From: a virus
Virus record (IMG/VR): IMGVR_UViG_3300045988_180880
Coordinates: 128,001-192,000 of that record
DNA length: 64,000 nt
Reading direction: 5' to 3' (one strand)
Below the pieces are notes generated by a model. It saw only the letters and a list, made by a program, of their open reading frames with translations, did no database searches and had not been told where the DNA came from. Shown piece by piece: positions 1-64,000 of the stretch. Each line of letters starts with the position of its first letter. Within the stretch, counting starts at the first letter, position 1. The translations under genes were made by a program, and so were the position numbers.

Positions 1-185
1 TCAGTTGTCTTTTTAGATAAACTGCTTTCCAATAAATCAATCAGAGTTTTCTTATCTACATATGTCATATTTTTAATAACTCTGATAGTAATTAAACCAG
101 ATTTACCCCAGTTTGTAATAGTTTGTGTACTTACTTTTGCTAACTTTGCAGCATCAGTTCTTGTAATCCATTTTTCTTTTTTCAT
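1..185 (-). CDS. helix-turn-helix DNA-binding protein, partial (continues past left edge)
   Basis: Minus-strand ATG at 185..183. Reads MKKEKWITRTDAAKLAKVSTQTITNWGKSGLITIRV..., a MerR/excisionase-like HTH pattern. Not in the ORF track because the window edge truncates it. Confidence 0.5.
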   Translation of the reverse strand, partial: MKKEKWITRTDAAKLAKVSTQTITNWGKSGLITIRVIKNMTYVDKKTLIDLLESSLSKKTT

Positions 186-240
186 CTTCTTTTAAATTTT
201 AATTTATACACTAATAAGGCTTTGAAGAAGAGCCTATTTT

Positions 241-251
241 CCTTATAAATG
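241..251 (+). promoter_or_regulatory. phage promoter motif (CCTTATAWATG family)
   Basis: ccttataaatg; motif ends 20 nt before ATG 271, at the head of the + block. Confidence 0.6.
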
Positions 252-270
252 ATTATGAAATATTTTTATT

Positions 271-1257
271 ATGAAAAGAATAAAACAAGTAATTAGAAAA
301 AATCTACCTGAGACTAATAGTAGTTCGTCTCACTCTGTAGTAATCTGTGTTGATCCTAATTCATTGGTTGATACACTTCCTATGGATTCAGAGGGAGTTA
401 TACATGTTCCTAGAAGATCTGAATCATTTGGTTGGGAGTATGAAAAATATAATGATCCAATGACTAAACTTCAGTATGTATGTGGTATAATTTGGAAATA
501 TAAGAGTAATCGGAAGAAAGTAAAACTCTTAAAAGAAATTGTCCTAGGATATACTGGAGCAAAGGATATAGTATTTGACTGGGAAGAAAACAGGTCAAGT
601 GATGATATTGTTGAAGAGGATGAGGATTATTACTGGGATTCTGGTGCTCCTGAGATAGATCATAATAGTTATGATATATTTCCTGAAATTATGGAATCAG
701 CTAGATCAATTAAGAATTTTATATTTAATTCAAGATCTTGGCTATATTTAGGAAATGATAATTCAGATGCTCCAGAGGGTTTCTATGAAGAAGAAACTGA
801 TGACCCAGAAATTATCGTTAGTGTTGATTATGGAGGAGATATAGGTAGAGTTGATTTTGAATATAATAAATCAGTAGGTTGTGATATAGAGAATTATCTG
901 AAAAACGAATCTTTAATTTCAGATATAGTTTATAATATCAAAACCAAAAAATTTGAAAAAAATCTTGGAATGGAAAAGTGGAGAGGATTTCATAGTGATA
1001 ATCAGCTTACTTTTAGACCTATTTCTCTTAGTGATAGAAAATTATATTGGATTAGTGAAAGTCTGGAAAAAGAGATTATAAATAAAACAATAATAAAAGG
1101 TGATGGTAAAAAACAAAAATCAACCTTACTATACTCACTTTCTACAAATGAAAATGAAATCTTTAAAGAGTTAATAAAAGATACTCAGACTTGGGGATCT
1201 CATTGGATTAGTTTACCGTATACAGTAATGACAAAAGAGTTCGGAAAAGTACTATGA
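271..1257 (+). CDS. hypothetical protein (acidic)
   Basis: 328-aa ORF directly downstream of the promoter motif. Its stop overlaps the next start (ATGA). Confidence 0.7.
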   Translation: MKRIKQVIRKNLPETNSSSSHSVVICVDPNSLVDTLPMDSEGVIHVPRRSESFGWEYEKYNDPMTKLQYVCGIIWKYKSNRKKVKLLKEIVLGYTGAKDIVFDWEENRSSDDIVEEDEDYYWDSGAPEIDHNSYDIFPEIMESARSIKNFIFNSRSWLYLGNDNSDAPEGFYEEETDDPEIIVSVDYGGDIGRVDFEYNKSVGCDIENYLKNESLISDIVYNIKTKKFEKNLGMEKWRGFHSDNQLTFRPISLSDRKLYWISESLEKEIINKTIIKGDGKKQKSTLLYSLSTNENEIFKELIKDTQTWGSHWISLPYTVMTKEFGKVL

Positions 1258-2198
1258 TAACAGATGAATATTCTTATATAAACGGAAATTATTATGTTAC
1301 TCTTAATAATTTATCAGGTACAAAAACTTATCGAGCATTAAGAAGAGGAGAGGAGCTTATTTCAAAGTTTCCTGATTCTATAGACTTGAAAATAACAAAT
1401 AAGTGTTCTATAGGATGTCCATTTTGTCATGAATCTAGTATCTCTGAAGGAAAGTCTTTTGACCTACAGAAAACTATTGATGTTTTATCTCAGCTTCCTA
1501 AAGTTGGAATAGAATTAGCTATTGGAGGTGGAGATGTAACTGAAGATTCTGTTATAGATGATTGTGCTGTTTTATGTAAGTGGGCAGATGATAATGGATT
1601 TGTTCCAAGACTTACCATAAATTTTAGGTCTCTAAATACTGAAGAGAAGCGTAAGAAATTTCATGATAAACTTGATATGGTAAAAGTATTTGGAGTAAGT
1701 ATTGATAGGTTTGATAAAAAGTTAATAAATACTTTAGAAGACGAATATACTACATATTTTAAAACAAAAGTATATCATATCATTGCCGGAATATTTCCCC
1801 CAGAAGATCTCCAAGAACTGATAACGTCTGGAAGACAAGTATTAATTCTTGGTTATAAAAATTGGGGAAGAGCTCTCGGCAATCCACCCAAGTATGATCT
1901 TAAGGAGTGGGAAAAGACTTTAAAGAGAATTTTGTATACTCGACAAAATAATCTATCAGCTACTATAGGATTTGATAATTTAGCGATAGAACAGCTTGGA
2001 GTACGTGATTGTATAACAGAGGCTGATTGGAAGAGAATGTATATGGGAGATGAATTTACTCATACTATGTACGTTGACGCAGTTTCAGAAATATTTGCAC
2101 CTACTTCTAGAGATTCATTTAGAGTTTCTTGGAATGATATGAAAATTTTAGAATTTTTTAATACTTATAAAAATGATAAAGTTAATAACAAAGAGTAG
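1254..2198 (+). CDS. radical SAM domain protein
   Basis: KITNKCSIGCPFCHESS contains the CxxxCxxC 4Fe-4S/SAM cluster motif near the N-terminus. Translationally coupled to the upstream ORF. Confidence 0.7.
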   Translation: MITDEYSYINGNYYVTLNNLSGTKTYRALRRGEELISKFPDSIDLKITNKCSIGCPFCHESSISEGKSFDLQKTIDVLSQLPKVGIELAIGGGDVTEDSVIDDCAVLCKWADDNGFVPRLTINFRSLNTEEKRKKFHDKLDMVKVFGVSIDRFDKKLINTLEDEYTTYFKTKVYHIIAGIFPPEDLQELITSGRQVLILGYKNWGRALGNPPKYDLKEWEKTLKRILYTRQNNLSATIGFDNLAIEQLGVRDCITEADWKRMYMGDEFTHTMYVDAVSEIFAPTSRDSFRVSWNDMKILEFFNTYKNDKVNNKE

Positions 2199-2808
2199 AT
2201 ATTATAAAATTCTTGGAAAGGAAATTTATAAAGACTATGTAAAATATTCTAAAGTAGTATTTCCTGAAGAGAGATGGAGTAAGTTTCTTAGTATCTCAGA
2301 GTCTTCATGTATATATTTTCTTTTGGAAGAGGAAAATAAAGTTTTTGTATATATTCCTTCCCTCGAAGTATTATTAATTCCAGGAATGTATAAAAATTCA
2401 GATGACTTATATAATAAAATTTTAGCTTCAGAAACAACATTAAGTAATTGGAAGGTAAGTTTAATAAAAGAACTGAAACCCTCTGAACATAAGCAAGATT
2501 ATATTTTGAATACTTTTAAAATAGGGAACTTTCAATGTCTTCTTGATAGAAGTACTTCTGAAATTGTGTATACTTCTGGGAAATATAGGTTGATTAATTC
2601 TGATTTTCCTGAAGATTCAATGGATTTTTCGTTAACTAATAATCTTGGAGATCCAGATGCTTATTGGAAAAGTACATATTTAGCATTTCCAGAGAAATCA
2701 GAGATAATGTTATCAGATAAACCTAAATTACAACTAATTGAAGATTTAATTGCAATTATATTAAATGAAAACGGAAGAAATTATCAAAGAACTGATAGCA
2801 AGAGTTAA
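2173..2808 (+). CDS. hypothetical protein
   Basis: 211-aa ORF tiling the + block; start uncertain because it overlaps the upstream ORF by 26 nt. Confidence 0.6.
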   Translation: MIKLITKSRYYKILGKEIYKDYVKYSKVVFPEERWSKFLSISESSCIYFLLEEENKVFVYIPSLEVLLIPGMYKNSDDLYNKILASETTLSNWKVSLIKELKPSEHKQDYILNTFKIGNFQCLLDRSTSEIVYTSGKYRLINSDFPEDSMDFSLTNNLGDPDAYWKSTYLAFPEKSEIMLSDKPKLQLIEDLIAIILNENGRNYQRTDSKS

Positions 2809-3178
2809 TAGTACTCTTAGTTATTATGAGAAAGATTATGTCAGTGTTAAGAGAACTCCATATGCTGAGCGAGAGAGATGTGTTAGCTTTGAACAATACA
2901 TAGAAGCTAGGTTTAATTATGAGTGTTCTAAGATTCCAGAATTATATGATGCAGTAATAGCAACAGACGGACATTTATTTTCTTGTACAGAATTAATTGA
3001 TCCTGATACAGCAAAAAGAAGGTTTACTACTGCATCAGTTGTTCTTGTAGATCCAAAAACGCTGATAGGAGCAAACGAAAATCTTATTAATGAGATATAC
3101 AGGATTCATGATTATCTTGGAGGATCTTGTATAAAATTCAATAATGTTAAGAAAAAAATTAAGTTTACAATTGAGTAA
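2765..3178 (+). CDS. hypothetical protein
   Basis: 137-aa ORF in the + block. Confidence 0.6.
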   Translation: MKTEEIIKELIARVNSTLSYYEKDYVSVKRTPYAERERCVSFEQYIEARFNYECSKIPELYDAVIATDGHLFSCTELIDPDTAKRRFTTASVVLVDPKTLIGANENLINEIYRIHDYLGGSCIKFNNVKKKIKFTIE

Positions 3179-3190
3179 AAGAGAAAAATT

Positions 3191-4786
3191 ATGAAGAAAA
3201 ATTCTTGGAGATTAACAAGTGATTTGATAGCTTATTTTCCGTGTGACTTATCAGTTTCAGCAGGGAAGCGTGTTTTTTTAGCCTCTCCTGAAAAAAAGTC
3301 TTATAAAGCGGCAGTACAAAAGAATATCGAATCTGCTTTTGATGAAGTGATTATTGAATCTAATTCATTTAAATTAAAAGTATCTAATGATCTTAGTGTT
3401 TATGTAAAGTGTGATGAATTTCCTGATCCAGAACAATATTACTTAGTTTGTAATATGTATCGGACAGCTTTTGGAGTTCCTATGATTGGCAATATAATTA
3501 CTCAGGTTAAGAGTGATAAAGCTAATTTTGGAGACACAGTATTTGAAGCAGTATTTTCAGAAGATTCTCAAGAAAGTGTTTATTTTATGACACCTGAAAT
3601 GGCGGAATATAAAAGTGCTTTCGAAGAGATGAAGCGTAGAATGAATTGTACTTTAAATAAAAAAGTAAAGAAGTGGATTCCTGGTGGAAGATATGATACA
3701 TTAACAAATACGTATTATTATCTTGGAGAATTTAAGAGTAGAAAAAAGAACGAGTTAAATTCTGATTTTCTTGGAGATTCTTCAATGGTTCCAGCGTATC
3801 TATATGTTTCTGAACTTGGAGATGAGAAAAAAATCTCTGACATTCTAAAAACCAGAAAAATTGGTTCTGGACCGGAAGATATTCAGATTATGTACTCTCT
3901 TCCAAGCGCTGTAGATTCTGGAAATGTTTTGGAGAATGATATAACTTGTCTGAAAGATTATCAAAAGTATATCTTTGATAATTCAATGAAGGAATATACA
4001 ATTACTTCAGATTATGGATTTTCTAGTTATTCAAATCCTAAATATATTCTTGATATTCTTTCATTGAAATCAAGTGAATCAGATTCTTATGCAGATCTTA
4101 TTCCTGAATCTGTTTCTGAAATGATTAAGAATATGTTACATGAAGTTGTATTATGTTCTTGGGATTTGAATAAGAATAGAGAAGACATTTATATTGGTGA
4201 AGGAAATAATAATGATAAGAATGCAGAAAACTTAGTAAGGAGATTTTATCAAGATTTTAAAGATGGAAATGCAATGAGAAATTTGTATTATAGAAAACTC
4301 TTTATAGATCTTGGAATAAATATAAATGAAATAGCAGTAGAGGTAGTAAGTCAAGGTAATCCAGAAAGTTTAATACTATCTGGAATTGAGAATTATGTAT
4401 CTTTAGGAAGTATTTATTTTAAAAATCACTTTACAGATGCTTCCAGAAAGATTAGTAGACAAAGAATTAAATCAACAAATTATACTCTAGAGGTAGTTAA
4501 ATTATCTGATTTATTCTCTGCTACACCTAATTTATTATTGGATATTAAAGATTTGATAGAAAACGCTAGAAATAATTTTGGATTAGGTGTAAGAACTTTT
4601 TATGATACTAATACCGGTACTAAAAAATCTCCGAAAATATATACAACAATTGAAGTAGATATCTTAGACTTGATTAAGTACTATGGAGGTATTAAAAATA
4701 TTCCAGAAGTTATTGTAAATGAAATTATATCAAGTAAATTTTGGAATCTTCAAGTGTTAATTGATAAAGAAGGAGTATTAGAGTGA
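3191..4786 (+). CDS. hypothetical protein
   Basis: 531-aa ORF; its stop is 1 nt from the infA-like start. Confidence 0.7.
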
Positions 4787-4787
4787 T

Positions 4788-5069
4788 ATGGCTAAGCAAG
4801 AGAATTTATCATTTACAGGAGAAGTTGTTGAAGAGCTCGGGAATTCTATGTTTTCAGTAGAATTAGATTCTATGGAGCATCAAGTATTATGTACTATATC
4901 AGGTAAAATTAGAAAAAATTATATAAGAATTCTAGCAGGAGATAAAGTGAAAATTGAAGTAAGTCCTTATGATTTAACAAAAGGACGGATTGTTACTAGA
5001 TTATCTCTTATAGAAAATAGTGATAACAAAAATAGTAGTAATAACAAAAAGAAATCAAAAAAGAAATGA
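4788..5069 (+). CDS. infA: translation initiation factor IF-1 homolog with Lys/Ser/Asn-rich C-terminal tail
   Basis: [27 protein letters not shown]...[33 protein letters not shown] aligns along its whole length with bacterial IF-1 ([28 protein letters not shown]). An extra ~20-aa basic tail follows. Confidence 0.9.
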
Positions 5070-5785
5070 TTAAGTACAACGTAACAAACAGTATGATCGG
5101 TAATATTTATCCGATTTTTTTGAGTAATAACAAACTAGTCGAAGATCCATCATACTATCTGTACAGAATTGTGAGTCCTAGTTTAAGTCCAGATCTTATT
5201 CCATATATATCATTGGAAAAGATTAGTGAAAGAACAAAAATTGGAAATCCAAAAGAATTCTGTGATAGTCAAAAGAAAAAAGCTATTCGTGAACATTTAG
5301 ATGTTATTTCTATGTGTCTTGGTAGTCGTGAAGGTCTTGAAGAAAAGGCAGTTGAGTTCTTGCAAGGAATTCTGTGGAGAGATAAACCAGTAATTGATAA
5401 TGGTTTTCCTGGATTTCCGTTGATTGAAATGGAGAATGGTAATAATATCCAGAAATCAGTAATTATTGGTCTTAGAGATACAATGAGATGGAAGTATTAT
5501 AAATTGTATCCTGGAAATTATGTTGATATTCTCTGGACTGCTAAGACTTATGCAGTATTTAAACTTTGTGGTGAAAAAGGAAAAGAGGAAGTTTGGATTG
5601 AACCGGTCGGATTATATAGTAATACAGATCCGAATATGAAAAATCCTCTTCCAGTAAATCTTGAATCTTTAGACTATCCTACCGATAGATGGTCTATTAC
5701 AAAGGGTAAACTTTCTGGATTGAATCGAGCATTGAAAAAGCTTGAATGGGAAAGTTTTAATAGAAAAGAAATTTGCGTAGATTAA
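5066..5785 (+). CDS. hypothetical protein
   Basis: 239-aa ORF; ATGA overlap with infA. Confidence 0.65.
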
Positions 5786-6198
5786 TTATCATAATAGTTC
5801 TAGTCCTTGGTTGGAGTGTTTATAGCCCCTCCAAGGACTTAGATTCTACTCCATTAGCTACATTTTATTATGCTAGATCGGGAAGCATTACAGCAGATGG
5901 AAGTAAAGTTCATCCTGAAAAAGTTAAAACAGGTGAACATAGATGGATTGCAGTCTCTAGAGATCTCAGAAGGAGTGGGAAATTTAACTTTGGAGATACA
6001 GTTCTAATCCAGTCTAAGAAATGTTCAGGTTTAAATGGTGAATGGATAGTAAAAGATCTTATGGGTTCTAAGCATACAAATAGAATTGATTTCTTACTGC
6101 ACCATGAAGAGATTGATTCTTTGAAATTTTGGATGCCACATAGAGTAGAAATAGTAAATAAAAAAGATAGTCTTAATCCTTTGGAAACATTGGATTGA
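5773..6198 (+). CDS. secreted 3D/DPBB-domain protein (MltA/RlpA-like cell-wall-binding fold)
   Basis: TTG start followed by a hydrophobic signal peptide ([11 protein letters not shown]). ATFYY..SGSITADGSKV...IAVSRDL...GDTVLI...VKDLMG...RIDFL resembles the 3D domain pattern aTaY..G..tAsG....iAvd...p.Gt.v.i...v.D.G..i.g.riDi. Confidence 0.55.
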   Translation: MRRLIIIIVLVLGWSVYSPSKDLDSTPLATFYYARSGSITADGSKVHPEKVKTGEHRWIAVSRDLRRSGKFNFGDTVLIQSKKCSGLNGEWIVKDLMGSKHTNRIDFLLHHEEIDSLKFWMPHRVEIVNKKDSLNPLETLD

Positions 6199-6222
6199 GG
6201 CTCTTTATTTTTCCCGTGAAAG

Positions 6223-6233
6223 CCTTATTAATG
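6223..6233 (+). promoter_or_regulatory. phage promoter motif
   Basis: ccttattaatg; ends 26 nt before ATG 6259. Confidence 0.6.
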
Positions 6234-6258
6234 AAAAGAATAAATAAAAATAAAGATT

Positions 6259-6693
6259 ATGAAAAAATTAACAAAAGAAGAAGCAGCAGAATTAAATGAA
6301 TTATTCGAAACTAGTAATTTTAAACCAGAAATGAGTGGTCTTAGTTTATATACAACACTAACTCAGATAAATTCAAAGACAATTAAACCAGGAGAAAATA
6401 ACCTTAGATTAATATCTATTCAAGGAACTGAGAAAATTTCGAAAATGATTGGTAGATTTATTACGAAGAAAAATAAAAAGCTAATTAAGATTACAGCTTA
6501 TTCAAAAAGTGGAAAAGTTCTTAAGGAGTTTGATTTTAATTGTTCTACCTTATATATAGAGAAAGGAAGACAGTCAAAAGATATAGATGAAATTACTGGA
6601 GAGATTGGATTTATACCTTTAGTAGGAGATGTATTTGTTCCAAGGTCTCATTATATTGGATTTAAAGTACTATATGATAAAGAGGGGATTTAA
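6259..6693 (+). CDS. hypothetical protein
   Basis: 144-aa ORF between a promoter motif and a hairpin terminator. Confidence 0.65.
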   Translation: MKKLTKEEAAELNELFETSNFKPEMSGLSLYTTLTQINSKTIKPGENNLRLISIQGTEKISKMIGRFITKKNKKLIKITAYSKSGKVLKEFDFNCSTLYIEKGRQSKDIDEITGEIGFIPLVGDVFVPRSHYIGFKVLYDKEGI

Positions 6694-6710
6694 TTTCCCT
6701 CTCTTTTTTC
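6681..6710 (+). terminator. rho-independent terminator
   Basis: Stem agagggga / tccctct followed by a T-run; the stop codon lies in the loop. Confidence 0.55.
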
Positions 6711-6725
6711 TTTCTCCCTTGAGAT

Positions 6726-6736
6726 TCTTATATATG
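6726..6736 (+). promoter_or_regulatory. phage promoter motif
   Basis: tcttatatatg; ends 26 nt before ATG 6762. Confidence 0.6.
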
Positions 6737-6761
6737 ATGTATAATATTAACAAAATAAATT

Positions 6762-7205
6762 ATGGTAACAAAACAAGTAACAGGAATAGTAGTGGATAAA
6801 TCTATTGAGGATATTGATAGCATAATCCATGAATGTACTGAGAAATTATCAACCAATGATATAATTTCTAAAAGTCAAGTAATTTCAATGCTTCGAAAAA
6901 TTAGATCTTTTGAAATTCCGGATGAAGTATTTGATAATCAATCTTCAGCTGAATATTATGCCAAAGAATTACTTAAGATTGGTTTTCTAGAGAATGTTAA
7001 ACAAATATTTAGAACAATTCTTAATAAACCTAATTTTTCTACTCTCGATCTTAGTAATATCCGAATGGAAATGGAATTCTCATGTTTTAAGATTAATTCA
7101 CTTGGAAAAATTTTGAAAGAACGAGGAATTAATATATGGGGTGGTTCTTATCCTGCCATAAAAATTGATTTTATTTCTGAAAATGGTGATTATATAGTTA
7201 AATAA
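6762..7205 (+). CDS. hypothetical protein
   Basis: 147-aa ORF after a promoter motif. Confidence 0.65.
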   Translation: MVTKQVTGIVVDKSIEDIDSIIHECTEKLSTNDIISKSQVISMLRKIRSFEIPDEVFDNQSSAEYYAKELLKIGFLENVKQIFRTILNKPNFSTLDLSNIRMEMEFSCFKINSLGKILKERGINIWGGSYPAIKIDFISENGDYIVK

Positions 7206-7217
7206 ATTTATTATATT

Positions 7218-7952
7218 ATGATTATTGAAGTATTAGCACAGAAATATCGCTGTGGTTGTGAGAAAGGAATGGCTGATTTAGTTATCCCTGGAATCTTGGT
7301 AAAACTTAATGCAGTAATAGAATGGGATTTTTGCAGATTTCCAGAAGAGATTAAACACGAGAAAAAAGATCCGGCCGACGAAAACTCAGAAGAAATTGAA
7401 GTAAGAACTGAGCTTAGAGATTTCTTAGGTGAAGATCCTGAATTAAAACCTGGAAATTATTTCTTATATAAAGGTCAAGTGATAGCAGTTGATTCGGCCG
7501 ATAGATTAATTCTCGTGGTTTCTGAAACTGGTTATGGAGCTCTTGATCGAATATATGAGGAAAACTTCAAGACGGAATTCGAAATGATCTTTAATGATTA
7601 TGAGATTGAAGATGTTAAATGGGAGGTAAATGATACAGGAGAAGTTCCAACTGAATATGATGAAACCTATAAAGTACCATACAACCTCTATAATATCTGG
7701 AAAGAGAGGTTTGTCTCAGGTAGAGGATTTCTTTCCCCAGGATTATGTTTGAAAGTAGTAATGAATTCAGACAGTTTCATTATGCCTCTTGAGTTTTATA
7801 TGCTTGATTGGTCGATAAGGTATAAATCATCTCAACTTGAACCGGATGAAGTAGAGTATGCAACAAAACAACTTTTATCCTGGTTTTATGATAATTATAA
7901 AAGAGTTAAACCATTAGAAAGGAGAAAAGATGAACAAGAAGAGATCAATTGA
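7218..7952 (+). CDS. hypothetical protein (acidic)
   Basis: 244-aa ORF; contains two CGGCCG sites. Confidence 0.65.
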   Translation: MIIEVLAQKYRCGCEKGMADLVIPGILVKLNAVIEWDFCRFPEEIKHEKKDPADENSEEIEVRTELRDFLGEDPELKPGNYFLYKGQVIAVDSADRLILVVSETGYGALDRIYEENFKTEFEMIFNDYEIEDVKWEVNDTGEVPTEYDETYKVPYNLYNIWKERFVSGRGFLSPGLCLKVVMNSDSFIMPLEFYMLDWSIRYKSSQLEPDEVEYATKQLLSWFYDNYKRVKPLERRKDEQEEIN

Positions 7953-8379
7953 TTTTATATTAATAATTTTCATCTTAGGATTATTATTGATTTTTGGAGG
8001 ATGTAGTAAATCTCCTGAGAGAAGAAAAACTTGGACAACTACTTCAGATTCACTTCCAAAGAAACCAACACAAGGACAAATTTTTCGTGATCGAGATAAT
8101 AATTCTTGGGCTTATAATGCAGCACTTGGAGCATGGGTATTGGGTTCTGGAGGATATAGATATTACCCTGAAACAAATTCTTATACAGATGGATCAGGAA
8201 AAACAGTGATTCCACCTAGATCTATAAGTTCAGGTATTTCAGAAGGAGTAAAAGCTAGAGTGTCTCCTAAAAAGAAAGTAGTTTTAACAAAAGAACCACA
8301 AATTAAAGAGACATCAAAAAAGAAGTATACTAGGAAGAAATCTAGAGCTCATAGGATACATAGAATGCGCAGAAGATAA
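7930..8379 (+). CDS. putative lipoprotein with basic C-terminus
   Basis: N-terminus MNKKRSIDFILIIFILGLLLIFGGCSK is a signal peptide plus a lipobox Cys. Confidence 0.6.
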   Translation: MNKKRSIDFILIIFILGLLLIFGGCSKSPERRKTWTTTSDSLPKKPTQGQIFRDRDNNSWAYNAALGAWVLGSGGYRYYPETNSYTDGSGKTVIPPRSISSGISEGVKARVSPKKKVVLTKEPQIKETSKKKYTRKKSRAHRIHRMRRR

Positions 8380-8435
8380 TAATAAAAAAGTCCTCAAGGA
8401 TAGTAAAATATTCTTGGGGATTTAATTTTACAAAG

Positions 8436-8906
8436 ATGAAAGTATATTTAGTACGTAAATTTTATTCTTTCGGACAACCTAAGTTCATTATTTACTTCTA
8501 TGCAAAATGTGGAGATCTAAAACATGTTAATCTAGATCTTATAAAAAATAATGAAGATATTGATAATTATTTCAAATCTTATTATGGAGAACTTAATGAT
8601 ACTATTCAGATTGCAATATCACTTATTTCCTCTCCTTATAAAAGACTTGGGAAATCTATTAGATTCTCGGAATCATATAATGTGAGGTCGGAACGAACAG
8701 GACAGCATTTTGAAGACTATAATAGTTCTTATGTTAAGGTTATAGATATTCCTTCTGAAATTCTTTTAGAGAAATTTAAAGCAAAGAATTTATCTCCAGA
8801 ACACATACAAATTTTTGCTAAGAAGAATCAATTTAAATTATTAAAATATATGAGATATAAATGGATAGAGAAGAATGGATTAGAAATTATGGATCCAAAG
8901 GATTGA
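8436..8906 (+). CDS. hypothetical protein
   Basis: 156-aa ORF. Confidence 0.6.
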   Translation: MKVYLVRKFYSFGQPKFIIYFYAKCGDLKHVNLDLIKNNEDIDNYFKSYYGELNDTIQIAISLISSPYKRLGKSIRFSESYNVRSERTGQHFEDYNSSYVKVIDIPSEILLEKFKAKNLSPEHIQIFAKKNQFKLLKYMRYKWIEKNGLEIMDPKD

Positions 8907-9436
8907 AAGGTGATATCTTAGTTAGAGTTTCTTATACTGACAATAATGAAGAATATTGGGTATCTAAATTTTTAGAAATCAAGAATCTTCCAGTTTATAA
9001 TTTAGCTCTTGTCGATAAAGAATTAATTTCTGAGAAAAATTTCAAGGATGAGCTGGAACTAAGAAATATTGACGATTATCTGAAGGAAAAGTATAAGGAT
9101 TGTCTAAAAACAGAATCTGTATATTTTCTAATTGATCCTGGAACAAAATTTCTGAAAAAGCGCACATCTGATAAAGGCTTGTGCTTATTCTATGAAGTTA
9201 AATTTGATTCTGAAATAAATTTGAGAGATCTTGACAATACTAGGATAATATCAGAAAATATTAGAATTTCTAAGAATAAACTCAAAGATTTTACAACGGA
9301 TTTAATGTTTGAGCTTGCGGGAGAGGCTGGTTTATTTTATGATAAGGATTATTCTCCAAGTTTATGCACTAAATTATGTTATTTTAATATTCTTAATATA
9401 TTTAGATGCTTAGAAGAAACTCTGGATCTAGTATAA
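8861..9436 (+). CDS. hypothetical protein
   Basis: 191-aa ORF; start overlaps the upstream ORF. Confidence 0.6.
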   Translation: MDREEWIRNYGSKGLKGDILVRVSYTDNNEEYWVSKFLEIKNLPVYNLALVDKELISEKNFKDELELRNIDDYLKEKYKDCLKTESVYFLIDPGTKFLKKRTSDKGLCLFYEVKFDSEINLRDLDNTRIISENIRISKNKLKDFTTDLMFELAGEAGLFYDKDYSPSLCTKLCYFNILNIFRCLEETLDLV

Positions 9437-9447
9437 AATTTTTAAGT

Positions 9448-9478
9448 AAAAGGGAATAAATTTTCCCTTTTATTTTTC
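9448..9478 (+). terminator. rho-independent terminator
   Basis: Stem aaaagggaa / ttccctttt plus a T-run. Confidence 0.55.
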
Positions 9479-9499
9479 TCCTTAAGATAACCGACAAAT

Positions 9500-9510
9500 C
9501 CTTATTAATG
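9500..9510 (+). promoter_or_regulatory. phage promoter motif
   Basis: ccttattaatg; ends 23 nt before ATG 9533. Confidence 0.6.
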
Positions 9511-9532
9511 TAACAATAAAACATTGATAATT

Positions 9533-10513
9533 ATGAAAACAAACATTTATGAAAGAAAATTAAATTATGGAGAACAAGAAGCCATATTTAATAAGATGGT
9601 TGAAAAGACCGAAAAATATGTGATAGATAATAATATAAGAGCATTAATTCTTGGTATCTCAGGAGGAGCAGATAGTACTCTTATGGCTGCTGTATGTAAT
9701 GAAGTTAGAAATAGATCTGGAATTCCTTTTTACGGATATTCACTTCCAATAAAGAATAAACCAGATGAACTTACTTCGTCTGATCTAACAGGAAATGCTT
9801 TTTGTGTTAAAACTTTTTATAGAGAAGTTGCACAGTATGATTTCTATAAAAGTTATATAGAAAATCTCTATAACTACGATTATTGTGATAATGATCGAGA
9901 TATTCTTTGTGATTTATCTGGAAAAAGTATATCCGAGATAGAGGGGATGATGCCAGAACAAACAAAAATAGCCAACGGAAATATTATGGCACGTCTTAGA
10001 ATGATGTACCTATATAATCAAGCTGGTATTAAGAAAGGTATTGTAATTGATACTGATAACTTAACTGAACATTATCTTGGATTTTGGACTATTCACGGAG
10101 ATGAAGGAGATTTTAATCCTATGGGTGGTCTCTGGAAAACAGAAGTATACTCTATTCTTAAGTGGTTACATGCGAAGTATTATTCAGAATCTTATTTAGA
10201 TACTGAAATCATAAATAAAAATTCGTACAATAAGATGGTAGCTCTAGAGAAAGCTATTAATATTACACCCACTGATGGTAATGGAATTTCTAGTTCTGAT
10301 CTTGAACAAATTGGAGGAAAGGATTATACTGAAGTAGATAAAATTTTGATTCCTTTGATTTGTAAAGGTTCGGGAGCTATTTCAGAATTATCTAAAATTC
10401 ATGGGATGGATACTGTAATGAAGATTTGGAATAGAGTTCAAGGATCAGAATTTAAAAGAAGAACTTCCAGAGTAATAAAAGTGTCACGAGAAGAATTATT
10501 TGAAGGATTATGA
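9533..10513 (+). CDS. nadE: NH3-dependent NAD+ synthetase
   Basis: PP-loop LILGISGGADSTL (SGGxDS), then NGNIMARLRMMYLYNQAG and TDNLTEHYLGFWTIHGDEGDFNPMGGLWKTEVY, matching the NadE pattern QaR.Rm..ly...T.n.sE...Gy.T.yGD...d..P...l.K..V. I prefer ATG 9533 to the TTG 9524 in the ORF track. Confidence 0.85.
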   Translation: MKTNIYERKLNYGEQEAIFNKMVEKTEKYVIDNNIRALILGISGGADSTLMAAVCNEVRNRSGIPFYGYSLPIKNKPDELTSSDLTGNAFCVKTFYREVAQYDFYKSYIENLYNYDYCDNDRDILCDLSGKSISEIEGMMPEQTKIANGNIMARLRMMYLYNQAGIKKGIVIDTDNLTEHYLGFWTIHGDEGDFNPMGGLWKTEVYSILKWLHAKYYSESYLDTEIINKNSYNKMVALEKAINITPTDGNGISSSDLEQIGGKDYTEVDKILIPLICKGSGAISELSKIHGMDTVMKIWNRVQGSEFKRRTSRVIKVSREELFEGL

Positions 10514-11031
10514 TAGAATTCAAAAGAGATCCAAGATTTTTCAGAGCAGTCATTAGAAGAGAAAAAGAAGATGAAGATCCAGCTTTTAGTTATTTTATGA
10601 TGGAAGATACTTTTACTAATATAAAAGATAAATATGATATTAGTAGGATTGAGAAATTTCAAATAACTAGAAAAAATTATGTAGTCTTTGGATTAATAAC
10701 TGATCTTGAAAATATTACAGAAGATGATCTAATTTCTGAAACAAAATGCACAATTAATAGTTCTTACATTCATTCGCTATACTTTAAAGAATATCAATAT
10801 ATTGAAAAAGATGATCTCAAGGAAATAACTATTAAGATTTCTGCCGAGTATATTGGAGATTTAATGTTTTCTGCTAATGATTATGTTAATGAATATCATT
10901 GGGAAATTTGTTTGAGAGATGAAAAGATATTTAGAGATAATGAAGATATAATAAGAACAATTTTAAAATCAGAATTAAATTATGGAAGAAAAAGAAAAAA
11001 GTCTATTACTGATAATAGACCCACAGTATGA
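10510..11031 (+). CDS. hypothetical protein (between nadE and pncA)
   Basis: 173-aa ORF; ATGA overlap with nadE. Confidence 0.6.
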   Translation: MIEFKRDPRFFRAVIRREKEDEDPAFSYFMMEDTFTNIKDKYDISRIEKFQITRKNYVVFGLITDLENITEDDLISETKCTINSSYIHSLYFKEYQYIEKDDLKEITIKISAEYIGDLMFSANDYVNEYHWEICLRDEKIFRDNEDIIRTILKSELNYGRKRKKSITDNRPTV

Positions 11032-11743
11032 TTTTTGTAACCCCAAAGGAACTCTCTATGTTCCTGGAGCAGAGAAAGCAACGAAAGAATTGTGTAAATG
11101 GATATCTGGGAAACGAAAAATCTTGGAAAAAATCATAGTTACACAAGATACTCATATGTCTTATCATATTGGGCATTCTATGTATTGGGAACAAACTCCT
11201 GAAGCATTTACAACTATTACTTCAGGGATGGTAAAATCGGGAAAATATACTCCAGCTTTTTATAATAAAGAAAATACTATCGCCTACCTTGAAGAATTAG
11301 AGAAGACAGGAAAAGTTCATACTATTTGGCCTGAACATTGTATCGCTGGTTCTTGGGGATGGAGTTTGCCCAAAAATCTAGTTGAGGAATTAAATTTATG
11401 GTCCCTCAGTAATCATGGCGCCGAATATGAGCTAATTCAGAAGGGAAGAAATCCACACTTAGAGATGTTTTCTGCCTTTTCTTATGCAAACGGCGCTAAA
11501 AAATCTGAGGGATATGAATTCCTAGATAAAATTGCTAGAGAAGATTATACCAAAGTTTATATAGCTGGTTTTGCAAAGGATTATTGTGTAGCAGAGTCGG
11601 TGAAAGATATGATGAAGGAACAAAGATTATCAGGAAAATTAGTGTTCCTAAATAAATGTATGGCTTCGATTGATAAAAATTCTGAATCTTTGAAAGTATA
11701 TGAAGATGCTGTTAAAGATTTCGGTGCGATAATCGAAGAATAA
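10982..11743 (+). CDS. pncA: nicotinamidase/pyrazinamidase (isochorismatase family)
   Basis: LLLIIDPQYDF (D of the triad), VTQDTHMSYHIGHS, WPEHCIAGSWG, IQKGRNP (K) and IAGFAKDYCVAES (catalytic C) follow the PncA layout. Confidence 0.8.
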   Translation: MEEKEKSLLLIIDPQYDFCNPKGTLYVPGAEKATKELCKWISGKRKILEKIIVTQDTHMSYHIGHSMYWEQTPEAFTTITSGMVKSGKYTPAFYNKENTIAYLEELEKTGKVHTIWPEHCIAGSWGWSLPKNLVEELNLWSLSNHGAEYELIQKGRNPHLEMFSAFSYANGAKKSEGYEFLDKIAREDYTKVYIAGFAKDYCVAESVKDMMKEQRLSGKLVFLNKCMASIDKNSESLKVYEDAVKDFGAIIEE

Positions 11744-11759
11744 AGGAAGAATAAAAAAA

Positions 11760-11801
11760 AGATAGGTCTTGACCAATTAAAAGTCAAGTTAAATCCTATC
11801 T
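11760..11801. terminator. conserved nested-hairpin bidirectional terminator (family copy 1)
   Basis: agatagg-tcttgac-caattaaaa-gtcaag-ttaaat-cctatct flanked by A-run and T-run; lies between convergent genes ending at 11743 (+) and 11814 (-). Confidence 0.7.
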
Positions 11802-11813
11802 TTTTATTTTTTT

Positions 11814-13976
11814 TTATTCGCCGATAATATCAAGTATTTTCACATAATTCTTTGATATATCTTCAAATAATATTTTTTCTTTTACTTCTATATCTGGATC
11901 ATCCGGTAATATTTCTACAACTTCAGCACCTCTAGATTCATAATGTTGCTTAATGATATCATAAGATGAGTATTTTTCTTGTTTAGAGAAAAAGTTAACT
12001 ATTGCTTTCTGTAAGGAATAATTATCTTTATTATTAACTGGAAGTCCGGAAGTCTCACAATCTAAGAGAATCATTTCTCTATTTTCGATATCAATCATCA
12101 TTGCTGCTATCGAATCAGTCTTAGATGTAACGGGAACTGTTAATTCAACCTTTTGCGGATGCCAAGTTTTATCACCTTCCTGTAATTTTTCTCTAGTACA
12201 ATACCCCAACCATACAGGAAGAGTATCCATTCCTCGACCTTTATAATTGCAAACATCCATCACCACATATTTATATCCATTCTTTTTGCACTTATCTAGA
12301 TCAACGTCTACATACTCTGCACAATCTCCTGGACGGTTTAATACATCACCAGAATGAACAGCAACATTAGAATTAAGTGAAGTATTCCATCCTATATTGC
12401 TAATATCATCATTAGACTTATATAAGAATGCATGAAGATCTAAGTCTTCATCTCTATCTTTCTGAATCCAATGAACAAAAAACCTAACAATATTTCCAGA
12501 GATTTTATATCTTGTTCCTTTGGGGATAGATACATTTTGATTTCTCATACCCTTCGGAATAGGTATTCTCTTAATTTCTGGATCGATATATACAATCTCG
12601 TTTACTAAATCTTTCTCAGTAATTCTAGAATCTATGTTGAGAAATATTTTTCGAATTATATTATCTTTTATAGTTTCTAAGAATCCAGGGTTAATTGGTT
12701 TTAATCCATCTAGTATATATAAACCTTTTCCAGGAATATTTACCACTCTAGGAGTACTTTCTGATTGATCTCTTATATCGTAGTAGCTAAGAATTTCTAA
12801 GAGTGTTTTATTTTTCATCCCTGAAGTATTTATAAAGATATCCATTATATCAGATTCTTTACCTTCTTCAAGAGCTCTTCTTAAGAGAGAATCAAATTTT
12901 CTAATAAATTCCCCTGGATGAGTAGAAATAAATTTAGCTATTTCTAGAATATCTTTACCAGTATCATACATATTCTGTACTTGAGAATTAAATGTACGAT
13001 ATTCTTTTGATAAACCCTTACTCTTAAGTTTTACAAAGAAATCAGCACACTCAGGATAATTTACTACATATTCCTTCGGATGTACACGTTCTGATAGTAA
13101 TATCCAATGTCCATAGAAAAGTTTTGCATCTCGTATACAGTTTTCTACTCCTTTAGCCTCAATTATTTTTTCTATTCTTCCACAAATTTCTCTACGTTTT
13201 GATCTAGGAAGAGTATCTAATTTTCTCCATTCAGAATTATCAGTTTTTTTATTAGACCAAGAGCTAACTTGTATTTTCTTTGGAACATGTGGAAGACTTG
13301 GATCAGCTCCCATTAAGTACAAACTATATCTCAGAACATCATTAATCTCGGCAATTTTATATTCCGGCCGATGTTTAGCTACTATACACATTGTTTCTTT
13401 AAATGGTATACGTTCTGGGATGCTAAGTTCTGGATAATTCTCTAAGAACCATGCCAACTCTTCCCTAGTTTCTCCTGTTAGTGAATTTCCGGCCGACATC
13501 ATTTGCCGAGGAATATCCATAAATTCAGAAGGAGTCATAATCTTAAGCTGTCGATCTGGCTCTTCATCAATTATTTCCTTCTCTTCTTTAGTTGTCCAAG
13601 GATTATCTCTTAGAAATCCTTCAAGATCACCAGAATAAACTCTTTTTTGATCTAACCACAATTCCGATTTATCCTTAGAAATTACTTGTTCTGGAAATCC
13701 TGGATACAAAGGTTTAAACTTTTCCCCAGAATGATACAATTCGTGGATGTATGGAAGTAGATTTGTATGGAGATTTTCCATATCACTAATCGTCATCCTA
13801 CATATTACTTCGGGAGAAAGAAAATATCTATATCTCTTTAATTCTTGAAGAAGTGAGATTAATACTCTCTTACTCTTTTCCTCCATGTTTCTAGGATCTA
13901 CTAACTCCTTGCTCTCTACTAATACGCATCCTCTATGAAATGCAATAATTTCCTTGTTTAATTTCATTTCTGCCAT
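11814..13976 (-). CDS. large hypothetical protein with C-terminal TerD-like segment
   Basis: 720-aa ORF. DLDLHAFLYKSNDDISNIGWNT..NVAVHSGDVLNRPGDCAEYVDVDL resembles the TerD pattern DlD.s..l......v.f.n.....i.HsGDn..G....E.i.vdL. The rest is unrecognised. Contains two CGGCCG sites. Confidence 0.6.
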   Translation of the reverse strand: MAEMKLNKEIIAFHRGCVLVESKELVDPRNMEEKSKRVLISLLQELKRYRYFLSPEVICRMTISDMENLHTNLLPYIHELYHSGEKFKPLYPGFPEQVISKDKSELWLDQKRVYSGDLEGFLRDNPWTTKEEKEIIDEEPDRQLKIMTPSEFMDIPRQMMSAGNSLTGETREELAWFLENYPELSIPERIPFKETMCIVAKHRPEYKIAEINDVLRYSLYLMGADPSLPHVPKKIQVSSWSNKKTDNSEWRKLDTLPRSKRREICGRIEKIIEAKGVENCIRDAKLFYGHWILLSERVHPKEYVVNYPECADFFVKLKSKGLSKEYRTFNSQVQNMYDTGKDILEIAKFISTHPGEFIRKFDSLLRRALEEGKESDIMDIFINTSGMKNKTLLEILSYYDIRDQSESTPRVVNIPGKGLYILDGLKPINPGFLETIKDNIIRKIFLNIDSRITEKDLVNEIVYIDPEIKRIPIPKGMRNQNVSIPKGTRYKISGNIVRFFVHWIQKDRDEDLDLHAFLYKSNDDISNIGWNTSLNSNVAVHSGDVLNRPGDCAEYVDVDLDKCKKNGYKYVVMDVCNYKGRGMDTLPVWLGYCTREKLQEGDKTWHPQKVELTVPVTSKTDSIAAMMIDIENREMILLDCETSGLPVNNKDNYSLQKAIVNFFSKQEKYSSYDIIKQHYESRGAEVVEILPDDPDIEVKEKILFEDISKNYVKILDIIGE

Positions 13977-13995
13977 ATTTTTTTTGGTTTATAAA

Positions 13996-14307
13996 TTAAA
14001 TTTTCATCCACTTTTTTGCTCTCTCGAATTGTTTTATGAGATCATCTATCCAAGTACTAGCCGTACAATCTTTCTCAACTAATATCCATGAACTTGGAAT
14101 GTCTGCTGAGTGATTCATAATAATAGAAAAACTAGTATCTTTTCTATCTTTCCCATCACCATCTAAGAAAAGTATTACCCCAAAAACACTCCCAAAGAAA
14201 TATATCCTTGGAAGATGAGGTTGTTTTGATAGGTCCAGTTTATCATAATGATTTTTCCATGATCTATCTTTCAAATCATTTTTAATTAATTCATTTATTT
14301 CATCCAT
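13996..14307 (-). CDS. hypothetical protein
   Basis: 103-aa ORF in the minus block. Confidence 0.6.
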   Translation of the reverse strand: MDEINELIKNDLKDRSWKNHYDKLDLSKQPHLPRIYFFGSVFGVILFLDGDGKDRKDTSFSIIMNHSADIPSSWILVEKDCTASTWIDDLIKQFERAKKWMKI

Positions 14308-14333
14308 TTTTCTATTTGTTTATTTTTCTACAC

Positions 14334-14738
14334 TTATAAGAGTTTCTCGCCTTCTACAGTTATGGTCCTATGTTTCTTTTGTAGTTCGTCAAGTAATTTT
14401 CTTTTTAGTGTTCCAGGGAGAGGAATTTGTGGAAACAGCAACGTCTCACTTCTATGTTTCCAAAGCCACTCATCTATCTCTTCGAAGGATTGCTCAAAGA
14501 CTTCAAAAACTGGTTGCTCATCATAAAACCATTCATCTAAGAATTCAACTTTAAAATCATATAGTCTAAGGTGAAGTCTAAGTTCGTCTAATTCTGAACC
14601 CTCTCGTGTAGATATTATTTCTCCAAGAGGATTATGAAGACGATATTGATTTTTTCGTTTTTCTAAGTCTCCGGTATATCCAATTTTTACAACCTTCCTT
14701 ATTCCTTTCCATGCGCCAGATCCAAATAAATATAACAT
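14334..14738 (-). CDS. GIY-YIG superfamily / T5orf172-like putative homing endonuclease
   Basis: VVKIGYTGDLEKRKNQYRLHNP matches the KiG.T....R...y core of the T5orf172/GIY-YIG-like family. Confidence 0.5.
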   Translation of the reverse strand: MLYLFGSGAWKGIRKVVKIGYTGDLEKRKNQYRLHNPLGEIISTREGSELDELRLHLRLYDFKVEFLDEWFYDEQPVFEVFEQSFEEIDEWLWKHRSETLLFPQIPLPGTLKRKLLDELQKKHRTITVEGEKLL

Positions 14739-14746
14739 TTTATAAT

Positions 14747-15013
14747 TTACTCCTTTTTCTTCTTACCTTTAATAATTCCAGCAACCCTATCTCCTGCCAC
14801 ATCCTCTATCTTATTCCGCTGCTTCTTAAGGTTATTTTGATATCCATAGGTTGCACCAAGAATAGCTCCTGCAATCGGAATGGCAGCTGCTGCAATTTCA
14901 TCATGGGATAAATATGTAAAATCATCAAGTGACCTATGTGTACCATAGGTAGTCAATGTTTCAGCACTTGCCATTCTTGCTTTCTTTGCAGCTTCTTCTA
15001 CTGTCTGTTTCAT
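14747..15013 (-). CDS. small protein with glycine-zipper-like hydrophobic segment
   Basis: AAAAIPIAGAILGATYG segment; 88-aa ORF coupled to the downstream gene. Confidence 0.55.
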   Translation of the reverse strand: MKQTVEEAAKKARMASAETLTTYGTHRSLDDFTYLSHDEIAAAAIPIAGAILGATYGYQNNLKKQRNKIEDVAGDRVAGIIKGKKKKE

Positions 15014-15348
15014 AACTTATTCGGATTTGTTTTACAATAATTTTCATTCTCTTTCAGTTTTAAAATATTATTCAAATGTTCGTCTGAAAGCAGATGCTTA
15101 TTACTAAAATTACCCAACATTATACGAGGTTCAATATTTTCATCTCTCATAAATTTCTGTAGTTCGTATATATGAAAAAGCAAACCTTCACAATCTACTG
15201 CGTAGTATTCAACGCCATCGTCATTGTTGGCAGATACTTCATAACCAATCCATCCACCGTTACCCATATAAGTATTTATCTCAATATTACGGCAAAAGCC
15301 ATAACTGATAAGTAATAGCCTTAGTACATCTTTCCCACTCATACACAT
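15010..15348 (-). CDS. hypothetical protein
   Basis: 112-aa ORF; its start overlaps the stop of the small upstream ORF. Confidence 0.55.
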   Translation of the reverse strand: MCMSGKDVLRLLLISYGFCRNIEINTYMGNGGWIGYEVSANNDDGVEYYAVDCEGLLFHIYELQKFMRDENIEPRIMLGNFSNKHLLSDEHLNNILKLKENENYCKTNPNKL

Positions 15349-15515
15349 TTCGATTTATCAATTTGTCCTATACGCTGTCTTTCAAATCCCTCTATCTGTG
15401 CGTCAGTAAGGTTGTTCAGCCATTCATCAGCATACTTTCTGTACTTGGCATGATTGCATTTATAAAACTCCAATCTAAGCCATTCAATAGTTATGTCCTT
15501 TTGTTCCATAATCAT
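15339..15515 (-). CDS. small hypothetical protein (58 aa)
   Basis: Hand-translated: MIMEQKDITIEWLRLEFYKCNHAKYRKYADEWLNNLTDAQIEGFERQRIGQIDKSKCV. ATGA overlap upstream and stop overlap downstream. Below the ORF-track size cutoff. Confidence 0.45.
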   Translation of the reverse strand: MIMEQKDITIEWLRLEFYKCNHAKYRKYADEWLNNLTDAQIEGFERQRIGQIDKSKCV

Positions 15516-15703
15516 CTGGTTATAGTAGTTCTTTTATTAAATAAAACCATAAGTATCAAGGCAAAGGCGACTTTCAATAATCGCTTTTTACCAACAATTA
15601 CAATGTTGTCTTTGGTTATTCCACTATCAGTTGTTATGCTGTACCATTTACTATATGGTGGTAAGCACCTATAAATATGAATTTTAGAAAATGTATATTT
15701 CAT
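15512..15703 (-). CDS. small hypothetical membrane protein
   Basis: 63-aa ORF preceded by AGGAGG; C-terminal hydrophobic stretch VAFALILMVLF; chained by ATGA overlap. Confidence 0.45.
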   Translation of the reverse strand: MKYTFSKIHIYRCLPPYSKWYSITTDSGITKDNIVIVGKKRLLKVAFALILMVLFNKRTTITR

Positions 15704-15721
15704 AATTACCTCCTATGTGTT

Positions 15722-15919
15722 TTATGGTTCTTGTTCATTCAACATAATTTTATCTCCTTCTCTTTTAAGGCTTATATCAATTGCCATAAATTCAGGAAAT
15801 TGAGATATATAAACATAAAACTCAGTCTTACGTTTATCCTTTAATTGTTTTTCTGTTGGTGGATTCTTATATTAATCCACACAAGATATTGCTTTAGAAA
15901 TTAATTTACCTAATTCCAT
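15722..15919 (-). pseudogene. small ORF with in-frame TAA (15 aa + stop + 49 aa)
   Basis: ATG at 15919, 2 nt after the helicase stop. Reads MELGKLISKAISCVD-TAA(15874..15872)-YKNPPTEKQLKDKRKTEFYVYISQFPEFMAIDISLKREGDKIMLNEQEP in one frame. Confidence 0.3.
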
Positions 15920-15921
15920 AA

Positions 15922-17964
15922 TTAACACACCTCCTTTCTACTTAATAGTTCATAACCCTTTGTTTGTTTCTTTTTTCCAGTAGTCTCATCTAAAATAGAT
16001 ATATAAATTAATTTAACCTCAAAATAACTTTCTAAATCTTTTGCTTTAGGGGTTTTATCATAATTAATACTAGAATACAAATATCCTAACTTATCTTTTA
16101 TTCCAGATAATATTAATTTATCCCCTACTTTAAATTCATTATAGATAGTAGCTTCTAATAATTCATCTGAAAAAGTAATTATTCCTAAAGCTTTTTTTAT
16201 TTTAGTAATATGATAACCCATACCCTTTAATCTTTGAGGACCCAATGTAATATAGTAAGATTTAACCTCATCTGAATCAGATATCTGCCCTAATACTATA
16301 TCAATAGCGTCTTCAGACAAACCATATTCACAAATAAGTTTTAATTTATCATACATAGTAGTTAAACTAGTATATACCTTTAAAAAATTTGATACCTCCT
16401 GATTCACTATATCATCTCTGGTTAACATATTATGTACCGTACTAAACACTGTAAATCTATCTTTATAGTCTATCTGTTGTATTTTAAAAGCTCTAATCTC
16501 ATTTACTAGTACTAGATTATTAGGAACTGGTTTAAGAATAATATTTCCTTCAGAAGTATGAATCTTATTTACTGCTACATAATCATCCTTATAATTAGAA
16601 GCTTTGGCATCTTTCTGATACTTCTTAGCTAATGCAAATTTATCTTTTATAGAAATAGCAATATTATAAGTTCTTAATAAACTTTCTGTCATTTCTTGTT
16701 TAGTTTTTATTATTTTCTGAAAATCTTCAGCCTTCATTTCTCTATAATTAGCAGTAGATCTATAATAAAAAGTGGCTGAATTTTTCCAAGGATTATCAAA
16801 TAATCTTTGCCTTCCTAATATCTGGGGCAAATCTTCTGATATATCTACAGCCAAGGAATCTATATTACTATCACTGAATATAAATGATCTAGCACATAAA
16901 CTATAAAAGTCAGCTCCAAGATATACAGTTCTTGTACAAAAAGTAAACATTTTAGGTTTTACTCCCTTTAACGGTACTTCACCTATCTTAAAAGACTTAC
17001 CTAACCTCCTTTGAATTTTCTTTAAATTATCTTCTGTGTATGAACATAAGATATTACATTGCTCTGAGGTAAGATTATTCTTTTTAATGATAGATGTAAT
17101 ATGATTAACACTATTAACATAGAATACAGCCTCATCTGATACTACTCTAGTAGGAATTCCATTTCTAAGAACTACTATACTTTCAAACTCTCCTGAAAGA
17201 TACTTTTGAATTACTTCAGAAGCTTTTTCACCAACAGATCTCATTACAAAGACATCTAAATCTGGTTGAATAACTCTACTAGGATCCGCAGATCCCCAAT
17301 CTAATTCATAATATGGGAGATCCTTAAATTCATCTAACATTTCTAAATATTCATCCATCATAGGAGTTGCACTAACAAAGTATGCTGTTGGAGATTGTTT
17401 AAGATATTCTAGAAATTTTAATTCAGTATCACTCTTAAATCTAGAATCATGAAGAATACTTTGAAATTCATCTACTATTGTATAAAATGTATAAAATCTA
17501 TCTAATTTCTCTAGGATATCTTTTACTATTCTATATGAATCATAAGTAACAAGGATTTTACAAGGTAATCCATTAATACTCCTAGATATACAGTATTCCT
17601 CTATTTCTCTATATAATCTTTTATAGATATCTGAATTATCTAATGATTCTGAATCAATTGATAAGTCTGCTAAAATATTTTTATCAATCTTAGATAAGTC
17701 TTTATCAATATTAGACTCCTTATCCATTTCATTTACGACCAGATAAACATCAAATTCATGTTGATCCTTTTTATTCTTAAGTAGCATCTTTCTGGGACTA
17801 CATAAAATAATATTTTCATTACTCCTAATACAATATTCAGTAAAACCACATCCAGGTAATTGTTTATTAATAATACATTTACTTGGAAATTTATTAAAAT
17901 TAAATTCATTCCATTCTGAAATAAATCTAATTCCAGATGGTACTATTATCTTCTCTCTAATCAT
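15922..17964 (-). CDS. superfamily 2 (DExD/H-like) helicase
   Basis: QLPGCGFTEY (degenerate motif I position), TIVDEFQSI (motif II DEFQ), YFVSATP (motif III SAT) and QILGRQR (motif VI). Confidence 0.7.
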   Translation of the reverse strand: MIREKIIVPSGIRFISEWNEFNFNKFPSKCIINKQLPGCGFTEYCIRSNENIILCSPRKMLLKNKKDQHEFDVYLVVNEMDKESNIDKDLSKIDKNILADLSIDSESLDNSDIYKRLYREIEEYCISRSINGLPCKILVTYDSYRIVKDILEKLDRFYTFYTIVDEFQSILHDSRFKSDTELKFLEYLKQSPTAYFVSATPMMDEYLEMLDEFKDLPYYELDWGSADPSRVIQPDLDVFVMRSVGEKASEVIQKYLSGEFESIVVLRNGIPTRVVSDEAVFYVNSVNHITSIIKKNNLTSEQCNILCSYTEDNLKKIQRRLGKSFKIGEVPLKGVKPKMFTFCTRTVYLGADFYSLCARSFIFSDSNIDSLAVDISEDLPQILGRQRLFDNPWKNSATFYYRSTANYREMKAEDFQKIIKTKQEMTESLLRTYNIAISIKDKFALAKKYQKDAKASNYKDDYVAVNKIHTSEGNIILKPVPNNLVLVNEIRAFKIQQIDYKDRFTVFSTVHNMLTRDDIVNQEVSNFLKVYTSLTTMYDKLKLICEYGLSEDAIDIVLGQISDSDEVKSYYITLGPQRLKGMGYHITKIKKALGIITFSDELLEATIYNEFKVGDKLILSGIKDKLGYLYSSINYDKTPKAKDLESYFEVKLIYISILDETTGKKKQTKGYELLSRKEVC

Positions 17965-18034
17965 ATTTAAATTATATTTTTATTGTTACAAAATAATATT
18001 TAAACTCAATACAGAGTTCAGTTAGTTAAAATTG

Positions 18035-18512
18035 AAGACTAAGGATACCCTTAACTTCATTAATTAGAATTTGAGGTTAATAGAAGAGCAAAATACAACT
18101 TTACTAATACATTTTCACCTACATGTAGTATATAAATTTAATTCGGATAGAAAAGTTGTAGTGGTTCTTCTATAAGAGCGAACATAGTGAGAGACTCACC
18201 TCCCGAAGGGAGGAGGTGATGTCGTCTCTTATAGGAGGTTCACGATAAATAGAAAATAATAGATTAATTATTATATATCTATTATATGGAAATGAACCTT
18301 AAAAGAGTACCGTCCACCCGCTCCCTGTAAGGGGAGCGAGGACTCTCACTAACGTTCGTACTTTTTAAGAACCATTAAATAATTATATTTTCTATTCAAT
18401 TCTAACTAATATTTATTTAATTCTTTTTTATTCTCTATATATCTTTTCAGTTTCTTGAAGGCCCGAATGAACATAGTGAATGAAGGATATAGATTCTGGT
18501 ATCCCTAGTCTT
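18035..18512 (-). ncRNA. large (~480 nt) highly structured non-coding element, class unknown
   Basis: No credible ORF. Nested long-range helices: 18035-18049/18498-18512, 18163-18169/18367-18373, 18179-18183/18354-18358, 18186-18193/18343-18350 and 18236-18242/18293-18299. GC hairpins at 18199-18213 and 18319-18338. In the outer helix the only non-Watson-Crick position is G.U in minus sense but A.C in plus sense, which sets the strand. Confidence 0.55.
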
Positions 18513-18538
18513 TGAAAAAATATTACAAAAAATATAAA

Positions 18539-18581
18539 AGATAGGTTTTGACTAATTTTAAAGTCAAATTAAATCCTATCT
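18539..18581. terminator. conserved nested-hairpin terminator (family copy 2)
   Basis: agatagg-ttttgac-taattttaaa-gtcaaa-ttaaat-cctatct; immediately 3' of the minus-strand gene ending at 18595. Confidence 0.6.
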
Positions 18582-18594
18582 TTTATATTTTTTA

Positions 18595-19443
18595 TTATAT
18601 GAAATTTAATCTTTTCTGATAAATATTAAATACAAGATTTGATACATTATCTAAATATAATTTCTCTAATGACATTTGTTTAAGTTTATTATATGGAGTA
18701 CCAGATATTTTATTAGAGAATTTATATAATTGTTTTAAATTTATAGTTAATGATCTTTTTAGAAAGAATTCATTAAGTCCAATAAAATTTATAATAATAT
18801 CTATAAATTCTAATACTTTTTTATTATCTCTTATAAAATTTCCAATAATTGTTTTTGAATAGTTTATTGGAATTTCTACCATAGGTAAATTATTAGTTCT
18901 AAAATAGTTTATTATATTATTAGTTATTTTATTAAACAAGTTTATATAAGGAATTGTGTGTTCATCATTACTTCCAAATTCATAATATCTATGAATAATT
19001 ATTCCATAAACACGCTCTACATAGATATCTCTTGCTTTATCATAGATTATTTTTGCTTTATGATATTTAGAATCTATTTCTACGGCTATTCCTAAATAAG
19101 GAAAGAAATAATCTAGTAAAAAGTATCTTGTATTTCTGATACTATCATCCAATCTAACAGAGAAAGAATTTAAAATATTATTCCATAAACTTGTATTCTC
19201 AATTATTATTGGAAATTCCTCAATATAATTATAATATCCTTTAATATTGTAATTATTATCAATAAGATTTTTAAAATTAATAGAATAACTACTCTTATCG
19301 TTTAAAATTGCTTTTTCACGATTAAATACTACATCTATTAATTTATTATTGATTTTTACTTTTCTTGGAACAAAATACATTCCTATATAAGCTGTATAAA
19401 ATTTATCTCTTATTACGTAATTTCTAATCAAATTTAAATCCAT
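18595..19443 (-). CDS. PD-(D/E)XK (DUF559/Vsr-like) homing-endonuclease-like protein, paralog 1
   Basis: YFLLDYFFPYLGIAVEIDSKYHKAKIIYDKARDIYVERVYGIIIHRY parallels the 25279 and 33619 proteins (LDFY.P...lAiE.D...H....D..rd..l...G..v.r). Free-standing with its own promoter. Confidence 0.55.
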   Translation of the reverse strand: MDLNLIRNYVIRDKFYTAYIGMYFVPRKVKINNKLIDVVFNREKAILNDKSSYSINFKNLIDNNYNIKGYYNYIEEFPIIIENTSLWNNILNSFSVRLDDSIRNTRYFLLDYFFPYLGIAVEIDSKYHKAKIIYDKARDIYVERVYGIIIHRYYEFGSNDEHTIPYINLFNKITNNIINYFRTNNLPMVEIPINYSKTIIGNFIRDNKKVLEFIDIIINFIGLNEFFLKRSLTINLKQLYKFSNKISGTPYNKLKQMSLEKLYLDNVSNLVFNIYQKRLNFI

Positions 19444-19679
19444 ATTACATATTTGTTATTTATGTCAAAAGGTTAAAAAAACAAAGTAGCAAGAGTCTCT
19501 CAACCTCCTACTACCTCTACCTAATATTGCCTTAAAGCCTTGTCCGAATACTCGACCCTTATCTTTATCGACTTCTTATCTGTTAACCATATACAACAAG
19601 GTAGCTACTTAGGATCTAGAATATTAGTAAGTAGCAATCTAATATTAATAAGATTCTGCAGTTAATCTTATATCCCTAT

Positions 19680-19690
19680 CATATATAAGA
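19680..19690 (-). promoter_or_regulatory. phage promoter motif (minus strand)
   Basis: Plus strand reads catatataaga, which is TCTTATATATG on minus. The extended upstream match aaccgtctgagaaactgggaaa is almost identical to 62303-62324. It precedes a 237-nt leader to ATG 19443. Confidence 0.55.
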
Positions 19691-19748
19691 ATTTCCCAGT
19701 TTCTCAGACGGTTAAAAATAAGTTTTTGCGTTTTCTATAGAGTAAAAA

Positions 19749-19759
19749 CCTTATATATG
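19749..19759 (+). promoter_or_regulatory. phage promoter motif
   Basis: ccttatatatg; divergent from the 19680 motif; ends 98 nt before ATG 19857. Confidence 0.55.
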
Positions 19760-19856
19760 CAAGAAAAATATTAGAAAAATTTTATAAAGTAAAATTTATG
19801 AATTGATTTTAATATTTTTCTTTTTGTTTATCCATTAATTTATATTAAAATCTATT

Positions 19857-20135
19857 ATGAGCAATAAAAAAGAAATTAAGGTAGTAGTACAAATTAAAAA
19901 AAGATTTGTCAGTGTTAACTCTCTGTATAAAGCAAGAATTATGTATGTAGGAGGTAGACCAGTCCCCAGTACTTATAAAAATCCGAGAGCAGTAGAAATT
20001 GAGAGAGAAATTAGAGATCAACTCAGGGCAATCGATTTTTCTGATTATCTAGAATGGCTCCGAACCACCCCCGGATTCAAACTTCATATTCAATTTATCT
20101 TTAAGAAAAATATAACTAACTCTGATACATCCAAT
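19857..20135 (+). CDS. rusA: RusA-family Holliday junction resolvase, exon 1
   Basis: VNSLYKARIMYVGGRPVPSTYKNPRAVEIEREIRDQLR...KLHIQFIFKKNITNSDTSN follows the RusA N-terminal layout. The ORF stops right after the D-x-x-N motif, where the family continues. Confidence 0.75.
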
Positions 20136-20371
20136 TAAAAAGTAGTTGCCTAAATGATACTATGTTGTTTAGGAAAATCTTATTAAAATGCTGGAAAATT
20201 ACATCACATATATTTTCCGCCCATAATATAAAGGGAGGTTATAAAAAGTGATGGAGAATAAATCAGCAGAAATTATACTAAGATATAATTTTTCAACGAC
20301 TAAATATAAGACTAAGGGGAAGTTCCTTAGATGATATAGTCTATTTTTATATTAAATATATAGATATTCAG
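20136..20371 (+). mobile_element. group I intron (ORF-less, 236 nt) in rusA
   Basis: Classical conserved elements are present: P aaaaTGCTGgaaaa (20189-93), Q aaatCAGCAg (20260-69), R tcaacGACTAaa (20293-20304), S gataTAGTC (20333-41). P pairs with Q (P4) and R pairs with S (P7). Guide sequence AGTA-GTTG (20141-48) pairs with 3' exon TACT (P10) and 5' exon CAAT (P1). The 5' splice site follows U and the intron ends in G. Confidence 0.8.
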
Positions 20372-20974
20372 TACTATAAGAATATAGAGGATATTTGGAC
20401 CAGATTTGTTAAAGAGGATCTGGGTATTGAGAGATATGACGACAATCTTCATGTTGAGATTTCTGCAGTTAAAAGTATTATCCCTAAATCTACTTCAGAA
20501 TATGCATGTTTATACTTAACTGAATCTACTTTTAACGTAAGACTTGATCAAGAAGACAAACCTAAACGTATTTTCTTGGGAGGTACTTGTGGTGGATCGG
20601 CCTGGAGAGATGAATTAATTCCAGAACTTGATAGACTCGGATTTGAATATTTTAATCCCGTTGTACCTGATTGGACTCCTGAATGTATAGAAAAAGAAAA
20701 CATCGAAAAATCCGAACTTTGTAATACACATCTCTATATCATAACCCCGGAGATGAGTGGTGTATATAGTATAGCAGAGATGGTTAATTCAGTTTGGGAA
20801 TGTTTATCAAAGGGATCTGGTTTTGTATGGATTGGAATTCTCGAAAGTGAATCTTGGGAACCTCATCAACTCAAATCACTTCAAGCAACTCTCGATCTAA
20901 TTAACAATATCGCCGATGGAAATAGTAGAATTAGAGCAAAGCTTATAAAAGAATCTAAAGAAATATTAACGTGA
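20372..20974 (+). CDS. rusA: RusA exon 2, continuous in frame with a nucleoside 2-deoxyribosyltransferase-like domain
   Basis: After splicing: ...SDTSN|YYKNIEDIWTRFVKEDLGIERYDDNLHVEISAVKSIIPKSTSEYACLYLTE (compare E. coli DNLQKAAFDAL....WLDDAQVVDYRVVK......LELTITE). With no stop it continues RIFLGGTCGGSAWRDELIPELDRLGFEYFNPVVPDW...LYIITPEMSGVYSIAEM (Nuc_deoxyri_tr2-like). Confidence 0.7.
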   Translation, partial: YYKNIEDIWTRFVKEDLGIERYDDNLHVEISAVKSIIPKSTSEYACLYLTESTFNVRLDQEDKPKRIFLGGTCGGSAWRDELIPELDRLGFEYFNPVVPDWTPECIEKENIEKSELCNTHLYIITPEMSGVYSIAEMVNSVWECLSKGSGFVWIGILESESWEPHQLKSLQATLDLINNIADGNSRIRAKLIKESKEILT

Positions 20975-21921
20975 TGAGAGTAAAAAGAAATAATATTGTA
21001 GCAGTAAGAGTTTTTACTGGCAGAGATTTAATTGAAAAACTATACTCTGAAGGTTGGGAAGTAGAACAACGAGAATATGGATTACTTTCTGGAGTAAAAA
21101 AGTTATCAAAAGGAGCAATTAATGCTATTAGTGATTTAGGAGATAATTTAATAGTAAAGCCGATTAGTAGGTCGAAAATGGGAAAGAAAATTATCGATAA
21201 AACGCAAGATTCTATTGAAGATTCGTTAGATAAAAGAATTAAATTGGATAGAGAGATTAAGGAATTAGATAAATCCATTAAAGATCTATCTTTATCTAAT
21301 GAAGATTCAGCAAAATCTATCAAAAATAATTTAAAAAATGAAGCTGCTAAAAATAAAGCATATATACTTGAAGATAAAAGCAATACTTCAGGAAAATCTT
21401 TTGAAAATGGAACTATTGATATAAGAAATCCAGAAATAAAGAAAGCTGTTAGAAAAAAGCTTAAATTCGATGGTCGAAAAGATATGGAACATTTTAATAA
21501 TAGTAATGATTTAATTTTATTTAAAGAATCTTCAGGTAATCCAGCTTTAGCTCATGAGATTGGACATGTAATAAATAGAAATTCTAAAGGAAAGGCCGCA
21601 AAAATAGATAGAGAGGCTGAAAATATAATAGAAGAATTTCATAAACCAGCAGATTCTCCAGGAGGAAGAGATAATTCTAAAGGTCTGTGGAAATCAGTAA
21701 AAAGATTTTTCAAAGGTAAGAAAGTAGTAAATAATGAAAAGAATGCCTCTGAAAATGCTATTAAGCTATTGAAGGAATCTGGAGCAAGTGAGAATGAACT
21801 GAAACTTGCAAAAGAGAGTTTAGATAAATCCCTGGAGAGTTACAAAGAAGAACATAAAATGTATTATAAGTCTCCATTTATTAATAAACTTCAATCATTT
21901 AGGAAAAATAAGGAGAAATAA
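20971..21921 (+). CDS. putative zinc metallopeptidase (HExxH) with coiled-coil N-terminal half
   Basis: NPALAHEIGHVINRN contains HEIGH. The Lys/Glu-rich N-terminal half looks like coiled coil. Confidence 0.55.
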   Translation: MMRVKRNNIVAVRVFTGRDLIEKLYSEGWEVEQREYGLLSGVKKLSKGAINAISDLGDNLIVKPISRSKMGKKIIDKTQDSIEDSLDKRIKLDREIKELDKSIKDLSLSNEDSAKSIKNNLKNEAAKNKAYILEDKSNTSGKSFENGTIDIRNPEIKKAVRKKLKFDGRKDMEHFNNSNDLILFKESSGNPALAHEIGHVINRNSKGKAAKIDREAENIIEEFHKPADSPGGRDNSKGLWKSVKRFFKGKKVVNNEKNASENAIKLLKESGASENELKLAKESLDKSLESYKEEHKMYYKSPFINKLQSFRKNKEK

Positions 21922-21923
21922 TC

Positions 21924-22538
21924 ATGTTTGGTTGGAAAAGAAAGAAGGAAAAGGATCTAATGTATCAATCTTTGGAAGAGGAAATTAGATTCATCGGAAA
22001 AGATCTTGGAATTTATAACTATGGAGACTATAAGGTAGAAACATCTTATAAAGAAGCTACTGAGTTTGAAGATTTATTAAAGGAAGTTAGACATAAATTT
22101 TTCTATCTTGAAGAAAAATATAAAAACTATGAATTAAGTATATCACTTAGATCTTATTCATCCGCTAATCTTGTAGATTTAGATGAAATAGAGAATCGAA
22201 TTTTGAAAGATCATGAAGCAAGAGATATTTTTCTAGACTATATTGGGAGATATAAAAATAATGAGTTAAAATTAATGGATATAAATTTTAACTTACTATA
22301 TGATTTATCTATGAGATATGCTTATGATGTATTAAGGGCGTTAAACAGAATTGCAGAATCTGATTCAGATAAACTAATATTGTCAGATTGGGAAGAAAAT
22401 TTATCTCGTGTTGTAAAAAAACCTTATTATTATTCAAGTAATTATAGTGCAGAGGATCTTATGCCATATCTAGGACCTTACTTCATTGATCAAGAAGCAA
22501 GAGATTCGTTATATGAGTTTATTAGATGTAGAAGATAA
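21924..22538 (+). CDS. hypothetical protein
   Basis: 204-aa ORF preceded by aggag. Confidence 0.65.
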   Translation: MFGWKRKKEKDLMYQSLEEEIRFIGKDLGIYNYGDYKVETSYKEATEFEDLLKEVRHKFFYLEEKYKNYELSISLRSYSSANLVDLDEIENRILKDHEARDIFLDYIGRYKNNELKLMDINFNLLYDLSMRYAYDVLRALNRIAESDSDKLILSDWEENLSRVVKKPYYYSSNYSAEDLMPYLGPYFIDQEARDSLYEFIRCRR

Positions 22539-22543
22539 TAATA

Positions 22544-22933
22544 ATGAGTAATTCTAGAAATTATACAATATCTTTAGAGAAAAAATTAGGGATATTTAAT
22601 CATAAGTTATTTTATTTAAAAGATTATGTAAAAAGACTTGAAAGATTAGTAGAGAATTTAGATAATGTAACTTTTCATACTATTCCGGAAACCGGTAGGG
22701 AAGTGGATGAAGTTGTTGAAAAAATTAAAAATGAAAATCTGAATAGAGATATTATATATTCTCATATAATTAATAATGATTTTAACTTCGATCAAGAAAC
22801 TCTGAATAAGTGTGGTTATAATTTTATTAGAAGTATAGAATATTTAATCGAATTAATTAATGAAAAAGATAATTTATTTCTATGTTGTAATAGAGATAAT
22901 AAATTTTATACTAATCATTATCTTTATAGATAA
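22544..22933 (+). CDS. hypothetical protein
   Basis: 129-aa ORF. Confidence 0.6.
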   Translation: MSNSRNYTISLEKKLGIFNHKLFYLKDYVKRLERLVENLDNVTFHTIPETGREVDEVVEKIKNENLNRDIIYSHIINNDFNFDQETLNKCGYNFIRSIEYLIELINEKDNLFLCCNRDNKFYTNHYLYR

Positions 22934-23132
22934 TCTTTCAGATATTATATATAATGAGGAATATCAAAAAGCTTTAAAACTAGAAAATATAGAGCCAAAT
23001 CTAAATCAATGGACTAAATTTTTATACAGAAATTAGTATGTTTTACGTGTCCCAGAAGCTGTAAGACTCGTACTCAGTCTAGGACATGGAACAGCAGGAG
23101 ATTTTAAACCAGAAGAATAAATAAAATAGATT

Positions 23133-23732
23133 ATGACAAAAATATTATTAATACCAGCGCATCATAAAACTACTCCAGGAAAAAGAAGTCCTGATGGGAT
23201 TTTACGAGAGTATTCTTATTCTCGAGAAATTATTAGTGAGATGATAGAAAGATTGGGAGGCTTAGGATATGAAGCTATTAATCCTATACCTGAAACAGAA
23301 AAAGAATTATCTCTTAGTGAACAATGTAGAATAATTAATAAAATCTACGATGAATGTTCTGGGGATTGCTTCTGTATTTCGCCTCACTTAAATGCAGCAG
23401 GAAATGGTTCTGAATGGATGAATGCTAAAGGATGGAGTGCGTTTATTTATAGAGGAGCTGGACAGAAAACAAAAGAACTTGCTGGATGTTTAACGAAAGC
23501 GGCTGAAAAAGAAGGGATTAGAGTGCGTTATGAGTATCCTGGAGTTCCTTATTGGACTAGTGGATTTTATATTTGTAAGAACACTAAACCAAGTACAGTT
23601 TTGACAGAAAATCTCTTCCAAGATAACCGCGAAGATGTGGATTTCTTGTTATCAACCGAAGGAAAAGAAGCAATAGTTAATCTTCATGTCCAAGGAATTT
23701 TAGATTATATAAGTAAAATAAAAGAACAATGA
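23133..23732 (+). CDS. N-acetylmuramoyl-L-alanine amidase (Amidase_3-type endolysin)
   Basis: ILLIPAHHKTTPGKRSPDG, REYSYSREI, FCISPHLNAAGNG and TENLFQDNREDVDFL follow the Amidase_3 zinc-ligand layout (H...E...H...E..f..N). Confidence 0.8.
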   Translation: MTKILLIPAHHKTTPGKRSPDGILREYSYSREIISEMIERLGGLGYEAINPIPETEKELSLSEQCRIINKIYDECSGDCFCISPHLNAAGNGSEWMNAKGWSAFIYRGAGQKTKELAGCLTKAAEKEGIRVRYEYPGVPYWTSGFYICKNTKPSTVLTENLFQDNREDVDFLLSTEGKEAIVNLHVQGILDYISKIKEQ

Positions 23733-24739
23733 AATTATATAGTAAAACAGATTACATTGAGTATAAAACAAATCCACAGCCAGGAGATTACTTGGGGAAA
23801 ATCTTATCTGAATGTTTTGAAAATTTTTTAGAATCAGATAAGGAAGTTAGAGTATCAATCTTAGAAAATATACTTAAATACAAACTAACCCTAGAAGATA
23901 TGACTGAGGATTATCAAGCATGTTCAGTAGTATTATCTAAAAATTTTGATGAGATAACATATTCTTGGATAGCTGAACAGTTTGGATATACTCTCATCTC
24001 AAATCCTAGAAAAATCACAACGCCTGGAACACTTCTTGGATTTGAACTAGATATTGCTCATGGAAATTTACTGCCTGAAGAGAGTTATACTGGGGAATAC
24101 CTAAGTTGTGCCTATGAATCTTTAAGACGTAGGTTAATTATGAACTCTATAGGATGGGGTTGTACAGTGAGCAAGGAATTAGAGGATGCTAAGAAATGTA
24201 TGGAAAAGCGAATGAAAGTTTTTGAGAGATATTTTAGTGGGAATATTAAGTTTCCAGTATTTTCTCAACCTTTTATGAACTCTTCTTGGGATCCTGACTT
24301 CTATGGATTTTGTTATGGAGATGGAACTTACGGCGAATGGAACTACTCTTGGGCCGGCTTTATCGGGAGAGAATATCATGATTGGACAAGAGAAGATCAG
24401 ATTTATTTCTCATGTCTCTACGAAGCCACTGATCAATATTTGGAACATCATTTAAATATGCTCCCGACAATGATACGGCCCGAACTTTTATACTTCGCCG
24501 ATCTAAGTCTCTATTGTGGATGTTCTGGAATATGGGCATTTATGAATAGAGATATTTCTGGAGATGAAAAGAACTCCGAATTAAATAAACTTTACACCAG
24601 ATTAACAGCTCTAGGAAAAATTGAAGGAGCTGGAATGGAAGTATATAAAGAAATGGCAGAATCTTTAGGAAAACATGCTGCCAATTATTATGACCTAGAT
24701 GAGATACAGGAAATAATAGGTTATAGAATTTATTTGTAA
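23729..24739 (+). CDS. hypothetical protein
   Basis: 336-aa ORF; ATGA overlap with the amidase gene. Confidence 0.65.
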   Translation: MKLYSKTDYIEYKTNPQPGDYLGKILSECFENFLESDKEVRVSILENILKYKLTLEDMTEDYQACSVVLSKNFDEITYSWIAEQFGYTLISNPRKITTPGTLLGFELDIAHGNLLPEESYTGEYLSCAYESLRRRLIMNSIGWGCTVSKELEDAKKCMEKRMKVFERYFSGNIKFPVFSQPFMNSSWDPDFYGFCYGDGTYGEWNYSWAGFIGREYHDWTREDQIYFSCLYEATDQYLEHHLNMLPTMIRPELLYFADLSLYCGCSGIWAFMNRDISGDEKNSELNKLYTRLTALGKIEGAGMEVYKEMAESLGKHAANYYDLDEIQEIIGYRIYL

Positions 24740-24761
24740 TAATTTAAAAACGTTTTTGATT

Positions 24762-25208
24762 ATGATTAATGATGCATTATTAAGTGGATCTGCCGCAGAT
24801 GGTGGACCCCAAGCTGGTCTTCCTGTTACGGAAGTAGTTAAAAGTCTTGATATTAAGAAGGATGCTACTATTCCTCAACCTCTTCCGACTGATGAAGAGA
24901 TTAATATCAAGGAATCAGAAAGTATTAAATTTGTAGTTGGTGAGTCTCTTGAAATGAAAATCGGGGAAGTTAAGTTTTTAGAACTTCGTCAGGAGCCATT
25001 TATTTCAAATCTCCCTTATGTAACTTATGAATCTAGTAATCTTAGGGTAGCTAGATTTATTGAAGATGGAGTTATTCTTGTTTGTTGTCCTGGAACAGTT
25101 AAAGTAACTGCAACAACTAGTGAAGATGTTAATAATCCACTAGTAGCTACTCTTACAATTACAGTAGTTGATCCTAATGCTCCTAAAGCAAGAAAGGGAA
25201 AAAAGTAA
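24762..25208 (+). CDS. protein with bacterial Ig-like (Big_2-like) C-terminal domain
   Basis: GTVKVTATTSEDVNNPLVATLTITVVD resembles the Big_2 C-terminal strand pattern. I prefer ATG 24762 to TTG 24756. Confidence 0.5.
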   Translation: MINDALLSGSAADGGPQAGLPVTEVVKSLDIKKDATIPQPLPTDEEINIKESESIKFVVGESLEMKIGEVKFLELRQEPFISNLPYVTYESSNLRVARFIEDGVILVCCPGTVKVTATTSEDVNNPLVATLTITVVDPNAPKARKGKK

Positions 25209-25221
25209 AGTAGAACGTTAT

Positions 25222-25270
25222 AACCAAGCAGGAGGACTTATAAATCTTCTTGTTTGGTTTTTGATTTTTG
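25222..25270 (+). terminator. rho-independent terminator
   Basis: 13-14 bp stem aaccaagcaggagg / cttcttgtttggtt (three G.U pairs in plus sense) plus a T-run. Confidence 0.55.
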
Positions 25271-25278
25271 TAGAATAG

Positions 25279-25881
25279 ATGGCAAAAAAGAAAGAAAATA
25301 ATATAAATCACTTAGAGACATTTTACTTCTCAGATATTCCAACTCAACCTTATCCGGTGTATTCAATATCAGAATCTGGAAACTTATACTCTCTGAAAAA
25401 TATAGTATATCCAGGAAAATCAGCTAAAAAATTTACTCGTGCAAAACAATTAAAATGGAGATCTCAACAAGCTAGATTAGTAGATTTCTTAATAAACATA
25501 GATTATTTTTATCCATTAACTGTTTATAGGGAATTTCTAGTACCTATTCAAAATTCTCTTAGACTTCCTGGCATTTCTGGAGGTTTTTTCTTATTGGATT
25601 TTTATTTTTATGAATTATCCTTAGCATTAGAGTTGGATTCTGACTATCATAATCTAGACGCCGATAACCTTAGGGACGAATACTTGGAACAGCTTGGAAT
25701 AGAAGTCTTCAGAATATATAACTTAGAGAAAATTACAACACAGAAGGGTAAGTTTAAAGAATTTATAGCTCTTCTCAAATCTAAAGTTCCTGTTCAAAAT
25801 CCACGTCCCTTTGATTTCCTCGGCGACTTAAGAAAAAGAGAACAGGGAGGAGATAGTTCAGGGTTATGGAAAATCGATTAA
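25279..25881 (+). CDS. PD-(D/E)XK (DUF559/Vsr-like) homing-endonuclease-like protein, paralog 2
   Basis: FFLLDFYFYELSLALELDSDYHNLDADNLRDEYLEQLGIEVFRIY; same core as 18595 and 33619. Confidence 0.55.
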   Translation: MAKKKENNINHLETFYFSDIPTQPYPVYSISESGNLYSLKNIVYPGKSAKKFTRAKQLKWRSQQARLVDFLINIDYFYPLTVYREFLVPIQNSLRLPGISGGFFLLDFYFYELSLALELDSDYHNLDADNLRDEYLEQLGIEVFRIYNLEKITTQKGKFKEFIALLKSKVPVQNPRPFDFLGDLRKREQGGDSSGLWKID

Positions 25882-25904
25882 ACGCTTCCTAGTACCCTCG
25901 AGAA

Positions 25905-25915
25905 TCTTATTATTG
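25905..25915 (+). promoter_or_regulatory. variant promoter motif
   Basis: tcttattattg (ATTG instead of AATG); ends 43 nt before ATG 25958. Confidence 0.35.
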
Positions 25916-25957
25916 ATAGTATATAATAAAATAGAAACTTTATTAAATTAACAGATC

Positions 25958-26539
25958 ATGAAAATTCAAAGAGGAGTAAACCCAGAAAGTAGAATGATAC
26001 AAATTACAGTTACTACACCATTATTAGCTGAATATTATAACAATTTTAGTGGTATGATTCGGAATAATAGTAGTAGTATTTCTGAGGGGGTTAATGTTGA
26101 AAGAGTAAACACCGATTCAGCTATGGTATCTTTTCCACTTCCATCAGATTCTCAAATGATAAATCATGGAGATAAAGCATTAGTTTCTATGCCTCCAGAG
26201 GTTGTAGATAAATTAAATGATGTAATAAATAAGTTTGTTAATTGTGGACTTCGGAAAACATTAAAAACAGTAGAATTCCTTCCACTTAACAACTATGAAT
26301 TATCAGGACTTCAGGAAGATATTAAATCTGCAATAGAGAATAAACGAAACTTTTGCATTCTCAGAGATTATAAAGAGTATCAAAAAATGTCGGAGGAGAG
26401 AAAGTATCAATTTACCCAAAAACTAATCAAATACGGTACCTCAGAATATGCAGATGTAGCTCTTCTAATTAATTCTGGAAAAATGGATGAACTTAGAAGA
26501 TGGTTAGATCCGCAGTTGAGTTATTGTGAATGGATTTAA
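25958..26539 (+). CDS. hypothetical protein
   Basis: 193-aa ORF. Confidence 0.65.
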   Translation: MKIQRGVNPESRMIQITVTTPLLAEYYNNFSGMIRNNSSSISEGVNVERVNTDSAMVSFPLPSDSQMINHGDKALVSMPPEVVDKLNDVINKFVNCGLRKTLKTVEFLPLNNYELSGLQEDIKSAIENKRNFCILRDYKEYQKMSEERKYQFTQKLIKYGTSEYADVALLINSGKMDELRRWLDPQLSYCEWI

Positions 26540-26618
26540 ATGATTATTAACTCTATAGTGTTTCCTCCAGGTTTTATATCAGAGGAACACTTTTTTATTT
26601 AATGATTTATTATAATAT

Positions 26619-27194
26619 ATGGAACAAATTAGTAATAATGTAATGGTACTGAATGTAGGAGATCAGATTCCTCCAGGTACCGAGGATGCACTAAAAATAC
26701 TATTGTTAGGTAGTATTGACTTAGGTCCTACAGGCGAGATGAATTGGCAGTCCAAATTTGTAGCTGGATTAGCTAATGCAGTAGATCCACAAAAAGGATT
26801 AATGAATCTATTTACAAAATATAATTACATAATTCTTAATAACTGGTATTCCCCACAAAACAAAGAAGCTAGTATTTTTAATCAAGAAATGGCTAATAAG
26901 TTTCAGTGGGAAAGAATGGCAATGGCTGCTGCAGACTGCATCTTTATAAACTTCTTGGGGAGATCTCAGAGTCCTATTCCTCTTTATCAGTTGGGATATT
27001 TAAATAATTCATCTAAACTTATCGTAAGATGTCCAGAGAATTATAAATACTATTCTTTAGTTAGAATGGCTTGTGATGCTAGTTCAGTTCCTCTAGTTGG
27101 TAGTAAGATGGGAACTGTAAATCAAATTCTTAGTCTTATGTTTAGTTTTATCCCTAAATTTCAAGAAGTAGGAAAAAATACATTACCAGAATAA
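26619..27194 (+). CDS. second nucleoside 2-deoxyribosyltransferase-like protein
   Basis: KILLLGSIDLGPTGEMNWQSKFVAGL...ILNNWYSP...AAADCIFINFLGRSQSPIPLYQLGY resembles the Nuc_deoxyri_tr2 pattern (ki.l.Gs....W......L....i.nP....d......sp.s..ElG). Weak by-eye match. Confidence 0.4.
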   Translation: MEQISNNVMVLNVGDQIPPGTEDALKILLLGSIDLGPTGEMNWQSKFVAGLANAVDPQKGLMNLFTKYNYIILNNWYSPQNKEASIFNQEMANKFQWERMAMAAADCIFINFLGRSQSPIPLYQLGYLNNSSKLIVRCPENYKYYSLVRMACDASSVPLVGSKMGTVNQILSLMFSFIPKFQEVGKNTLPE

Positions 27195-27200
27195 AAAAAA

Positions 27201-28421
27201 ATGAAAACACTTATTATTTTAAAGGGATTAGCAAAAAGTGAAAAGCTTGAATGGGTTAAATCTCAAGGTCTAGAAAATTTCTTTCTAGATTATTCTATTT
27301 TCAAGAGATTATATAGTATGCCTGAGTTAGATCGAGATAAAACAACTGATATCTTGGGAAGAACGAATATTAATCTCATCTTTAAGTCATGGTTTGAAGC
27401 AATTAATAATAAGCTCGAATCTGGATGTCTAGTTGTTATCGATTATGATCAGGAGAAAACAAAGATTTTGGAAGATATGGGTATGATTTATGGTTATACT
27501 TGTTTCTATAAAATCTTTAATATCCCTCACGACTATACATCAAATCCAGAAAAATATAGTCCAGTAGGGTTTAAAAAGAAGACGAAAGAAGAATTAGAGG
27601 CAGAAGTTATTACATTTTTAAATCTTCAGCTTGGATATACAAAGAAAATTGGAGGATACTCTGATGTTATGGATTACTGGAAGAAGAAAGAAGTAATTCT
27701 AGATATTCCAAGAAAAGAGACGATGTATTTTTTCTCTGATCTTCATTCCAATTATTCTCTCTATCAAAAAATTAATCTCCCTTCTGGAACAATAAGAGTA
27801 CATTTGGGAGATTATATTGATGGTCCAGAAGAAGGTGGATCTAGAAAACTTATAGAAATGATTTTTAAGAATGCATCATACTATAATATATTCTTAGAGG
27901 GAAATCATGAACGTAGACTTAGAAAATTTTTATTCTGGAGATGGGCTGCAAGTAGTAACTCAGGAGGAAGTAGAGCTATTATTGCCGAAATGCTTTATAA
28001 CTCACTTCCAACAGATTTTTTAACAACAACAGCTGACGAATTTAGATCTTTAACTCCAGGAGAAGCATTGACATGGTTAAATAGATTAAATGATATCTTG
28101 AAAACCCATATAATTATTAAAAAAGATGATACTGTTTTTTATTGTACACACGCTGGAATTAAATATCTTGAACAACTTAGTCCTAAATTTATAGGAAATG
28201 TTATCTATGGAAATCGAGATATGGATATTTATGATAAATGTTTCTCAAAAACTATATGGAAACCTACAGGAAGATGGTCGGTTCATGCTCATTGTAAGTA
28301 TCCAGATGGCGTTGATTTCCTTAAATATGATGGAGTAGTTAATCTAGATCCATCATGTGAAAAAGAAATAGTTTATATGGAAAATAACATTAAAAATTTT
28401 TTACCATGCATCGTACAGTAA
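27201..28421 (+). CDS. two-domain protein: degenerate P-loop kinase-like N-terminus plus calcineurin-like (lambda-phosphatase/ApaH-type) metallophosphatase
   Basis: C-terminal half carries YFFSDLHSN (DxH), VHLGDYIDGPEEG (GDxxDrG), LEGNHERRL (GNHE), YCTHAGI and VHAHC. The N-terminus IILKGLAKSEK sits at the Walker A position but is degenerate. Confidence 0.6.
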   Translation: MKTLIILKGLAKSEKLEWVKSQGLENFFLDYSIFKRLYSMPELDRDKTTDILGRTNINLIFKSWFEAINNKLESGCLVVIDYDQEKTKILEDMGMIYGYTCFYKIFNIPHDYTSNPEKYSPVGFKKKTKEELEAEVITFLNLQLGYTKKIGGYSDVMDYWKKKEVILDIPRKETMYFFSDLHSNYSLYQKINLPSGTIRVHLGDYIDGPEEGGSRKLIEMIFKNASYYNIFLEGNHERRLRKFLFWRWAASSNSGGSRAIIAEMLYNSLPTDFLTTTADEFRSLTPGEALTWLNRLNDILKTHIIIKKDDTVFYCTHAGIKYLEQLSPKFIGNVIYGNRDMDIYDKCFSKTIWKPTGRWSVHAHCKYPDGVDFLKYDGVVNLDPSCEKEIVYMENNIKNFLPCIVQ

Positions 28422-29116
28422 TATTAACAGTAAAAAGTAAAGACTTAGGAAAAGTATTAAGTTCTTTAGAGATGAATAAAGACTTCGAAGAGAATACTAC
28501 ATTAACTCTTAGTATTGATATTGAAGATACAAAGAAAAATTATCAAGTTCTTTGTGGATCTCCTGAAGTTTTGGAATGGGACTTTATTGAGGAAGATAAA
28601 TCAGAGGATGATGAAGTCGTACAGGAAACAAAAGATAATTACAAAAAGTCAGTAAATCCTGTAACTGATATAGAAGAAGCGATAAAAACTGTTAAGGAGA
28701 GTCTTAATAAGGAAAAGTCTTTATGGCCTGATAATATATATTCAGTTGCCGTAAATACAGGAAAAACTCTTGGGTATCTTGAAGAATATATTAAAACTTA
28801 TGACGACATAATTGAATTTATCTTAATATCTTGGAGATTATCAAAAAAATTTCCCAAGTATTCAGTAGATTTTGTTCAAGAATATATCCTCCCAGCAATT
28901 ATCCAAAATCAAACAGATATTTCAGAAGTATCAAGCTTAGATCGAAAAATTCCTCTCCTAATTACATCTTATTATTCTGGAGTTAAAACAACAAAAGAAG
29001 TACTTAAAGATGTGATTAGAAAAGTTCAAGAATCATGGGAGATTATGAAAGAAACTGAAGATGTAGTTTCTTTAGTTACATTATTGTTTAGTGGTAAAAA
29101 AATAGTAATGTCATGA
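28406..29116 (+). CDS. hypothetical protein
   Basis: 236-aa ORF. Confidence 0.6.
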   Translation: MHRTVILTVKSKDLGKVLSSLEMNKDFEENTTLTLSIDIEDTKKNYQVLCGSPEVLEWDFIEEDKSEDDEVVQETKDNYKKSVNPVTDIEEAIKTVKESLNKEKSLWPDNIYSVAVNTGKTLGYLEEYIKTYDDIIEFILISWRLSKKFPKYSVDFVQEYILPAIIQNQTDISEVSSLDRKIPLLITSYYSGVKTTKEVLKDVIRKVQESWEIMKETEDVVSLVTLLFSGKKIVMS

Positions 29117-29607
29117 CGGAAGAAATACTTAAAGATATAAAAACTAGTTTAGGTTTAGATGATGTTGATGAAGCTATTCCTTATATCAATCAATGTATTC
29201 AAGCTAGAGATAGGATTTTATCAGACGAATATTCTGATTTTAAACCAGGAAGCTTAGTTCTTGATACTAGAGATAATGAAATTGGTTTTGTAATTGGACC
29301 AATCAATATGTATGGAGATATTAATACGGATAGTTTTGTTAAATTATCACACAATGCTAAAGTAAGTAAAGAAAATACTACAATGTTAGTAGTAACTCGA
29401 GTAATTGGAGGTTTAGAGAATGAAAGGCGTTCTAATTTTAGAGTTAGATACGTTAAACGAAATTACCTAACACCATTAAAGATAGAGGAGAATAATCTCA
29501 ACTATTCAACTAATAGTGTATCAGATCTTGATACTTTTTGTGGAAGTCAGTGTATTATGGAATGTACATCTGAGTGTAAATTATATAAATATAGAAGGAA
29601 AAAGTAA
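29113..29607 (+). CDS. hypothetical protein with Cys-rich C-terminus
   Basis: 164-aa ORF ending FCGSQCIMECTSECKLYKYRRKK. Confidence 0.6.
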   Translation: MTEEILKDIKTSLGLDDVDEAIPYINQCIQARDRILSDEYSDFKPGSLVLDTRDNEIGFVIGPINMYGDINTDSFVKLSHNAKVSKENTTMLVVTRVIGGLENERRSNFRVRYVKRNYLTPLKIEENNLNYSTNSVSDLDTFCGSQCIMECTSECKLYKYRRKK

Positions 29608-29620
29608 TTAAAAAACAATG

Positions 29621-29652
29621 AATACTAGGAGGGAAACCTCTTAGTATTTTTT
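29621..29652 (+). terminator. rho-independent terminator
   Basis: 12-bp stem aatactaggagg / cctcttagtatt, GAAA loop, T-run. Confidence 0.6.
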
Positions 29653-29663
29653 ATCAAAGAATT

Positions 29664-30836
29664 ATGAGTAAAAAATGGTTACATGGAGCTATACCTGCTC
29701 TACTAATTCATGGCTGTATAGGAACTGTTTATTGTTGGTCCTTGTTGTATGATTATATAAAAGAATCTATTACTGGTAATTGTACTTGGGCATTTTCCTT
29801 AGCCATATTTTTCTTAGGGATTTCTGCAGCTTTTTTCGGTCCCTTAGTAGAAAAGAATGTAAAGAAAGCTGCAACTATAAGTTCTATCCTCTTTGGTTCG
29901 GGAATGATCTTATCTGGAGTAGCATGTTATATAAATTCTATGCCACTTCTTTATCTTAGTTATGGAGCAATTATGGGTACTGGAGTTGGAATTGGATATA
30001 TCACTCCAGTAAAAACTCTAATGATGTGGTTCAAGAATAATAAAGGTCTTGCTACTGGACTTGCTATTATGGGATTTGGATTAGCGAAAGTAATAGCAAC
30101 ACCTCTTCTTAATTGGAGTATAGAAAGATGTGGAATATACTGTACTTTCTTCTCTTTTGGGGTTTGGTATACTTTGATTATGTTACTTGCTGCAATACTT
30201 CTTAAAAAACCAATAGAAGAAGGAAAAATAGAGAATACATCAAGACCCAAATTTAAATCACTTAAGGAATGGTTTGATAGGAAAAAACAACTCCTAAATC
30301 TACCAGCAATTACTACTATATGGTTGATTTTTTATTTAAATATCTCTTCTGGATTAGCAATTATAAGTTATGAGAAATATTACTATGAAACAGCTGGAAT
30401 TGGAATAGTTCTAGGATTAGTATTTTCAGCTATTTTTAATTCTCTAGGTCGTTTTGGAGTTGCTTGGTGGTCTGATTATTTTAAAAATCGTGGAAAACTT
30501 TTTGGAATAATCTTAACATTCTCTGTTCTTTCGGGAATTACAGCTTTTATGGCTCCAGGTTTTATTCCAGTAGCTGTACTTTTATGTAATGCTGGGTATG
30601 GGGCAATGTTTTCAATAATGCCTTCTGTTCTAGCTGATAGGTATGGAATGAAAGACGTATCTGAGATTCATGGATTAATACTTAGTGCTTGGGCTTTTGC
30701 TGGTCTTTCTGGAAATCAGTTTGCTAATCTTTTAGTAGGTATTCCAGAGAGTTCATATAAAACATTAATTCTTGGAAGTGTTGGGTTATATTGTATTGCT
30801 CTATCTTTAAGTGCTAAATTGTGGAATAAAGACTAA
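29664..30836 (+). CDS. MFS transporter (oxalate/formate antiporter-like subfamily)
   Basis: 390 aa that is hydrophobic throughout, with roughly 12 predicted helices by eye. The N-terminal GAIPALLIHGCIGTVYCWSLL resembles the OFA-family G..YaWSvf signature. Confidence 0.7.
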   Translation: MSKKWLHGAIPALLIHGCIGTVYCWSLLYDYIKESITGNCTWAFSLAIFFLGISAAFFGPLVEKNVKKAATISSILFGSGMILSGVACYINSMPLLYLSYGAIMGTGVGIGYITPVKTLMMWFKNNKGLATGLAIMGFGLAKVIATPLLNWSIERCGIYCTFFSFGVWYTLIMLLAAILLKKPIEEGKIENTSRPKFKSLKEWFDRKKQLLNLPAITTIWLIFYLNISSGLAIISYEKYYYETAGIGIVLGLVFSAIFNSLGRFGVAWWSDYFKNRGKLFGIILTFSVLSGITAFMAPGFIPVAVLLCNAGYGAMFSIMPSVLADRYGMKDVSEIHGLILSAWAFAGLSGNQFANLLVGIPESSYKTLILGSVGLYCIALSLSAKLWNKD

Positions 30837-30839
30837 AAA

Positions 30840-30850
30840 CCTTATATATG
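30840..30850 (+). promoter_or_regulatory. phage promoter motif
   Basis: ccttatatatg; ends 20 nt before ATG 30870. Confidence 0.6.
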
Positions 30851-30869
30851 ATATAATAAATAAGAAGTT

Positions 30870-31109
30870 ATGAAAAGTAATAGAGCGTTTGAAATTTTAT
30901 CTACATTAAGCTATGAACCGTGTTATTGTGAAGTAGATGAATCTATAATTGATTATAGTAATGCAGTTAGAGCAGTAGAAGAGGCTGAAAATGAAGTAAT
31001 AGATCTGCTTAAGGAAAGTATATTAGCGAAATTTCAAAATGGGTCTACAAAAGATACTATAAAGATTATACTTGAAGAAACTATAAAAGAGTTTAAGGAT
31101 GAAAAGTAA
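30870..31109 (+). CDS. small acidic hypothetical protein
   Basis: 79-aa ORF. Confidence 0.55.
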   Translation: MKSNRAFEILSTLSYEPCYCEVDESIIDYSNAVRAVEEAENEVIDLLKESILAKFQNGSTKDTIKIILEETIKEFKDEK

Positions 31110-31767
31110 AGAAGGAGATAAATATTTAGGAAAACACCTGAATAGTATAAATGACTTATTAGAAGAAGGTCATGATCCGAAAGTTAGAGATTTGGTAGTT
31201 TATGAAGATGCAAAAATACTATCTGATATTTCTTATTTTGAGGGTTATGATGCTGGGGTGTCGGATGAAAGAAATAAGGAAGATTATGAAGTATGGATGG
31301 TCGAGTTATTCAAGAAAATCGCTGTAGATGGATTACCAAAAGAATATAAAGGCGGCCATTCTAAGATATGTGTTTGTTTTGTTCCGGCCGTTAATGGAGA
31401 ACTTGACAGATATGTTATTGGATACTATAATTATAAAAAGAAAGGTTGGATGACTTGTTTATGTGAAGGATGTCAAGAATGTTTCCGGCCGACTCATTAT
31501 CTAGAACTTCCGGCCGCTCATAAAATCAGAAAAGAATATGATGTAACTGGGCAAACTAGATCAACAAATTCATTTCCTGAAGTTCCTGATGGTGTATATC
31601 AAGGAAAATTCGGTGGACATGTTGGAATGATAGAGTATTTAGGAAAGGTCTATAACTTCACATTCTTAAAAGGTATCGTTCAAGAAAATATTCCAAAAAC
31701 AATAACAGTAATAGATGGATATGGATGGACTCTACTAAAAGATGGACCGATTGTACCAACCGTTTGA
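31099..31767 (+). CDS. DUF551-like domain protein
   Basis: VDGLPKEY...ICVCFVPAVNGELDRYVIGYYNYKKKGWMT....RPTHYLELPAA resembles DUF551 (lP....vlv....g....a.y....W......vTHWmplP). Carries three CGGCCG sites within 132 nt. Confidence 0.5.
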   Translation: MKSKEGDKYLGKHLNSINDLLEEGHDPKVRDLVVYEDAKILSDISYFEGYDAGVSDERNKEDYEVWMVELFKKIAVDGLPKEYKGGHSKICVCFVPAVNGELDRYVIGYYNYKKKGWMTCLCEGCQECFRPTHYLELPAAHKIRKEYDVTGQTRSTNSFPEVPDGVYQGKFGGHVGMIEYLGKVYNFTFLKGIVQENIPKTITVIDGYGWTLLKDGPIVPTV

Positions 31768-31795
31768 AACTATAACAAATTAAAAATAAAAAATT

Positions 31796-32725
31796 ATGAA
31801 GAAAGAAAAATCAGAAGAAAAAGAAACATTAGAAGTTAACAAATTAATAACTAAGAAAGAAAAAATCAAGGATAATATTGTAGATATTATCGATATTGAT
31901 GACGAAGAGACAGAGGAGTTTAAATTCTCTGGTGGAAAATTGGTAATAGATGACTCACTGAATGTAATTGGAAAGTGGGAATCTAAGAATTATACATCAT
32001 TAGGAGATGGTGTTTATATGGGGTTTGTAAATAGCGGAGAACATGAAATAACGCTAATGGAAAGTAAGAAAAAGCACTCCAACATATTTGATTTTGGATT
32101 AGAGAATGGATATATCGCTATAAATAGAACTACACTCAAAGTAATCGTAAAGAATAAAAAAGGTTATATCGACTGTAGACATCTAACTCTAATCTGTGAT
32201 TACCTGAAAAAATCTATCAATTCCAAAGAAAAAGAAATTAAATCTTTGGAAAATAGTATATCAAGAATTGAGTCACATCAAGCAACATTTTCTAGTGAAG
32301 AATCTAGGGGAACAGTATTAAAATCTCAGAAAGAGATATTATGTGAGCTCAATGAAAAATTACCCTCACAAAAGAAATTATATGAGGAACTTTCAATGAA
32401 GAGAGCCAAATTACTGCAAGAAGTTCAAGAAGAATATGAAAATTGCTTGAAATCTTCTAGTGAAATGGAAAAAGTCATGGAAGAACGGAAAAAATCTTAT
32501 GATGCAGAGTTAGTTAAGTGTTATGGAAAAGAACATCCTACATCAGAAGATAAGAAAAATAAACACAAATCAGAAGAACTCGCCCTTCTCGAAAAATTAT
32601 TGAAAGAAGGAAGAAAAACGATAGCTCTTATTAATTATAGAATTCCTAACTATGAAGATATGTTAGAAATTCTTAGCGGTAAGTCTATTAAAAGAAAATC
32701 AAAAAGAAAGGACGACGATGATTAA
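31796..32725 (+). CDS. hypothetical protein with coiled-coil C-terminal half
   Basis: 309-aa ORF. Confidence 0.6.
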   Translation: MKKEKSEEKETLEVNKLITKKEKIKDNIVDIIDIDDEETEEFKFSGGKLVIDDSLNVIGKWESKNYTSLGDGVYMGFVNSGEHEITLMESKKKHSNIFDFGLENGYIAINRTTLKVIVKNKKGYIDCRHLTLICDYLKKSINSKEKEIKSLENSISRIESHQATFSSEESRGTVLKSQKEILCELNEKLPSQKKLYEELSMKRAKLLQEVQEEYENCLKSSSEMEKVMEERKKSYDAELVKCYGKEHPTSEDKKNKHKSEELALLEKLLKEGRKTIALINYRIPNYEDMLEILSGKSIKRKSKRKDDDD

Positions 32726-32999
32726 ACTACTAAGATTACACAAGTTAATTTGGGGAATTCTAGTTATTATAGGAATTCTTCTTGAGATGGTAATTGTAGT
32801 ACCAATCGTGTTTTTAGTGTTTATTTATAATTTTAGATTTAATCCAAGAAAAGTATGGGAAGCAATACATAGCGCAGACCTAGATTTTCAGAATAATTGG
32901 GGAGGTTATGCCTATCGTGATCATACTCCTTGGGATACGTTCAAAAGAAGATATAAATATACATTTAATCATATAGAGAACGAATCTAAAAGACAATAA
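32718..32999 (+). CDS. small membrane protein
   Basis: Hydrophobic segment WGILVIIGILLEMVIVVPIVFLVFIY. Confidence 0.55.
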   Translation: MIKLLRLHKLIWGILVIIGILLEMVIVVPIVFLVFIYNFRFNPRKVWEAIHSADLDFQNNWGGYAYRDHTPWDTFKRRYKYTFNHIENESKRQ

Positions 33000-33007
33000 A
33001 AAAGATA

Positions 33008-33045
33008 AAGTAGTAAGACATCAAAGCTTACTACTTTTATTTTCT
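33008..33045 (+). terminator. rho-independent terminator
   Basis: 10-bp stem aagtagtaag / cttactactt plus a T-rich tail. Confidence 0.6.
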
Positions 33046-33079
33046 ATGTAAAAAAAGGGAATCTCAGAAACCCCGAAAT

Positions 33080-33090
33080 CCTTATTAATG
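33080..33090 (+). promoter_or_regulatory. phage promoter motif driving an ORF-less unit
   Basis: ccttattaatg, with upstream gggaatctcagaaaccccgaaat resembling the extended motif at 62303-62324. No ORF lies downstream before the terminator at 33338. Confidence 0.55.
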
Positions 33091-33144
33091 TATGAAAAAG
33101 AATTTTAAAGAAAAAGATGATTTTATATTTTTAAATAAAGAACG

Positions 33145-33219
33145 AGTTCGGCTTACAATGTTAGTTACTACTAATTATTATATGGAATGCAAGATTATTA
33201 CTGCATTGATCTCCGAACT
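33145..33219 (+). ncRNA. structured small RNA, tandem unit 1 (75 nt three-way junction)
   Basis: Closing stem agttcgg/ccgaact; conserved hairpin ttagt-tact-actaa (33161-74); second hairpin aatgca...tgcatt. Junction strands CGGCT..ATGTTA and GATC.CCG are shared with unit 2. Confidence 0.55.
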
Positions 33220-33231
33220 TTAAATTTAAAT

Positions 33232-33312
33232 ACGTGGCGGCTCATGTTATTAGTTACTACTAAATTATAGATTTGTAAACTATGCGATTTACTGTAACGA
33301 TCACCGCCACGT
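33232..33312 (+). ncRNA. structured small RNA, tandem unit 2 (81 nt)
   Basis: Closing stem acgtggcgg/ccgccacgt (fully compensatory relative to unit 1); identical hairpin ttagt-tact-actaa (33250-63); second hairpin gtaaa...tttac. Confidence 0.55.
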
Positions 33313-33337
33313 AATTTAAAAAATATAAATAATTCTA

Positions 33338-33370
33338 AACTACAAGAGAAATCCTGTAGTTTTATTTTTT
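33338..33370 (+). terminator. rho-independent terminator of the sRNA unit
   Basis: Stem aactaca / tgtagtt followed by tttatttttt. Confidence 0.55.
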
Positions 33371-33429
33371 CTTCTCTGATACAAATAAAAAAAAGAACCT
33401 AGATTTTACTCTAAGTTCTTATTATTTTT

Positions 33430-33585
33430 CTATTCATTTACAGGAGGAAAGTCATCATTAATAACTTCTTCATTATCAATTAAACCCGCCTCTTTGTAGC
33501 AATTTCTTTTATTCTCCTTCATCCAGGCTACTAAACATCCTATTAAACCGAGAATAATTGCGATAAATCCTAATATCTTTTTCAT
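33430..33585 (-). CDS. small putative lipoprotein (51 aa)
   Basis: Hand-translated MKKILGFIAIILGLIGCLVAWMKENKRNCYKEAGLIDNEEVINDDFPPVNE, a signal peptide plus lipobox LIGC. A promoter motif lies 20 nt upstream. Below the ORF-track cutoff. Confidence 0.45.
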   Translation of the reverse strand: MKKILGFIAIILGLIGCLVAWMKENKRNCYKEAGLIDNEEVINDDFPPVNE

Positions 33586-33604
33586 AGTTTTCTTATTTAT
33601 TTTT

Positions 33605-33615
33605 CATATATAAGA
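33605..33615 (-). promoter_or_regulatory. phage promoter motif (minus strand)
   Basis: Plus strand catatataaga; 20 nt upstream of ATG 33585. Confidence 0.55.
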
Positions 33616-33618
33616 TTT

Positions 33619-35106
33619 TTAAGCGGATTCTGTGTTATTTTTATCAATATATCTTTTTATTTCTGTTATTAAGTCTTCTTCGGTTGAAATTATTGGTGCA
33701 AAATAACTATCTAACATTTCTTCAATAGTTGAAAAATGTTTTGTTGAGTCTCTACCTTCTCTTTTTAATATTTTAGGAATTGCAAAATAAATTATATCAA
33801 CTCCATGTTCTTTACACAAATTATACTTTATTAAATCTCGTTGTCTATGATTTTTAAATCCTTTCTCTCCTCCCATATAATTTACAGGAACAAAATGTTG
33901 TACTCCATGACCTTCTATTGCTAAGTTTAATTCTGGAATATAAAAATCTAATTCTAAATTCCTTTTATAAACTAACCAATCTAATGTATGACATCTTGGA
34001 ATAAATTCTATTCCCAAAGATTCTAAAATTTTTCTAATAATAGTTTCTATGGCAGATTCTTTTCGTTCTGGATAAACTAATTTCGTTAAATACCCTTCAT
34101 TACTAGCTTTGTGATACTCCTGTGGAAAATTAATTAAAAATTCAGTAGGACTTTGAATATTGTTATTATCTATAAACTCTTGCATTTCTTCAGAAGTTTT
34201 GTACTTGTCACCCCAATTAGCAACACTTGCTTTATATCTTAATTGCGTTCTAATTCCTAAAGTCTTTGCTCTTCCATAAATTTTTGGATAAGTTCTTTCA
34301 AAAGACTTGGCAGAATATATTTCTGGATGTGTATCAATAAATTCTTGAATATCTTCTACTGTATTAAATTCATCCACCAAACTATAAAGTATTCTATTTG
34401 GATATATTACCTTACTTCTTAATCCTAGTTTAGATAATTTAGCATACCCACTTAAAAATCGATTACTAAAATCTTTTGGATTTTGAATATTATTATCATC
34501 TATAAATTTTTGAGCTGACTCTAAATTATATATAGAATCCCAGTTATCTATATTAGTATGTAATCTATTAGGATATACTACAGACCTAGCAAATTTATTT
34601 TTTAATAATTTTCGATAAATTCCACCAAATCTTTTCTTAAAATCAGTTGGGTTTTGTATTTCATTATCATTAATAAATTTTTGATAGTAATCAACAAATT
34701 CTTCTGGATTTGTTCTTTTTGGAAATATTAATTTAGAAATGATTCTTAAGTTATTTGCTCTATTATATATAATTGGATAGTTAATTTTTAAATCAGAGGA
34801 TGATATAATTTGATTATCTTTAATGAATTTATTAATCTTTTCCAGAGAGTTTATATCTCTGTATAATAAGCTAGTTCTTCTATTCGGATAATTTACTTTA
34901 TCGGCAAAATTCTTTCTAACTAGGCGATTATAAATACTTGGATATCCCTTTTTAAAATCTAATGGCCTAGTAATTTTATTGTTATCTATAAACTGTTGAA
35001 AATCCTCAACAGTATTAAAGTCTTTTAAATCTAAAGAATTACTATTGTTCATTCCCGATTTAGCGACAGACTTTTCTTCGCTTTGAGATTTAGGTAAGTT
35101 ATTCAT
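33619..35106 (-). CDS. PD-(D/E)XK (DUF559-like) homing-endonuclease-like protein, paralog 3, with about five N-terminal ~60-aa repeats
   Basis: C-terminus LELDFYIPELNLAIEGHGVQHF...RQRDLIKYNLCKEHGVDIIYF. The N-terminus repeats the module F..FIDdN.I..P.DF...YP.IY.R.......v.YPNR (e.g. VEDFQQFIDNNKITRPLDFKKGYPSIYNRL...NYPNR; AQKFIDDNNIQNPKDF...IYPNR). Confidence 0.6.
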   Translation of the reverse strand: MNNLPKSQSEEKSVAKSGMNNSNSLDLKDFNTVEDFQQFIDNNKITRPLDFKKGYPSIYNRLVRKNFADKVNYPNRRTSLLYRDINSLEKINKFIKDNQIISSSDLKINYPIIYNRANNLRIISKLIFPKRTNPEEFVDYYQKFINDNEIQNPTDFKKRFGGIYRKLLKNKFARSVVYPNRLHTNIDNWDSIYNLESAQKFIDDNNIQNPKDFSNRFLSGYAKLSKLGLRSKVIYPNRILYSLVDEFNTVEDIQEFIDTHPEIYSAKSFERTYPKIYGRAKTLGIRTQLRYKASVANWGDKYKTSEEMQEFIDNNNIQSPTEFLINFPQEYHKASNEGYLTKLVYPERKESAIETIIRKILESLGIEFIPRCHTLDWLVYKRNLELDFYIPELNLAIEGHGVQHFVPVNYMGGEKGFKNHRQRDLIKYNLCKEHGVDIIYFAIPKILKREGRDSTKHFSTIEEMLDSYFAPIISTEEDLITEIKRYIDKNNTESA

Positions 35107-35276
35107 TTTTTTATTATATTTTTATTATTCATTTTAGACATCAGAAAGGAATTTCGGAGATAATAAAGTTTCCGGATCTTTATTATTTCCTACTTTTCCC
35201 TAATCTAAAATGAATAACTAACGATAAAAGAACACTAGATCAATCTATTATTTTATAAATTTTTCTAATGTTCTTT

Positions 35277-35287
35277 CAGTTATAAGG
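35277..35287 (-). promoter_or_regulatory. variant promoter motif (minus strand)
   Basis: Plus strand cagttataagg, which is CCTTATAACTG on minus; 171 nt upstream of ATG 35106. Confidence 0.3.
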
Positions 35288-35306
35288 TTTTTGGATTCTC
35301 AGGAAA

Positions 35307-35341
35307 GTAAAATAAAGACTTAGGATATTTCACCTAAGTCT
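35307..35341 (-). terminator. rho-independent terminator after clpC
   Basis: Stem agacttagg / cctaagtct, with a T-run in minus sense. Confidence 0.55.
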
Positions 35342-35351
35342 TATATTATTT

Positions 35352-37058
35352 TTATTTATTTACTTTTTCTTTCTTAATATCTAACTCCATTATTATAGAA
35401 TCAGATACAATTACCTCAGAATTATCACCTAAATCTAAATTAATGATATTCCCAGAAACTTTTCCATTTACCATTGCAAGAGCTAATTTATCTTCTACAT
35501 ACTTTGAAATATTCTTTGATAAATCTCTAGCTCCGTATTTAGTATCTACTTGATCAATTATAAATTCTTTTAATTTTTCAGATATATTGATTTTATATCC
35601 TTTTTTTGATAAACGATCGCTAAGTTTTGCAATTTCAAGATCAAATATCTTTATCATTTCCGGTTTTCCAAGTTCATTAAAGATAACAATATTACTAAGT
35701 CGTCCAATAAATTCTGGTCTAAAGAATTTTTCCATGGCCTTCATTACTATAGACTTATTATCTTTATTTTTCTCATCTTGACTTTGTTTATTAAATCCGA
35801 GTCCATTTCCTTTTTCAGATAGTTGTTTCGAAGCTACGTTACTAGTCATCAAAATTACGCAGTTCTTAAAACTCACTTCGAGACCGTTACTTAGGTTAGC
35901 TTTTCCTGTGTCAAGAATTCCTAGGAGTAAGTCATAAATATCTTTATGAGCTTTTTCAATTTCATCAAATACAATAACCATATTTGGATTAGTTCTTACT
36001 TTTTCAAAAACTGCTGTATCTGAATCAGATCCTAAATATCCTGGAGCGCTTCCAAGTAATCGGGATACAGAATAACTCTCTGTATATTCTCCCATATTAA
36101 TAAGTAATAAGTTTTTCTCAGCGCTTTCAAAGAAAAGTTCAGCTATCTTCTTAGAAATCAGGCTTTTACCTACACCAGTCGGACCTAATAAAAATGCCGT
36201 ACAGATAGGTTTATTGGGATCCTGTATATCAAGAATTGATTTTTGAAGTGCAGTAACTACAGTATCAACTGCATCTTGTTGTCCTATAATTTCTTTTTCC
36301 AAGACTTTCTTCATGTTTCTAATTTTGATTGCTTCACTATCCTTCATCTTGTTTATAGGAACATTAGAAATCTTAGATACTACTGACATAACATCTTCTT
36401 CAGTTACTTCAGGCCAACCAGAAGGATCATTAAGTTCTCCAATTAACTTTAATCTCTCCTCCTCAAGTTCTTTTTTCAAAACCAATTCAGTATCTCTCCT
36501 CTTCTGAGCCTCATCGAAATCTTGTTCCTCTACTAACCTAATTTTTTCCTTAACAATATCATCAATCGCTTTTTCTAGGTTATCTACAGAACTAGTATCA
36601 ATATTTTTTCTAAGTTTTGCTGCACTAGCTGCAATATCAATACAGTCTATGGCTTTATCTGGGAAATGTCTATCATAGATATATCTTCCACTAAGTTCTA
36701 CACAAAGTTTTAAAATATCATCTGTATATCTTACTCTATGATAATCTTCATATCTTTCCCTAAGTGTCTTTAATATTTCCAAGGTTTCTTCTTTGGTTGG
36801 CTCAGACACCATTACCGTTTGAAATCTTCTTTTAAGAGCACTATCTTTTTCTATATATTTTTTAAATTCTGTAGTTGTTGTTGACCCGAGACATCTGAAT
36901 TTCCCTCTAGCTAATGGACCTTTAAGAATATTAGCTCCATCTCCTTTACCATCATTCGAACCATTACCTACTAGATTGTGTATTTCATCTATATAAATAA
37001 TTATTTCAAGATTATTTTCTACTTCTTTGATTATAGCATCTAAACGCTCTTCATATTG
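35352..37058 (-). CDS. clpC: ClpC-type AAA+ chaperone, exon 2 (rest of NBD1, UVR-like M-domain, NBD2)
   Basis: (Q)YEERLDAIIKEV..IIYIDEIHNLVG (Walker B), ALKRRFQTV, QDFDEAQKRRDTE (UVR-like), FLLGPTGVGKSL (Walker A2), VIVFDEIEKAH (Walker B2), GLGFNKQ (ClpP-docking LGF loop at the position of ClpC VGF), FRPEFIGRL. Confidence 0.85.
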   Translation of the reverse strand, partial: QYEERLDAIIKEVENNLEIIIYIDEIHNLVGNGSNDGKGDGANILKGPLARGKFRCLGSTTTTEFKKYIEKDSALKRRFQTVMVSEPTKEETLEILKTLRERYEDYHRVRYTDDILKLCVELSGRYIYDRHFPDKAIDCIDIAASAAKLRKNIDTSSVDNLEKAIDDIVKEKIRLVEEQDFDEAQKRRDTELVLKKELEEERLKLIGELNDPSGWPEVTEEDVMSVVSKISNVPINKMKDSEAIKIRNMKKVLEKEIIGQQDAVDTVVTALQKSILDIQDPNKPICTAFLLGPTGVGKSLISKKIAELFFESAEKNLLLINMGEYTESYSVSRLLGSAPGYLGSDSDTAVFEKVRTNPNMVIVFDEIEKAHKDIYDLLLGILDTGKANLSNGLEVSFKNCVILMTSNVASKQLSEKGNGLGFNKQSQDEKNKDNKSIVMKAMEKFFRPEFIGRLSNIVIFNELGKPEMIKIFDLEIAKLSDRLSKKGYKINISEKLKEFIIDQVDTKYGARDLSKNISKYVEDKLALAMVNGKVSGNIINLDLGDNSEVIVSDSIIMELDIKKEKVNK

Positions 37059-37280
37059 CATTACGTTAACTATATGAAAATATTTTCATATAGATCAGTA
37101 TATGATTTCAAGTTTAAATATTTAAACTTGGCCAGTCTTTATACGTTACACTAAAGAATATTATCTTTAGTTCGGCATTAAATTACTTAACTAAAGCGTA
37201 AGATAGTTAAGGTTATTCGCCGAATTTACTAGCTTATAATCTAAAGAATCACTTCTTTAAACGGCCATTTTATAATCACA
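37059..37280 (-). mobile_element. probable group I intron (ORF-less, ~222 nt) splitting clpC
   Basis: It interrupts the conserved LVAG..(Y/F)RG-E-(F/Y)EERL motif between FRG and YEERL. Minus-sense order of helices fits P3 (tggcc/ggcca), P4 (ttcggc/gccgaa, with P- and Q-like aaattcggcgaa / aatgccgaac), P5, P6, P7 (gtata/tatac), P8 and P9 hairpins. It shares AACG..UAUAAAGACU with the rusA intron R region. The model splices after U and the intron ends in G. Boundaries are good to a few nt only. Confidence 0.65.
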
Positions 37281-38276
37281 ACCTCTAAATTGGCAACCAG
37301 CCACTAAAGCGTTTAAATCTAATGAGAAGATCCTTTTATCTATCAATTCTCTAGGAACTTCTTTATTTACTATTTTCTGACACAATCCTTCAATAATTGC
37401 GGTCTTTCCACAACCAGCTTCAGCTAATAAAATTCCATTGTTCTTCTTCCTACATGATAGGATTTCAATAATCTGTGAAATTTCTTTATCTCTACCTACA
37501 ATTGGATCATATTCTCCATTTTTTGCAGCTAAAGTCATATCTGTAGAAAATTTATCAAGGAAAGGGGTTCTAGAATTTGGATCTAGGTTTTCGGGCTCAT
37601 TACTTCCTTGTCCAGCCATTTCAAATTCTCGATCTTCCTCTTCGCGACGTTTTTCTGAGTCTTCGTCGCCTTGGTTATAATCGAGAGTTTTTTCTTTAAG
37701 TTCGCCGCCGTTATTTTCCTCACGGTTATCTTCTTGGTCTTTTATTCCAAGTTTCGTATCGAAGTCATTTATCTTCCAAAATAAACTCGTGAGGTCTCTT
37801 GCATCGGCGCCTAATTCATCTACAAGATACTCTGCAATCTTACTAAATTCTGTTTCTGGAAGTGAACACATAAGAAAAGCTAGTGTATCAATATCATCAG
37901 TCATCTCAGATTTTAAATTTATATCTGTCAGTTTATCCAAGATATAATTAATGGCTGGAGACAAGACAATTGAATCAGCGCCAGTATACAATTCAGAAGG
38001 CGCTGTAAATTTATTGTCTTCTCTAATTTCGGCCACTACATCCATTATAAATTCTCTAAGATCTTCCTCTGTACTAGGTTTTCCGATAAACAGATCTTTT
38101 AGATAATCTCTTAGTTCTGGAATATCACCTTCATTATCTAGATAAGTTATAACTATCTGAGAAACTATATGATCTAATGATATTTCTTTTCCCATAAACG
38201 AGACTACTTCTTCATGAGCTTTCTCGAAAAACTTTTTTAATTCTTGAGATAATTCAAATTTTGATGAATCTTTCAT
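37281..38276 (-). CDS. clpC: ClpC-type AAA+ chaperone, exon 1 (Clp_N-like N-domain, acidic insert, NBD1 Walker A)
   Basis: PIVGRDKEISQIIEILSCRKKNNGILLAEAGCGKTAIIEGLCQKIVNKEVPREL..RIFSLDLNALVAGCQFRG matches ClpA/B/C NBD1 up to the RG. The ORF-track tail CDYKMAV is intron read-through. Confidence 0.8.
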
Positions 38277-38313
38277 TTTTCTATTTGTTTAATTTTTATT
38301 ATGTTTATCATCA

Positions 38314-38324
38314 CATTATTAAGG
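38314..38324 (-). promoter_or_regulatory. promoter motif variant upstream of clpC
   Basis: Plus strand cattattaagg, which is CCTTAATAATG on minus; 38 nt upstream of ATG 38276. Confidence 0.4.
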
Positions 38325-38327
38325 AAA

Positions 38328-39101
38328 TCATCGGTAAATTTTATATCTATTTTTTGCTTCAGAGATATAATCATTAATATCTTCTTGAGTAATAGTTATA
38401 TCTTTTATGTTTTTAAATTTGTTAGCCCAATTACTACACCAACTCCTCCAACTAGTATCACCTTCAAGTTCTTTTATGTACTCAAGAATTTCTCCTTCTC
38501 CTTTAATATTTCTTTTTGGGACCCACCCCGAACAATTCTCAAAGGATTCATTTCGATCATATATTGATTTTACTTTTATCGAAATTTTCTTTTTCTTTTT
38601 CAACCATTTAAAGAAATCTTTTATAGGATTTGGATACATTAACTTCGGAAACTTATAAATCTCATAATCTTCAGTTACAACTATATAAATCCTTGATTCT
38701 TTTCCTAAGGTCGGTGTCTTAAGAAATGGAAGATCGACTCGTTTGGCATCTATATAAACCTTAGTATTCCACCATCTAAAAGTATCTGGTTTATTTGTAT
38801 CTTTTACTTGATATAACATAAAATCTCCAGAAATATCAATAGCATCTACAGCTAAACCTGTTTTTCCAGTAGAATCATCTATGACTACTTGAGAGTTTCC
38901 TTCTTCAAAGAGATCCATAACTTGAGATGCACCATGTTCTACTATATAAAGTGTTTTCCCTGTTAGATTATCAATAGTTTCTAAGTCTTTTTTATCTCCT
39001 TCTGAAAGTTCTACAAACATATACCCATCTGTACGCGTTACAGATCTAGTTCCAGTAATTCGGTCTAATTTTGTTTTCTTTACTAATTCTTCTGGTTTCA
39101 T
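38328..39101 (-). CDS. hypothetical protein (immediately upstream of clpC)
   Basis: 257-aa ORF. Confidence 0.65.
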   Translation of the reverse strand: MKPEELVKKTKLDRITGTRSVTRTDGYMFVELSEGDKKDLETIDNLTGKTLYIVEHGASQVMDLFEEGNSQVVIDDSTGKTGLAVDAIDISGDFMLYQVKDTNKPDTFRWWNTKVYIDAKRVDLPFLKTPTLGKESRIYIVVTEDYEIYKFPKLMYPNPIKDFFKWLKKKKKISIKVKSIYDRNESFENCSGWVPKRNIKGEGEILEYIKELEGDTSWRSWCSNWANKFKNIKDITITQEDINDYISEAKNRYKIYR

Positions 39102-39102
39102 G

Positions 39103-39642
39103 TTAAATTATTCTCGGTTCATTAATAATTCCTTTATCAATTAGATAGTTTCGATAGAGAAGATTTATAACAAATTCAGGTGATTTACAACAAAATTCTC
39201 TATCTACTACCTTTAGATTTTTCAATAGTTCAAATAAAGAAACTTCAGGTAAATATTCTTTCCTACAACAAATGCTATTATTTCTATTTACAATATCTAA
39301 TCTTGAATCTGTATAGATTAATTTTTTCTCTCGATTTAGTATATTTATTATTTTTCTATTAGAAAGTTTTTTACAGATATACCCTTCTGTAACAAAATAT
39401 AAAAATACCTCAGATAAAGAAGCTAGACGTACATCCTTTTCTAATTGAATTCCTTCAAAAAATTTTAACACATAAGTTTTATCAAAAAGATTTTTATAAT
39501 TATTCCTAGATAAAATATATCTTGAGTGTAAAAATGGAAAAGTATATAATAAATCTTCTTTATTTGAAGAAGAAATTTCTAAGTAAGTGTATTTTGCTCC
39601 TTTAAAATTTATATAACTTAATAACATACTTACTTTCCCCAT
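39103..39642 (-). CDS. hypothetical protein, tandem paralog A
   Basis: C-terminus LLYRNYLIDKGIINEPRII parallels the neighbour's IIFRNYLIDTGKITGEPKI. Confidence 0.6.
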   Translation of the reverse strand: MGKVSMLLSYINFKGAKYTYLEISSSNKEDLLYTFPFLHSRYILSRNNYKNLFDKTYVLKFFEGIQLEKDVRLASLSEVFLYFVTEGYICKKLSNRKIINILNREKKLIYTDSRLDIVNRNNSICCRKEYLPEVSLFELLKNLKVVDREFCCKSPEFVINLLYRNYLIDKGIINEPRII

Positions 39643-40196
39643 TTTAAATTTATTTTTGGTTCTCCAGTAATTTTTCCAGTATCTATAAGATAATTTCGAA
39701 AGATTATAGTTTTTAGAAATCCTGTTACAGTTTTAAATTTCTTTTCAGGGATAGGAACCACAGAAGTCAGAATATCCTTTCTAGTAAATGAGTTTAATTC
39801 GTACTCCCTGATTAATCGGGTTCCTGGTTGTTTATTCAACGATTCTACTTCCATTATAAATGAAAGTTGTATCATTGGATCTTTATAAAGTCTTTTTGAC
39901 ATAGAATTAAGATTTGAAATTTTTGGACGGTCAATTGAGGATGCTAAAACTAATCCTACTTTAGAGAAATCCATTAATTGTATTGGTCTTTCTTTTTCGA
40001 ATTTTTCTAAGTATGGTTTTAATTTTACTTCGTCCTGTACAATTTCAAAACTAAATCCAGGTTCTGCAAACACTTCGAATCTACCATAATCTACATAAGG
40101 TATTGTAATTTTTTCTGTAGAATTTGATTCTGTAAGTACTGTATAATATACTGTGAATACATTTTGTATAACACATTGATAAACTTTTACATCCAT
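39630..40196 (-). CDS. hypothetical protein, tandem paralog B
   Basis: See 39103..39642. Confidence 0.6.
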   Translation of the reverse strand: MDVKVYQCVIQNVFTVYYTVLTESNSTEKITIPYVDYGRFEVFAEPGFSFEIVQDEVKLKPYLEKFEKERPIQLMDFSKVGLVLASSIDRPKISNLNSMSKRLYKDPMIQLSFIMEVESLNKQPGTRLIREYELNSFTRKDILTSVVPIPEKKFKTVTGFLKTIIFRNYLIDTGKITGEPKINLKWGK

Positions 40197-41974
40197 TCTT
40201 CTATAGTATTATCGTTCCACTTCACCCTAGCATATACATCTGGGGCATTATCTAATCTCAATTCTAAGTTTTTAAAATCTTCTCTGAATTCTTGAGGTAG
40301 TTCGAATACTTTATTTATTACCTCCTTCATAATTTCTCGAGCCTTTAATTGTCTGGCTTTCTTTCTCCATACTCTGGGACAAAATACGGCCGGAACATAT
40401 ATAAAGTGATCAGAAGCGGCGGATATATCTGTTATAACTACCTCAGAAGGATCTATCTCAAGTTTTTCATACTCTGGGGTGTTCCAGTATCCATATTCAT
40501 TTTTCTTTGGTTCCTTAGAAAAACATAAATACTTATCTCCTTCTTTAACAAACCATAAACTTCCGCCGCTAAACTCCTCTTTATATTTTTCTAATAAATC
40601 AGCCGGTGTTGATAGTCCCGGATCTTCATCGAAATAATCTTGAAGAATTTGTTTTATCTCTCCAACTATTTTTCCAGGAGCTAATCTAAATTCTGTCATT
40701 ATACACTCTCCTGTAACTGGAACTGTGAAATTTGCAGTAGGTTGAAGATTTTTTATTCTTTCAACTTCGGAGAGAAATGATTCAGTTTGACCTGGCATAT
40801 TCCAACAAGGTTTATGGTTCATATTATCAGCTTCAATTAACTTCATTTCATCCGTCAAGTTATCTCCAAGAAGTCTGATAAGTTGACGAGTTTTCTTTGG
40901 TTTTCCTGTATATAATCCCCGAGAATAGTCATATAGCTGTTTAATACACATATGATTTTCAACTAAGAAAACGACTTTATCAATTACTTCCCCCGGATAT
41001 TTAAGATTAGTTAGGATTTTTCTTGTTTCTTTTGCTGACTCTTTATCATGTTCATGAAATGAAAATGATCCATCTTCTTTTACTTGATAACATATTGGTT
41101 TAGAAACATCATGAAAGAGGGCTGCTAACCTAAGTTCAAGATTTGCTCCGCCTTGAATTACATGACCCAATACAGCAAGAGAATGTTCACCCCAAGTCTT
41201 ATCATGATATTTATTATTCTGTACGAAACCAATATTTAATTGAAAAATCTTAGAAATTCTCCACATAAGACATCTTCCAATTAGTTCTCGAATTCCCCAT
41301 ACTGCATTTTTTGACATTAAAATCTTAGTAAACTCATCTCTAATCCTTTCCATACTAAGAGATGAATATTCTGGAATATTATCAATCTTAGAGTATGTTT
41401 CCTCAGAAATAGTAAACATTTTAGTACAGGCAAATCTGATTGCTCTTAACATTCTAAGAGGATCATCTTTAAAAGTCTGTTCAGGATCAAGAGGCGTTCT
41501 TAAGATTCTATTCTTACAATCATCTAAACCTTTCCCCGTTGGATCTAATACCTCTCCAGTTAATAGGTTTTTATATAATGCATTACAACAAAAATCACGT
41601 CTAAAAGCATCCTCTGTGATATTAGTTTGTTGTACTGTATCTGGTTTTCTCGGTCCTTGATTATAAGTTTCAACTCTAGGTACAACACACTCTATATCTA
41701 TCTTTTCATTGGCTCCTATGTCTAATGAAAATTTCCCAGTTTTAAATCTATTATAAGTAACGAAACCAGAACATTCAGGCTTTGTTTTTAGGAAATCTAT
41801 AAAGAGATCTGTTCCTTCTGGATAATCAATACAAAGATCTATATCTTTTGGAGTTTTTCCTAAAACTAAATCCCTAACACATCCACCAACTAGATAGATT
41901 TTTTCTTTGAATTTACAATCTTGAACTACTTCTTTTAATAATTCGACTGCTTTTTCGTAATCAATTTTCTTCAT
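40187..41974 (-). CDS. cca: CCA-adding enzyme / tRNA nucleotidyltransferase with HD domain and extra C-terminal domain
   Basis: KIYLVGGCVRDLVLGKTPKDIDLCID (GGxVRD...DxD), DPLRMLRAIRFA, HD region HDKTWGEHSL...LRLAALFHDVSKP. About 150 extra C-terminal residues. Confidence 0.8.
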   Translation of the reverse strand: MKKIDYEKAVELLKEVVQDCKFKEKIYLVGGCVRDLVLGKTPKDIDLCIDYPEGTDLFIDFLKTKPECSGFVTYNRFKTGKFSLDIGANEKIDIECVVPRVETYNQGPRKPDTVQQTNITEDAFRRDFCCNALYKNLLTGEVLDPTGKGLDDCKNRILRTPLDPEQTFKDDPLRMLRAIRFACTKMFTISEETYSKIDNIPEYSSLSMERIRDEFTKILMSKNAVWGIRELIGRCLMWRISKIFQLNIGFVQNNKYHDKTWGEHSLAVLGHVIQGGANLELRLAALFHDVSKPICYQVKEDGSFSFHEHDKESAKETRKILTNLKYPGEVIDKVVFLVENHMCIKQLYDYSRGLYTGKPKKTRQLIRLLGDNLTDEMKLIEADNMNHKPCWNMPGQTESFLSEVERIKNLQPTANFTVPVTGECIMTEFRLAPGKIVGEIKQILQDYFDEDPGLSTPADLLEKYKEEFSGGSLWFVKEGDKYLCFSKEPKKNEYGYWNTPEYEKLEIDPSEVVITDISAASDHFIYVPAVFCPRVWRKKARQLKAREIMKEVINKVFELPQEFREDFKNLELRLDNAPDVYARVKWNDNTIEEWM

Positions 41975-41993
41975 AATTGTTTATTGTTTTTAT

Positions 41994-42004
41994 CACATAT
42001 AAGG
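41994..42004 (-). promoter_or_regulatory. promoter motif variant (minus strand)
   Basis: Plus strand cacatataagg, which is CCTTATATGTG on minus; 20 nt upstream of ATG 41974. The same variant occurs at 62270. Confidence 0.45.
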
Positions 42005-42051
42005 AAAATAAACTACCCTGGAAGATTTATTTTCTCCAAGGTAGTAATATT

Positions 42052-43137
42052 TTATTGTTGTTCAGCTTTTTTATATACTTTTATAATAGTTGCTAGATTA
42101 AGAATTACTATAAATCCAGATATAATTATAGTAATTAAATTTATAAAAGGTATTTGAATGAAATTATAAGAATCCAATTCAATATGATTCCAATAATTTT
42201 TTTGATATCCACTAAGTAAACAATCTGAATAATTTTCTATGTTTAACTTTGTTCCAGGCTTAAGAGATTTTTCCAAAATATATTTTTCAAACTTTTTATC
42301 TCTATCCCAACTAAAAGATCCAGACCAAGTTATAGTATCATTTTCATCAATACCTATACAAAATATTGCTTCATTTTCTTTTCCTCCAGACCAGAATGAT
42401 CTTTGAAGTTCTGTTTTATTCTTATAGCTATTTTGCCAAACTAAAAGAATAGGTCTGAACATAGGATCAAGGGAACATATATAACCAATTTTTCTTTCTA
42501 GAGAATCAGGAATATTGATACCATATACGAAATTTTGTCTAGGTTCTAAAATATTATCTGAATTTACAACTCTACCAATACTATATCTCACAAATAATCT
42601 TTTCTTCAAAGCTTCTGATATATCTACATCATATAACTTATAGATCGGTAAGATATTATTCATGTAGTTATAGTAATTAACTGGTTTTGAGAATATTAAT
42701 GCAGTTTCAGGATTACTATTCCACTTAGATCTACACATATGCCAACTCTTATTCTGTGGATGTATGATATCTTCCTTGTTTTTCCATAATCCTTGAAAAT
42801 ACATAAAAGTATTTTTCGAAATTTCAATCTCTACTTCTTCACCAGTATCAAAATCATCATAAACTAGGTAATAAACATCTTCATGAGTAACATCTTTTCC
42901 ATCTACTTTTTCTATCCAATTACTGTAATGTTTTATATACCTAGCTGAGTATTCAACTAGTTTTGTATCTACTGGCTTATTTAAAGTAAATGTAAAAAAT
43001 ACAATAAATATAGCCATAATCGAAGGTAAGACGAAAAATATATTCGGCTTATCTTTTTTCAATCGTCTTTTAACTTTAATAAATATAAATACTGATATTA
43101 ATAACAGTATTACAACAGTCATAAATAAATATTCCAT
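42052..43137 (-). CDS. membrane protein (two N-terminal and one C-terminal hydrophobic helices)
   Basis: MEYLFMTVVILLLISVFIFI, FFVLPSIMAIFIVFFTF and C-terminal LITIIISGFIVILNLATII. Confidence 0.65.
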   Translation of the reverse strand: MEYLFMTVVILLLISVFIFIKVKRRLKKDKPNIFFVLPSIMAIFIVFFTFTLNKPVDTKLVEYSARYIKHYSNWIEKVDGKDVTHEDVYYLVYDDFDTGEEVEIEISKNTFMYFQGLWKNKEDIIHPQNKSWHMCRSKWNSNPETALIFSKPVNYYNYMNNILPIYKLYDVDISEALKKRLFVRYSIGRVVNSDNILEPRQNFVYGINIPDSLERKIGYICSLDPMFRPILLVWQNSYKNKTELQRSFWSGGKENEAIFCIGIDENDTITWSGSFSWDRDKKFEKYILEKSLKPGTKLNIENYSDCLLSGYQKNYWNHIELDSYNFIQIPFINLITIIISGFIVILNLATIIKVYKKAEQQ

Positions 43138-43144
43138 AGGCTTT

Positions 43145-43888
43145 TTAAAAACTTATTAATTTTCTTTTTCTAAGCAAATCTCCAACTACTGAGTTCCATT
43201 CTATCGCATCTTTAATAGTTTTCTCTGGATAAGTATAAGTGATAAAATTATTTTCTGCAAAAATGGTTTCTGTAATAATTATTTTTCCATAATCACCCAT
43301 ATCAGATTCATAAAATATATTTAAAGAGTTTCTGAATATTCCATCATCTCCTGGGGTTAAATAAAGATTATCAGTATCTTTTTCAATAGATCCTAAGAAA
43401 ATAAGATCTTCCCGAGGTTTCTTAACTCCCATTAAGGAATAATCTGCGTACCAAAGATAATGTTCATACTTCCATGAATGAACACTATATTCTCTAAGAT
43501 CTCTTGGAAAACCACTTAACTCTGGGGTCCCTTCACTTCCATAAATTACACAAGGTTTCCACCCTCCATTAATATATTGAAGTTCAAAAAGACATTTTGG
43601 ATAATCTTCATGGATTAAAATATCACCTTCATAAATTCCGTTAGTTATAAATTCTCCAACAGATTTATGTGAAACCCTACTCCAAGTAAAAGATCTCTTT
43701 TCTTCATCGACTCGACTATCACTAGTTATAATTAAACAAGAACTGTCATAAGTAGATATTCTAAGGGATCCATACACGAAATTCAATGAATCATATAGAC
43801 TCATTCCAATAGGTATTCCTCTAAAACTCTTGTCAATACTACTTCCATGTTTTTCTGCAAAGTATTTTTCAAGTAATCTACAACTCAT
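43145..43888 (-). CDS. hypothetical protein
   Basis: 247-aa ORF. Confidence 0.65.
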   Translation of the reverse strand: MSCRLLEKYFAEKHGSSIDKSFRGIPIGMSLYDSLNFVYGSLRISTYDSSCLIITSDSRVDEEKRSFTWSRVSHKSVGEFITNGIYEGDILIHEDYPKCLFELQYINGGWKPCVIYGSEGTPELSGFPRDLREYSVHSWKYEHYLWYADYSLMGVKKPREDLIFLGSIEKDTDNLYLTPGDDGIFRNSLNIFYESDMGDYGKIIITETIFAENNFITYTYPEKTIKDAIEWNSVVGDLLRKRKLISF

Positions 43889-45317
43889 TTTTTCTCTTTT
43901 CTTGTTTTAATCTTAATAACTCTTTTGACAAAGTAGGATCATTATGAGAGATGCCATCCAAGATATCATAATAAATACCCCAAATGGATCTTACAAATGC
44001 TAATCGTTTCGACACAAGCATATAAGTTCCATTCATTAAGGGCAGTTTAGATTCTTTCATAGAACTGTAAAGAGCACTAAGACGTAAGTATCTCTTATGC
44101 CACTTCAAAAGTTCTGGCATAGCTGTCTTTTCAGATAAACCCATTTCTCCAAGAACTTCTTTAACATCCTCTGGAAGTTCATCAAAAAACATATTATAAC
44201 TTTTCTGCAAAGATTCTTTATCTTCACTTAATTTCTCTACTACTTGATCCCATGTTAAATCACAAAGATCATCTATCCAGGAATCAATATAATATAATTT
44301 ATCCGAATCTTTAATAACACCAAATAGAATTGGATCCTTTTTAATTCTCTCCTCTTCAGCTTTTTCATATTCTGTTAAACTGAATGATTTTCCGGTAGGA
44401 TCATAGTACAGAATTACGTAGTTATCAAATACTTGTAAATTATCTGCCAGTACTTTCTTTTCAGCAACTGAATCTGGAATTACTCTTGTGAAATTCTTAA
44501 TATAATCAATATCAAGTTGTTTTTCACATTTTTTCTGAAGAGTTACTAGATCCGACATTGTAATATAATGATTAATTCCAGAAACTGCTAGAACTGATTC
44601 ATAAATATGTATAACTAATTCTGAAATTAATTTTTCGAGTTGAGCTTGTTGATTTAATACAGTAGCTTTATGAATTAAGCTCATATAAGCTTCAGTACGT
44701 TCTTTAAACTCTTTTTCTTTTCCAGCTAATATCTTAACTTGATCAAACAATTCTATTACATTTATTTCATACAGCTTTTTCGGTTCCTCTATCTTATCCT
44801 CAGTAATTGTCTTTTTTCTCTTTCCAAATAATTTTTCTAAGAAACCTTTCTTCTCTTTCTTATTCCCCGAAGAATTCATATTAGTATTAACATATTTAAC
44901 AGAATCATCATTATTATTTACGAAAATTTGATTCCGAATTCTACCTGAGATTAAAGAATTATTTTCCTTCAGAATTTTTAATAGCTTTTCTGAAATTGAT
45001 ATATTAAATTTCCTAGCATTTGAGTCTCCAAGAAATTCCTTAACTCTAGATAAACCTTTTAGAATTTTATCTGTAGCTTCTATTTCTTTCTCACCTTCTA
45101 AGAAAAGAAATTGTCCTGGAGTTATTGAATCAGGATCTGTATTTACTATTCTATTAAAATTTATATTTACTTCAGATTCCTTAAGGTCTTCCTTTGAACT
45201 TAAAGTTACTTTTTCGGTTGTATCTTTTACTAGATTTTTATATTTTAATAAATTTTCATCTACTACAATACCACCTTCAAACAATGTAATTCTGTTTCCT
45301 TTTTCTAATAATTTCAT
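43878..45317 (-). CDS. hypothetical protein
   Basis: 479-aa ORF; ATGA overlap with the upstream gene. Confidence 0.65.
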   Translation of the reverse strand: MKLLEKGNRITLFEGGIVVDENLLKYKNLVKDTTEKVTLSSKEDLKESEVNINFNRIVNTDPDSITPGQFLFLEGEKEIEATDKILKGLSRVKEFLGDSNARKFNISISEKLLKILKENNSLISGRIRNQIFVNNNDDSVKYVNTNMNSSGNKKEKKGFLEKLFGKRKKTITEDKIEEPKKLYEINVIELFDQVKILAGKEKEFKERTEAYMSLIHKATVLNQQAQLEKLISELVIHIYESVLAVSGINHYITMSDLVTLQKKCEKQLDIDYIKNFTRVIPDSVAEKKVLADNLQVFDNYVILYYDPTGKSFSLTEYEKAEEERIKKDPILFGVIKDSDKLYYIDSWIDDLCDLTWDQVVEKLSEDKESLQKSYNMFFDELPEDVKEVLGEMGLSEKTAMPELLKWHKRYLRLSALYSSMKESKLPLMNGTYMLVSKRLAFVRSIWGIYYDILDGISHNDPTLSKELLRLKQEKRKNEL

Positions 45318-46210
45318 AATCTATATAATATTTGTGAGTTTTTATTTCCTAGTTCACATCTAATATTTTCTATCAAACCCCTTTTAAGAGTTGGATGAAG
45401 ACCCGACATTGATGTTATAAATAAACACCTTTCTTCAGGATCCTCTATAATACTAAATATTATAGGAAGCATATACATAAGAATTCTAAATCCTGATCCA
45501 TGATCAATTATACTTAATAATCCAGTTGGATCATGATCTGTTATTATCCTCCAGTCTTCAGTTATTTTATTTATTCCAAAACCTAAATCAGGAATAATAT
45601 TTCTTACTTTCTCTTGAACTGATTCAGGATATTTCATGAGTTTTTCAATAAATGGATCAATACCCCATTTAAGTCCTTCACCTGAATCAGCTATTATTAA
45701 ATCTTTTTCAAAAAACTTACCTATTCCATAAGATATATTAGGATAGTCATAGGATAAATTAGAAATAAAAGAAGTAATAAATTTTGTTGATTTATAAACT
45801 TCATATAAATTTAATAAAATTTCTTCATCCTCCCCAGTTCCTTTAAATCCTGCTCCTATACTTATTTCATATTGATCTACATATACAGCTAATTTTTGAT
45901 CTACAACAAGGGATTCAGATATAAACTCATCTAACGTAAAGATAACACTATATCCTATATCATAATCTTCAGAACAAAGAGTTATAGACATCTCAATAGG
46001 TTCTATAGGATCATATGGTCTAAAATCTACTTTACTAACTTTTTTCAGTAAAAATTTACCAATTCCTTTGAGAAATTCATCTAAGGATATATCTACTTTG
46101 TAATCAACATCACTGCTTATTAACTCTGTAAGTCCAGTCGGAGAAAATCCTATTGATATTTCTTCTTTACATGCGAAAAAATTTTTTAATCTTAAATTTT
46201 TTATTCTCAT
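45314..46210 (-). CDS. ABC/SMC-type (AAA_15/21-like) ATPase fold with missing Walker A and Walker B
   Basis: MRIKNLRLKNFFACKEEISIGF mimics the i..l.l.NFrsf....i.f N-terminal strand but is followed by SPTGLTEL instead of G.NgsGKS. The C-terminal LFITSMSGLHPTLKRGLIENI mimics liDEpe.sLHP.l but has no DE. Confidence 0.5.
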   Translation of the reverse strand: MRIKNLRLKNFFACKEEISIGFSPTGLTELISSDVDYKVDISLDEFLKGIGKFLLKKVSKVDFRPYDPIEPIEMSITLCSEDYDIGYSVIFTLDEFISESLVVDQKLAVYVDQYEISIGAGFKGTGEDEEILLNLYEVYKSTKFITSFISNLSYDYPNISYGIGKFFEKDLIIADSGEGLKWGIDPFIEKLMKYPESVQEKVRNIIPDLGFGINKITEDWRIITDHDPTGLLSIIDHGSGFRILMYMLPIIFSIIEDPEERCLFITSMSGLHPTLKRGLIENIRCELGNKNSQILYRL

Positions 46211-46226
46211 TTTAATTTTCTTTGAT

Positions 46227-46237
46227 CATAGTTAAGG
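46227..46237 (-). promoter_or_regulatory. variant promoter motif (minus strand)
   Basis: Plus strand catagttaagg, which is CCTTAACTATG on minus; 17 nt upstream of ATG 46210. Confidence 0.3.
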
Positions 46238-46281
46238 CTATTAGAGTTTTATATCTTTCTTATGTACATTTCCCTTAAAAA

Positions 46282-46292
46282 CCTTATATATG
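46282..46292 (+). promoter_or_regulatory. phage promoter motif
   Basis: ccttatatatg; followed after ~35 nt by a terminator hairpin, not by a gene. Confidence 0.55.
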
Positions 46293-46326
46293 GAAATTAT
46301 TGTTAATGAAAATTGCTTTAGTCAAT

Positions 46327-46362
46327 AAGTCTGGTCTGCGAAGATCGGGCTTATTTTTTTTT
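46327..46362 (+). terminator. rho-independent terminator / attenuator
   Basis: 10-bp stem aagtctggtc / gatcgggctt (three G.U pairs, valid only in plus sense), loop tgcgaa, then a T9 run. Confidence 0.55.
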
Positions 46363-46372
46363 GGCCTGAGAA

Positions 46373-46383
46373 TCTTATACTTG
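46373..46383 (+). promoter_or_regulatory. variant promoter motif
   Basis: tcttatacttg, preceded by cctgagaa as at 25897; ends 19 nt before ATG 46402. Confidence 0.35.
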
Positions 46384-46401
46384 AAATAAAAACCTAAAAG
46401 A

Positions 46402-47073
46402 ATGGAAAGATTAGAACAAATTTTCGAAAATGAAGTATTAAAAAATCTAAAAGAAGGTAAAATTAGTGGGAAATCTATCAAAGAACTTCCAGTATTATTT
46501 GAGAAGAGGAAAAGAAATGATAAATACACCCACTCTGAGTTATCATATATTATGAAACTTAATGACCTAGGAATACCTTATGGATTAATCGCTAAATCTA
46601 TATCTAGAACTGAAACATCCGTTAGAAATAGATGTGTTAAGTTTAGAACAGAAAATGGAACTTATAATAAGGGTCATATAGAAGAAAAATATAATCTTAA
46701 CGATAAATTCTTAAAATATCTTGAAAAAGAAGATAGAGTAATGACTATCTTAGACGCTTATTCGGGGAGTAAGCCATTTTGGACAAAGTATGAAAAAAGA
46801 AGAGTAGTATTAACAAATGATATAAATAAAGATTATCCAGCTAAATTACATTTTCCTGCTGAAGATCTTGTTAAGGTATTATATGAGAAAGAATATGAAT
46901 TTGACGTTGTAGATCTAGATCCATTTAATACTCCAATGAAATGTTTTGATAATGCAATTAAGATTTGTAATAGAGGATTAATCATGACTTTCGGGGATAA
47001 ACGAGGAATAATAAGTAATAAAAACTTAGCAAAAGAACGTTATGGATGTAGGGTCTATGATGAAAGAAAATAA
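46402..47073 (+). CDS. HTH plus Trm1-like (N2-guanine) SAM-dependent methyltransferase, frame-disrupted near the 3' end
   Basis: HTH-like SELSYIMKLNDLGIPYGLIAKSISRTETSVRNRC; ILDAYSGS (motif I); LTNDIN; FDVVDLDPFNTP matches the Trm1 DLDPFGsP motif; GLIMTFGD parallels gGlL.vTaTD. Confidence 0.55.
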   Translation: MERLEQIFENEVLKNLKEGKISGKSIKELPVLFEKRKRNDKYTHSELSYIMKLNDLGIPYGLIAKSISRTETSVRNRCVKFRTENGTYNKGHIEEKYNLNDKFLKYLEKEDRVMTILDAYSGSKPFWTKYEKRRVVLTNDINKDYPAKLHFPAEDLVKVLYEKEYEFDVVDLDPFNTPMKCFDNAIKICNRGLIMTFGDKRGIISNKNLAKERYGCRVYDERK

Positions 47074-47192
47074 TACAACATTATATCAGAAGAGCTAAGA
47101 AATTTGGAGTGAAACTTAGAGTATGGAAATTTGTAAAATGGAAAATGACATGGAGAGTTTACTTTAAAGTACTAACCCCGAGTTCCTTATAA
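47064..47192 (+). CDS. probable C-terminal continuation of the methyltransferase in the -1 frame
   Basis: The frame opened at the A-rich gaaagaaaataat reads KKIIQHYIRRAKKFGVKLRVWKFVKWKMTWRVYFKVLTPSSL. This is protein-like and reminiscent of the Trm1 ..i.r.Aak....i.Pl......y.Rvf.kv segment. Confidence 0.4.
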   Translation, partial: KKIIQHYIRRAKKFGVKLRVWKFVKWKMTWRVYFKVLTPSSL

Positions 47193-47195
47193 ATG
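47185..47195 (+). promoter_or_regulatory. phage promoter motif
   Basis: ccttataaatg; ends 26 nt before ATG 47221. Confidence 0.6.
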
Positions 47196-47220
47196 TATTA
47201 ATAAAAAAAATTAAACAATT

Positions 47221-47604
47221 ATGAAAGTAAGATTTTTATCTACAAAGTTTTATGTGAGCGAAAAAAGAAGAACAGTAACTTGTGTTATGACTGCAAAATT
47301 AGACGATAGAAAGTCTGGTCAAAACAATTTCCGATTTACATGGGAAGGGGAAGAGAGATTCTTAGAACCTTTCGAAGTTATAACAGTTGCCCGTTGTCAC
47401 AAAGATGATAAATTCGATGAGACAAAAGGAAGACGTATCGCTGAATCTAAAGCTAAACGTTTAGTTTATTCAGAAGGAATTCAACGAGGAAGAATGATAC
47501 TAAAAGCAGAAAATGCTTATCGGAAAGAGTTGGAAACATTTGTAGAAAATACAGTAAAGTATAAAGAAAAAGAAGTAGCTCATACATCTATTGTAATGGG
47601 ATAA
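47221..47604 (+). CDS. hypothetical protein
   Basis: 127-aa ORF with ARCHKDDKFDETKGRRIAESKAKR. I recognise the pattern from phage hypothetical proteins but cannot name a family. Confidence 0.65.
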   Translation: MKVRFLSTKFYVSEKRRTVTCVMTAKLDDRKSGQNNFRFTWEGEERFLEPFEVITVARCHKDDKFDETKGRRIAESKAKRLVYSEGIQRGRMILKAENAYRKELETFVENTVKYKEKEVAHTSIVMG

Positions 47605-47615
47605 AAAAGAAAATA

Positions 47616-47657
47616 AGAGAGGATTTAACTTGACTTTTAATTAGTCAAGACCTCTCT
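47616..47657. terminator. conserved nested-hairpin bidirectional terminator (family copy 3, inverted orientation)
   Basis: agagagg-atttaa-cttgac-ttttaatta-gtcaaga-cctctct between convergent genes ending at 47604 (+) and 47666 (-). Confidence 0.7.
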
Positions 47658-47665
47658 TATTATTT

Positions 47666-47926
47666 TTATAGTCCTTCAGCAACTGAATTAAGAATCGAAT
47701 CTAGGATCACCTTTTCAGTTGTTGTTTTTATTTTCTCCATTTTATATTCACCAGTACCTAAATAAATTATAGTATATTCGATAATATCTGAAGATTCTCT
47801 TTTCAGTTCAAATAAAACCATAGATGAATATACTAAAGTTATTTGATCAGGATAATCATTAGCAACGTACAAAGGATCTCCAAAAACATCTGATATTTCT
47901 TTAACTATATTCTTCAGATTTATCAT
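47666..47926 (-). CDS. hypothetical protein
   Basis: 86-aa ORF; first (most 3') gene of a long minus-strand operon with overlapping stops and starts. Confidence 0.6.
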   Translation of the reverse strand: MINLKNIVKEISDVFGDPLYVANDYPDQITLVYSSMVLFELKRESSDIIEYTIIYLGTGEYKMEKIKTTTEKVILDSILNSVAEGL

Positions 47927-48213
47927 AATGCTGCTAAGTAACGATATATATAATTCTCAATATCTTCATAGGATATAGTGATAAGTTCTTCAGTTGGAAG
48001 TTCACCTTCTGGTTCAGTTCTAATTATATACATAGGTACTTTAGAAGCATCAGGTCCTATCTCATCAGAATGAATTAAGAATACTGTTGGAATTCTTACT
48101 CCAGTTAGTTGTAGATAATGAGTCTTAACAACTGTAGAATAATATTGAAATGACCCTTTCCCTAGCTCTTTACATATATTTTCGAAAATCTTAGTAATTC
48201 TTTTATTTTCCAT
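47923..48213 (-). CDS. hypothetical protein
   Basis: 96-aa ORF; ATGA-type coupling. Confidence 0.6.
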   Translation of the reverse strand: MENKRITKIFENICKELGKGSFQYYSTVVKTHYLQLTGVRIPTVFLIHSDEIGPDASKVPMYIIRTEPEGELPTEELITISYEDIENYIYRYLAAL

Positions 48214-48668
48214 TAGTATCTAAAATCTCGATAAGATTTGTAAAAATAGTAATACCCTGGACCTCCATTTAAAGTTGGTCTTGGATCTACTCTAAATACT
48301 AAAAATTCCGGTGGAAGTGGTGGAAGCTGAATTGTATCTCTCCATCTAAACTTTATACGTTCTGGATCTCTTTGACTATCTAAACCAACTCCAATACCTT
48401 CTATATAACACAATCCATTATCTAAAATCTTTAACATCAAAGGAGCTTCATCTCCAATTGCACCTGATTCTACATAAGGATCATATATAAATATCTCACC
48501 AGGTTTTAGATTTTGATATTCCATAAGACTAAGATGATCATTTCCTATTCCTGGAAATCCAAGTTTCATTTCTGTCATTCTGGACTTCATTTTATTAACT
48601 TGATCTGGCCAAGTCTTAGAAAAACCTCTTTTTCTGGCGAATTTTATAAGAATATCATCATTTACCAT
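48213..48668 (-). CDS. hypothetical protein
   Basis: 151-aa ORF. Confidence 0.6.
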   Translation of the reverse strand: MVNDDILIKFARKRGFSKTWPDQVNKMKSRMTEMKLGFPGIGNDHLSLMEYQNLKPGEIFIYDPYVESGAIGDEAPLMLKILDNGLCYIEGIGVGLDSQRDPERIKFRWRDTIQLPPLPPEFLVFRVDPRPTLNGGPGYYYFYKSYRDFRY

Positions 48669-49248
48669 TTCTTATATAATTTTTAATATATTTATAAACA
48701 TCTGTAATTAACCCTGTAGTCTCTTTATCTTGAAATAATTCATCAGATATTAAATTATCATCTACTAAATCTTTCAAAAGCTTTGTTATATCATCACTGT
48801 TACTAAATGAAACTATATTTGTTATATGATAATATTGAGACTTATCTCCGATATATGTAAAAGTTAATTTGACATATGGAAGTCTTACTAAATCATATGA
48901 ACCATCCTGATTTTGAGACTCTGAAATCAAACATTCTCCTGAAATATTAGTATAACTGTAAAGATCAAGAATTGTTTTTCCTGGAATACATTTAAGATAA
49001 TTAAAATTCTTTACTATTTCGGTGTCCGAACTTCCTCCAGTAACCACTACATTATTATGCATCTTAGAATGTGTTTCTGTTTTCTTAAAGAATCCAAAAA
49101 CTTTTTTCTCTGTTGTGTACTTTTCTTCATAAACAAAGTAGAACTTATGATCTTCAAGTTTTAATGATTCTGGATTTATTTCTATCTTTGTAACTCTATA
49201 ATCTTTAATTGAGGGTAAGTCGTTAAATAATCTTCCTATTTTCATCAT
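48658..49248 (-). CDS. hypothetical protein, tandem paralog
   Basis: DGSYDLVRLPYVKLTF...LLKDLVDDNLISDELFQDKETTGLI parallels the neighbour's DGSYKVYRLPYIIIYY...LLYEKGLLTDKDLFYDRTSSKLI. Confidence 0.6.
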   Translation of the reverse strand: MMKIGRLFNDLPSIKDYRVTKIEINPESLKLEDHKFYFVYEEKYTTEKKVFGFFKKTETHSKMHNNVVVTGGSSDTEIVKNFNYLKCIPGKTILDLYSYTNISGECLISESQNQDGSYDLVRLPYVKLTFTYIGDKSQYYHITNIVSFSNSDDITKLLKDLVDDNLISDELFQDKETTGLITDVYKYIKNYIRNGK

Positions 49249-49742
49249 AATTTAACATTTTTTATTAATTTACTTGAAGTTCTATCATAAAATAAATCCT
49301 TATCAGTAAGTAGACCCTTTTCATATAATAGATTAAGAAACTCATTTAATTCTTTTTCTGTTTTAAATGTATATTCTTTTCTTCTTATATTATTCCCATA
49401 CATATCGATTTTATAGTAAATTATAATATATGGAAGTCTATATACTTTATAAGATCCATCAGAATACATATCTTCTCCTATTATTCCATCCTTAACACCA
49501 CAATAAAATACTGAATTTGGAAGTCTTATAGATTGTCCCGGTTCAATATTTTCATATTTTCTAGATTCTTGTGAGTAAATCATATCTCTCATATAATTCT
49601 TTTGACGACATTTGATAAACCCAAGGAACTTTTTTGTATATTCTGGATAAAATCGATATCTTTCTTCTAAAACAATTGATTTTTCAATTGATACTGAGAT
49701 AATCAATTCTTTTGTAAAAATTAATTTTTCTAATGTTATCAT
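49245..49742 (-). CDS. hypothetical protein, tandem paralog
   Basis: See 48658. I prefer the start MITLEKL at 49742 (ATGA overlap with the upstream stop) to the longer 49775 start. Confidence 0.6.
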   Translation of the reverse strand: MITLEKLIFTKELIISVSIEKSIVLEERYRFYPEYTKKFLGFIKCRQKNYMRDMIYSQESRKYENIEPGQSIRLPNSVFYCGVKDGIIGEDMYSDGSYKVYRLPYIIIYYKIDMYGNNIRRKEYTFKTEKELNEFLNLLYEKGLLTDKDLFYDRTSSKLIKNVKL

Positions 49743-50134
49743 AATAGTAAAAGTAGTTTTTCTGGTCGATCCCAATAAGCTTCTATTGCTGATTTCAAAT
49801 ATTCATATGCATTAGTCTTTGGGATGTCAGGATTGTAATGTAAAATGAAATCTCGAATTTTCATTCTATACATTCTAAATTTCTTCAACATAAAATCATT
49901 ATCTCCACCTGGACACTCTGGATTTTGATAAGCTTGTTCCTTGTAAGACTGAATAATATTATACAATCTATCTCCAAGTTCAATACTATAACCAGCAGAA
50001 TATGGTCCTTGGTTATGATTTTCTTCAATTAATTTTCCAGATTCCCAAGCTTCTTTTTTATACTCTACTTCTTTTCTAACGTTTCTAAGATATCTTTGAT
50101 GACGTCTTTCTTTTTTTCTTTTACTACTAGTCAT
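49739..50134 (-). CDS. hypothetical protein
   Basis: 131-aa ORF with a basic N-terminus. Confidence 0.6.
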   Translation of the reverse strand: MTSSKRKKERRHQRYLRNVRKEVEYKKEAWESGKLIEENHNQGPYSAGYSIELGDRLYNIIQSYKEQAYQNPECPGGDNDFMLKKFRMYRMKIRDFILHYNPDIPKTNAYEYLKSAIEAYWDRPEKLLLLL

Positions 50135-50691
50135 ACTGTTCTTTTATATATGAATAATTTATCTTTATTACCATCTATTACAAACTTCCAATCTTTCCGA
50201 AATATTACTTTAAGGAAATCAATATAATCAGAAAAACCGATCCCAAGTTGAGGTTTCATCCCATTTAAGAATATTTTATCAACTGAAGATATTCTTATAG
50301 TTCCATAATAACCTTGTAAATTTTCACGAGGGTCTTTTAATACAGGATTAACGGAAGCAACAATATTACTAATTTTATAGTCAGTTACTATAACTTCAAT
50401 ACATTTCCGTATAGATTTAACATATTCCTTATACTCTTTTGACCCTAAAGTTCTCTTAAGATCATAGGCTGCATATAAAACATCATAATTAATGCTTCTA
50501 CACAACTCTTCTCCATACTGATAAAAAATATCTATAAAACTAGAATAAGGTGAATCATCAATAATATCTAAGATCTCAGATTTTCTAGGATAACCAATAA
50601 AAGCTTCGAATTTAGTTTGAATACACCAACCCTCATTATTTAAAATCGAGAGTAAAGTTTTAAGTTGTTCAATATTAGTACTTTCACTCAT
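50131..50691 (-). CDS. hypothetical protein
   Basis: 186-aa ORF. Confidence 0.6.
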   Translation of the reverse strand: MSESTNIEQLKTLLSILNNEGWCIQTKFEAFIGYPRKSEILDIIDDSPYSSFIDIFYQYGEELCRSINYDVLYAAYDLKRTLGSKEYKEYVKSIRKCIEVIVTDYKISNIVASVNPVLKDPRENLQGYYGTIRISSVDKIFLNGMKPQLGIGFSDYIDFLKVIFRKDWKFVIDGNKDKLFIYKRTV

Positions 50692-51028
50692 CGAAAACTT
50701 GTTCTTCTGAAATTGGTAATACTGGAAGTTGCTGAATTTCTTCGGGAGTCATAAGGATCTCTGCTACCTTCATAATAACCTCCTCACACTCTTCCGATTT
50801 TACTTTTGGAGGAATTGTTCTTACTATCCTTCCAAATAATTCCTTAATATCTTTATATTTTTCAGTATCAGGAAGACTTAGAGATAAAGTTCTAGTATCT
50901 TGTCTAAGTCCTCGTACTGTGTGAATATATTGACATCTAGGACGATTATCAATTCTTCTATAATAAATTATGTTTCTAGCTCTAGCTAAAATACAATTTA
51001 TTCTAAAGTCCATTTCTTGTTCGTTCAT
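50684..51028 (-). CDS. hypothetical protein
   Basis: 114-aa ORF. Confidence 0.6.
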   Translation of the reverse strand: MNEQEMDFRINCILARARNIIYYRRIDNRPRCQYIHTVRGLRQDTRTLSLSLPDTEKYKDIKELFGRIVRTIPPKVKSEECEEVIMKVAEILMTPEEIQQLPVLPISEEQVFDE

Positions 51029-51034
51029 AATTTT

Positions 51035-51562
51035 TTATATATTTTTAATTACATTATTAAGGGATTCAAATCTTTTCGGATCACTATTTATAAATCTTCT
51101 ATAAAATATTTCTTTTTCTACAGCGTAACCTAATTCAAAATAATTTATTAAAGAATAACCCATAACGATACCAGTACCAATATCACTGAAACGAATAGAA
51201 AAAACATCTCTTAATCTATTATTTCCATCAAAAAACCAAAACTCATTCTGTTGATTTACTCCAATAAAATTACCTAAGAGATCAAAATACTTAGATTTAT
51301 ATAATCCTTCCATTGCTTTAGAAGATAAAATTTCTAATTTCTGATCTGTCTCCCATAAATACTCTTTAATTTCAAGAGACCTAAGTTCTCCGAGAGTTGG
51401 AAAAAGAATATTAGTATAATTATTCCAATCAGCCCAAGGAATTAAAATTTCTAGGTCTTTTCCATACAAAGGTGGTTTTTCTGGATTTACTTTCAAACAT
51501 TTTTCATACAACTGTAATCCTTTTTTTACATCCGAAGTATAAATTGAAATATAACTAATCAT
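51035..51562 (-). CDS. hypothetical protein
   Basis: 175-aa ORF. Confidence 0.6.
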   Translation of the reverse strand: MISYISIYTSDVKKGLQLYEKCLKVNPEKPPLYGKDLEILIPWADWNNYTNILFPTLGELRSLEIKEYLWETDQKLEILSSKAMEGLYKSKYFDLLGNFIGVNQQNEFWFFDGNNRLRDVFSIRFSDIGTGIVMGYSLINYFELGYAVEKEIFYRRFINSDPKRFESLNNVIKNI

Positions 51563-52094
51563 AATTACTACTAACTGCTATATATCTATTATTATCTAGA
51601 TCTACTAATACTAAACATATTTTACCACCTGACATATAAAATAAATCACCTTCCCAAAATTCATTCCTATTAACTCCAACTTCTTTCCAAGCTTTTCTAA
51701 AGGATGTTATTAAATAATCTTTAGTATAAAAGTTAGTTATTGTAGATGATTTAGATATATTAACAATCTCTATAAACTTTTTAGAAATCGAACTTCCTGA
51801 AATAAATCCAAAAGGCATAACTAATTCTTCTAGGTCTTTCTTTAATGATAGCATCCTCGAAACATTAAGATATTTCTCATTAATTGGATGTGTCGGTTCT
51901 TTTACTTCTCCTAAACTAAAGAAATAATCATATAGCTCAGAAAATTCAGGATAAAACTCTTCAATTATCTTAGGATCCGCTGTTATAAGTTCGGCCGTAT
52001 TATTTTCCCATCTAACCTTACAATACTGTCTGAATTTCTTATTTAAATCTAATCCAGAACATAATACTCCCAATAAAAATCTACTATCTCTCAT
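51555..52094 (-). CDS. hypothetical protein, paralog of the frame-disrupted 52084-52684 gene
   Basis: LDLNKKFRQYCK...IIEEFYPEFSELYDYFFSL parallels VSLDQKFYEYCK...AVQEFYPEFHIF/ELFFCL. Confidence 0.6.
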   Translation of the reverse strand: MRDSRFLLGVLCSGLDLNKKFRQYCKVRWENNTAELITADPKIIEEFYPEFSELYDYFFSLGEVKEPTHPINEKYLNVSRMLSLKKDLEELVMPFGFISGSSISKKFIEIVNISKSSTITNFYTKDYLITSFRKAWKEVGVNRNEFWEGDLFYMSGGKICLVLVDLDNNRYIAVSSNYD

Positions 52095-52548
52095 TGTCGT
52101 GTATGATATAATTTGTTAAATATGGAGTAATTACAAAACGGCCGGAAGAAAACAGCGAAATATCTAAAACCTTGATCCTCCAATCTCTCTCAGGTGGTAA
52201 AGGAAATTCATCATTATTTTCAAAAGTAGTGTAATTATGTCCATAAGGTAGACTTTCTTTATAAAAGCTATCTAACCCGGAGATATTTACTCTTGCATCA
52301 TTCCCATCACTTATAAAAGGATTACTCAAAAGAGTTTTAAAACTCTTTTCTAGGTTTCTTGTAAAATCATGTTTGAATGTTTTGACCTCCGTTTCTATTT
52401 CTCTACCACCAAAAGAATATTTACTTGAAAAATATCTATATATCTCCTTAAGTCTGGTGAAAGAGATCTTATAATCAAACTTTCCTCCCGTTAAACAAAA
52501 AAACAGTTCGAAAAATATGAAACTCTGGATAAAATTCCTGAACTGCAT
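52084..52548 (-). CDS. C-terminal part of a frame-disrupted paralog
   Basis: The frame reads ..FIFFELFFCLTGGKFDYKISF.... Homology to the 51555 paralog begins at ELFFCL, so the annotated Met is probably not the true start. Confidence 0.5.
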   Translation of the reverse strand: MQFRNFIQSFIFFELFFCLTGGKFDYKISFTRLKEIYRYFSSKYSFGGREIETEVKTFKHDFTRNLEKSFKTLLSNPFISDGNDARVNISGLDSFYKESLPYGHNYTTFENNDEFPLPPERDWRIKVLDISLFSSGRFVITPYLTNYIIHDNER

Positions 52549-52684
52549 CAGAAACTACAGGCTCAAGAGAATCATTAAAAGGTGTTGTAATATACTCTTG
52601 ATAGAACTTACAGTATTCATAAAATTTTTGATCCAATGAAACCTCAGGATCTGATAGGATATTTATTATATTATTCTCTTCCAT
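52475..52684 (-). CDS. N-terminal part of a frame-disrupted paralog
   Basis: MEENNIINILSDPEVSLDQKFYEYCKFYQEY...AVQEFYPEFHIF. The frame then diverges at a T5 run (plus-strand A5 at 52511-52515). Confidence 0.5.
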   Translation of the reverse strand: MEENNIINILSDPEVSLDQKFYEYCKFYQEYITTPFNDSLEPVVSDAVQEFYPEFHIFRTVFLFNGRKV

Positions 52685-52741
52685 AATAAAAAATAAAAAG
52701 AGCTGCCTGGAAATTCCAAACAACTCTCTTGATTACTATTT

Positions 52742-53431
52742 CTATTTCTTTCTGATAACTTCGTCAATAATTCCAAAATCTAATGCTTCTTGTGCAGTCA
52801 TCCAATTATCTCTCTCACAAGCATCTGCAACAGTTTCATAGGTTTGACCTGTCTGCTCTACAATAGTTTCATAAAGTTCTTTTCTTAGACGTTCCATCTC
52901 CTTAGCTTCAATAATAATATCTGTAGTTTGCCCAGATAGTTGACCTATGAGTGGTTGATGAATCATTGTTCTAGATCTTCTAAGTGCTGAACGTTTACCT
53001 TTAGTTCCACACATTAGAATCATAGCACCATAAGACGCACATAATCCAGTATTTATTGTTCTAACATCAGAATCAATAAATTCCATAGAATCAATAATTC
53101 CCGCACCAGAACTACAACTACCCCCAGGACTATTCACATACATAGTAATATCTGCATTTTCTACAGAATCTAGATATAATAATTGAGAAACTACTATATT
53201 TGCACTATCTGAATTTACATCTGTACCAAAGAAAATTTGACGTTTACTCATAAGCTTAGAAAAAATATCTAGCTGAGACATATTTCTTTCAGACTCCTCA
53301 AGAATATATGGATTGATATAACCTCCTCTAGCTTCTGACATTTTATGAAGTTTATCATCAAAACTAGTCATCTTAAAAGGATTCTGAGATTTATAAAAAC
53401 TTCTAAAATCTTTAATTGTTTTATTTTCCAT
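52742..53431 (-). CDS. clpP: ATP-dependent Clp protease proteolytic subunit
   Basis: ITMYVNSPGGSCSSG, TGLCASYGAMIL (catalytic Ser), RTMIHQPL (His) and CERDNWMTAQEALDFGIID (Asp) are collinear with bacterial ClpP. Confidence 0.9.
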   Translation of the reverse strand: MENKTIKDFRSFYKSQNPFKMTSFDDKLHKMSEARGGYINPYILEESERNMSQLDIFSKLMSKRQIFFGTDVNSDSANIVVSQLLYLDSVENADITMYVNSPGGSCSSGAGIIDSMEFIDSDVRTINTGLCASYGAMILMCGTKGKRSALRRSRTMIHQPLIGQLSGQTTDIIIEAKEMERLRKELYETIVEQTGQTYETVADACERDNWMTAQEALDFGIIDEVIRKK

Positions 53432-53458
53432 AATTTATAATAATTAAATGTTTTTATT

Positions 53459-53469
53459 CAATTATAAGA
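53459..53469 (-). promoter_or_regulatory. promoter motif variant upstream of clpP
   Basis: Plus strand caattataaga, which is TCTTATAATTG on minus; 28 nt upstream of ATG 53431. Confidence 0.4.
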
Positions 53470-53603
53470 TTTTGAAGCCTAGAAAAAGAAAAATCCCCAA
53501 TCTTCACAGACTAGGGACTTCTATTAAACTTTAAAAACTAATACTAACAAACAAAACACATCTATATGTTTACCATTAATTAAGATTCTGAATCGCTGTA
53601 AAG

Positions 53604-53641
53604 AGCAAAAAGAAGAAGACCGGATTTCTCACAGTCTTCTT
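53604..53641 (-). terminator. rho-independent terminator
   Basis: Stem aagaagac / gtcttctt, with a T-run in minus sense. Confidence 0.55.
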
Positions 53642-53647
53642 TTGGTT

Positions 53648-54178
53648 TTAACCTGGAAATTTATAAACATAAACAGGCTCTTTTTCGAATTCTAAGTCTT
53701 CAACGATACAAGGAAATGAATATTCTGAATGTAATCGTCGGATGATTCTAGGAAATAATTCTTGATCTCCTCGATTTTGTAAGTTATTTACAAACTTATA
53801 CATCTTAGGTCTTCCATCAGCTGCTACAATCTCTAAGTTATCTATCCACGTATTCCAGATTCTTTGAGCTTGTTCTTCAGAGAGTGCTAAGATGTAATAT
53901 CCTTTCCATCTATAAACATTGAAATTTGTTGGGACAATTGAAAAAATTCCATCTGTATATACTCTTTCACCTAACCCATCAAGAGTTATGTAATAAATTG
54001 GCTTAGGAGAATCCAATTTTATAACTTTTTCAACATTAGTAACTTTGTACTCCTTTTCTCTTTCAATTTCAGGAAAACCGATAATTTCTGGAGATATTAC
54101 AAGTTTAACCCCAATTCTTAAGATTCCATCTTCTCTGACATAATTAATTCCTTGTTTTTGTTTTAATTCTTTTTCCAT
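53648..54178 (-). CDS. hypothetical protein
   Basis: 176-aa ORF. Confidence 0.65.
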   Translation of the reverse strand: MEKELKQKQGINYVREDGILRIGVKLVISPEIIGFPEIEREKEYKVTNVEKVIKLDSPKPIYYITLDGLGERVYTDGIFSIVPTNFNVYRWKGYYILALSEEQAQRIWNTWIDNLEIVAADGRPKMYKFVNNLQNRGDQELFPRIIRRLHSEYSFPCIVEDLEFEKEPVYVYKFPG

Positions 54179-54217
54179 GATTCTTGGATTTTATTGGTTT
54201 ATCTCAAAAGTAAGGTT

Positions 54218-54499
54218 TTAAGACTTTTTCCAAGAAAAGGATCTATCAGTTAAATCAACTTTTATTCCTTCTATCTTTGACGATGAAGTTATTCCAGGGA
54301 GTCTTATTAACTTTCCAAATTTCTTTAGGAAGGCTCTATATTCCCCAAGTTTTAGAATATCAGTACCTTGCGCCGGTAATATAATAAATTTTGAATATTC
54401 TTCATAAATTTTAATAGCTGATTCCTTAGATTTAGCAAATATAAAATACCAACAAAAATCAATATCCGGCGCCTCTATTTCTACTTTATAAACTTCCAT
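54218..54499 (-). CDS. hypothetical protein
   Basis: 93-aa ORF. Confidence 0.6.
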   Translation of the reverse strand: MEVYKVEIEAPDIDFCWYFIFAKSKESAIKIYEEYSKFIILPAQGTDILKLGEYRAFLKKFGKLIRLPGITSSSKIEGIKVDLTDRSFSWKKS

Positions 54500-54504
54500 A
54501 ACTC

Positions 54505-54972
54505 CTATAACATTCCCATTCTTTCTAAAATTGTTTCAATAGCCTCCCAATCAACACAAGAGGTATATATAGTTTTTATTTCTCCAGTATCGAAATTTAC
54601 ATACTCGGCTTCACCCCATCTAAGAGGTATTCCAAGAGCTGTATCATCTATCAAGAAATCTCCTAAAACTTTTCTTGCATATCCTATTACACCTTCTTCC
54701 TCTGGATTATCATTTACACAATACAGTGGAATTTCTCTTTCTCGAAACCATCTCTCAGCTTCTTCTAATGATGTTTCAGTTCTAAATTTTCCTCCAATAT
54801 AATTATATGGATTATTTCTAGAATTATTCCGACAAGTCCAAAGAATCAATCTATGTCCAGCAGAAACTATCCTTTTTAAAACCCTTTCAGCTCCTGTATC
54901 AACCTCTGAAAAACCGGGTTCAGGAAGATTAGGAACACAAGTGCCATCGAAGTCTATCAAAAAAGTTGCCAT
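54505..54972 (-). CDS. HAD-superfamily phosphatase-like protein
   Basis: MATFLIDFDGTCV carries the DxDGT motif I; LILWTCRN sits at the motif II (T/S) position. Confidence 0.55.
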   Translation of the reverse strand: MATFLIDFDGTCVPNLPEPGFSEVDTGAERVLKRIVSAGHRLILWTCRNNSRNNPYNYIGGKFRTETSLEEAERWFREREIPLYCVNDNPEEEGVIGYARKVLGDFLIDDTALGIPLRWGEAEYVNFDTGEIKTIYTSCVDWEAIETILERMGML

Positions 54973-55337
54973 AAATTTTCTATAGGTTTTGAGTTAATAA
55001 AAATCTTTTCAATCTCAGGAGAAATTGGTTTATTATGATAAAAATAATCAATCCAATTAGATATAACTATTTCTGCTGTAACTCCCCAAGGAACATAAAA
55101 CACTCGAGATTCAGATATAGTATTCCTAAGTTCTTTGATAAAATCTTTTTGTTTTAAAATAGGTGGATATTTATATTTCCATCTACATAGAAAAAATTCT
55201 TTAATCTCCTTAAGTTTTTCATCTGTAATCTCTCCAGAATTATTAAGTGTTATTGGAAACCAATCGCTCATTTCACTCGTAAAAATAAGTATATCCAATT
55301 TTAATATTAAAATATATCTTCCTCTGTTATTTTCCAT
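54957..55337 (-). CDS. hypothetical protein
   Basis: 126-aa ORF. Confidence 0.55.
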   Translation of the reverse strand: MENNRGRYILILKLDILIFTSEMSDWFPITLNNSGEITDEKLKEIKEFFLCRWKYKYPPILKQKDFIKELRNTISESRVFYVPWGVTAEIVISNWIDYFYHNKPISPEIEKIFINSKPIENLWQLF

Positions 55338-55516
55338 CTTTTGAATTCTTGTTCATAATTCTTTCTTTTCGGAGATCTAGGTCTTAGTTGTTCTTCAAAT
55401 TTTTCCCAAGCTTCATTCTCGGAGGATGCAATAATTGTCATAAATTCTCTGAAAAATATAGGATTTCCTAATTTATCAAAATCAGATATTTCTTTTACAA
55501 AAAGATATGTCTTCAT
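55307..55516 (-). CDS. hypothetical protein
   Basis: 69-aa ORF; ATGA coupling upstream. Confidence 0.55.
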   Translation of the reverse strand: MKTYLFVKEISDFDKLGNPIFFREFMTIIASSENEAWEKFEEQLRPRSPKRKNYEQEFKRWKITEEDIF

Positions 55517-55947
55517 TTAACAAAGTGAGTTAGGTCATCAAACTTAACAGGCATACACTCCTTTCTGTAAAATTCCCACATATCTCCAGGCATAATACCT
55601 CTTCTTCCACAATGAGATATCAATTCGATAATATTTAATTCAGATGCAGTATAAATTCTACGTCCTTTAAAGAAATAAAACTCAACTGATTCTTTAATAG
55701 TTTTTATAAGTTGTGCTTCTTTGTAAATTATCTTAGGAGGATTAAGGAGATTATCTTGAAAGTATTTATTATTCATCCAAATAATTTGTTCTTTAAGATC
55801 AGTATAAAAATCATTCCAATCATCCCAATTATAACTTACTAACGAATATTTTTCAAGAATTCGAATAGCTACTATCGGAACTGGAGAACCTAATTTCAAA
55901 TATTCTCCCCATACATCTTTATCTATTTTCTCTTCACCTGAACTCAT
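55513..55947 (-). CDS. hypothetical protein
   Basis: 144-aa ORF. Confidence 0.6.
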   Translation of the reverse strand: MSSGEEKIDKDVWGEYLKLGSPVPIVAIRILEKYSLVSYNWDDWNDFYTDLKEQIIWMNNKYFQDNLLNPPKIIYKEAQLIKTIKESVEFYFFKGRRIYTASELNIIELISHCGRRGIMPGDMWEFYRKECMPVKFDDLTHFVK

Positions 55948-57053
55948 CTTACTCTAATAACTAAAGTATTATCTCTAAATTCCTTCCAAGACTTAGCGTT
56001 TGACATCATAAATCCATAATTAATACACTCCTTTAGACCCTGTATCCAATCCTTTAAAGTAGTTCCAATCTCTACCCAAGTCCATTCCGAATCTGATACT
56101 TTTACTCTGGGCTTTTCTCCTGACGATCTCCAAGAATTTACATCTGAATAACCTGCTCGAAGTGCTTGCATCTCAGGGGTAGTATTTCCGAAGTATTGTC
56201 TAACTAAATCTAACTCAGATAATTCGATAGGAGACATATTAACTAAACCTCCTAACTCCTGAACTTCTTCGATAATATCCTGATCTGACTTTACTGTTCT
56301 TTTATAAATTGTTCCAGATGCTTCCAAGATCTTAGCAAACTCACGACCAATCATTACATAATCAGCACCAAGGGCAATAGCTTTTAGGATATCCGAGTGA
56401 CAAGTAATACCACCATCTGCAATAACTTTAACATCCCGAAGTCTACCTTTTCCTGATTTTCGAAGTGAATTAATTGCGCCGAGAATAGATGCCATAGGAT
56501 AATGAAACCCATACTTATCTTGATCAACTAAAGATCCAGATGATATTCCGACACGTACATAATCAAATCCGGCGCCACTATACACTTCGTAAGTCTTAGG
56601 GTTAGCTATATTTCCACCCATCAAGATAACCTGTTTTCCGTAGAGCTGTTTTAATCTCTGTCCAATTTCCATAAGAGCTACATCATGACCATTTCCAGAG
56701 TCGATGCAGATATGAAATTGTTGAGTTGAACCTCTTTGATCTATATTTATAAAATTTTCTCTTACCTCCTGAAGACTAAACGCACAGAAGATAAATCCAC
56801 ACGCTTCAAGTCTAGTTCCAAGTTCAACAGTTCTAGGGAGGATAGGCTTAATTCCAGAATCTTGCCATACTTTCCAATTATCAACTCCAACAATAGCTTC
56901 CATCGGACTTGTAAAAATAGGTAAACTCTTTGGGACCCCTGTAACTTCCTGATCATCTAGAACAAAATAATCAAGTTTCCCAGAGTTAGTCCATCCTAAA
57001 TTAAGATTATCAGGAACTAACATAACATCTGATAATTCTAAGTACTTTTCCAT
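55944..57053 (-). CDS. IMPDH/GMP-reductase-family TIM-barrel protein (catalytic Cys apparently absent)
   Basis: LSDVMLVPD.., LPIFTSPMEAIVG, VRVGISSGSLVDQD (compare GMPR VGIGPGSVCTTR) and KVIADGGITCHSDILKAIALGADYVMIG. Confidence 0.65.
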   Translation of the reverse strand: MEKYLELSDVMLVPDNLNLGWTNSGKLDYFVLDDQEVTGVPKSLPIFTSPMEAIVGVDNWKVWQDSGIKPILPRTVELGTRLEACGFIFCAFSLQEVRENFINIDQRGSTQQFHICIDSGNGHDVALMEIGQRLKQLYGKQVILMGGNIANPKTYEVYSGAGFDYVRVGISSGSLVDQDKYGFHYPMASILGAINSLRKSGKGRLRDVKVIADGGITCHSDILKAIALGADYVMIGREFAKILEASGTIYKRTVKSDQDIIEEVQELGGLVNMSPIELSELDLVRQYFGNTTPEMQALRAGYSDVNSWRSSGEKPRVKVSDSEWTWVEIGTTLKDWIQGLKECINYGFMMSNAKSWKEFRDNTLVIRVR

Positions 57054-57062
57054 ATTCTTTTA

Positions 57063-57875
57063 TTATAATTTAAATAATTCATTCAACCTTTCCTCTTCGT
57101 AGAAAAACTTCTCTAAGAGCTCATCTTTACTCTTATTAAGCTCCTCTAATCTTTTTTCTATGGACTTTATATTATTTTCCATTTTTGTAATTCTATTTGA
57201 CATATTTCTAATTCCAATACGTTTAAAAACATTAAATTGTTCTTCTAGCATCTTCTCTGAAAACGCTACACAATTACTACAATTTAGTATTATACGTTTT
57301 CCTTTAGAATCTTTAAATTCTCTATTATAGTGATCCTTATATACTTCCCTAACAATTGGCTTATTATTAAAAATATTAAAAGAAGGAAGATAATATATGT
57401 ATATCTTCTGGGTTCTCATATAATCATCATAATATTTTTTATATTTATTACGAACTTCACAATTATAGATAACTTTATAATAAGGTACAGAGCGATCTAT
57501 CGTATACTCCCACTCATACTCACCAATTTTCTGTTTATAAGTATAAGTATCTGGATTATTTTCGATAACTTCAGAAAATATTAATTTCCCTAAATCTTCA
57601 GTAATTTCTAATTCTCGTGTAAGAAAAACAGGTGGATAATCCACAATAGAAAAATCAAACCTATCAATGGGAATAATTGGTATTCCCGGTTTATATAATT
57701 TCTTAAGTTCTTGTTTATTAATTAAAGGATTATTAATTACAGTATTTATATATTCTGCTGAAAGAAATTCCTCACTTTTTGGAGAAAAATCGTTAAATAA
57801 TTTTTCTATTATTGGATCGTCTTCTATACGATCCATTGTTAAATACTTATTATAAATTTCTTCTAATGTTAACAT
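57063..57875 (-). CDS. hypothetical protein
   Basis: 270-aa ORF; promoter motif 24 nt upstream. Confidence 0.65.
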   Translation of the reverse strand: MLTLEEIYNKYLTMDRIEDDPIIEKLFNDFSPKSEEFLSAEYINTVINNPLINKQELKKLYKPGIPIIPIDRFDFSIVDYPPVFLTRELEITEDLGKLIFSEVIENNPDTYTYKQKIGEYEWEYTIDRSVPYYKVIYNCEVRNKYKKYYDDYMRTQKIYIYYLPSFNIFNNKPIVREVYKDHYNREFKDSKGKRIILNCSNCVAFSEKMLEEQFNVFKRIGIRNMSNRITKMENNIKSIEKRLEELNKSKDELLEKFFYEEERLNELFKL

Positions 57876-57898
57876 TTATAATTTTATTTTTATTACTA

Positions 57899-57909
57899 CA
57901 TATATAAGA
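57899..57909 (-). promoter_or_regulatory. phage promoter motif (minus strand)
   Basis: Plus strand catatataaga; 24 nt upstream of ATG 57875. Confidence 0.55.
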
Positions 57910-57955
57910 AAATTAAAGATTTAGTAGTTTCATCACCACTAAACCTATTCCAAAT

Positions 57956-58093
57956 TCAATCTAAAAAAGCAAATTCATCACTTAACTGACAAAGCCACTC
58001 TTGATATTCTTCATCACTCATAGTCCTTTGCTTCTCTTTTGCTACTTCTACAATTGTTTCTCCGAAGTTAAACGATTCTTCATATTCTTCCAT
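57956..58093 (-). CDS. small acidic protein (45 aa)
   Basis: Hand-translated MEEYEESFNFGETIVEVAKEKQRTMSDEEYQEWLCQLSDEFAFLD. Promoter motif 23 nt upstream. Below the ORF-track cutoff. Confidence 0.4.
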   Translation of the reverse strand: MEEYEESFNFGETIVEVAKEKQRTMSDEEYQEWLCQLSDEFAFLD

Positions 58094-58115
58094 AATTTCT
58101 TTTTTAAGTTTATTA

Positions 58116-58126
58116 CATATATAAGG
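58116..58126 (-). promoter_or_regulatory. phage promoter motif (minus strand)
   Basis: Plus strand catatataagg; 23 nt upstream of ATG 58093. Confidence 0.55.
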
Positions 58127-58231
58127 CTTTAAGGAAATTATATACGGAAAATAAAAAAAATTTACTTATCACAAAAAATAAATTATATTTTTATTTCATA
58201 TATAATATTTTAAGAAAAAAAAGAAGGGAAA

Positions 58232-58972
58232 TTAATCCCCTCTATTAAAAATATTCACATTTACTTCTTTAAAACCTCCTGCTGATAAAACAGCATTACT
58301 ACAAGCAAATCTATCCTCCTGTTTTAATTTTTGATACATTTGAAGTATTTGTCCTGTTGGAGAATCATCAGTTAAGTGTATCTGATTTTCCCTTAACATT
58401 TCATTACTAACATATGTAATAAAACGGAAAAATTTTGTATCTTTCTGAAAAATTCCTAAGGCAACTCCATCATTCAATTTTCCTTCTAAATTCCATTCTC
58501 CCTCTTTTTGAACTTCAGGAATTATTGTTGTAATCATTGCAGAATTAGATCTTAGATAAATATCTACAATCTTTTCAAAGTCAATATTATCTATTTTTAG
58601 ATATCTTTCGCGATACCTTCTCATAAAATGTGCTTCGAATATTACAATATTCCTCAAATTAACATCAAGTGATGGGAATAATATAGCATTCTTTTTTCCA
58701 GTTATTCCATTATTTACGATAGTATAAATGGTAGTCCCTTTTGAAAATTCTCTTTTATTAGGCCATGCTTCAATAATTGCTCGATATTGATTTCTTGATA
58801 CATTAATAATCTTCGTCTCCTTAAACGGAACTGGAGACTTCGTTTGTTGATAAATCTTTAATATTTTATGTTTATTTTTATCTATTTCTCTATTAACTAC
58901 ATCTAGTATAGTCTGATAATCTCTTTTCAATTCTTTAAAGATCTCATCACTGTTCATGTTCATTGTAATCAT
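58232..58972 (-). CDS. hypothetical protein
   Basis: 246-aa ORF. Confidence 0.65.
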   Translation of the reverse strand: MITMNMNSDEIFKELKRDYQTILDVVNREIDKNKHKILKIYQQTKSPVPFKETKIINVSRNQYRAIIEAWPNKREFSKGTTIYTIVNNGITGKKNAILFPSLDVNLRNIVIFEAHFMRRYRERYLKIDNIDFEKIVDIYLRSNSAMITTIIPEVQKEGEWNLEGKLNDGVALGIFQKDTKFFRFITYVSNEMLRENQIHLTDDSPTGQILQMYQKLKQEDRFACSNAVLSAGGFKEVNVNIFNRGD

Positions 58973-59020
58973 AATTTTATTCCTTTCTTTTAAATTGTTA
59001 ATAAATCTCTTTTGATTGGT

Positions 59021-59051
59021 TTAAAAAAGCCGGAGACTTTATATCCCCGGC
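59021..59051 (-). terminator. rho-independent terminator
   Basis: GC stem gccgg / ccggc, with T6 in minus sense. Confidence 0.5.
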
Positions 59052-59068
59052 CAAGAATGGAAAAAGAA

Positions 59069-59506
59069 TTACACTAAACAAGAAAACCCTGATAAAACAC
59101 TTTTCCAGGATCTTATATTCTTCATTTCGGTTGATGTGCATTCAAACATATCCACCCCAAGTCTTTTCTTTCTCTTTGGATCTGGACCTCCTGTCTGTAA
59201 TGTAAACCGAAATTTGTCACTATCTCTAAGGTGTTCAATTTTCACCATATAATAAGTTTCGTAATTTCCCTCTTCATTCTTTTCTGTAATTCGAACGAAA
59301 GATCTAACTGTATAATCTTTATCGTTCTCTGATACATAAAGCTCTTTAAGCGAGCCTTGTATGAATTCAAGATCAGCATCTTCAAGTTTTACTGCTAATC
59401 TAGTCATTCCGTGAACTCCTATACCTAAGAGTTCTGCATTGTAATTTTGTTTGATCAATTCTGCATCTAAACGAATTCCTGACCAAATTTCTTTTAAGTT
59501 TTTCAT
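59069..59506 (-). CDS. hypothetical protein
   Basis: 145-aa ORF. Confidence 0.65.
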   Translation of the reverse strand: MKNLKEIWSGIRLDAELIKQNYNAELLGIGVHGMTRLAVKLEDADLEFIQGSLKELYVSENDKDYTVRSFVRITEKNEEGNYETYYMVKIEHLRDSDKFRFTLQTGGPDPKRKKRLGVDMFECTSTEMKNIRSWKSVLSGFSCLV

Positions 59507-59613
59507 TTTCTTAATTGTTTTCTATCCTCTAATTGCTTCGGACGTTGCACTTTTGTTAATTTAATTGTCTCTAAGGCTTCTCTATGAAGCCCTTTTGGTT
59601 GTTTATTCTTTTA

Positions 59614-59901
59614 TTATTTTTTAAAGATTATACACTCTGGTTCCCACCAATCCATTATCGCTTTTTCAGATTTCCATTCTAGTCCTCTATTTGAATTTAA
59701 CCATCTTGAGATCTTTATTTTTGTCTCTATACTTTTATCAGATATTACAAACCTCCTGGCTGCTGTCTCTGTTAGAAAAACATGTTCATCTCTATAGACG
59801 GGTAATTGTTCAAAAAGTACTAAAGGTAGGGTGTATGCTCCTGTAAGACGATCATAACCTAATAAACGAACACCAAATACTACTACATATCTTTTTTTCA
59901 T
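59614..59901 (-). CDS. hypothetical protein
   Basis: 95-aa ORF. Confidence 0.6.
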   Translation of the reverse strand: MKKRYVVVFGVRLLGYDRLTGAYTLPLVLFEQLPVYRDEHVFLTETAARRFVISDKSIETKIKISRWLNSNRGLEWKSEKAIMDWWEPECIIFKK

Positions 59902-60001
59902 AATATTTATTTTGTTAATTATTGTCTCTAAAAATCAAAGAGAATTAACTGACATTGTTATATATCAATTAATTCTCTCTAGTAAGATATCTATTTATCT
60001 T

Positions 60002-60012
60002 CATATATAAGG
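60002..60012 (-). promoter_or_regulatory. phage promoter motif (minus strand)
   Basis: Plus strand catatataagg. It precedes a 101-nt leader containing the 10-bp hairpin agagaattaa...ttaattctct. Divergent from the 60055 motif. Confidence 0.55.
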
Positions 60013-60054
60013 CCTTTAAGGATTTTGAAATGGAGTAATTTTTGACTCTATTTT

Positions 60055-60065
60055 CCTTATTAATG
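60055..60065 (+). promoter_or_regulatory. phage promoter motif
   Basis: ccttattaatg; ends 23 nt before ATG 60088. Confidence 0.6.
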
Positions 60066-60087
60066 TATAATAAAAATATAAAAAATT

Positions 60088-60633
60088 ATGATAGAAAATG
60101 ACAATTTACTATTTTTAGGTTTTGTTGGTGTTATAGTAATAATATGGTATATATTATTTTATGTATGGCTAGTAAAACGAAGAAAAGATTTAATTTTTGT
60201 TCGTGATGTTTGGATAGATGAAGTTTCTGAAGTTGATATCATCTTACAATCTATGAAGGTATATAAACTTTCAGAATGTGTTACTCGCCAAGAAAAATAT
60301 TATCAAGAATTAATCAAATATAAGAACGACAAAAGAGATTATTTATTTTTCCACCCTATTGGAGATAAGAAAGGTCAAGAAGAATTTTACAAGAATATGA
60401 TAATAGCAACAGAATTAGTCCTAGATATTGATTCTTTAGAACCAGGTGATCAAGTTGTTATCAGTATCTCTGGAAAATTTTACTTAAGGAAAGTATATAA
60501 ACTTGACTTCGAAAATAATATTATATATTATAAAGAACCGAACAATACAGTAGTATCTGAAGCGAAATTATATAGTGTAGTATCTAAAGTTAAATTAATA
60601 TTTGGTAAAGATTTATTAAAAGAAATATTATGA
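60088..60633 (+). CDS. membrane-anchored hypothetical protein
   Basis: N-terminal helix LLFLGFVGVIVIIWYILFYVWLV. Confidence 0.65.
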   Translation: MIENDNLLFLGFVGVIVIIWYILFYVWLVKRRKDLIFVRDVWIDEVSEVDIILQSMKVYKLSECVTRQEKYYQELIKYKNDKRDYLFFHPIGDKKGQEEFYKNMIIATELVLDIDSLEPGDQVVISISGKFYLRKVYKLDFENNIIYYKEPNNTVVSEAKLYSVVSKVKLIFGKDLLKEIL

Positions 60634-60977
60634 AAGATTTAATTAAAGAAACATTCAAAGTAATGTATGTAAAAGAAGGAATGAATCAGACTAAAAACTT
60701 AATCTCACAAGAAGATTATGAAGAAAAAGTTAAACCAATTCTAAAAGAGATTCAAGAACTAGAGTCAAAACAATCTGAGTATAACAAGAAAAATAAAAAG
60801 TATCAAGAACTCGAAAAGGAGATTAGAACACTCAAGGGAAAACTTAAACCCCTGGGAGAATGGTTTACTTCTAGATCACCTCTTGGAAAAGCCTTAGAGA
60901 ATGGTGGACTCTTAATATTACCTTCACAACAAGGAGGTACTCATAAAGTAGAATTTATAAAAGAAGAGGTGGTATGA
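60630..60977 (+). CDS. hypothetical protein (coiled-coil segment)
   Basis: 115-aa ORF; ATGA coupling. Confidence 0.6.
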   Translation: MKDLIKETFKVMYVKEGMNQTKNLISQEDYEEKVKPILKEIQELESKQSEYNKKNKKYQELEKEIRTLKGKLKPLGEWFTSRSPLGKALENGGLLILPSQQGGTHKVEFIKEEVV

Positions 60978-61246
60978 GAATTCGAGAATCATTACTTAGA
61001 AAATCTGCTATATATGGAGTAGTATTTCAACGTTCAGAACCAAAGAAGTCATTTTTTAATCCTGGAAGACCCTGTAAAGTAATATTATATGTAACAGGAG
61101 AAATCAGACCAGTTGAATTTAATTATGGAGATGATGATACTATGGGATATGATGTATATAAACGCTTGAAAGATGAACTGAATATAACCACTGGAGATGA
61201 TGTTATAGAAATTATGAAGTTTATGTTGGAGGAAAAGAAAGAATGA
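60974..61246 (+). CDS. hypothetical protein
   Basis: 90-aa ORF; ATGA coupling. Confidence 0.6.
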   Translation: MRIRESLLRKSAIYGVVFQRSEPKKSFFNPGRPCKVILYVTGEIRPVEFNYGDDDTMGYDVYKRLKDELNITTGDDVIEIMKFMLEEKKE

Positions 61247-61941
61247 TAAAAATAGGTTGTTTATCGGATATTCATGGTTATGTTTATGATTTACAAACAA
61301 AATGTTACCCAGAGATTGAACTTCTAATTATTGCTGGAGATCTGTGTCCCACTGATGAAGTTATGTATCAAGAAGAGTGGCTTGAATATAATTATCAGAA
61401 TATATTCATGAATAAGAAAATATTTCCGGATCTTCAAGAAATTATAATAGTTCCCGGAAATCATGACTACTGGATTGAGAGACACTATGATGACTTCCTC
61501 ACACTTAGAAAGATATTTGGATACTCTACTAAAGTTCTGGTTGATGAAGAGTATGAATATATTTCTGGAATTACTGGAGAATCAGTAAAGATATATGGAA
61601 ATCCTAGAACTTCTTTATGGTTACACGCTTTCCCACATAAACCTGGAAATATTGATATCTTAGAAATTCCAGGAGGAATAGATATTTTAGTAACTCATGA
61701 AGCCCCTAGAATATATCAACTTGAATGTATAAAACAATCTCAGAGGTGGTATGGAAAAGATGAACCTGGGAATCTAGCATTATCACAAAGAGTATTAGAG
61801 ATCAATCCAAGGTATCACGTGTTTGGTCACATACATTACCCGGAAAGAGGTGAAGTATCTGGAATAAAATTTATGAATGTATCTCAACAAACTAGAGAAA
61901 ATTATACTCCTAAGATACATATAATAGAATATACAGAATAA
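61243..61941 (+). CDS. calcineurin-like metallophosphoesterase
   Basis: IGCLSDIHGY (DxH), LLIIAGDL (GD), VPGNHD (GNH[DE]), VTHEAP and VFGHIH. Confidence 0.75.
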   Translation: MIKIGCLSDIHGYVYDLQTKCYPEIELLIIAGDLCPTDEVMYQEEWLEYNYQNIFMNKKIFPDLQEIIIVPGNHDYWIERHYDDFLTLRKIFGYSTKVLVDEEYEYISGITGESVKIYGNPRTSLWLHAFPHKPGNIDILEIPGGIDILVTHEAPRIYQLECIKQSQRWYGKDEPGNLALSQRVLEINPRYHVFGHIHYPERGEVSGIKFMNVSQQTRENYTPKIHIIEYTE

Positions 61942-61948
61942 AAAATAA

Positions 61949-61989
61949 AGAGAGGTCTTGACTAATTAAAAGTCAAGTTAAACCTCTCT
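61949..61989. terminator. conserved nested-hairpin bidirectional terminator (family copy 4)
   Basis: agagagg-tcttgac-taattaaaa-gtcaag-ttaaa-cctctct between convergent genes ending at 61941 (+) and 61999 (-). Confidence 0.7.
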
Positions 61990-61998
61990 TTTTATTTC

Positions 61999-62244
61999 TT
62001 AAAGATATTTTTCTAGAAATTCTTTTAGTTCTTCCTCTGTACTATTTACAAAGGAAAATATTTTTTGTTTGGGTACATATTTTCCTTTAACTTTTTCTAC
62101 ACAAAACACTACTAGGTTAGTTCCAAAAAGTTCTAGTTGATCCATTCCATCATATCCTCCAAAGAAACTTCCTTTTTTAGTTTCATACAGATCTATATCT
62201 GGATAATTCTTTTCAAAATAATTGTAAACTTCTTTCTGTGTCAT
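61999..62244 (-). CDS. hypothetical protein
   Basis: 81-aa ORF; promoter variant 26 nt upstream. Confidence 0.6.
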   Translation of the reverse strand: MTQKEVYNYFEKNYPDIDLYETKKGSFFGGYDGMDQLELFGTNLVVFCVEKVKGKYVPKQKIFSFVNSTEEELKEFLEKYL

Positions 62245-62269
62245 TTTTCTTAATTTATTTTACTATTTA

Positions 62270-62280
62270 CACATATAAGG
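62270..62280 (-). promoter_or_regulatory. promoter motif variant (minus strand)
   Basis: Plus strand cacatataagg, which is CCTTATATGTG on minus. Confidence 0.45.
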
Positions 62281-62324
62281 AAATCAACCGTCCAAAAATT
62301 CGACCGTCTGAGAAACCGGGAAAA

Positions 62325-62335
62325 TCTTATAAATG
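62325..62335 (+). promoter_or_regulatory. phage promoter motif driving an ORF-less unit
   Basis: tcttataaatg, with the extended upstream accgtctgagaaaccgggaaaa nearly identical to the 19691-19712 reverse complement. No ORF longer than about 8 codons lies before the stem/T-run at 62627-62658. Confidence 0.55.
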
Positions 62336-62545
62336 TATTAAAAGACACAATAACAAAAAAAAGACATCATAGGCGTCTCAAGAAATGCGTAATGTATAGC
62401 TTGAGCTTGTGAAGAACTGAAAAATCATGTAAGGTTTAAATCTCACTAATCTCTTCAGAACTTCTACGTTTATGAGGTGCAAAATTAAACAACTTTAAAC
62501 GACACAACAACAAAATTAAAATTAAAATAATTAACTGAATCTATA

Positions 62546-62623
62546 GACAAGATAGTTTAGCGGGTCAAAACACTAAGATAATTGTTTATCTTAGAATCTC
62601 AGGTTAGAATCCTGATCAAGTTC
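62546..62623 (+). ncRNA. tRNA-like element (non-canonical; not confidently a functional tRNA)
   Basis: TA at positions 8-9; D-arm gttt-agcgggtca-aaac with A14, GG and A21; T-arm tcagg-ttagaat-cctga. However, the acceptor gacaaga/tcaagtt has 2 mismatches, the T-loop has A where C56 should be, and the anticodon arm is ctaagat-aattgttt-atcttag (7 bp/8 nt, or 8 bp/6 nt). No encoded CCA. Confidence 0.35.
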
Positions 62624-62708
62624 TCTAGATTTATAATAGTTAATTATTTTATTTTTTCCAACTGGATTCTGTATTAAAAATATTTTCCATCTCAAAAAAT
62701 GCTAAAAG

Positions 62709-62719
62709 CCTTATATATG
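62709..62719 (+). promoter_or_regulatory. phage promoter motif
   Basis: ccttatatatg; ends 33 nt before ATG 62752. Confidence 0.55.
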
Positions 62720-62751
62720 AGATAATAAAAGTAAATAAATACTCCTTAAGC

Positions 62752-63066
62752 ATGACAAAAAGCTTAAAGGAGTTTAATTTTTTAAAAATAAAGATTATGA
62801 AAAGAATTAACAAAATGAATGAGTTGAATGTAGTAAACAGTAAAGTAACGGCAGAATTAGTTAAACCAGAAATTACAGGACATGCTACATCAAATTTTGA
62901 AACAACCTTCCCTATTCCAAAGGTAGGAGAAGTGAAAATGAAGATTGACGTGACAAGTACAGTAACGTCATCAATAGCCGCTCAAGAAAAATTGGATGAG
63001 TTGGCAGAAAAAAAGAGCAAACCGAACCTTAGAAAACATTGGAAAATTTGTGGGTTTGGTACTTGA
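62752..63066 (+). CDS. hypothetical protein, 5' part of a probably frame-disrupted gene
   Basis: The ORF may really start at ATG 62797, whose upstream 17-mer aaaaataaagattatgaaaa is identical to the one at the 6259 start. The frame is lost at the A7 run 63008-63014. Confidence 0.5.
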   Translation: MTKSLKEFNFLKIKIMKRINKMNELNVVNSKVTAELVKPEITGHATSNFETTFPIPKVGEVKMKIDVTSTVTSSIAAQEKLDELAEKKSKPNLRKHWKICGFGT

Positions 63067-63376
63067 GAAATCTCCGGAAATATTTGATATGTTCCAGAGT
63101 TTCGCAGAAAAGAATGAACAATACAAAGAAAAGTTCAGAGAAAAACAAAGCTTGGAAGAATGGGATGAAAAAGTAAATAATCTCATCTTCCTGCTAAGAC
63201 AAAAACCTAGTTCAATGACGAATCTAGAGTTTTTAGAAGAGACGTTAGAGAATGGGGATTATGAATCTCAAAAAATCTCTAAATGGGCGATCTTACAGTT
63301 TAATAAAAATAACCTTGGATTGCTGAATGAAAGACAAAGAGATTCATTAGCTAGTATAGGTTTTATTGGCTATTGA
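62996..63376 (+). CDS. hypothetical protein, 3' part (+1 frame) of the same gene
   Basis: The +1 frame after the A7 run reads ..KKRANRTLENIGKFVGLVLEKSPEIFDMFQSFAEKNEQ..., which looks more protein-like than the frame-1 tail SKPNLRKHWKICGFGT. Confidence 0.5.
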   Translation: MSWQKKRANRTLENIGKFVGLVLEKSPEIFDMFQSFAEKNEQYKEKFREKQSLEEWDEKVNNLIFLLRQKPSSMTNLEFLEETLENGDYESQKISKWAILQFNKNNLGLLNERQRDSLASIGFIGY

Positions 63377-63436
63377 AATTTAAAAAAGGTAGAAGGACGA
63401 TAAAAAGTTCTTCTACTTCTTTTTCTCCCTTGACTT

Positions 63437-63447
63437 TCTTATATATG
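63437..63447 (+). promoter_or_regulatory. phage promoter motif
   Basis: tcttatatatg; ends 21 nt before ATG 63468. Confidence 0.6.
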
Positions 63448-63467
63448 TATTATTAATAAAATATATT

Positions 63468-63947
63468 ATGGGAACAAATTTCTATGCAGTAATCCCAGTG
63501 AAAAAAAGGGATAAAGAAAAAGCAAAAAAATTAATTGACGAAAACAAATTTAGTGAAGCAGCCGATCTTTTAAAGGATATAACAAAAGAAATACACCTAG
63601 GTAAAAGATCGGCCGGGTGGAAGTTTTTATTCAACGCCAATCTCGGAAAATATTATGAACTTACTCGCGAAGGTATAAATAAGTTCTTCGCGAAAAATAA
63701 TGTTATAATAAAAGACGAATATGGCGTTGAGTATACGGCCGAGGAATTTTGGGAGAGTGAATTAAAAGAGTTCTTGGATAAAGGATATGACTTAGAGAGC
63801 TACTATAATGACAATCCAGATGAAGTTAGTCCATATTTTAGCTACTCTCGATCAATACCTTCCGAACTAAAAAAATATAACCCAAATAAATACGGGGAAT
63901 TTTATAGTGATGGTCTAAGATTCACCATCACTGAAGATTTTTGTTAA
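63468..63947 (+). CDS. hypothetical protein
   Basis: 159-aa ORF; contains two CGGCCG sites. Confidence 0.65.
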   Translation: MGTNFYAVIPVKKRDKEKAKKLIDENKFSEAADLLKDITKEIHLGKRSAGWKFLFNANLGKYYELTREGINKFFAKNNVIIKDEYGVEYTAEEFWESELKEFLDKGYDLESYYNDNPDEVSPYFSYSRSIPSELKKYNPNKYGEFYSDGLRFTITEDFC

Positions 63948-64000
63948 CGCCATAAAAATAAAGGATATAAGTGTAATAAAAGCTTGTATCCTTTTTATTT

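Follow-up and report, generated by a model that had tools for sequence, protein, structure and literature searches.

Gene callers and the JGI annotation describe the clpC region of the window (the whole 64,000-nucleotide stretch of viral DNA analysed here) as two genes, 'ClpA' of 339 amino acids and 'ClpC' of 569 amino acids. The question raised by this locus is whether these are two proteins or the two exons of one protein, and what the sequence lying between them is. The evidence presented below indicates that the 222-nt insert is very probably a self-splicing group I intron, compact and devoid of an ORF, which interrupts a clpC-like AAA+ gene of a human-gut phage of approximately 380 kb of the 'Jug' type.

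Interruption of clpC and restoration of the reading frame

The positions of the two open reading frames reported in an earlier note on this DNA, as well as its assignment of both to clpC and of the break to NBD1, agreed with the present analysis (Table 1). Domain searches revealed AAA_lid_9, AAA_2 and ClpB_D2-small domains in ORF-C. The break is located two residues past the pore-loop aromatic residue. Given the established organization of Clp/Hsp100 proteins, this position falls inside one alpha/beta fold of NBD1, with Walker A before it and Walker B after it. Split alleles are frequent: the 569-amino acid ORF was present on 143 contigs, the largest of 403 kb.

The ends of the insert were determined at the DNA level by comparison with intron-less alleles. 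Six of these (L002 and L005-L009, with 82-85% amino acid identity) read AGAGGT followed directly by CARTATGAAGAG, and in the related gut phages of approximately 360-400 kb the intron-less alleles read, ungapped, AGAGGT followed by CA(A/G)TATGAAGAG; in L005, for instance, the insertion point falls between TTTAGAGGT and CAGTATGAAGAG. At exactly that point, an insert of 222-226 nt was found in the window and in ten other loci. Because the intron-less alleles read through without a gap, the boundaries are fixed unambiguously, with U37281 as the last exon base and G37059 as the last intron base. No intron-less allele with flanks of the window type was found in IMG/VR.

The insert lies at a codon boundary and its removal restores the universally conserved Clp motif. 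Excision of positions 37280 to 37059 (222 nt) joined exons of 996 and 1707 nt in frame, with a product of 900 amino acids, and alignment of the joined protein with ClpC of B. subtilis (PDB 3j3t; E 1e-167) was free of gaps across the junction ('qfrgqyeerl' and 'kyrgefedrl', respectively). The FRG-Q-YEERL junction with U and G ends proposed earlier is thus confirmed by in-frame removal, by the ClpC alignment and by the intron-less alleles. A search for the exact spliced ClpC proteins of three alleles in a collection of 15 billion proteins returned none. Compared with the intron-bearing allele L001, the dN/dS ratio was 0.067 for exon 1 (dS 0.19) and 0.083 for exon 2 (dS 0.84), which indicates strong purifying selection on both clpC halves in intron-bearing lineages. 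Among other interrupting elements, a group II intron was ruled out by the short length and wrong ends of the insert, and an intein by the stop codons within it.

Table 1. Coordinates of the clpC locus, of the modelled elements of its insert and of two further features of the window
Feature	Positions	Strand	Description
ORF-N	38276..37257	minus	339 aa; C-terminal end ...LVAGCQFRG-CDYKMAV, then stop
ORF-C	37061..35352	minus	569 aa; N-terminal start M-QYEERLDAII
clpC exon 1	37281..38276	minus	332 codons; N-terminal region and Walker A part of NBD1; ends ...LVAGCQFRG; final base U37281
clpC exon 2	35352..37058	minus	QYEERL...; Walker B of NBD1, M-domain, NBD2, D2-small; stop included
Intervening sequence, putative ORF-less group I intron	37059..37280	minus	222 nt; first base 37280, terminal omega-G 37059
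P1 hairpin (putative)	37263..37283	minus	exon GGU (37283-37281) and intron UGU pair with AUGGCC (37268-37263)
In-frame UAA stop	37257..37259	minus	7 codons into the intron, directly past the internal guide
P2 hairpin	37240..37261	minus	UUUAAAGAA / UUCUUUAGA; invariant GUGA (GNRA-type) loop
P3 5' strand GCUAGU, then J3/4 AAA	37228..37233	minus	partner 37136-37131
P4 (UUCGGC/GCCGAA) around P5 (CUUAACU/AGUUAAG)	37171..37224	minus	J4/5 and J5/4 A-rich
P6 hairpin (CUAAAGA/UCUUUAG)	37151..37170	minus	
J6/7 UGUAAC, P7 5' strand GUAUA (37144-37140), J7/3 AAG, P3 3' strand ACUGGC (37136-37131)	37131..37150	minus	
P8 hairpin (AAGUUUA/UAAACUU)	37110..37129	minus	indels confined to the loop
J8/7 GAAAUCA, P7 3' strand UAUAC (37102-37098), then CUGA	37095..37109	minus	
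P9 hairpin	37070..37093	minus	CUAUAUGAAA/UUUCAUAUAG, then UUAACGUAAUG as far as omega-G
Free-standing putative homing endonuclease gene	33619..35106	minus	495 aa; 246 nt downstream of clpC
rusA-interrupting insert	about 20139-20400	plus	group I layout

Fold of the insert and variation among its copies

The sense strand of the insert had a minimum free energy of -59.7 kcal/mol (z = -5.68), a stability reached by none of 200 shuffled sequences; the antisense strand also folded well (z = -5.5), with the sense strand more stable by 9.4 kcal/mol. RNAfold recovered P2, P3, P4, P5, P6, P8 and P9 in canonical order, and a P7 of 5 bp, forming a pseudoknot with P3, was located at the canonical place. 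All of the helices P4 to P9 listed in the earlier note were found in the sequence. Its P3 (UGGCC/GGCCA) was incorrect, as this pairing would place P2 between P3 and P4, while RNAfold and a covariance model trained on Twort introns both gave GCUAGU/ACUGGC, directly upstream of J3/4 and P4. Since P3 is formed by these strands and UGGCC falls on the 3' side of P1 in the partial alignment to the Rfam model RF00028, UGGCC is assigned to the internal guide.

This assignment provides the P1/P10 guide that the earlier note had been unable to identify convincingly. The predicted P1 hairpin has a stability of -3.9 kcal/mol and a wobble pair at the 5' splice site (U37281.G37266). By inspection, G37266 (intron nt 15) is the sole intron G with 3' neighbours complementary to the exon end. 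In addition, G37267 and U37268 are complementary to C37058 and A37057 and could form a P10 (CA/UG) with them. The pairing is short in both cases, with only 3 bp between P1 and the exon and only 2 bp in P10. The segment from J6/7 through P7 and J7/3 to the 3' strand of P3 is in register with GUGCAAC-GACUA-AAAU-GGGGAUU of Twort. Except for G37144-C37098, a candidate guanosine-binding pair, P7 consists of A-U pairs only. Three nucleotides (AAG) separate P7 from the 3' strand of P3 and P7.1/P7.2 are missing, which differs from introns of the IA1/IA2 subgroups (T4 td, Twort type). A conserved complementarity of 7 bp was also observed between intron nt 1-7 and J8/7. The insert as modelled would therefore comprise a compact group I core from P1 to P10, in which P1/P10 and the P3/P7 pseudoknot are predicted elements.

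Comparison of the four distinct intron variants, which were at least 91% identical, showed that the 63 modelled pairs were 99.2% paired, against 33-47% when the partners were slid. Pairing was kept in eight of the nine variable paired columns. In P2, both partners had changed in two pairs, one from A-U to G-C and one from G-C to A-U, so that these changes were fully compensatory, and wobble changes were seen twice; all four indel columns were located in loops. The six pairs of P1 were invariant, its two variable columns falling in the loop, and the five pairs of P7 were likewise invariant and hence gave no covariation signal, as was the case for P6, P8 and P9. The single change in P3, from U.G to U.U in L011 and L001, weakens the helix, and RNAalifold dropped P3 in favour of other pairings. 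Within these four variants, P1, P3 and P7 are thus devoid of informative covariation and the compensatory changes are confined to the peripheral P2.

These data bear on a different interpretation, in which the gene is genuinely split, the insert (a dead intron or some other insertion) stays in the RNA, and the products of 339 and 569 amino acids are translated separately and assemble into a working ClpC. ORF-C would then start at an AUG supplied by the insert's final three bases, and the presence of this in-frame ATG exactly at the junction, together with the annotation of two genes, favours such a model; purifying selection on both halves is also predicted by it. A phage protein assembled from the products of a split gene is known in NrdA of phage Aeh1, which is split by a mobile endonuclease gene (PMC3045599). 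The missing Shine-Dalgarno sequence before ORF-C is uninformative on one or two products, because none was found before any gene in the window, a feature fitting Bacteroides/Phocaeicola hosts. The split-gene model nevertheless appears improbable. The break falls inside a single alpha/beta fold, just after the pore loop, the insert carries no protein-interaction modules and no extra domains occur at the break, the P9 hairpin, which is stable, shortly precedes the ATG, and the sequence of the insert shows the constraints of an RNA structure, namely compensatory changes and indels in loops only. Moreover, the U and G ends and the group I layout would have to be coincidental.

Translational bypassing of the type described for gene 60 of T4, or another recoding over the 222 nt, is suggested by the in-frame stop soon after the break and by the stable hairpins that follow it. 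The gap bypassed in gene 60 is 50 nt, less than a quarter of the length of the insert, and the GGU take-off codon and the AUG/CAA landing site offer no matching codon pair, so that we consider recoding to have almost no probability.

Model searches and comparison with the rusA insert

The earlier note had proposed covariance models as a check on the group I fold, and the outcome was mixed. RF00028 aligned to the bare insert with 15.0 bits (E 0.12), a partial and mis-registered match below the gathering score of 50. In Rfam searches of the whole window, of 551 nt and of 246 nt, this was the only match, the wider searches returning nothing at the gathering score or at E<=10. As a positive control, three compact Twort introns scored 64-101 bits, and the miss is therefore not a general blindness of RF00028 to small phage introns. 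A second model was trained on two proven Twort intron cores with P7.1/P7.2 excised, two being used because the MAFFT alignment of three introns was not structure-consistent. In an exhaustive search over 128 kb, this model ranked the rusA insert first and the clpC insert second, and it aligned to the latter over its full length, in register for P3, P4, P6, J6/7, P7, P8 and P9. Its score of 13.2 bits (E 0.16) stands at the top of the noise, given chance matches of 13.0 bits in intron-less coding sequence. In intron-bearing relatives, the insert was again the top match, with 15.8 bits in L019.

A scored descriptor of the generic group I core placed the clpC locus first among the 1280 bins of the window, by a narrow margin (76 against 74.2 and 73.2), with one of the runners-up within an intact ORF. 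The descriptor is loose and gave high scores also to sites inside intact ORFs, for example at 63552-63701; a boolean version was discarded after it returned thousands of matches. The covariance models support a group I identity of the insert only weakly.

The scores also leave room for an insertion that is not an intron. A mobile element of the miniature type, for example, or a cassette that acts as a structured terminator or regulator would inactivate clpC or only regulate it, and its AT-rich hairpins would resemble a group I intron by chance. In favour of this are the lack of a significant score with curated and custom covariance models, the high descriptor values within intact ORFs and the stable fold of the antisense strand. 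It is made very improbable by the other properties of the insert: neither terminal repeats, whether inverted or direct, nor a target-site duplication were seen at its ends, as defined by the intron-less alleles; clpC is not decaying; and the insertion sits at a codon boundary where its removal restores a conserved motif. Outside clpC, searches of the window, of related loci (92 kb) and of IMG/VR also revealed no further copy. A 17-mer scan detected only the clpC loci and two GC-rich chance matches, a core pattern scan gave no matches beyond the clpC loci, and a pattern with P7 left free gave only three chance matches on metagenome contigs. Comparison by blastn with 50,697 annotated phages yielded nothing significant. 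A model built from the clpC intron (R1), when run on the window and 17 related loci, matched nothing but itself; the Twort intron I3 was its third-best match in 100 kb, with an E-value of 0.82.

The rusA insert of the same window has a canonical P7 (GACUA/UAGUC), the S-box GAUAUAGUCU and a full-length match to RF00028 (23.4 bits, E 5.6e-4). The earlier note had described the two inserts as related on the basis of a shared string. The string quoted for rusA, AACGACTAAATATAAGACT, does exist and occurs once, at 20295-20313, but 'UAUAAGACU' corresponds to P7, J7/3 and the 3' strand of P3 in clpC and to J7/3 and the 3' strand of P3 in rusA, and is thus out of structural register. The clpC model did not detect the rusA insert at E<=10. 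Each insert interrupts a conserved gene and shows a group I layout that lacks P7.1/P7.2, and they are the top two matches of the Twort-trained model; they share class-level features only and are not close relatives.

Among proven self-splicing systems, a resemblance was observed with the orf142 introns of Staphylococcus phage Twort, which are also compact and ORF-less, interrupt a phage protein gene and have the same order of elements from P1 to P9. J6/7 is nearly identical (GUGCAAC in Twort and GUGUAAC in clpC), and the two share a 'C-G...C-U-G' frame around P7 and a similar P9 that ends in CAUAUAG. They differ in P7.1/P7.2, present between P7 and the 3' strand of P3 in Twort and missing in the clpC intron, and in P7 itself, where two pairs are changed on both strands (GACUA/UAGUC in Twort, GUAUA/UAUAC in clpC). 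The two are so dissimilar in sequence that neither model gave a significant score with the other intron.

Proposed splicing, mobility and phage context

According to the mechanism that we propose from the sequence and its modelled fold, clpC would be transcribed as a single pre-mRNA, and a ribosome entering the intron would halt at the UAA, so that folding of the ribozyme core would not be impeded. The exon end GGU would pair with GCC of the internal guide, and an exogenous guanosine, held at the G-C pair of P7, would attack after U37281. The terminal G37059 would then take the same site and the exons would be ligated, giving one mRNA for ClpC with ...AGCQFRG-QYEERL... restored. Catalysis by the insert is predicted from this model.

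The adjacent free-standing gene matches phrog_559 ('HNH endonuclease', 5e-23) and phrog_9084 ('homing endonuclease', 7e-18). Homologous DNA was detected in two intron-bearing loci, L003 and L016, while the region downstream of clpC in the intron-less L005 and L007 lacked it, an association based on very few genomes and with the gene fragmented in L003. The HNH-like gene is a possible mobility partner of the ORF-less intron, and may help it to spread or persist. The arrangement resembles that of psbA in the T4-like cyanophage S-PM2, where, according to the account in PMC6083498, a small ORF-less group I intron and the adjacent free-standing F-CphI illustrate 'collaborative homing' (Zeng, Bonocora & Shub 2009). 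While F-CphI is described there as Endo VII-like, the clpC neighbour is HNH-like by PHROG, with the intron-less clpC site as a candidate target. A more far-reaching proposal would make the clpC intron a divergent minimal branch of group I, marked by the A-U pairs of P7 beside its G-binding pair, the lack of P7.1/P7.2, the 3-bp P1 and the failure of RF00028 to recognize it. Such an intron might spread in a Bacteroides jumbo phage by collaborative homing dependent on the HNH-like endonuclease, with splicing efficiency gating production of the unfoldase and the complementarity between nt 1-7 and J8/7 acting as an off-conformation; we regard this as improbable. The intron and its neighbour do form a testable candidate pair for collaborative homing.

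In a census of 139 Jug phage genomes, Chen et al. (Sci Adv 2026, PMC12880540; preprint PMC12363816) detected group I introns in 136, with a total of 2513, a length of about 206 nt and about 18 small introns per genome, and reported splice-junction reads in metatranscriptomes for 37 of 76 introns tested. Their detection relied on subtype models taken from Selles Vidal et al. 2025 with a cutoff of E<=1e-4, and the interrupted genes named in the text are terL, nrdD and DNA polymerase, with ClpC not among them. The phages carrying the clpC insert agree with the published description of Jug phages in human-gut origin, genome size (360-402 kb), GC content (~30%) and missing Shine-Dalgarno sequences, and the inserts agree with Jug introns in being small and ORF-less, in interrupting essential genes and in occurring together with numerous stand-alone genes for HNH endonucleases. 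The clpC insert is probably a further, well-documented example of the Jug introns already reported in bulk and not a new kind of element, and it adds little conceptually, because small group I introns in genes of Jug and crAss-like phages have been published.

For annotation, recognition of the intron turns two proteins on more than 100 gut-metagenome contigs, from a very abundant group of human-gut phages, into one ClpC-type unfoldase of 900 amino acids. That a probable group I intron was missed by the standard Rfam model, although other compact phage introns were found by it, calls for caution in intron censuses. The close relatives of the window are human-gut contigs of 362-403 kb with 29.6% GC. 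One human-gut UViG (377,817 bp, 29.7% GC) shows no difference from the window in the 342 nt that span the intron and has about 98% identity to it downstream of clpC, and this near-identical genome is listed in the huge-phage collection table of Chen et al. (PMC12880540).

The interrupted clpC gene and its relatives

Excision of 222 nt (37280..37059, minus strand) from clpC left exons of 996 and 1707 nt, each divisible by three, which together encode a protein of 900 amino acids. This joined protein aligned with B. subtilis ClpC (PDB 3j3t) as a single segment (E 1e-167). The alignment was gapless across the junction ('agcqfrgqyeerl' against 'agtkyrgefedrl'), so that the ORFs, the in-frame excision and the alignment all agree with the interruption of clpC described in the earlier note. 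The junction motif is the NBD1 pore loop of Clp/Hsp100 proteins, with Walker A in exon 1 and Walker B in exon 2. The AAA_lid_9, AAA_2 and ClpB_D2-small domains were found in the 569-aa ORF, a Pfam search of the 339-aa ORF alone gave no match, and the JGI annotation names the two halves separately as 'ClpA' and 'ClpC'.

A protein search revealed uninterrupted homologues of 902 aa (85% identity) and many of 899 aa (82%), the latter on contigs reaching 386 kb, together with separate C-terminal ORFs of 567-569 aa (88-99%). The intron-less alleles of six related loci (L002, L005-L009) read AGAGGT-CA(A/G)TATGAAGAG, the hyphen marking the insertion point, and 222, 225 or 226 nt sit exactly between GGT and CAA in the window and ten other loci. 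Since no base is common to both sides of either boundary, the insert is delimited without ambiguity: exon 1 ends in U (37281) and the insert itself in G (37059). Neither target duplication nor terminal repeats were found at the boundaries.

The split form of clpC is common and functional. Compared with L001, a related locus that also bears the insert, the window had a dN/dS of 0.067 in exon 1 (dS 0.19) and 0.083 in exon 2 (dS 0.84). The 339-aa ORF of the window is present on 39 contigs, and 143 contigs of up to 403 kb carry a 569-aa ORF belonging to the cluster of the window ORF. The gene is mosaic (35352-39776 compared): the upstream region and exon 1 share 96-100% identity with L001, against just 66-94% for exon 2, which is often nearer to the intron-less L005. 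There is a recombination junction near the intron.

Features of the window, with coordinates and strand
Feature	Position	Strand	Remarks
clpC 5' ORF, 339 aa	38276..37257	-	C-terminus ...LNALVAGCQFRG-CDYKMAV (stop)
In-frame UAA stop	37259..37257	-	Directly past the predicted internal guide
clpC 3' ORF, 569 aa	37061..35352	-	N-terminus M-QYEERLDAII
495-aa ORF, putative endonuclease	35106..33619	-	Begins 246 nt downstream of clpC
Insert splitting rusA-like gene	20139-20400 (core 20146-20363)	+	RF00028 searched alone; top match of model R2
282-aa ORF near rusA	18595-19443	-	Weak sub-threshold match to PvuRts1I-like nuclease N-terminal domain, E 9e-4
tRNA gene	62546-62623	+	Rfam 39.8 bits; only Rfam match of the window above gathering score
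ctRNA_p42d, sub-threshold	53482-53522	-	Rfam 28.2 bits vs 50, E 0.051

Fold and variation of the insert

We consider it very probable that the 222 nt form a compact, self-splicing group I intron whose removal restores a single ClpC. This core of the earlier interpretation stands; its P3 assignment is wrong, the claimed kinship with the rusA insert is not supported, and the check it suggested was unfavorable with the curated covariance model. RNAfold gave the sense strand -59.7 kcal/mol (z = -5.68), with 0 of 200 shuffles as stable; the antisense folded 9.4 kcal/mol less stably, as expected from the G.U pairs. The predicted order was a P2 hairpin, P3 (GCUAGU/ACUGGC), P4 (UUCGGC/GCCGAA), P5, P6, P8 and P9, and a predicted P7 of 5 bp (GUAUA/UAUAC) closes the canonical pseudoknot within the frame 'AAC-G' and 'C-U-G-A', which is exactly that of the Twort introns. 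The UGGCC previously taken as P3 cannot be so assigned, because it would set P2 between P3 and P4; it is the predicted internal guide. G37266 is the sole intron G with 3' neighbours complementary to the exon end, and as guide it yields P1 = GGU-UGU/AUGGCC (hyphen at the splice boundary; predicted hairpin -3.9 kcal/mol) and a 2-bp P10 (CA/UG). In the partial RF00028 (Rfam Intron_gpI) alignment, the guide bases fall within P1, and P2 is the hairpin that follows.

Across four distinct variants, which share 91% identity or more, pairing was 99.2% over 63 modelled pairs, versus 33-47% with partners slid by 1-3 columns. In P2, two pairs were fully compensatory and two further changes were of the wobble kind; P4 and P5 had one wobble change each, and P3 one change (U.G to U.U); pairing was kept in eight of the nine variable paired columns. 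Thirteen unpaired columns were variable and all four indel columns fell in loops. The GUGA loop of P2 (GNRA type) is invariant while its stem varies; P1, P7 and the rest of the core are likewise invariant, and hence outside the covariation signal. RNAalifold retained P2, P4, P5, P6, P8 and P9, with P3 swapped for alternatives. Intron nt 1-7 (UGUGAUU, 37274-37280) are complementary to J8/7 plus the start of P7' (AAAUCAUA, 37100-37108) on the minus strand. RNAfold and RNAalifold alike predict the resulting helix of 7 bp, invariant among the variants, in competition with P1 and P7.

The variation supports RNA-level constraint on the insert. This constraint and the U/G boundaries are left unexplained by the main rival, a truly split gene with halves assembling as proteins, which we regard as improbable in spite of its precedent in phages (PMC3045599).

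Covariance models and the rusA insert

The covariance-model check of the group I intron, proposed in the earlier note, was unfavorable with the curated RF00028: neither the gathering score nor a cutoff of E<=10 yielded a match in the window, and the bare insert gave a partial match of 15.0 bits (E 0.12). As a control, the same library gave the proven Twort orf142 introns 100.9, 97.4 and 63.6 bits, and the rusA insert scored 23.4 bits over its full length (E 5.6e-4), indicating that the miss is specific to the clpC insert. RF00028 treats P7 as the fixed sequence GACUA...UAGUC, and in the clpC insert two of the five pairs are changed on both strands; the altered P7 would fit part of the score loss.

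A covariance model built from the clpC insert (R1) matched clpC copies only; across 100 kb, Twort intron I3 was its third-ranked match (E 0.82), with the 5' half in register. R1 did not detect the rusA insert, and the proposed kinship is thus not supported; the two inserts are not closely related. A second model (R2) was made of two Twort cores only, from which P7.1/P7.2 had been removed. With the filters switched off, its best match in the 128 kb of the window was the rusA insert (15.1 bits, E 0.055), followed by the clpC insert (13.2 bits, E 0.16). This second match was full length, in register for P3, J3/4, P4, P6, J6/7, P7, P3', P8, J8/7, P7' and P9, and in intron-bearing relatives the intron was again the top match (15.8 bits in L019). 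Chance matches of 13.0 bits arise in intron-less coding sequence, and the R2 result is suggestive by rank, its score not being significant. A generic helix descriptor placed the clpC locus first among 1280 bins by a narrow margin, one runner-up being a false positive. The rusA insert has a canonical P7 (GACUA/UAGUC) and GAUAUAGUCU, and is probably a second group I intron.

In the Twort genome (AY954970, 1-130706), Rfam at gathering score gave the three orf142 introns only. Further proven introns reportedly lie in the Twort nrdE gene; if so, some validated phage introns escape RF00028.

Phage context and putative endonuclease genes

The record IMGVR_UViG_3300045988_180488 (human gut, 377,817 bp) matches the window at 100% identity over a 342-nt stretch that includes the whole intron, and at ~98% in the sequence downstream of clpC. 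It is among the huge phages collected by Chen et al. (PMC12880540). The Jug (jumbo gut) phages of that study have genomes of 360-402 kb, ~30% GC and Bacteroides/Phocaeicola hosts; group I introns occur in 136 of 139 genomes (2513 introns, mean ~206 nt), stand-alone HNH endonucleases are numerous, and metatranscriptomes back splicing for 37 of 76 predicted introns (PMC12880540). Small group I introns in Jug-type phages are already published (PMC12880540). The text of that paper, intron tables aside, does not name ClpC, and a literature search for ClpC, group I introns and phages together found no paper; the chief value of the clpC intron lies in annotation and as an example of an Rfam false negative. 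GC content was 29.6%. No Shine-Dalgarno-like sequence was found before the starts at 38276, 39101, 39642, 40196, 35106 and 19857, where the upstream sequence is A/T-rich, which is consistent with a Bacteroidota-type host.

The clpC intron has no ORF. The adjacent 495-aa ORF matched, in its C-terminal region, HNH and homing endonuclease families of PHROG (5e-23 and 7e-18), contains internal ~60-aa repeats and had no Pfam match. DNA homologous to this ORF occurs in the intron-bearing L003 and L016 and is absent downstream of the intron-less L005 and L007; in L003, a 98%-identical relative, the ORF is broken into ORFs of 96 and 253 aa. In the very few genomes that show it, the arrangement resembles the 'collaborative homing' layout of the S-PM2 psbA intron and F-CphI and is a candidate for such a system. 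The motif 'LD(F/Y).(I/F)P.L..A(I/V)E' is common to the 282-aa and 495-aa ORFs. The 282-aa ORF may be another free-standing endonuclease.

What the first reader, a model, noticed from the sequence alone, without database searches (positions are those of the whole stretch)
62325..62660. Second ORF-less promoter-driven unit containing a tRNA-like element with an aberrant anticodon arm
A promoter motif at 62325, with the same extended upstream block as the 19680 copy, is followed by ~320 nt with no ORF longer than about 8 codons. This stretch contains hairpins (ctcaag...cttgag; gaagaactgaa...ttcagaacttc) and then a tRNA-shaped segment (62546-62623). That segment has good D-arm features (U8, A14, GG, A21) and a 5-bp T-stem with a 7-nt loop. 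It also has two acceptor mismatches, A instead of C56, and an anticodon arm of 7 bp with an 8-nt loop (AATTGTTT), or 8 bp with 6 nt. The whole tRNA-like part is clamped by a long outer stem (aaaataattaact..aatctatag / ctctagatt..agttaattatttt) followed by a T-run. Options are a processed unusual tRNA (8-nt loops occur in frameshift suppressors), a tRNA mimic or decoy for host nucleases or the phage CCA enzyme, or a decayed tRNA gene.
Basis: seen in the sequence. Interest (0 to 1): 0.65.

Follow-up and report, generated by a model that had tools for sequence, protein, structure and literature searches.

The report
Anticodon-less tRNA mimic in phage RNA
A huge gut phage carries a conserved, separately transcribed ~317-nt non-coding RNA whose 3' half folds like a tRNA but has no anticodon and no free acceptor end, so it cannot decode and most likely imitates tRNA to engage tRNA-binding proteins.

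Summary
Rfam's tRNA model hits 62546-62623(+) at 39.8 bits (cut-off 29). It is the only credible RNA hit in the 64-kb window, and ARAGORN calls nothing.

The unit runs from the promoter at 62303-62335 to the U-run at 62657. It has no conserved ORF. It is less variable than the flanking genes in about 30 close relatives.

Diverged copies exist in four further phage clades (L057, L100, L108, L111). Across all five clades, 13 of 25 cloverleaf pairs change on both sides (shuffles 4.0±1.5; 0/500).

The "anticodon arm" is only a hairpin of 3-10 bp. Its loop has 3-7 nt and no fixed sequence (UUGU, ACAA, UCU, UUAG, GAAA). This excludes a decoding or frameshift-suppressor tRNA. The conservation and covariation exclude a decayed gene.

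In four clades the acceptor end is closed by a long clamp helix. Its sequence differs between clades but its pairing persists. The same four clades also have a conserved 5' three-way-junction domain and two GACACAAYA motifs.

Best reading: a new family of non-decoding tRNA-mimic ncRNA in Jug-like Bacteroidales phages. Its protein partner and function are unknown. A decoy or scaffold for proteins that bind the tRNA elbow is inferred, not shown.

The parts
62303..62323 (+). Upstream promoter box ACCGTCTGAGAAACCGGGAAA (CCGTCT box)
   Evidence: It occurs only here and at 19692-19712(-) in the window, with 0 expected. It is conserved in front of the RNA in clades B, C, D and E. Conservation among close relatives begins just upstream of it, at about 62290.
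62326..62335 (+). Core promoter motif CTTATAAATG, resembling a Bacteroidetes -7 box. The inferred transcription start is about 62340-62343.
   Evidence: The motif occurs 14 times against 1.1 expected. Most copies lie in intergenic DNA, often a few tens of nt before a start codon. The start site is inferred, not measured.
62344..62354 (+). Single-stranded motif 1, GACACAATAAC, at the 5' end of the RNA
   Evidence: GACACAAYA occurs only twice in the 64 kb, both times inside this RNA. It is kept in clades B and E, and as AACACAATAAC in clade D.
62364..62478 (+). 5' three-way-junction domain. P1 is 62367-62376 with 62466-62475. P2 is 62377-62405. P3 is 62411-62464.
   Evidence: MFE fold. It is the least variable stretch of the region (pi = 0.002 for 62400-62499). 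P1 and P2 are conserved in clades B, D and E. Changes on both sides occur in distal P2 (C-G to U-A) and in proximal P2 (A-U to G-C in L108). P3 is replaced by unrelated hairpins in clades B and D.
62479..62523 (+). A/C-rich single-stranded linker containing motif 2, GACACAACAAC (62501-62511). Its 3' part varies in length.
   Evidence: GCAAA(A)TTAAACAACTTTAA(A)CGACACAAC is conserved in clades A, B and E, and with AAACACAAC in clade D. Indels of 6 and 7 nt occur at 62505-62520 among close relatives.
62524..62545 (+). 5' strand of the clamp helix: distal 62524-62536, proximal 62537-62545
   Evidence: It pairs with 62624-62650 in the MFE and centroid folds. Equivalent clamps with unrelated sequences form in clades A', B, D and E. 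The change to clade B includes a compensating base-pair insertion.
62546..62623 (+). tRNA-shaped module. Acceptor 62546-62552 with 62616-62622. D arm 62555-62571. Hairpin in place of the anticodon arm 62573-62594, with tip UUGU at 62582-62585. T arm 62599-62615, with A56 at 62606. Position 73 is 62623.
   Evidence: Rfam tRNA 39.8 bits. ARAGORN finds no gene. Five-clade alignment A6: 92.1% of cells paired, and 13 of 25 pairs changed on both sides against 4.0±1.5 in shuffles.
62624..62650 (+). 3' strand of the clamp helix: proximal 62624-62632, 5-nt bulge 62633-62637, distal 62638-62650
   Evidence: A second allele of this strand (L042, L043, L050/L054) keeps the pairing with different details.
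62652..62657 (+). U-run directly after the clamp. This is the inferred transcript end. In this clade the clamp doubles as the terminator hairpin.
   Evidence: Read from the sequence. The simple terminator scan does not call it, because the stem is AU-rich. Clades B, D and E have a separate hairpin plus U-run downstream of the clamp.

Best explanation
**What it is.** 62303-62657(+) is a self-contained gene for a stable non-coding RNA of about 317 nt.

**Anatomy.**
- The 3' half is a tRNA-shaped module. It has a cloverleaf and the nucleotides that build the L-shape and elbow.
- The anticodon arm is reduced to an arbitrary hairpin.
- The acceptor end is closed by a long clamp helix with internal loops or mismatches, mostly purine-rich. 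As transcribed it therefore cannot decode, and it has no 3' end available for charging.
- The 5' half is a conserved three-way junction flanked by two copies of a single-stranded GACACAAYA motif.

**Inferred mechanism.** The module acts as a tRNA mimic. It presents the elbow and the T/D-arm surface to one or more proteins that recognise tRNA by shape. Candidates are RNase P, RNase Z, the CCA-adding enzyme, modification enzymes, and tRNA-targeting defence nucleases. The RNA would either soak them up or tether them to whatever binds the 5' domain.

**Shown:**
- the transcription-unit signals;
- the absence of coding capacity;
- the conservation;
- the covariation-supported fold;
- the loss of an anticodon.

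**Inferred:**
- that the RNA accumulates;
- that it stays unprocessed;
- who binds it;
- what the effect is.
For: tRNA model and gene finders:
- Rfam tRNA hits of 39.8, 46.3 and 46.0 bits in three clades.
- ARAGORN is negative in all clades.

Fold:
- In the five-clade alignment the D, anticodon-position and T helices are 100% paired.
- 13 of 25 pairs change on both sides (0 of 500 shuffles reach this), and the structure far exceeds all slid controls.
- Tertiary nucleotides U8, A14, A9/A23/U12, G15/C48, GG, U54/A58 and A21 are kept.
- A56 always co-occurs with D loop GGGUCA, and C56 with GGUA. This fits a 19-56 pair switching between U-A and G-C.

Anticodon position and clamp:
- Hairpin length and tip are unconstrained.
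- The clamp helix forms in five sequence-unrelated versions. In clades B, D and E it is separate from the terminator.

Unit as a whole:
- Diversity is 0.002-0.02 in the RNA against 0.03-0.10 in the flanks.
- No ORF is conserved on either strand.
- Promoter motif and box.
- Clade C keeps only promoter, tRNA-like module and terminator, which marks the module as the core.

Context and precedent:
- The phage encodes a CCA-adding/HD enzyme, a kinase-phosphoesterase and a Trm1-like protein, but the 64 kb contain no tRNA gene.
- Bacterial Y RNAs are a precedent for tRNA-like modules on a long stem (PMC4201824).
Against: - There are no expression, end-mapping or binding data, so the partner and the effect are guesses.
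- The covariation alignment was fitted to a model built from clade A, which favours the structure.
- The five clades are few and related, so the shuffle test overstates independence.
- Clade C lacks both the clamp and the 5' domain. It looks like an ordinary monocistronic pre-tRNA-like transcript, which fits processing better than an embedded module.
- Position 73 is a one-nucleotide bulge in clades A and B, exactly where a discriminator base would sit. This hints at processing.
- No partner gene is evident. The only syntenic neighbour (the 159-aa protein) has no family match and no PDB fold match. It also occurs without the RNA in more distant phages.
Confidence: 0.55

Rival explanations
1. 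The unit is a precursor. RNase P cuts at G62546. RNase Z or exonucleases cut after C62623, possibly after RNase III opens the clamp. The phage or host CCA-adding enzyme then adds CCA. The result is a free ~78-nt tRNA-like small RNA plus a separate ~200-nt 5' RNA. This is how mascRNA is cut from MALAT1, and how M. smegmatis YrlA is cleaved and CCA-tailed.
For: - Clade C is just promoter, a leader of 8 nt or less, the tRNA-like module, a trailer and a terminator, like a normal pre-tRNA.
- Acceptor plus T stem keep the 7+5 geometry.
- Position 73 is an unpaired bulge in clades A and B (sequence).
- The phage encodes a CCA-adding enzyme with an HD domain, although no tRNA gene is seen in the 64 kb.
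Against: - The acceptor helix is only 72.6% paired.
- It carries internal loops of 2x2, 3x3 or 4x4, mostly of purines, in clades A, D and E.
- In clade D the helix runs straight through positions 1/72 with no boundary.
- The clamp is conserved by compensatory change in four clades. That is not needed if the flanks are simply discarded.
- Position 73 and pairs 1-72 to 3-70 differ between clades (C, G or U at 73). No aminoacylation identity is conserved.
Confidence: 0.27
2. It is a decoding tRNA with an aberrant anticodon arm, for example a frameshift or nonsense suppressor with an expanded loop.
For: - The Rfam tRNA hit.
- The adjacent ORF 62752-63376 is frameshifted in this window.
Against: - The loop differs in length and sequence between near-identical genomes. 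It is 3-5 nt in clades B, D and E and on a 2-3-bp stub in clade C. U33 and any anticodon are absent.
- ARAGORN is negative everywhere.
- The neighbouring frameshift is a length polymorphism of an A run: A5, A6 or A7. Most relatives have the in-frame A6.
- The acceptor end is buried in a helix.
Confidence: 0.02
3. It is a decayed tRNA gene or a remnant of an integration site, with no function of its own.
For: - Acceptor mismatches.
- A56.
- No anticodon.
Against: - Diversity is lower than in neighbouring genes.
- It has a dedicated, conserved promoter.
- 13 pairs change on both sides across clades.
- No similar tRNA or site was found in 185,579 species genomes with a D-loop/T-loop pattern taken from this clade, or in phage records.
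Confidence: 0.02
4. It is mainly a cis-acting element. It could be an elaborate terminator or insulator, or an attenuator controlling read-through into the downstream genes (62752 onward). It could also be a DNA-level site.
For: - In this clade the clamp sits directly before a U-run.
- The RNA always lies upstream of the same gene neighbourhood.
- A conserved motif, CAACTGGATTCTGTATTAAAAAT, follows it.
Against: - The downstream gene has its own promoter motif after the U-run in every clade.
- In clades B, D and E a separate terminator follows the clamp, so the clamp and the tRNA shape are not needed for termination.
- Strand-specific G-U pairs and compensatory changes indicate selection at the RNA level.
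- A terminator does not need an L-shaped tRNA fold or a conserved 115-nt 5' domain.
Confidence: 0.08

Closest known systems
Canonical tRNA (Rfam RF00005)
   Same: - Cloverleaf with a 7/4/5-bp acceptor, D and T geometry.
- U8, A14, GG, A21, U54-U55, A58, and the G15-C48 Levitt pair.
- It scores above the family's gathering threshold.
   Different: - There is no 7-nt anticodon loop, no U33 and no conserved anticodon.
- The arm at that position varies from 3 to 10 bp.
- The acceptor helix has internal loops and continues into a clamp, so there is no free end and no encoded CCA.
- ARAGORN rejects it.
Bacterial Y RNAs (YrlA; D. radiodurans Yrn1), which are tRNA-like modules on a long stem (PMC4201824)
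   Same: - A non-decoding tRNA-like domain with D and T arms sits on a long helix that has bulges.
- Members also occur in phages.
- The Yrn1 orientation (D arm, anticodon-like arm, then T arm, with the stem at the acceptor position) matches this RNA.
- The bipartite tethering logic is similar.
   Different: - No Rfam Y-RNA-type family is hit.
- The window has no TROVE/Ro60 gene.
- The stem is not formed by the RNA termini, because 200 nt precede it.
- The stem is AU-rich, and I see no GNCGAA motif in the RNA.
- In YrlA itself the module is circularly permuted.
mascRNA / MALAT1 and MEN-beta tRNA-like elements (from my own knowledge)
   Same: - A tRNA-like fold lies at the 3' end of a longer non-coding transcript.
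- The anticodon loop is not conserved.
- The element is not used in translation.
   Different: - Those are eukaryotic.
- They are shown to be cut by RNase P and RNase Z and to receive CCA.
- Here processing is untested, and the acceptor is imperfect and clamped.
tmRNA
   Same: - A bipartite RNA with a tRNA-like domain and a second functional domain.
- Huge phages sometimes encode it.
   Different: - The tRNA-like domain of tmRNA is built from the two RNA ends and has a chargeable acceptor with G3-U70.
- tmRNA has a tag ORF.
- Here ARAGORN finds no tmRNA.
- The only linker ORF is broken by a 7-nt indel and changes frame between clades.
- Pair 3-70 is C-G, U-G, U-A, A-U or G-C.
Phage T4 stable RNAs 'species 1 and 2' (rnaC, rnaD) (from my own knowledge)
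   Same: They are phage-encoded small stable RNAs of unknown function, linked to tRNA biology and with tRNA-like processing.
   Different: - They lie inside the T4 tRNA gene cluster and are co-transcribed with real tRNAs.
- No sequence relationship was found in phage records.
- The present RNA has its own promoter and no tRNA genes nearby.

Membership tests
tRNA (decoding transfer RNA) | Four-helix cloverleaf maintained in evolution | tested here: met
   92.1% of cells are paired. 13 of 25 pairs change on both sides against 4.0±1.5 in shuffles (0/500). The D, anticodon-position and T helices are 100% paired. The alignment was fitted to the model.
tRNA (decoding transfer RNA) | Nucleotides that build the L-shape and elbow (U8-A14, G15-C48, G18/G19 with U55/C56, U54-A58) | tested here: met
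   All are present in all five clades. Position 56 is A in clades A, D and E, always with D loop GGGUCA. It is C in clades B and C with GGUA. This may be a 19-56 covariation.
tRNA (decoding transfer RNA) | 5-bp anticodon stem with a 7-nt loop, U33 and a conserved anticodon | tested here: not met
   The stem is 3-10 bp. The loops are UUGU, ACAA, UUUGUU, UUGUU, UCU, UUAG and GAAA, plus a 13-nt stub.
tRNA (decoding transfer RNA) | Fully paired 7-bp acceptor stem with free ends, a discriminator base and a 3' CCA (encoded or added) | tested here: not met
   The acceptor is 72.6% paired, and positions 4-69 and 5-68 are unpaired in 8 of 10 or 11 sequences. The ends continue into a clamp helix in clades A, B, D and E. 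No CCA is encoded. Post-transcriptional processing is not testable here.
tRNA (decoding transfer RNA) | Recognised by a tRNA gene finder | tested here: not met
   ARAGORN finds 0 genes in the window and in L057, L100, L108 and L111.
tRNA (decoding transfer RNA) | Aminoacylation and use on the ribosome | not testable with these tools
   This needs tRNA sequencing, periodate oxidation or acid gels. Candidate identity positions (73 and pairs 1-72 to 3-70) are not conserved between clades.
Bacterial Y RNA (YrlA / Yrn1) | tRNA-like domain with D and T arms that does not decode | tested here: met
Bacterial Y RNA (YrlA / Yrn1) | Encoded next to a Ro60 (TROVE) gene | tested here: not met
   The Pfam scan of ORFs of 90 aa or more in the 64-kb window found no TROVE domain. 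The rest of the ~330-380-kb genome could not be examined.
Bacterial Y RNA (YrlA / Yrn1) | Stem formed by the 5' and 3' ends of the RNA, carrying the Ro60-binding helix or motif; match to Y-RNA covariance models | tested here: not met
   Rfam gives no hit other than tRNA at E of 0.3 or below in 62200-62800, or at E of 5 or below in the whole window apart from two unrelated weak hits. The clamp is internal to the transcript and AU-rich.
tmRNA | tRNA-like domain with a chargeable alanine acceptor (G3-U70), plus a conserved tag reading frame | tested here: not met
   ARAGORN finds no tmRNA. Pair 3-70 is never G-U. The linker ORF is broken by indels and changes frame.
mascRNA-type tRNA-like 3' elements | tRNA-like fold with an unconserved anticodon loop at the 3' end of a longer ncRNA | tested here: met
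mascRNA-type tRNA-like 3' elements | Release by RNase P and RNase Z, followed by CCA addition | not testable with these tools
   This needs mapping of RNA ends. A CCA-adding enzyme gene is present at 40187-41974(-).

The most novel reading that the evidence does not exclude
The RNA is an RNA-based counter-defence or hijacking device of abundant human-gut huge phages. On this reading it is a two-module ribonucleoprotein scaffold, functionally like a Y RNA but unrelated to it.
- The anticodon-less tRNA module would bait a host enzyme that recognises tRNA by shape. Candidates are a tRNA-cleaving immune nuclease, RNase P or RNase Z.
- The 5' junction domain and the paired GACACAAYA motifs would bind a second factor. 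The bait would thereby be neutralised or redirected.
Probability: 0.15. Interest if true: 0.85.

Novelty: new variant of a known kind. Interest (0 to 1): 0.66.

Why it matters
- **tRNA is a major battleground between phages and bacteria.** Hosts cleave anticodon loops, variable loops and CCA tails. Phages answer with their own tRNAs and repair enzymes. A conserved phage RNA that keeps the tRNA body but discards both the anticodon and the free acceptor end would be a different kind of answer, acting through shape mimicry.
- **The phages concerned are common.** They appear to belong to, or be close to, the Jug phages of Bacteroides/Phocaeicola. Those phages are reported to make up about 1% of human gut metagenome reads (PMC12880540). 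That paper's main text does not mention tRNA at all.
- **It is a tractable structural object.** The family has a covariation-supported fold, natural variants and a minimal version (clade C). This makes it useful for asking which tRNA features are read by shape-recognising proteins.
- **It shows a blind spot in annotation.** tRNA gene finders reject it, while the covariance model accepts it.

Tried and rejected
**Searches that found nothing relevant**
- No DNA similarity in 50,697 phage records, with the 511-nt unit, a 24-kb stretch or the 91-nt module.
- Pattern scans for further clades returned only chance hits:
  - D-loop/T-loop pattern in viral contigs (L037-L041);
  - the same type of pattern in species genomes (L055, L056);
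  - P1 3' strand (L061, L062);
  - linker (L098, L099 are coding).
- More distant homologues of the 159-aa neighbour (30-57% identity) have no tRNA-like element nearby. L091 has two ordinary tRNAs upstream.

**Tests that were uninformative**
- Covariation within clade A alone is not significant: 1 pair with a double change, and 151 of 500 shuffles reach it.
- The MAFFT alignment across clades (A3) was not structure-consistent. I replaced it with a model-based alignment.
- The 159-aa neighbour gave no clue:
  - no Pfam family;
  - no PDB sequence match;
  - a confident model (pLDDT 93) with no PDB fold match (best E = 2.7, TM below 0.3).

**Ideas rejected**
- tmRNA-like tag ORF (AKLNNFKR...): rejected because of a 7-nt indel and a frame change.
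- Minus-strand 34-aa ORF under the 5' domain: rejected because clade B reads the conserved P2 region in another frame.
- Antisense targets of GACACAAYAAC: none in the window.
- SpF41 sRNA (22.8 bits against 52) and SAM-II (14.1 bits) are sub-threshold chance hits.
- No hammerhead-like motif in the window.
- The 19680 unit is not a paralogue. It has no tRNA-like hit and its fold is no better than shuffles (z = -0.09).
Full report
**1.

- CTTATAAATG lies at 62326-62335. It belongs to a motif found 14 times in the window against 1.1 expected. Most copies lie in intergenic DNA, often a few tens of nt before a start codon.
- The extended block ACCGTCTGAGAAACYGGGAAA occurs only here and at 19692-19712(-).
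- Rfam's tRNA model matches 62546-62623 exactly, at 39.8 bits against a gathering score of 29. E = 6.5e-05 for the window against all 4227 families.
- A permissive scan of the whole window finds no other credible RNA. ARAGORN finds no tRNA or tmRNA anywhere.
- The 3' domain and the whole ~320-nt RNA fold better than all shuffles (z = -4.0 and -3.7).
- One detail needs correcting. Fully paired, the anticodon arm is 9 bp with a 4-nt loop.

**2. The host genome.**

- The window has ~30% G+C.
- It encodes IF-1, ClpP, a ClpB-like ATPase, NAD synthase, an amidase and an IMPDH-like protein.
- It also encodes a CCA-adding enzyme with an HD domain, a kinase/phosphoesterase and a Trm1-like methyltransferase fragment.
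- Relatives are uncultivated viral contigs of 230-378 kb from the human gut.
- Size, composition and frequent domains fit the Jug phages of Bacteroides/Phocaeicola (PMC12880540). This assignment is an inference.
- That paper's main text does not mention tRNA.

**3. Close relatives (clade A).**

Seventeen IMG/VR contigs and thirteen metagenome contigs carry the unit once each.

- Conservation starts just upstream of the CCGTCT promoter box, at about 62290, and ends after the U-run.
- Pairwise diversity is 0.002 for 62400-62499 and about 0.02 for the tRNA-like part. Flanking genes show 0.03-0.10.
- The variable spots are an A run after the start site, a spacer with 6- or 7-nt indels, and the tip of the anticodon hairpin. 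The tip is UUGU, ACAA (an inverted tip), UUUGUU or UUGUU.
- A second allele of the 3' acceptor and clamp strand exists in L042, L043 and L050/L054. With it, pair 3-70 goes from C-G via U-G to U-A, and 1-72 goes from G-U to G-C. Positions 4*69 and 5*68 stay purine-purine mismatches.
- On its own this clade gives no significant covariation.

**4. Diverged homologues.**

A relaxed search for the promoter box found clade B (L057/L059). Homologues of the 159-aa neighbour led to three more clades:

- clade C (L100/L101; neighbour protein 60% identical);
- clade D (L108; 70%);
- clade E (L111; 80%).

The tRNA-like module is found by Rfam at 46.3 bits in clade B and 46.0 bits in clade C. My clade-A model finds it in all four. 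ARAGORN rejects all of them.

Clades B, D and E share the full architecture:

- the promoter box, doubled in B and D;
- GACACAATAAC at the 5' end;
- a three-way junction with conserved P1 and P2 and a replaceable P3;
- the linker GCAAATTAAACAACTTTAAC(G/A)ACACAAC;
- a clamp helix;
- the tRNA-like module.

Clade C has only promoter, module and terminator.

**5. The fold is under selection.**

- On the model-based five-clade alignment, 92.1% of cells pair.
- 13 of 25 pairs change on both sides, against 4.0±1.5 in shuffles (0 of 500 reach it).
- Every slid control collapses to 30-50% pairing.
- The D, anticodon-position and T helices are 100% paired. The acceptor helix is 72.6% paired.
- Caveats: the alignment is fitted to the structure, and the clades are few and related.
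- Tertiary nucleotides are kept throughout.
- A56 occurs only with D loop GGGUCA (clades A, D, E), and C56 only with GGUA (clades B, C). This fits a 19-56 pair that is U-A in one group and G-C in the other. With at most two independent switches, this is only suggestive.
- The clamp forms in the MFE fold of five versions with unrelated sequences (z = -2.3 to -3.7).
- Between clades A and B the clamp differs by changes on both sides and by a compensating base-pair insertion.
- In clades B, D and E a separate hairpin plus U-run follows the clamp. The clamp is therefore not merely a terminator.
- In the 5' domain, distal P2 shows C-G to U-A, and proximal P2 shows A-U to G-C in clade D.

**6. What it is not.**

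- *Not a decoding tRNA.* The arm at the anticodon position varies by clade:

| Clade | Stem | Loop |
|---|---|---|
| A | 9-10 bp | 4-6 nt |
| B | 5 bp | UCU |
| C | 2-3 bp (13-nt stub) | 5-9 nt, depending on register |
| D | 6 bp | UUAG |
| E | 7 bp | GAAA |

- *Not tied to the neighbouring frameshift.* The frameshift in ORF 62752-63376 is an A5/A6/A7 run polymorphism. Most relatives are in frame.
- *Not a pseudogene.* See sections 3 and 5.
- *Not coding.* ATG ORFs are 8 codons or fewer in this window (up to 12 in clade B). Longer mechanical frames are broken by indels or read in different frames in different clades.
- *Not tmRNA.* ARAGORN is negative, there is no conserved tag frame, and there is no G3-U70 pair.
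- *Not demonstrably a Y RNA.* There is no Rfam hit and no TROVE gene in the window. The stem is internal and AU-rich.

**7. How it most likely works (inference).**

The features under selection are:

- the tRNA body and elbow;
- a helix of any length at the anticodon position;
- a closed, imperfect acceptor helix extended by a clamp;
- in four of five clades, a second structured domain with two single-stranded GACACAAYA motifs. These occur nowhere else in the window and have no antisense target there.

This pattern fits an RNA that is recognised as a tRNA by shape. Proteins that read the elbow and T/D arms could do so. It can neither be used in translation nor, as transcribed, be charged.

I therefore favour a tRNA-mimic module that sequesters or recruits a tRNA-binding protein. 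The 5' domain would serve as a second binding platform. Bacterial Y RNAs are the nearest functional precedent (PMC4201824).

The main rival is processing by RNase P and RNase Z, followed by CCA addition, to give a free ~78-nt RNA.

- For the rival:
  - clade C's simple layout;
  - the bulged position 73 in clades A and B;
  - the phage CCA-adding enzyme;
  - the precedent that M. smegmatis YrlA is cleaved by RNase P and CCA-tailed.
- Against the rival:
  - the internal loops in the acceptor;
  - the unbroken helix in clade D;
  - the conserved clamp.

Neither reading can be settled without RNA end-mapping.

**8. The neighbourhood gives no partner.**

- The only consistently syntenic gene is the 159-aa ORF at 63468-63947.
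- It has no Pfam family or PDB sequence match.
- It gives a confident model (pLDDT 93) with no PDB fold match.
- It occurs without the RNA in more distant phages.

**9. Verdict.**

- This is a real, conserved non-coding RNA gene restricted to a group of huge gut phages. It contains an anticodon-less, end-clamped tRNA mimic.
- It belongs to the known kind "tRNA-like ncRNA modules" but to no described family.
- Its function is unknown. A shape-mimicry decoy or scaffold is the best-supported reading (confidence about 0.55). A processed free tRNA-like RNA is second (about 0.27).

Noticed in passing
window 19474-19712 (-) and ORF 18595-19443 (-); L111 2380-3510: The other unit with the CCGTCT promoter box is a ~200-nt leader ending in a hairpin plus U-run. 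It lies just before a 282-aa ORF with a weak match to the N-terminal domain of PvuRts1I-like endonucleases (19.8 bits). It has no tRNA-like hit, and its fold is no better than shuffles (z = -0.09). In L111 a homologous cassette sits immediately upstream of the tRNA-like unit, so it looks like a mobile endonuclease cassette.
   Followed up: partly
window 63008-63014 (ORFs 62752-63066 and 62996-63376): An A7 run splits the gene into two overlapping ORFs here and in L020 and L029. Most relatives have A6 and a single ~200-aa ORF. L034 has A5. This could be an assembly error, phase variation or slippage. In frame 0 the sequence reads A_AAA_AAG.
   Followed up: partly
window, 14 sites such as 242, 6727, 19750, 30841, 46283, 58116, 60002, 62710 and 63438: The promoter-like motif CTTATAWATG occurs 14 times against 1.1 expected. 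It is often preceded by CTTAAAAnCC, and most copies lie in intergenic DNA, often a few tens of nt before a start codon. This resembles a Bacteroidetes -7 box. A sub-class carries a CC(G/A)TCT box about 20 nt upstream (19688-, 62327+, and a degenerate copy at 62711+).
   Followed up: partly
window 62659-62681; L057, L100 and L108 at equivalent places: The motif CAACTGGATTCTGTATTAAAAAT follows the RNA's U-run. Near-identical copies lie after terminators and about 40 nt before promoter motifs in other clades. In L057 and L100 they lie directly upstream of the RNA's own promoter box.
   Followed up: no
window 40187-41974 (-), 27201-28421 (+), 46402-47073 (+), 4788-5069 (+): The window encodes tRNA- and translation-related proteins, although the 64 kb contain no tRNA gene. 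These are a CCA-adding enzyme with an HD domain and a long C-terminal extension, a kinase-like plus metallophosphoesterase protein (PHROG 'RNA ligase'), a Trm1-like fragment (27.6 bits against a cut-off of 27), and IF-1.
   Followed up: partly
window 63468-63947 (+): The 159-aa protein is syntenic with the RNA. It has invariant residues H43, G45, K46, S48, G50 and W51. AlphaFold gives pLDDT 93, but no PDB fold matches (best E = 2.7). It is widespread in huge-phage contigs, with 242 homologues.
   Followed up: partly
L100 1740-2340 and about 2995-3030: In clade C the tRNA-like unit is followed by about 600 nt without called genes and without an Rfam hit. About 1 kb further downstream is a sequence with a hammerhead-like core (CUGAUGAG-stem-CGAAAC) that Rfam did not report.
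   Followed up: no
L107 2713-3912: An IS605 OrfB / TnpB (Cas12f-like) gene is inserted directly upstream of the homologue of the 159-aa gene in one relative.
   Followed up: no
window 53482-53522 (-): A sub-threshold Rfam match to ctRNA_p42d (28.2 bits against 50, E = 0.051) lies in the gap between two minus-strand ORFs.
   Followed up: no
L091 2332-2415 and 3099-3174: A distant homologue of the 159-aa protein (33% identity) lies about 800 nt downstream of two ordinary tRNA genes in another viral contig.
   Followed up: no
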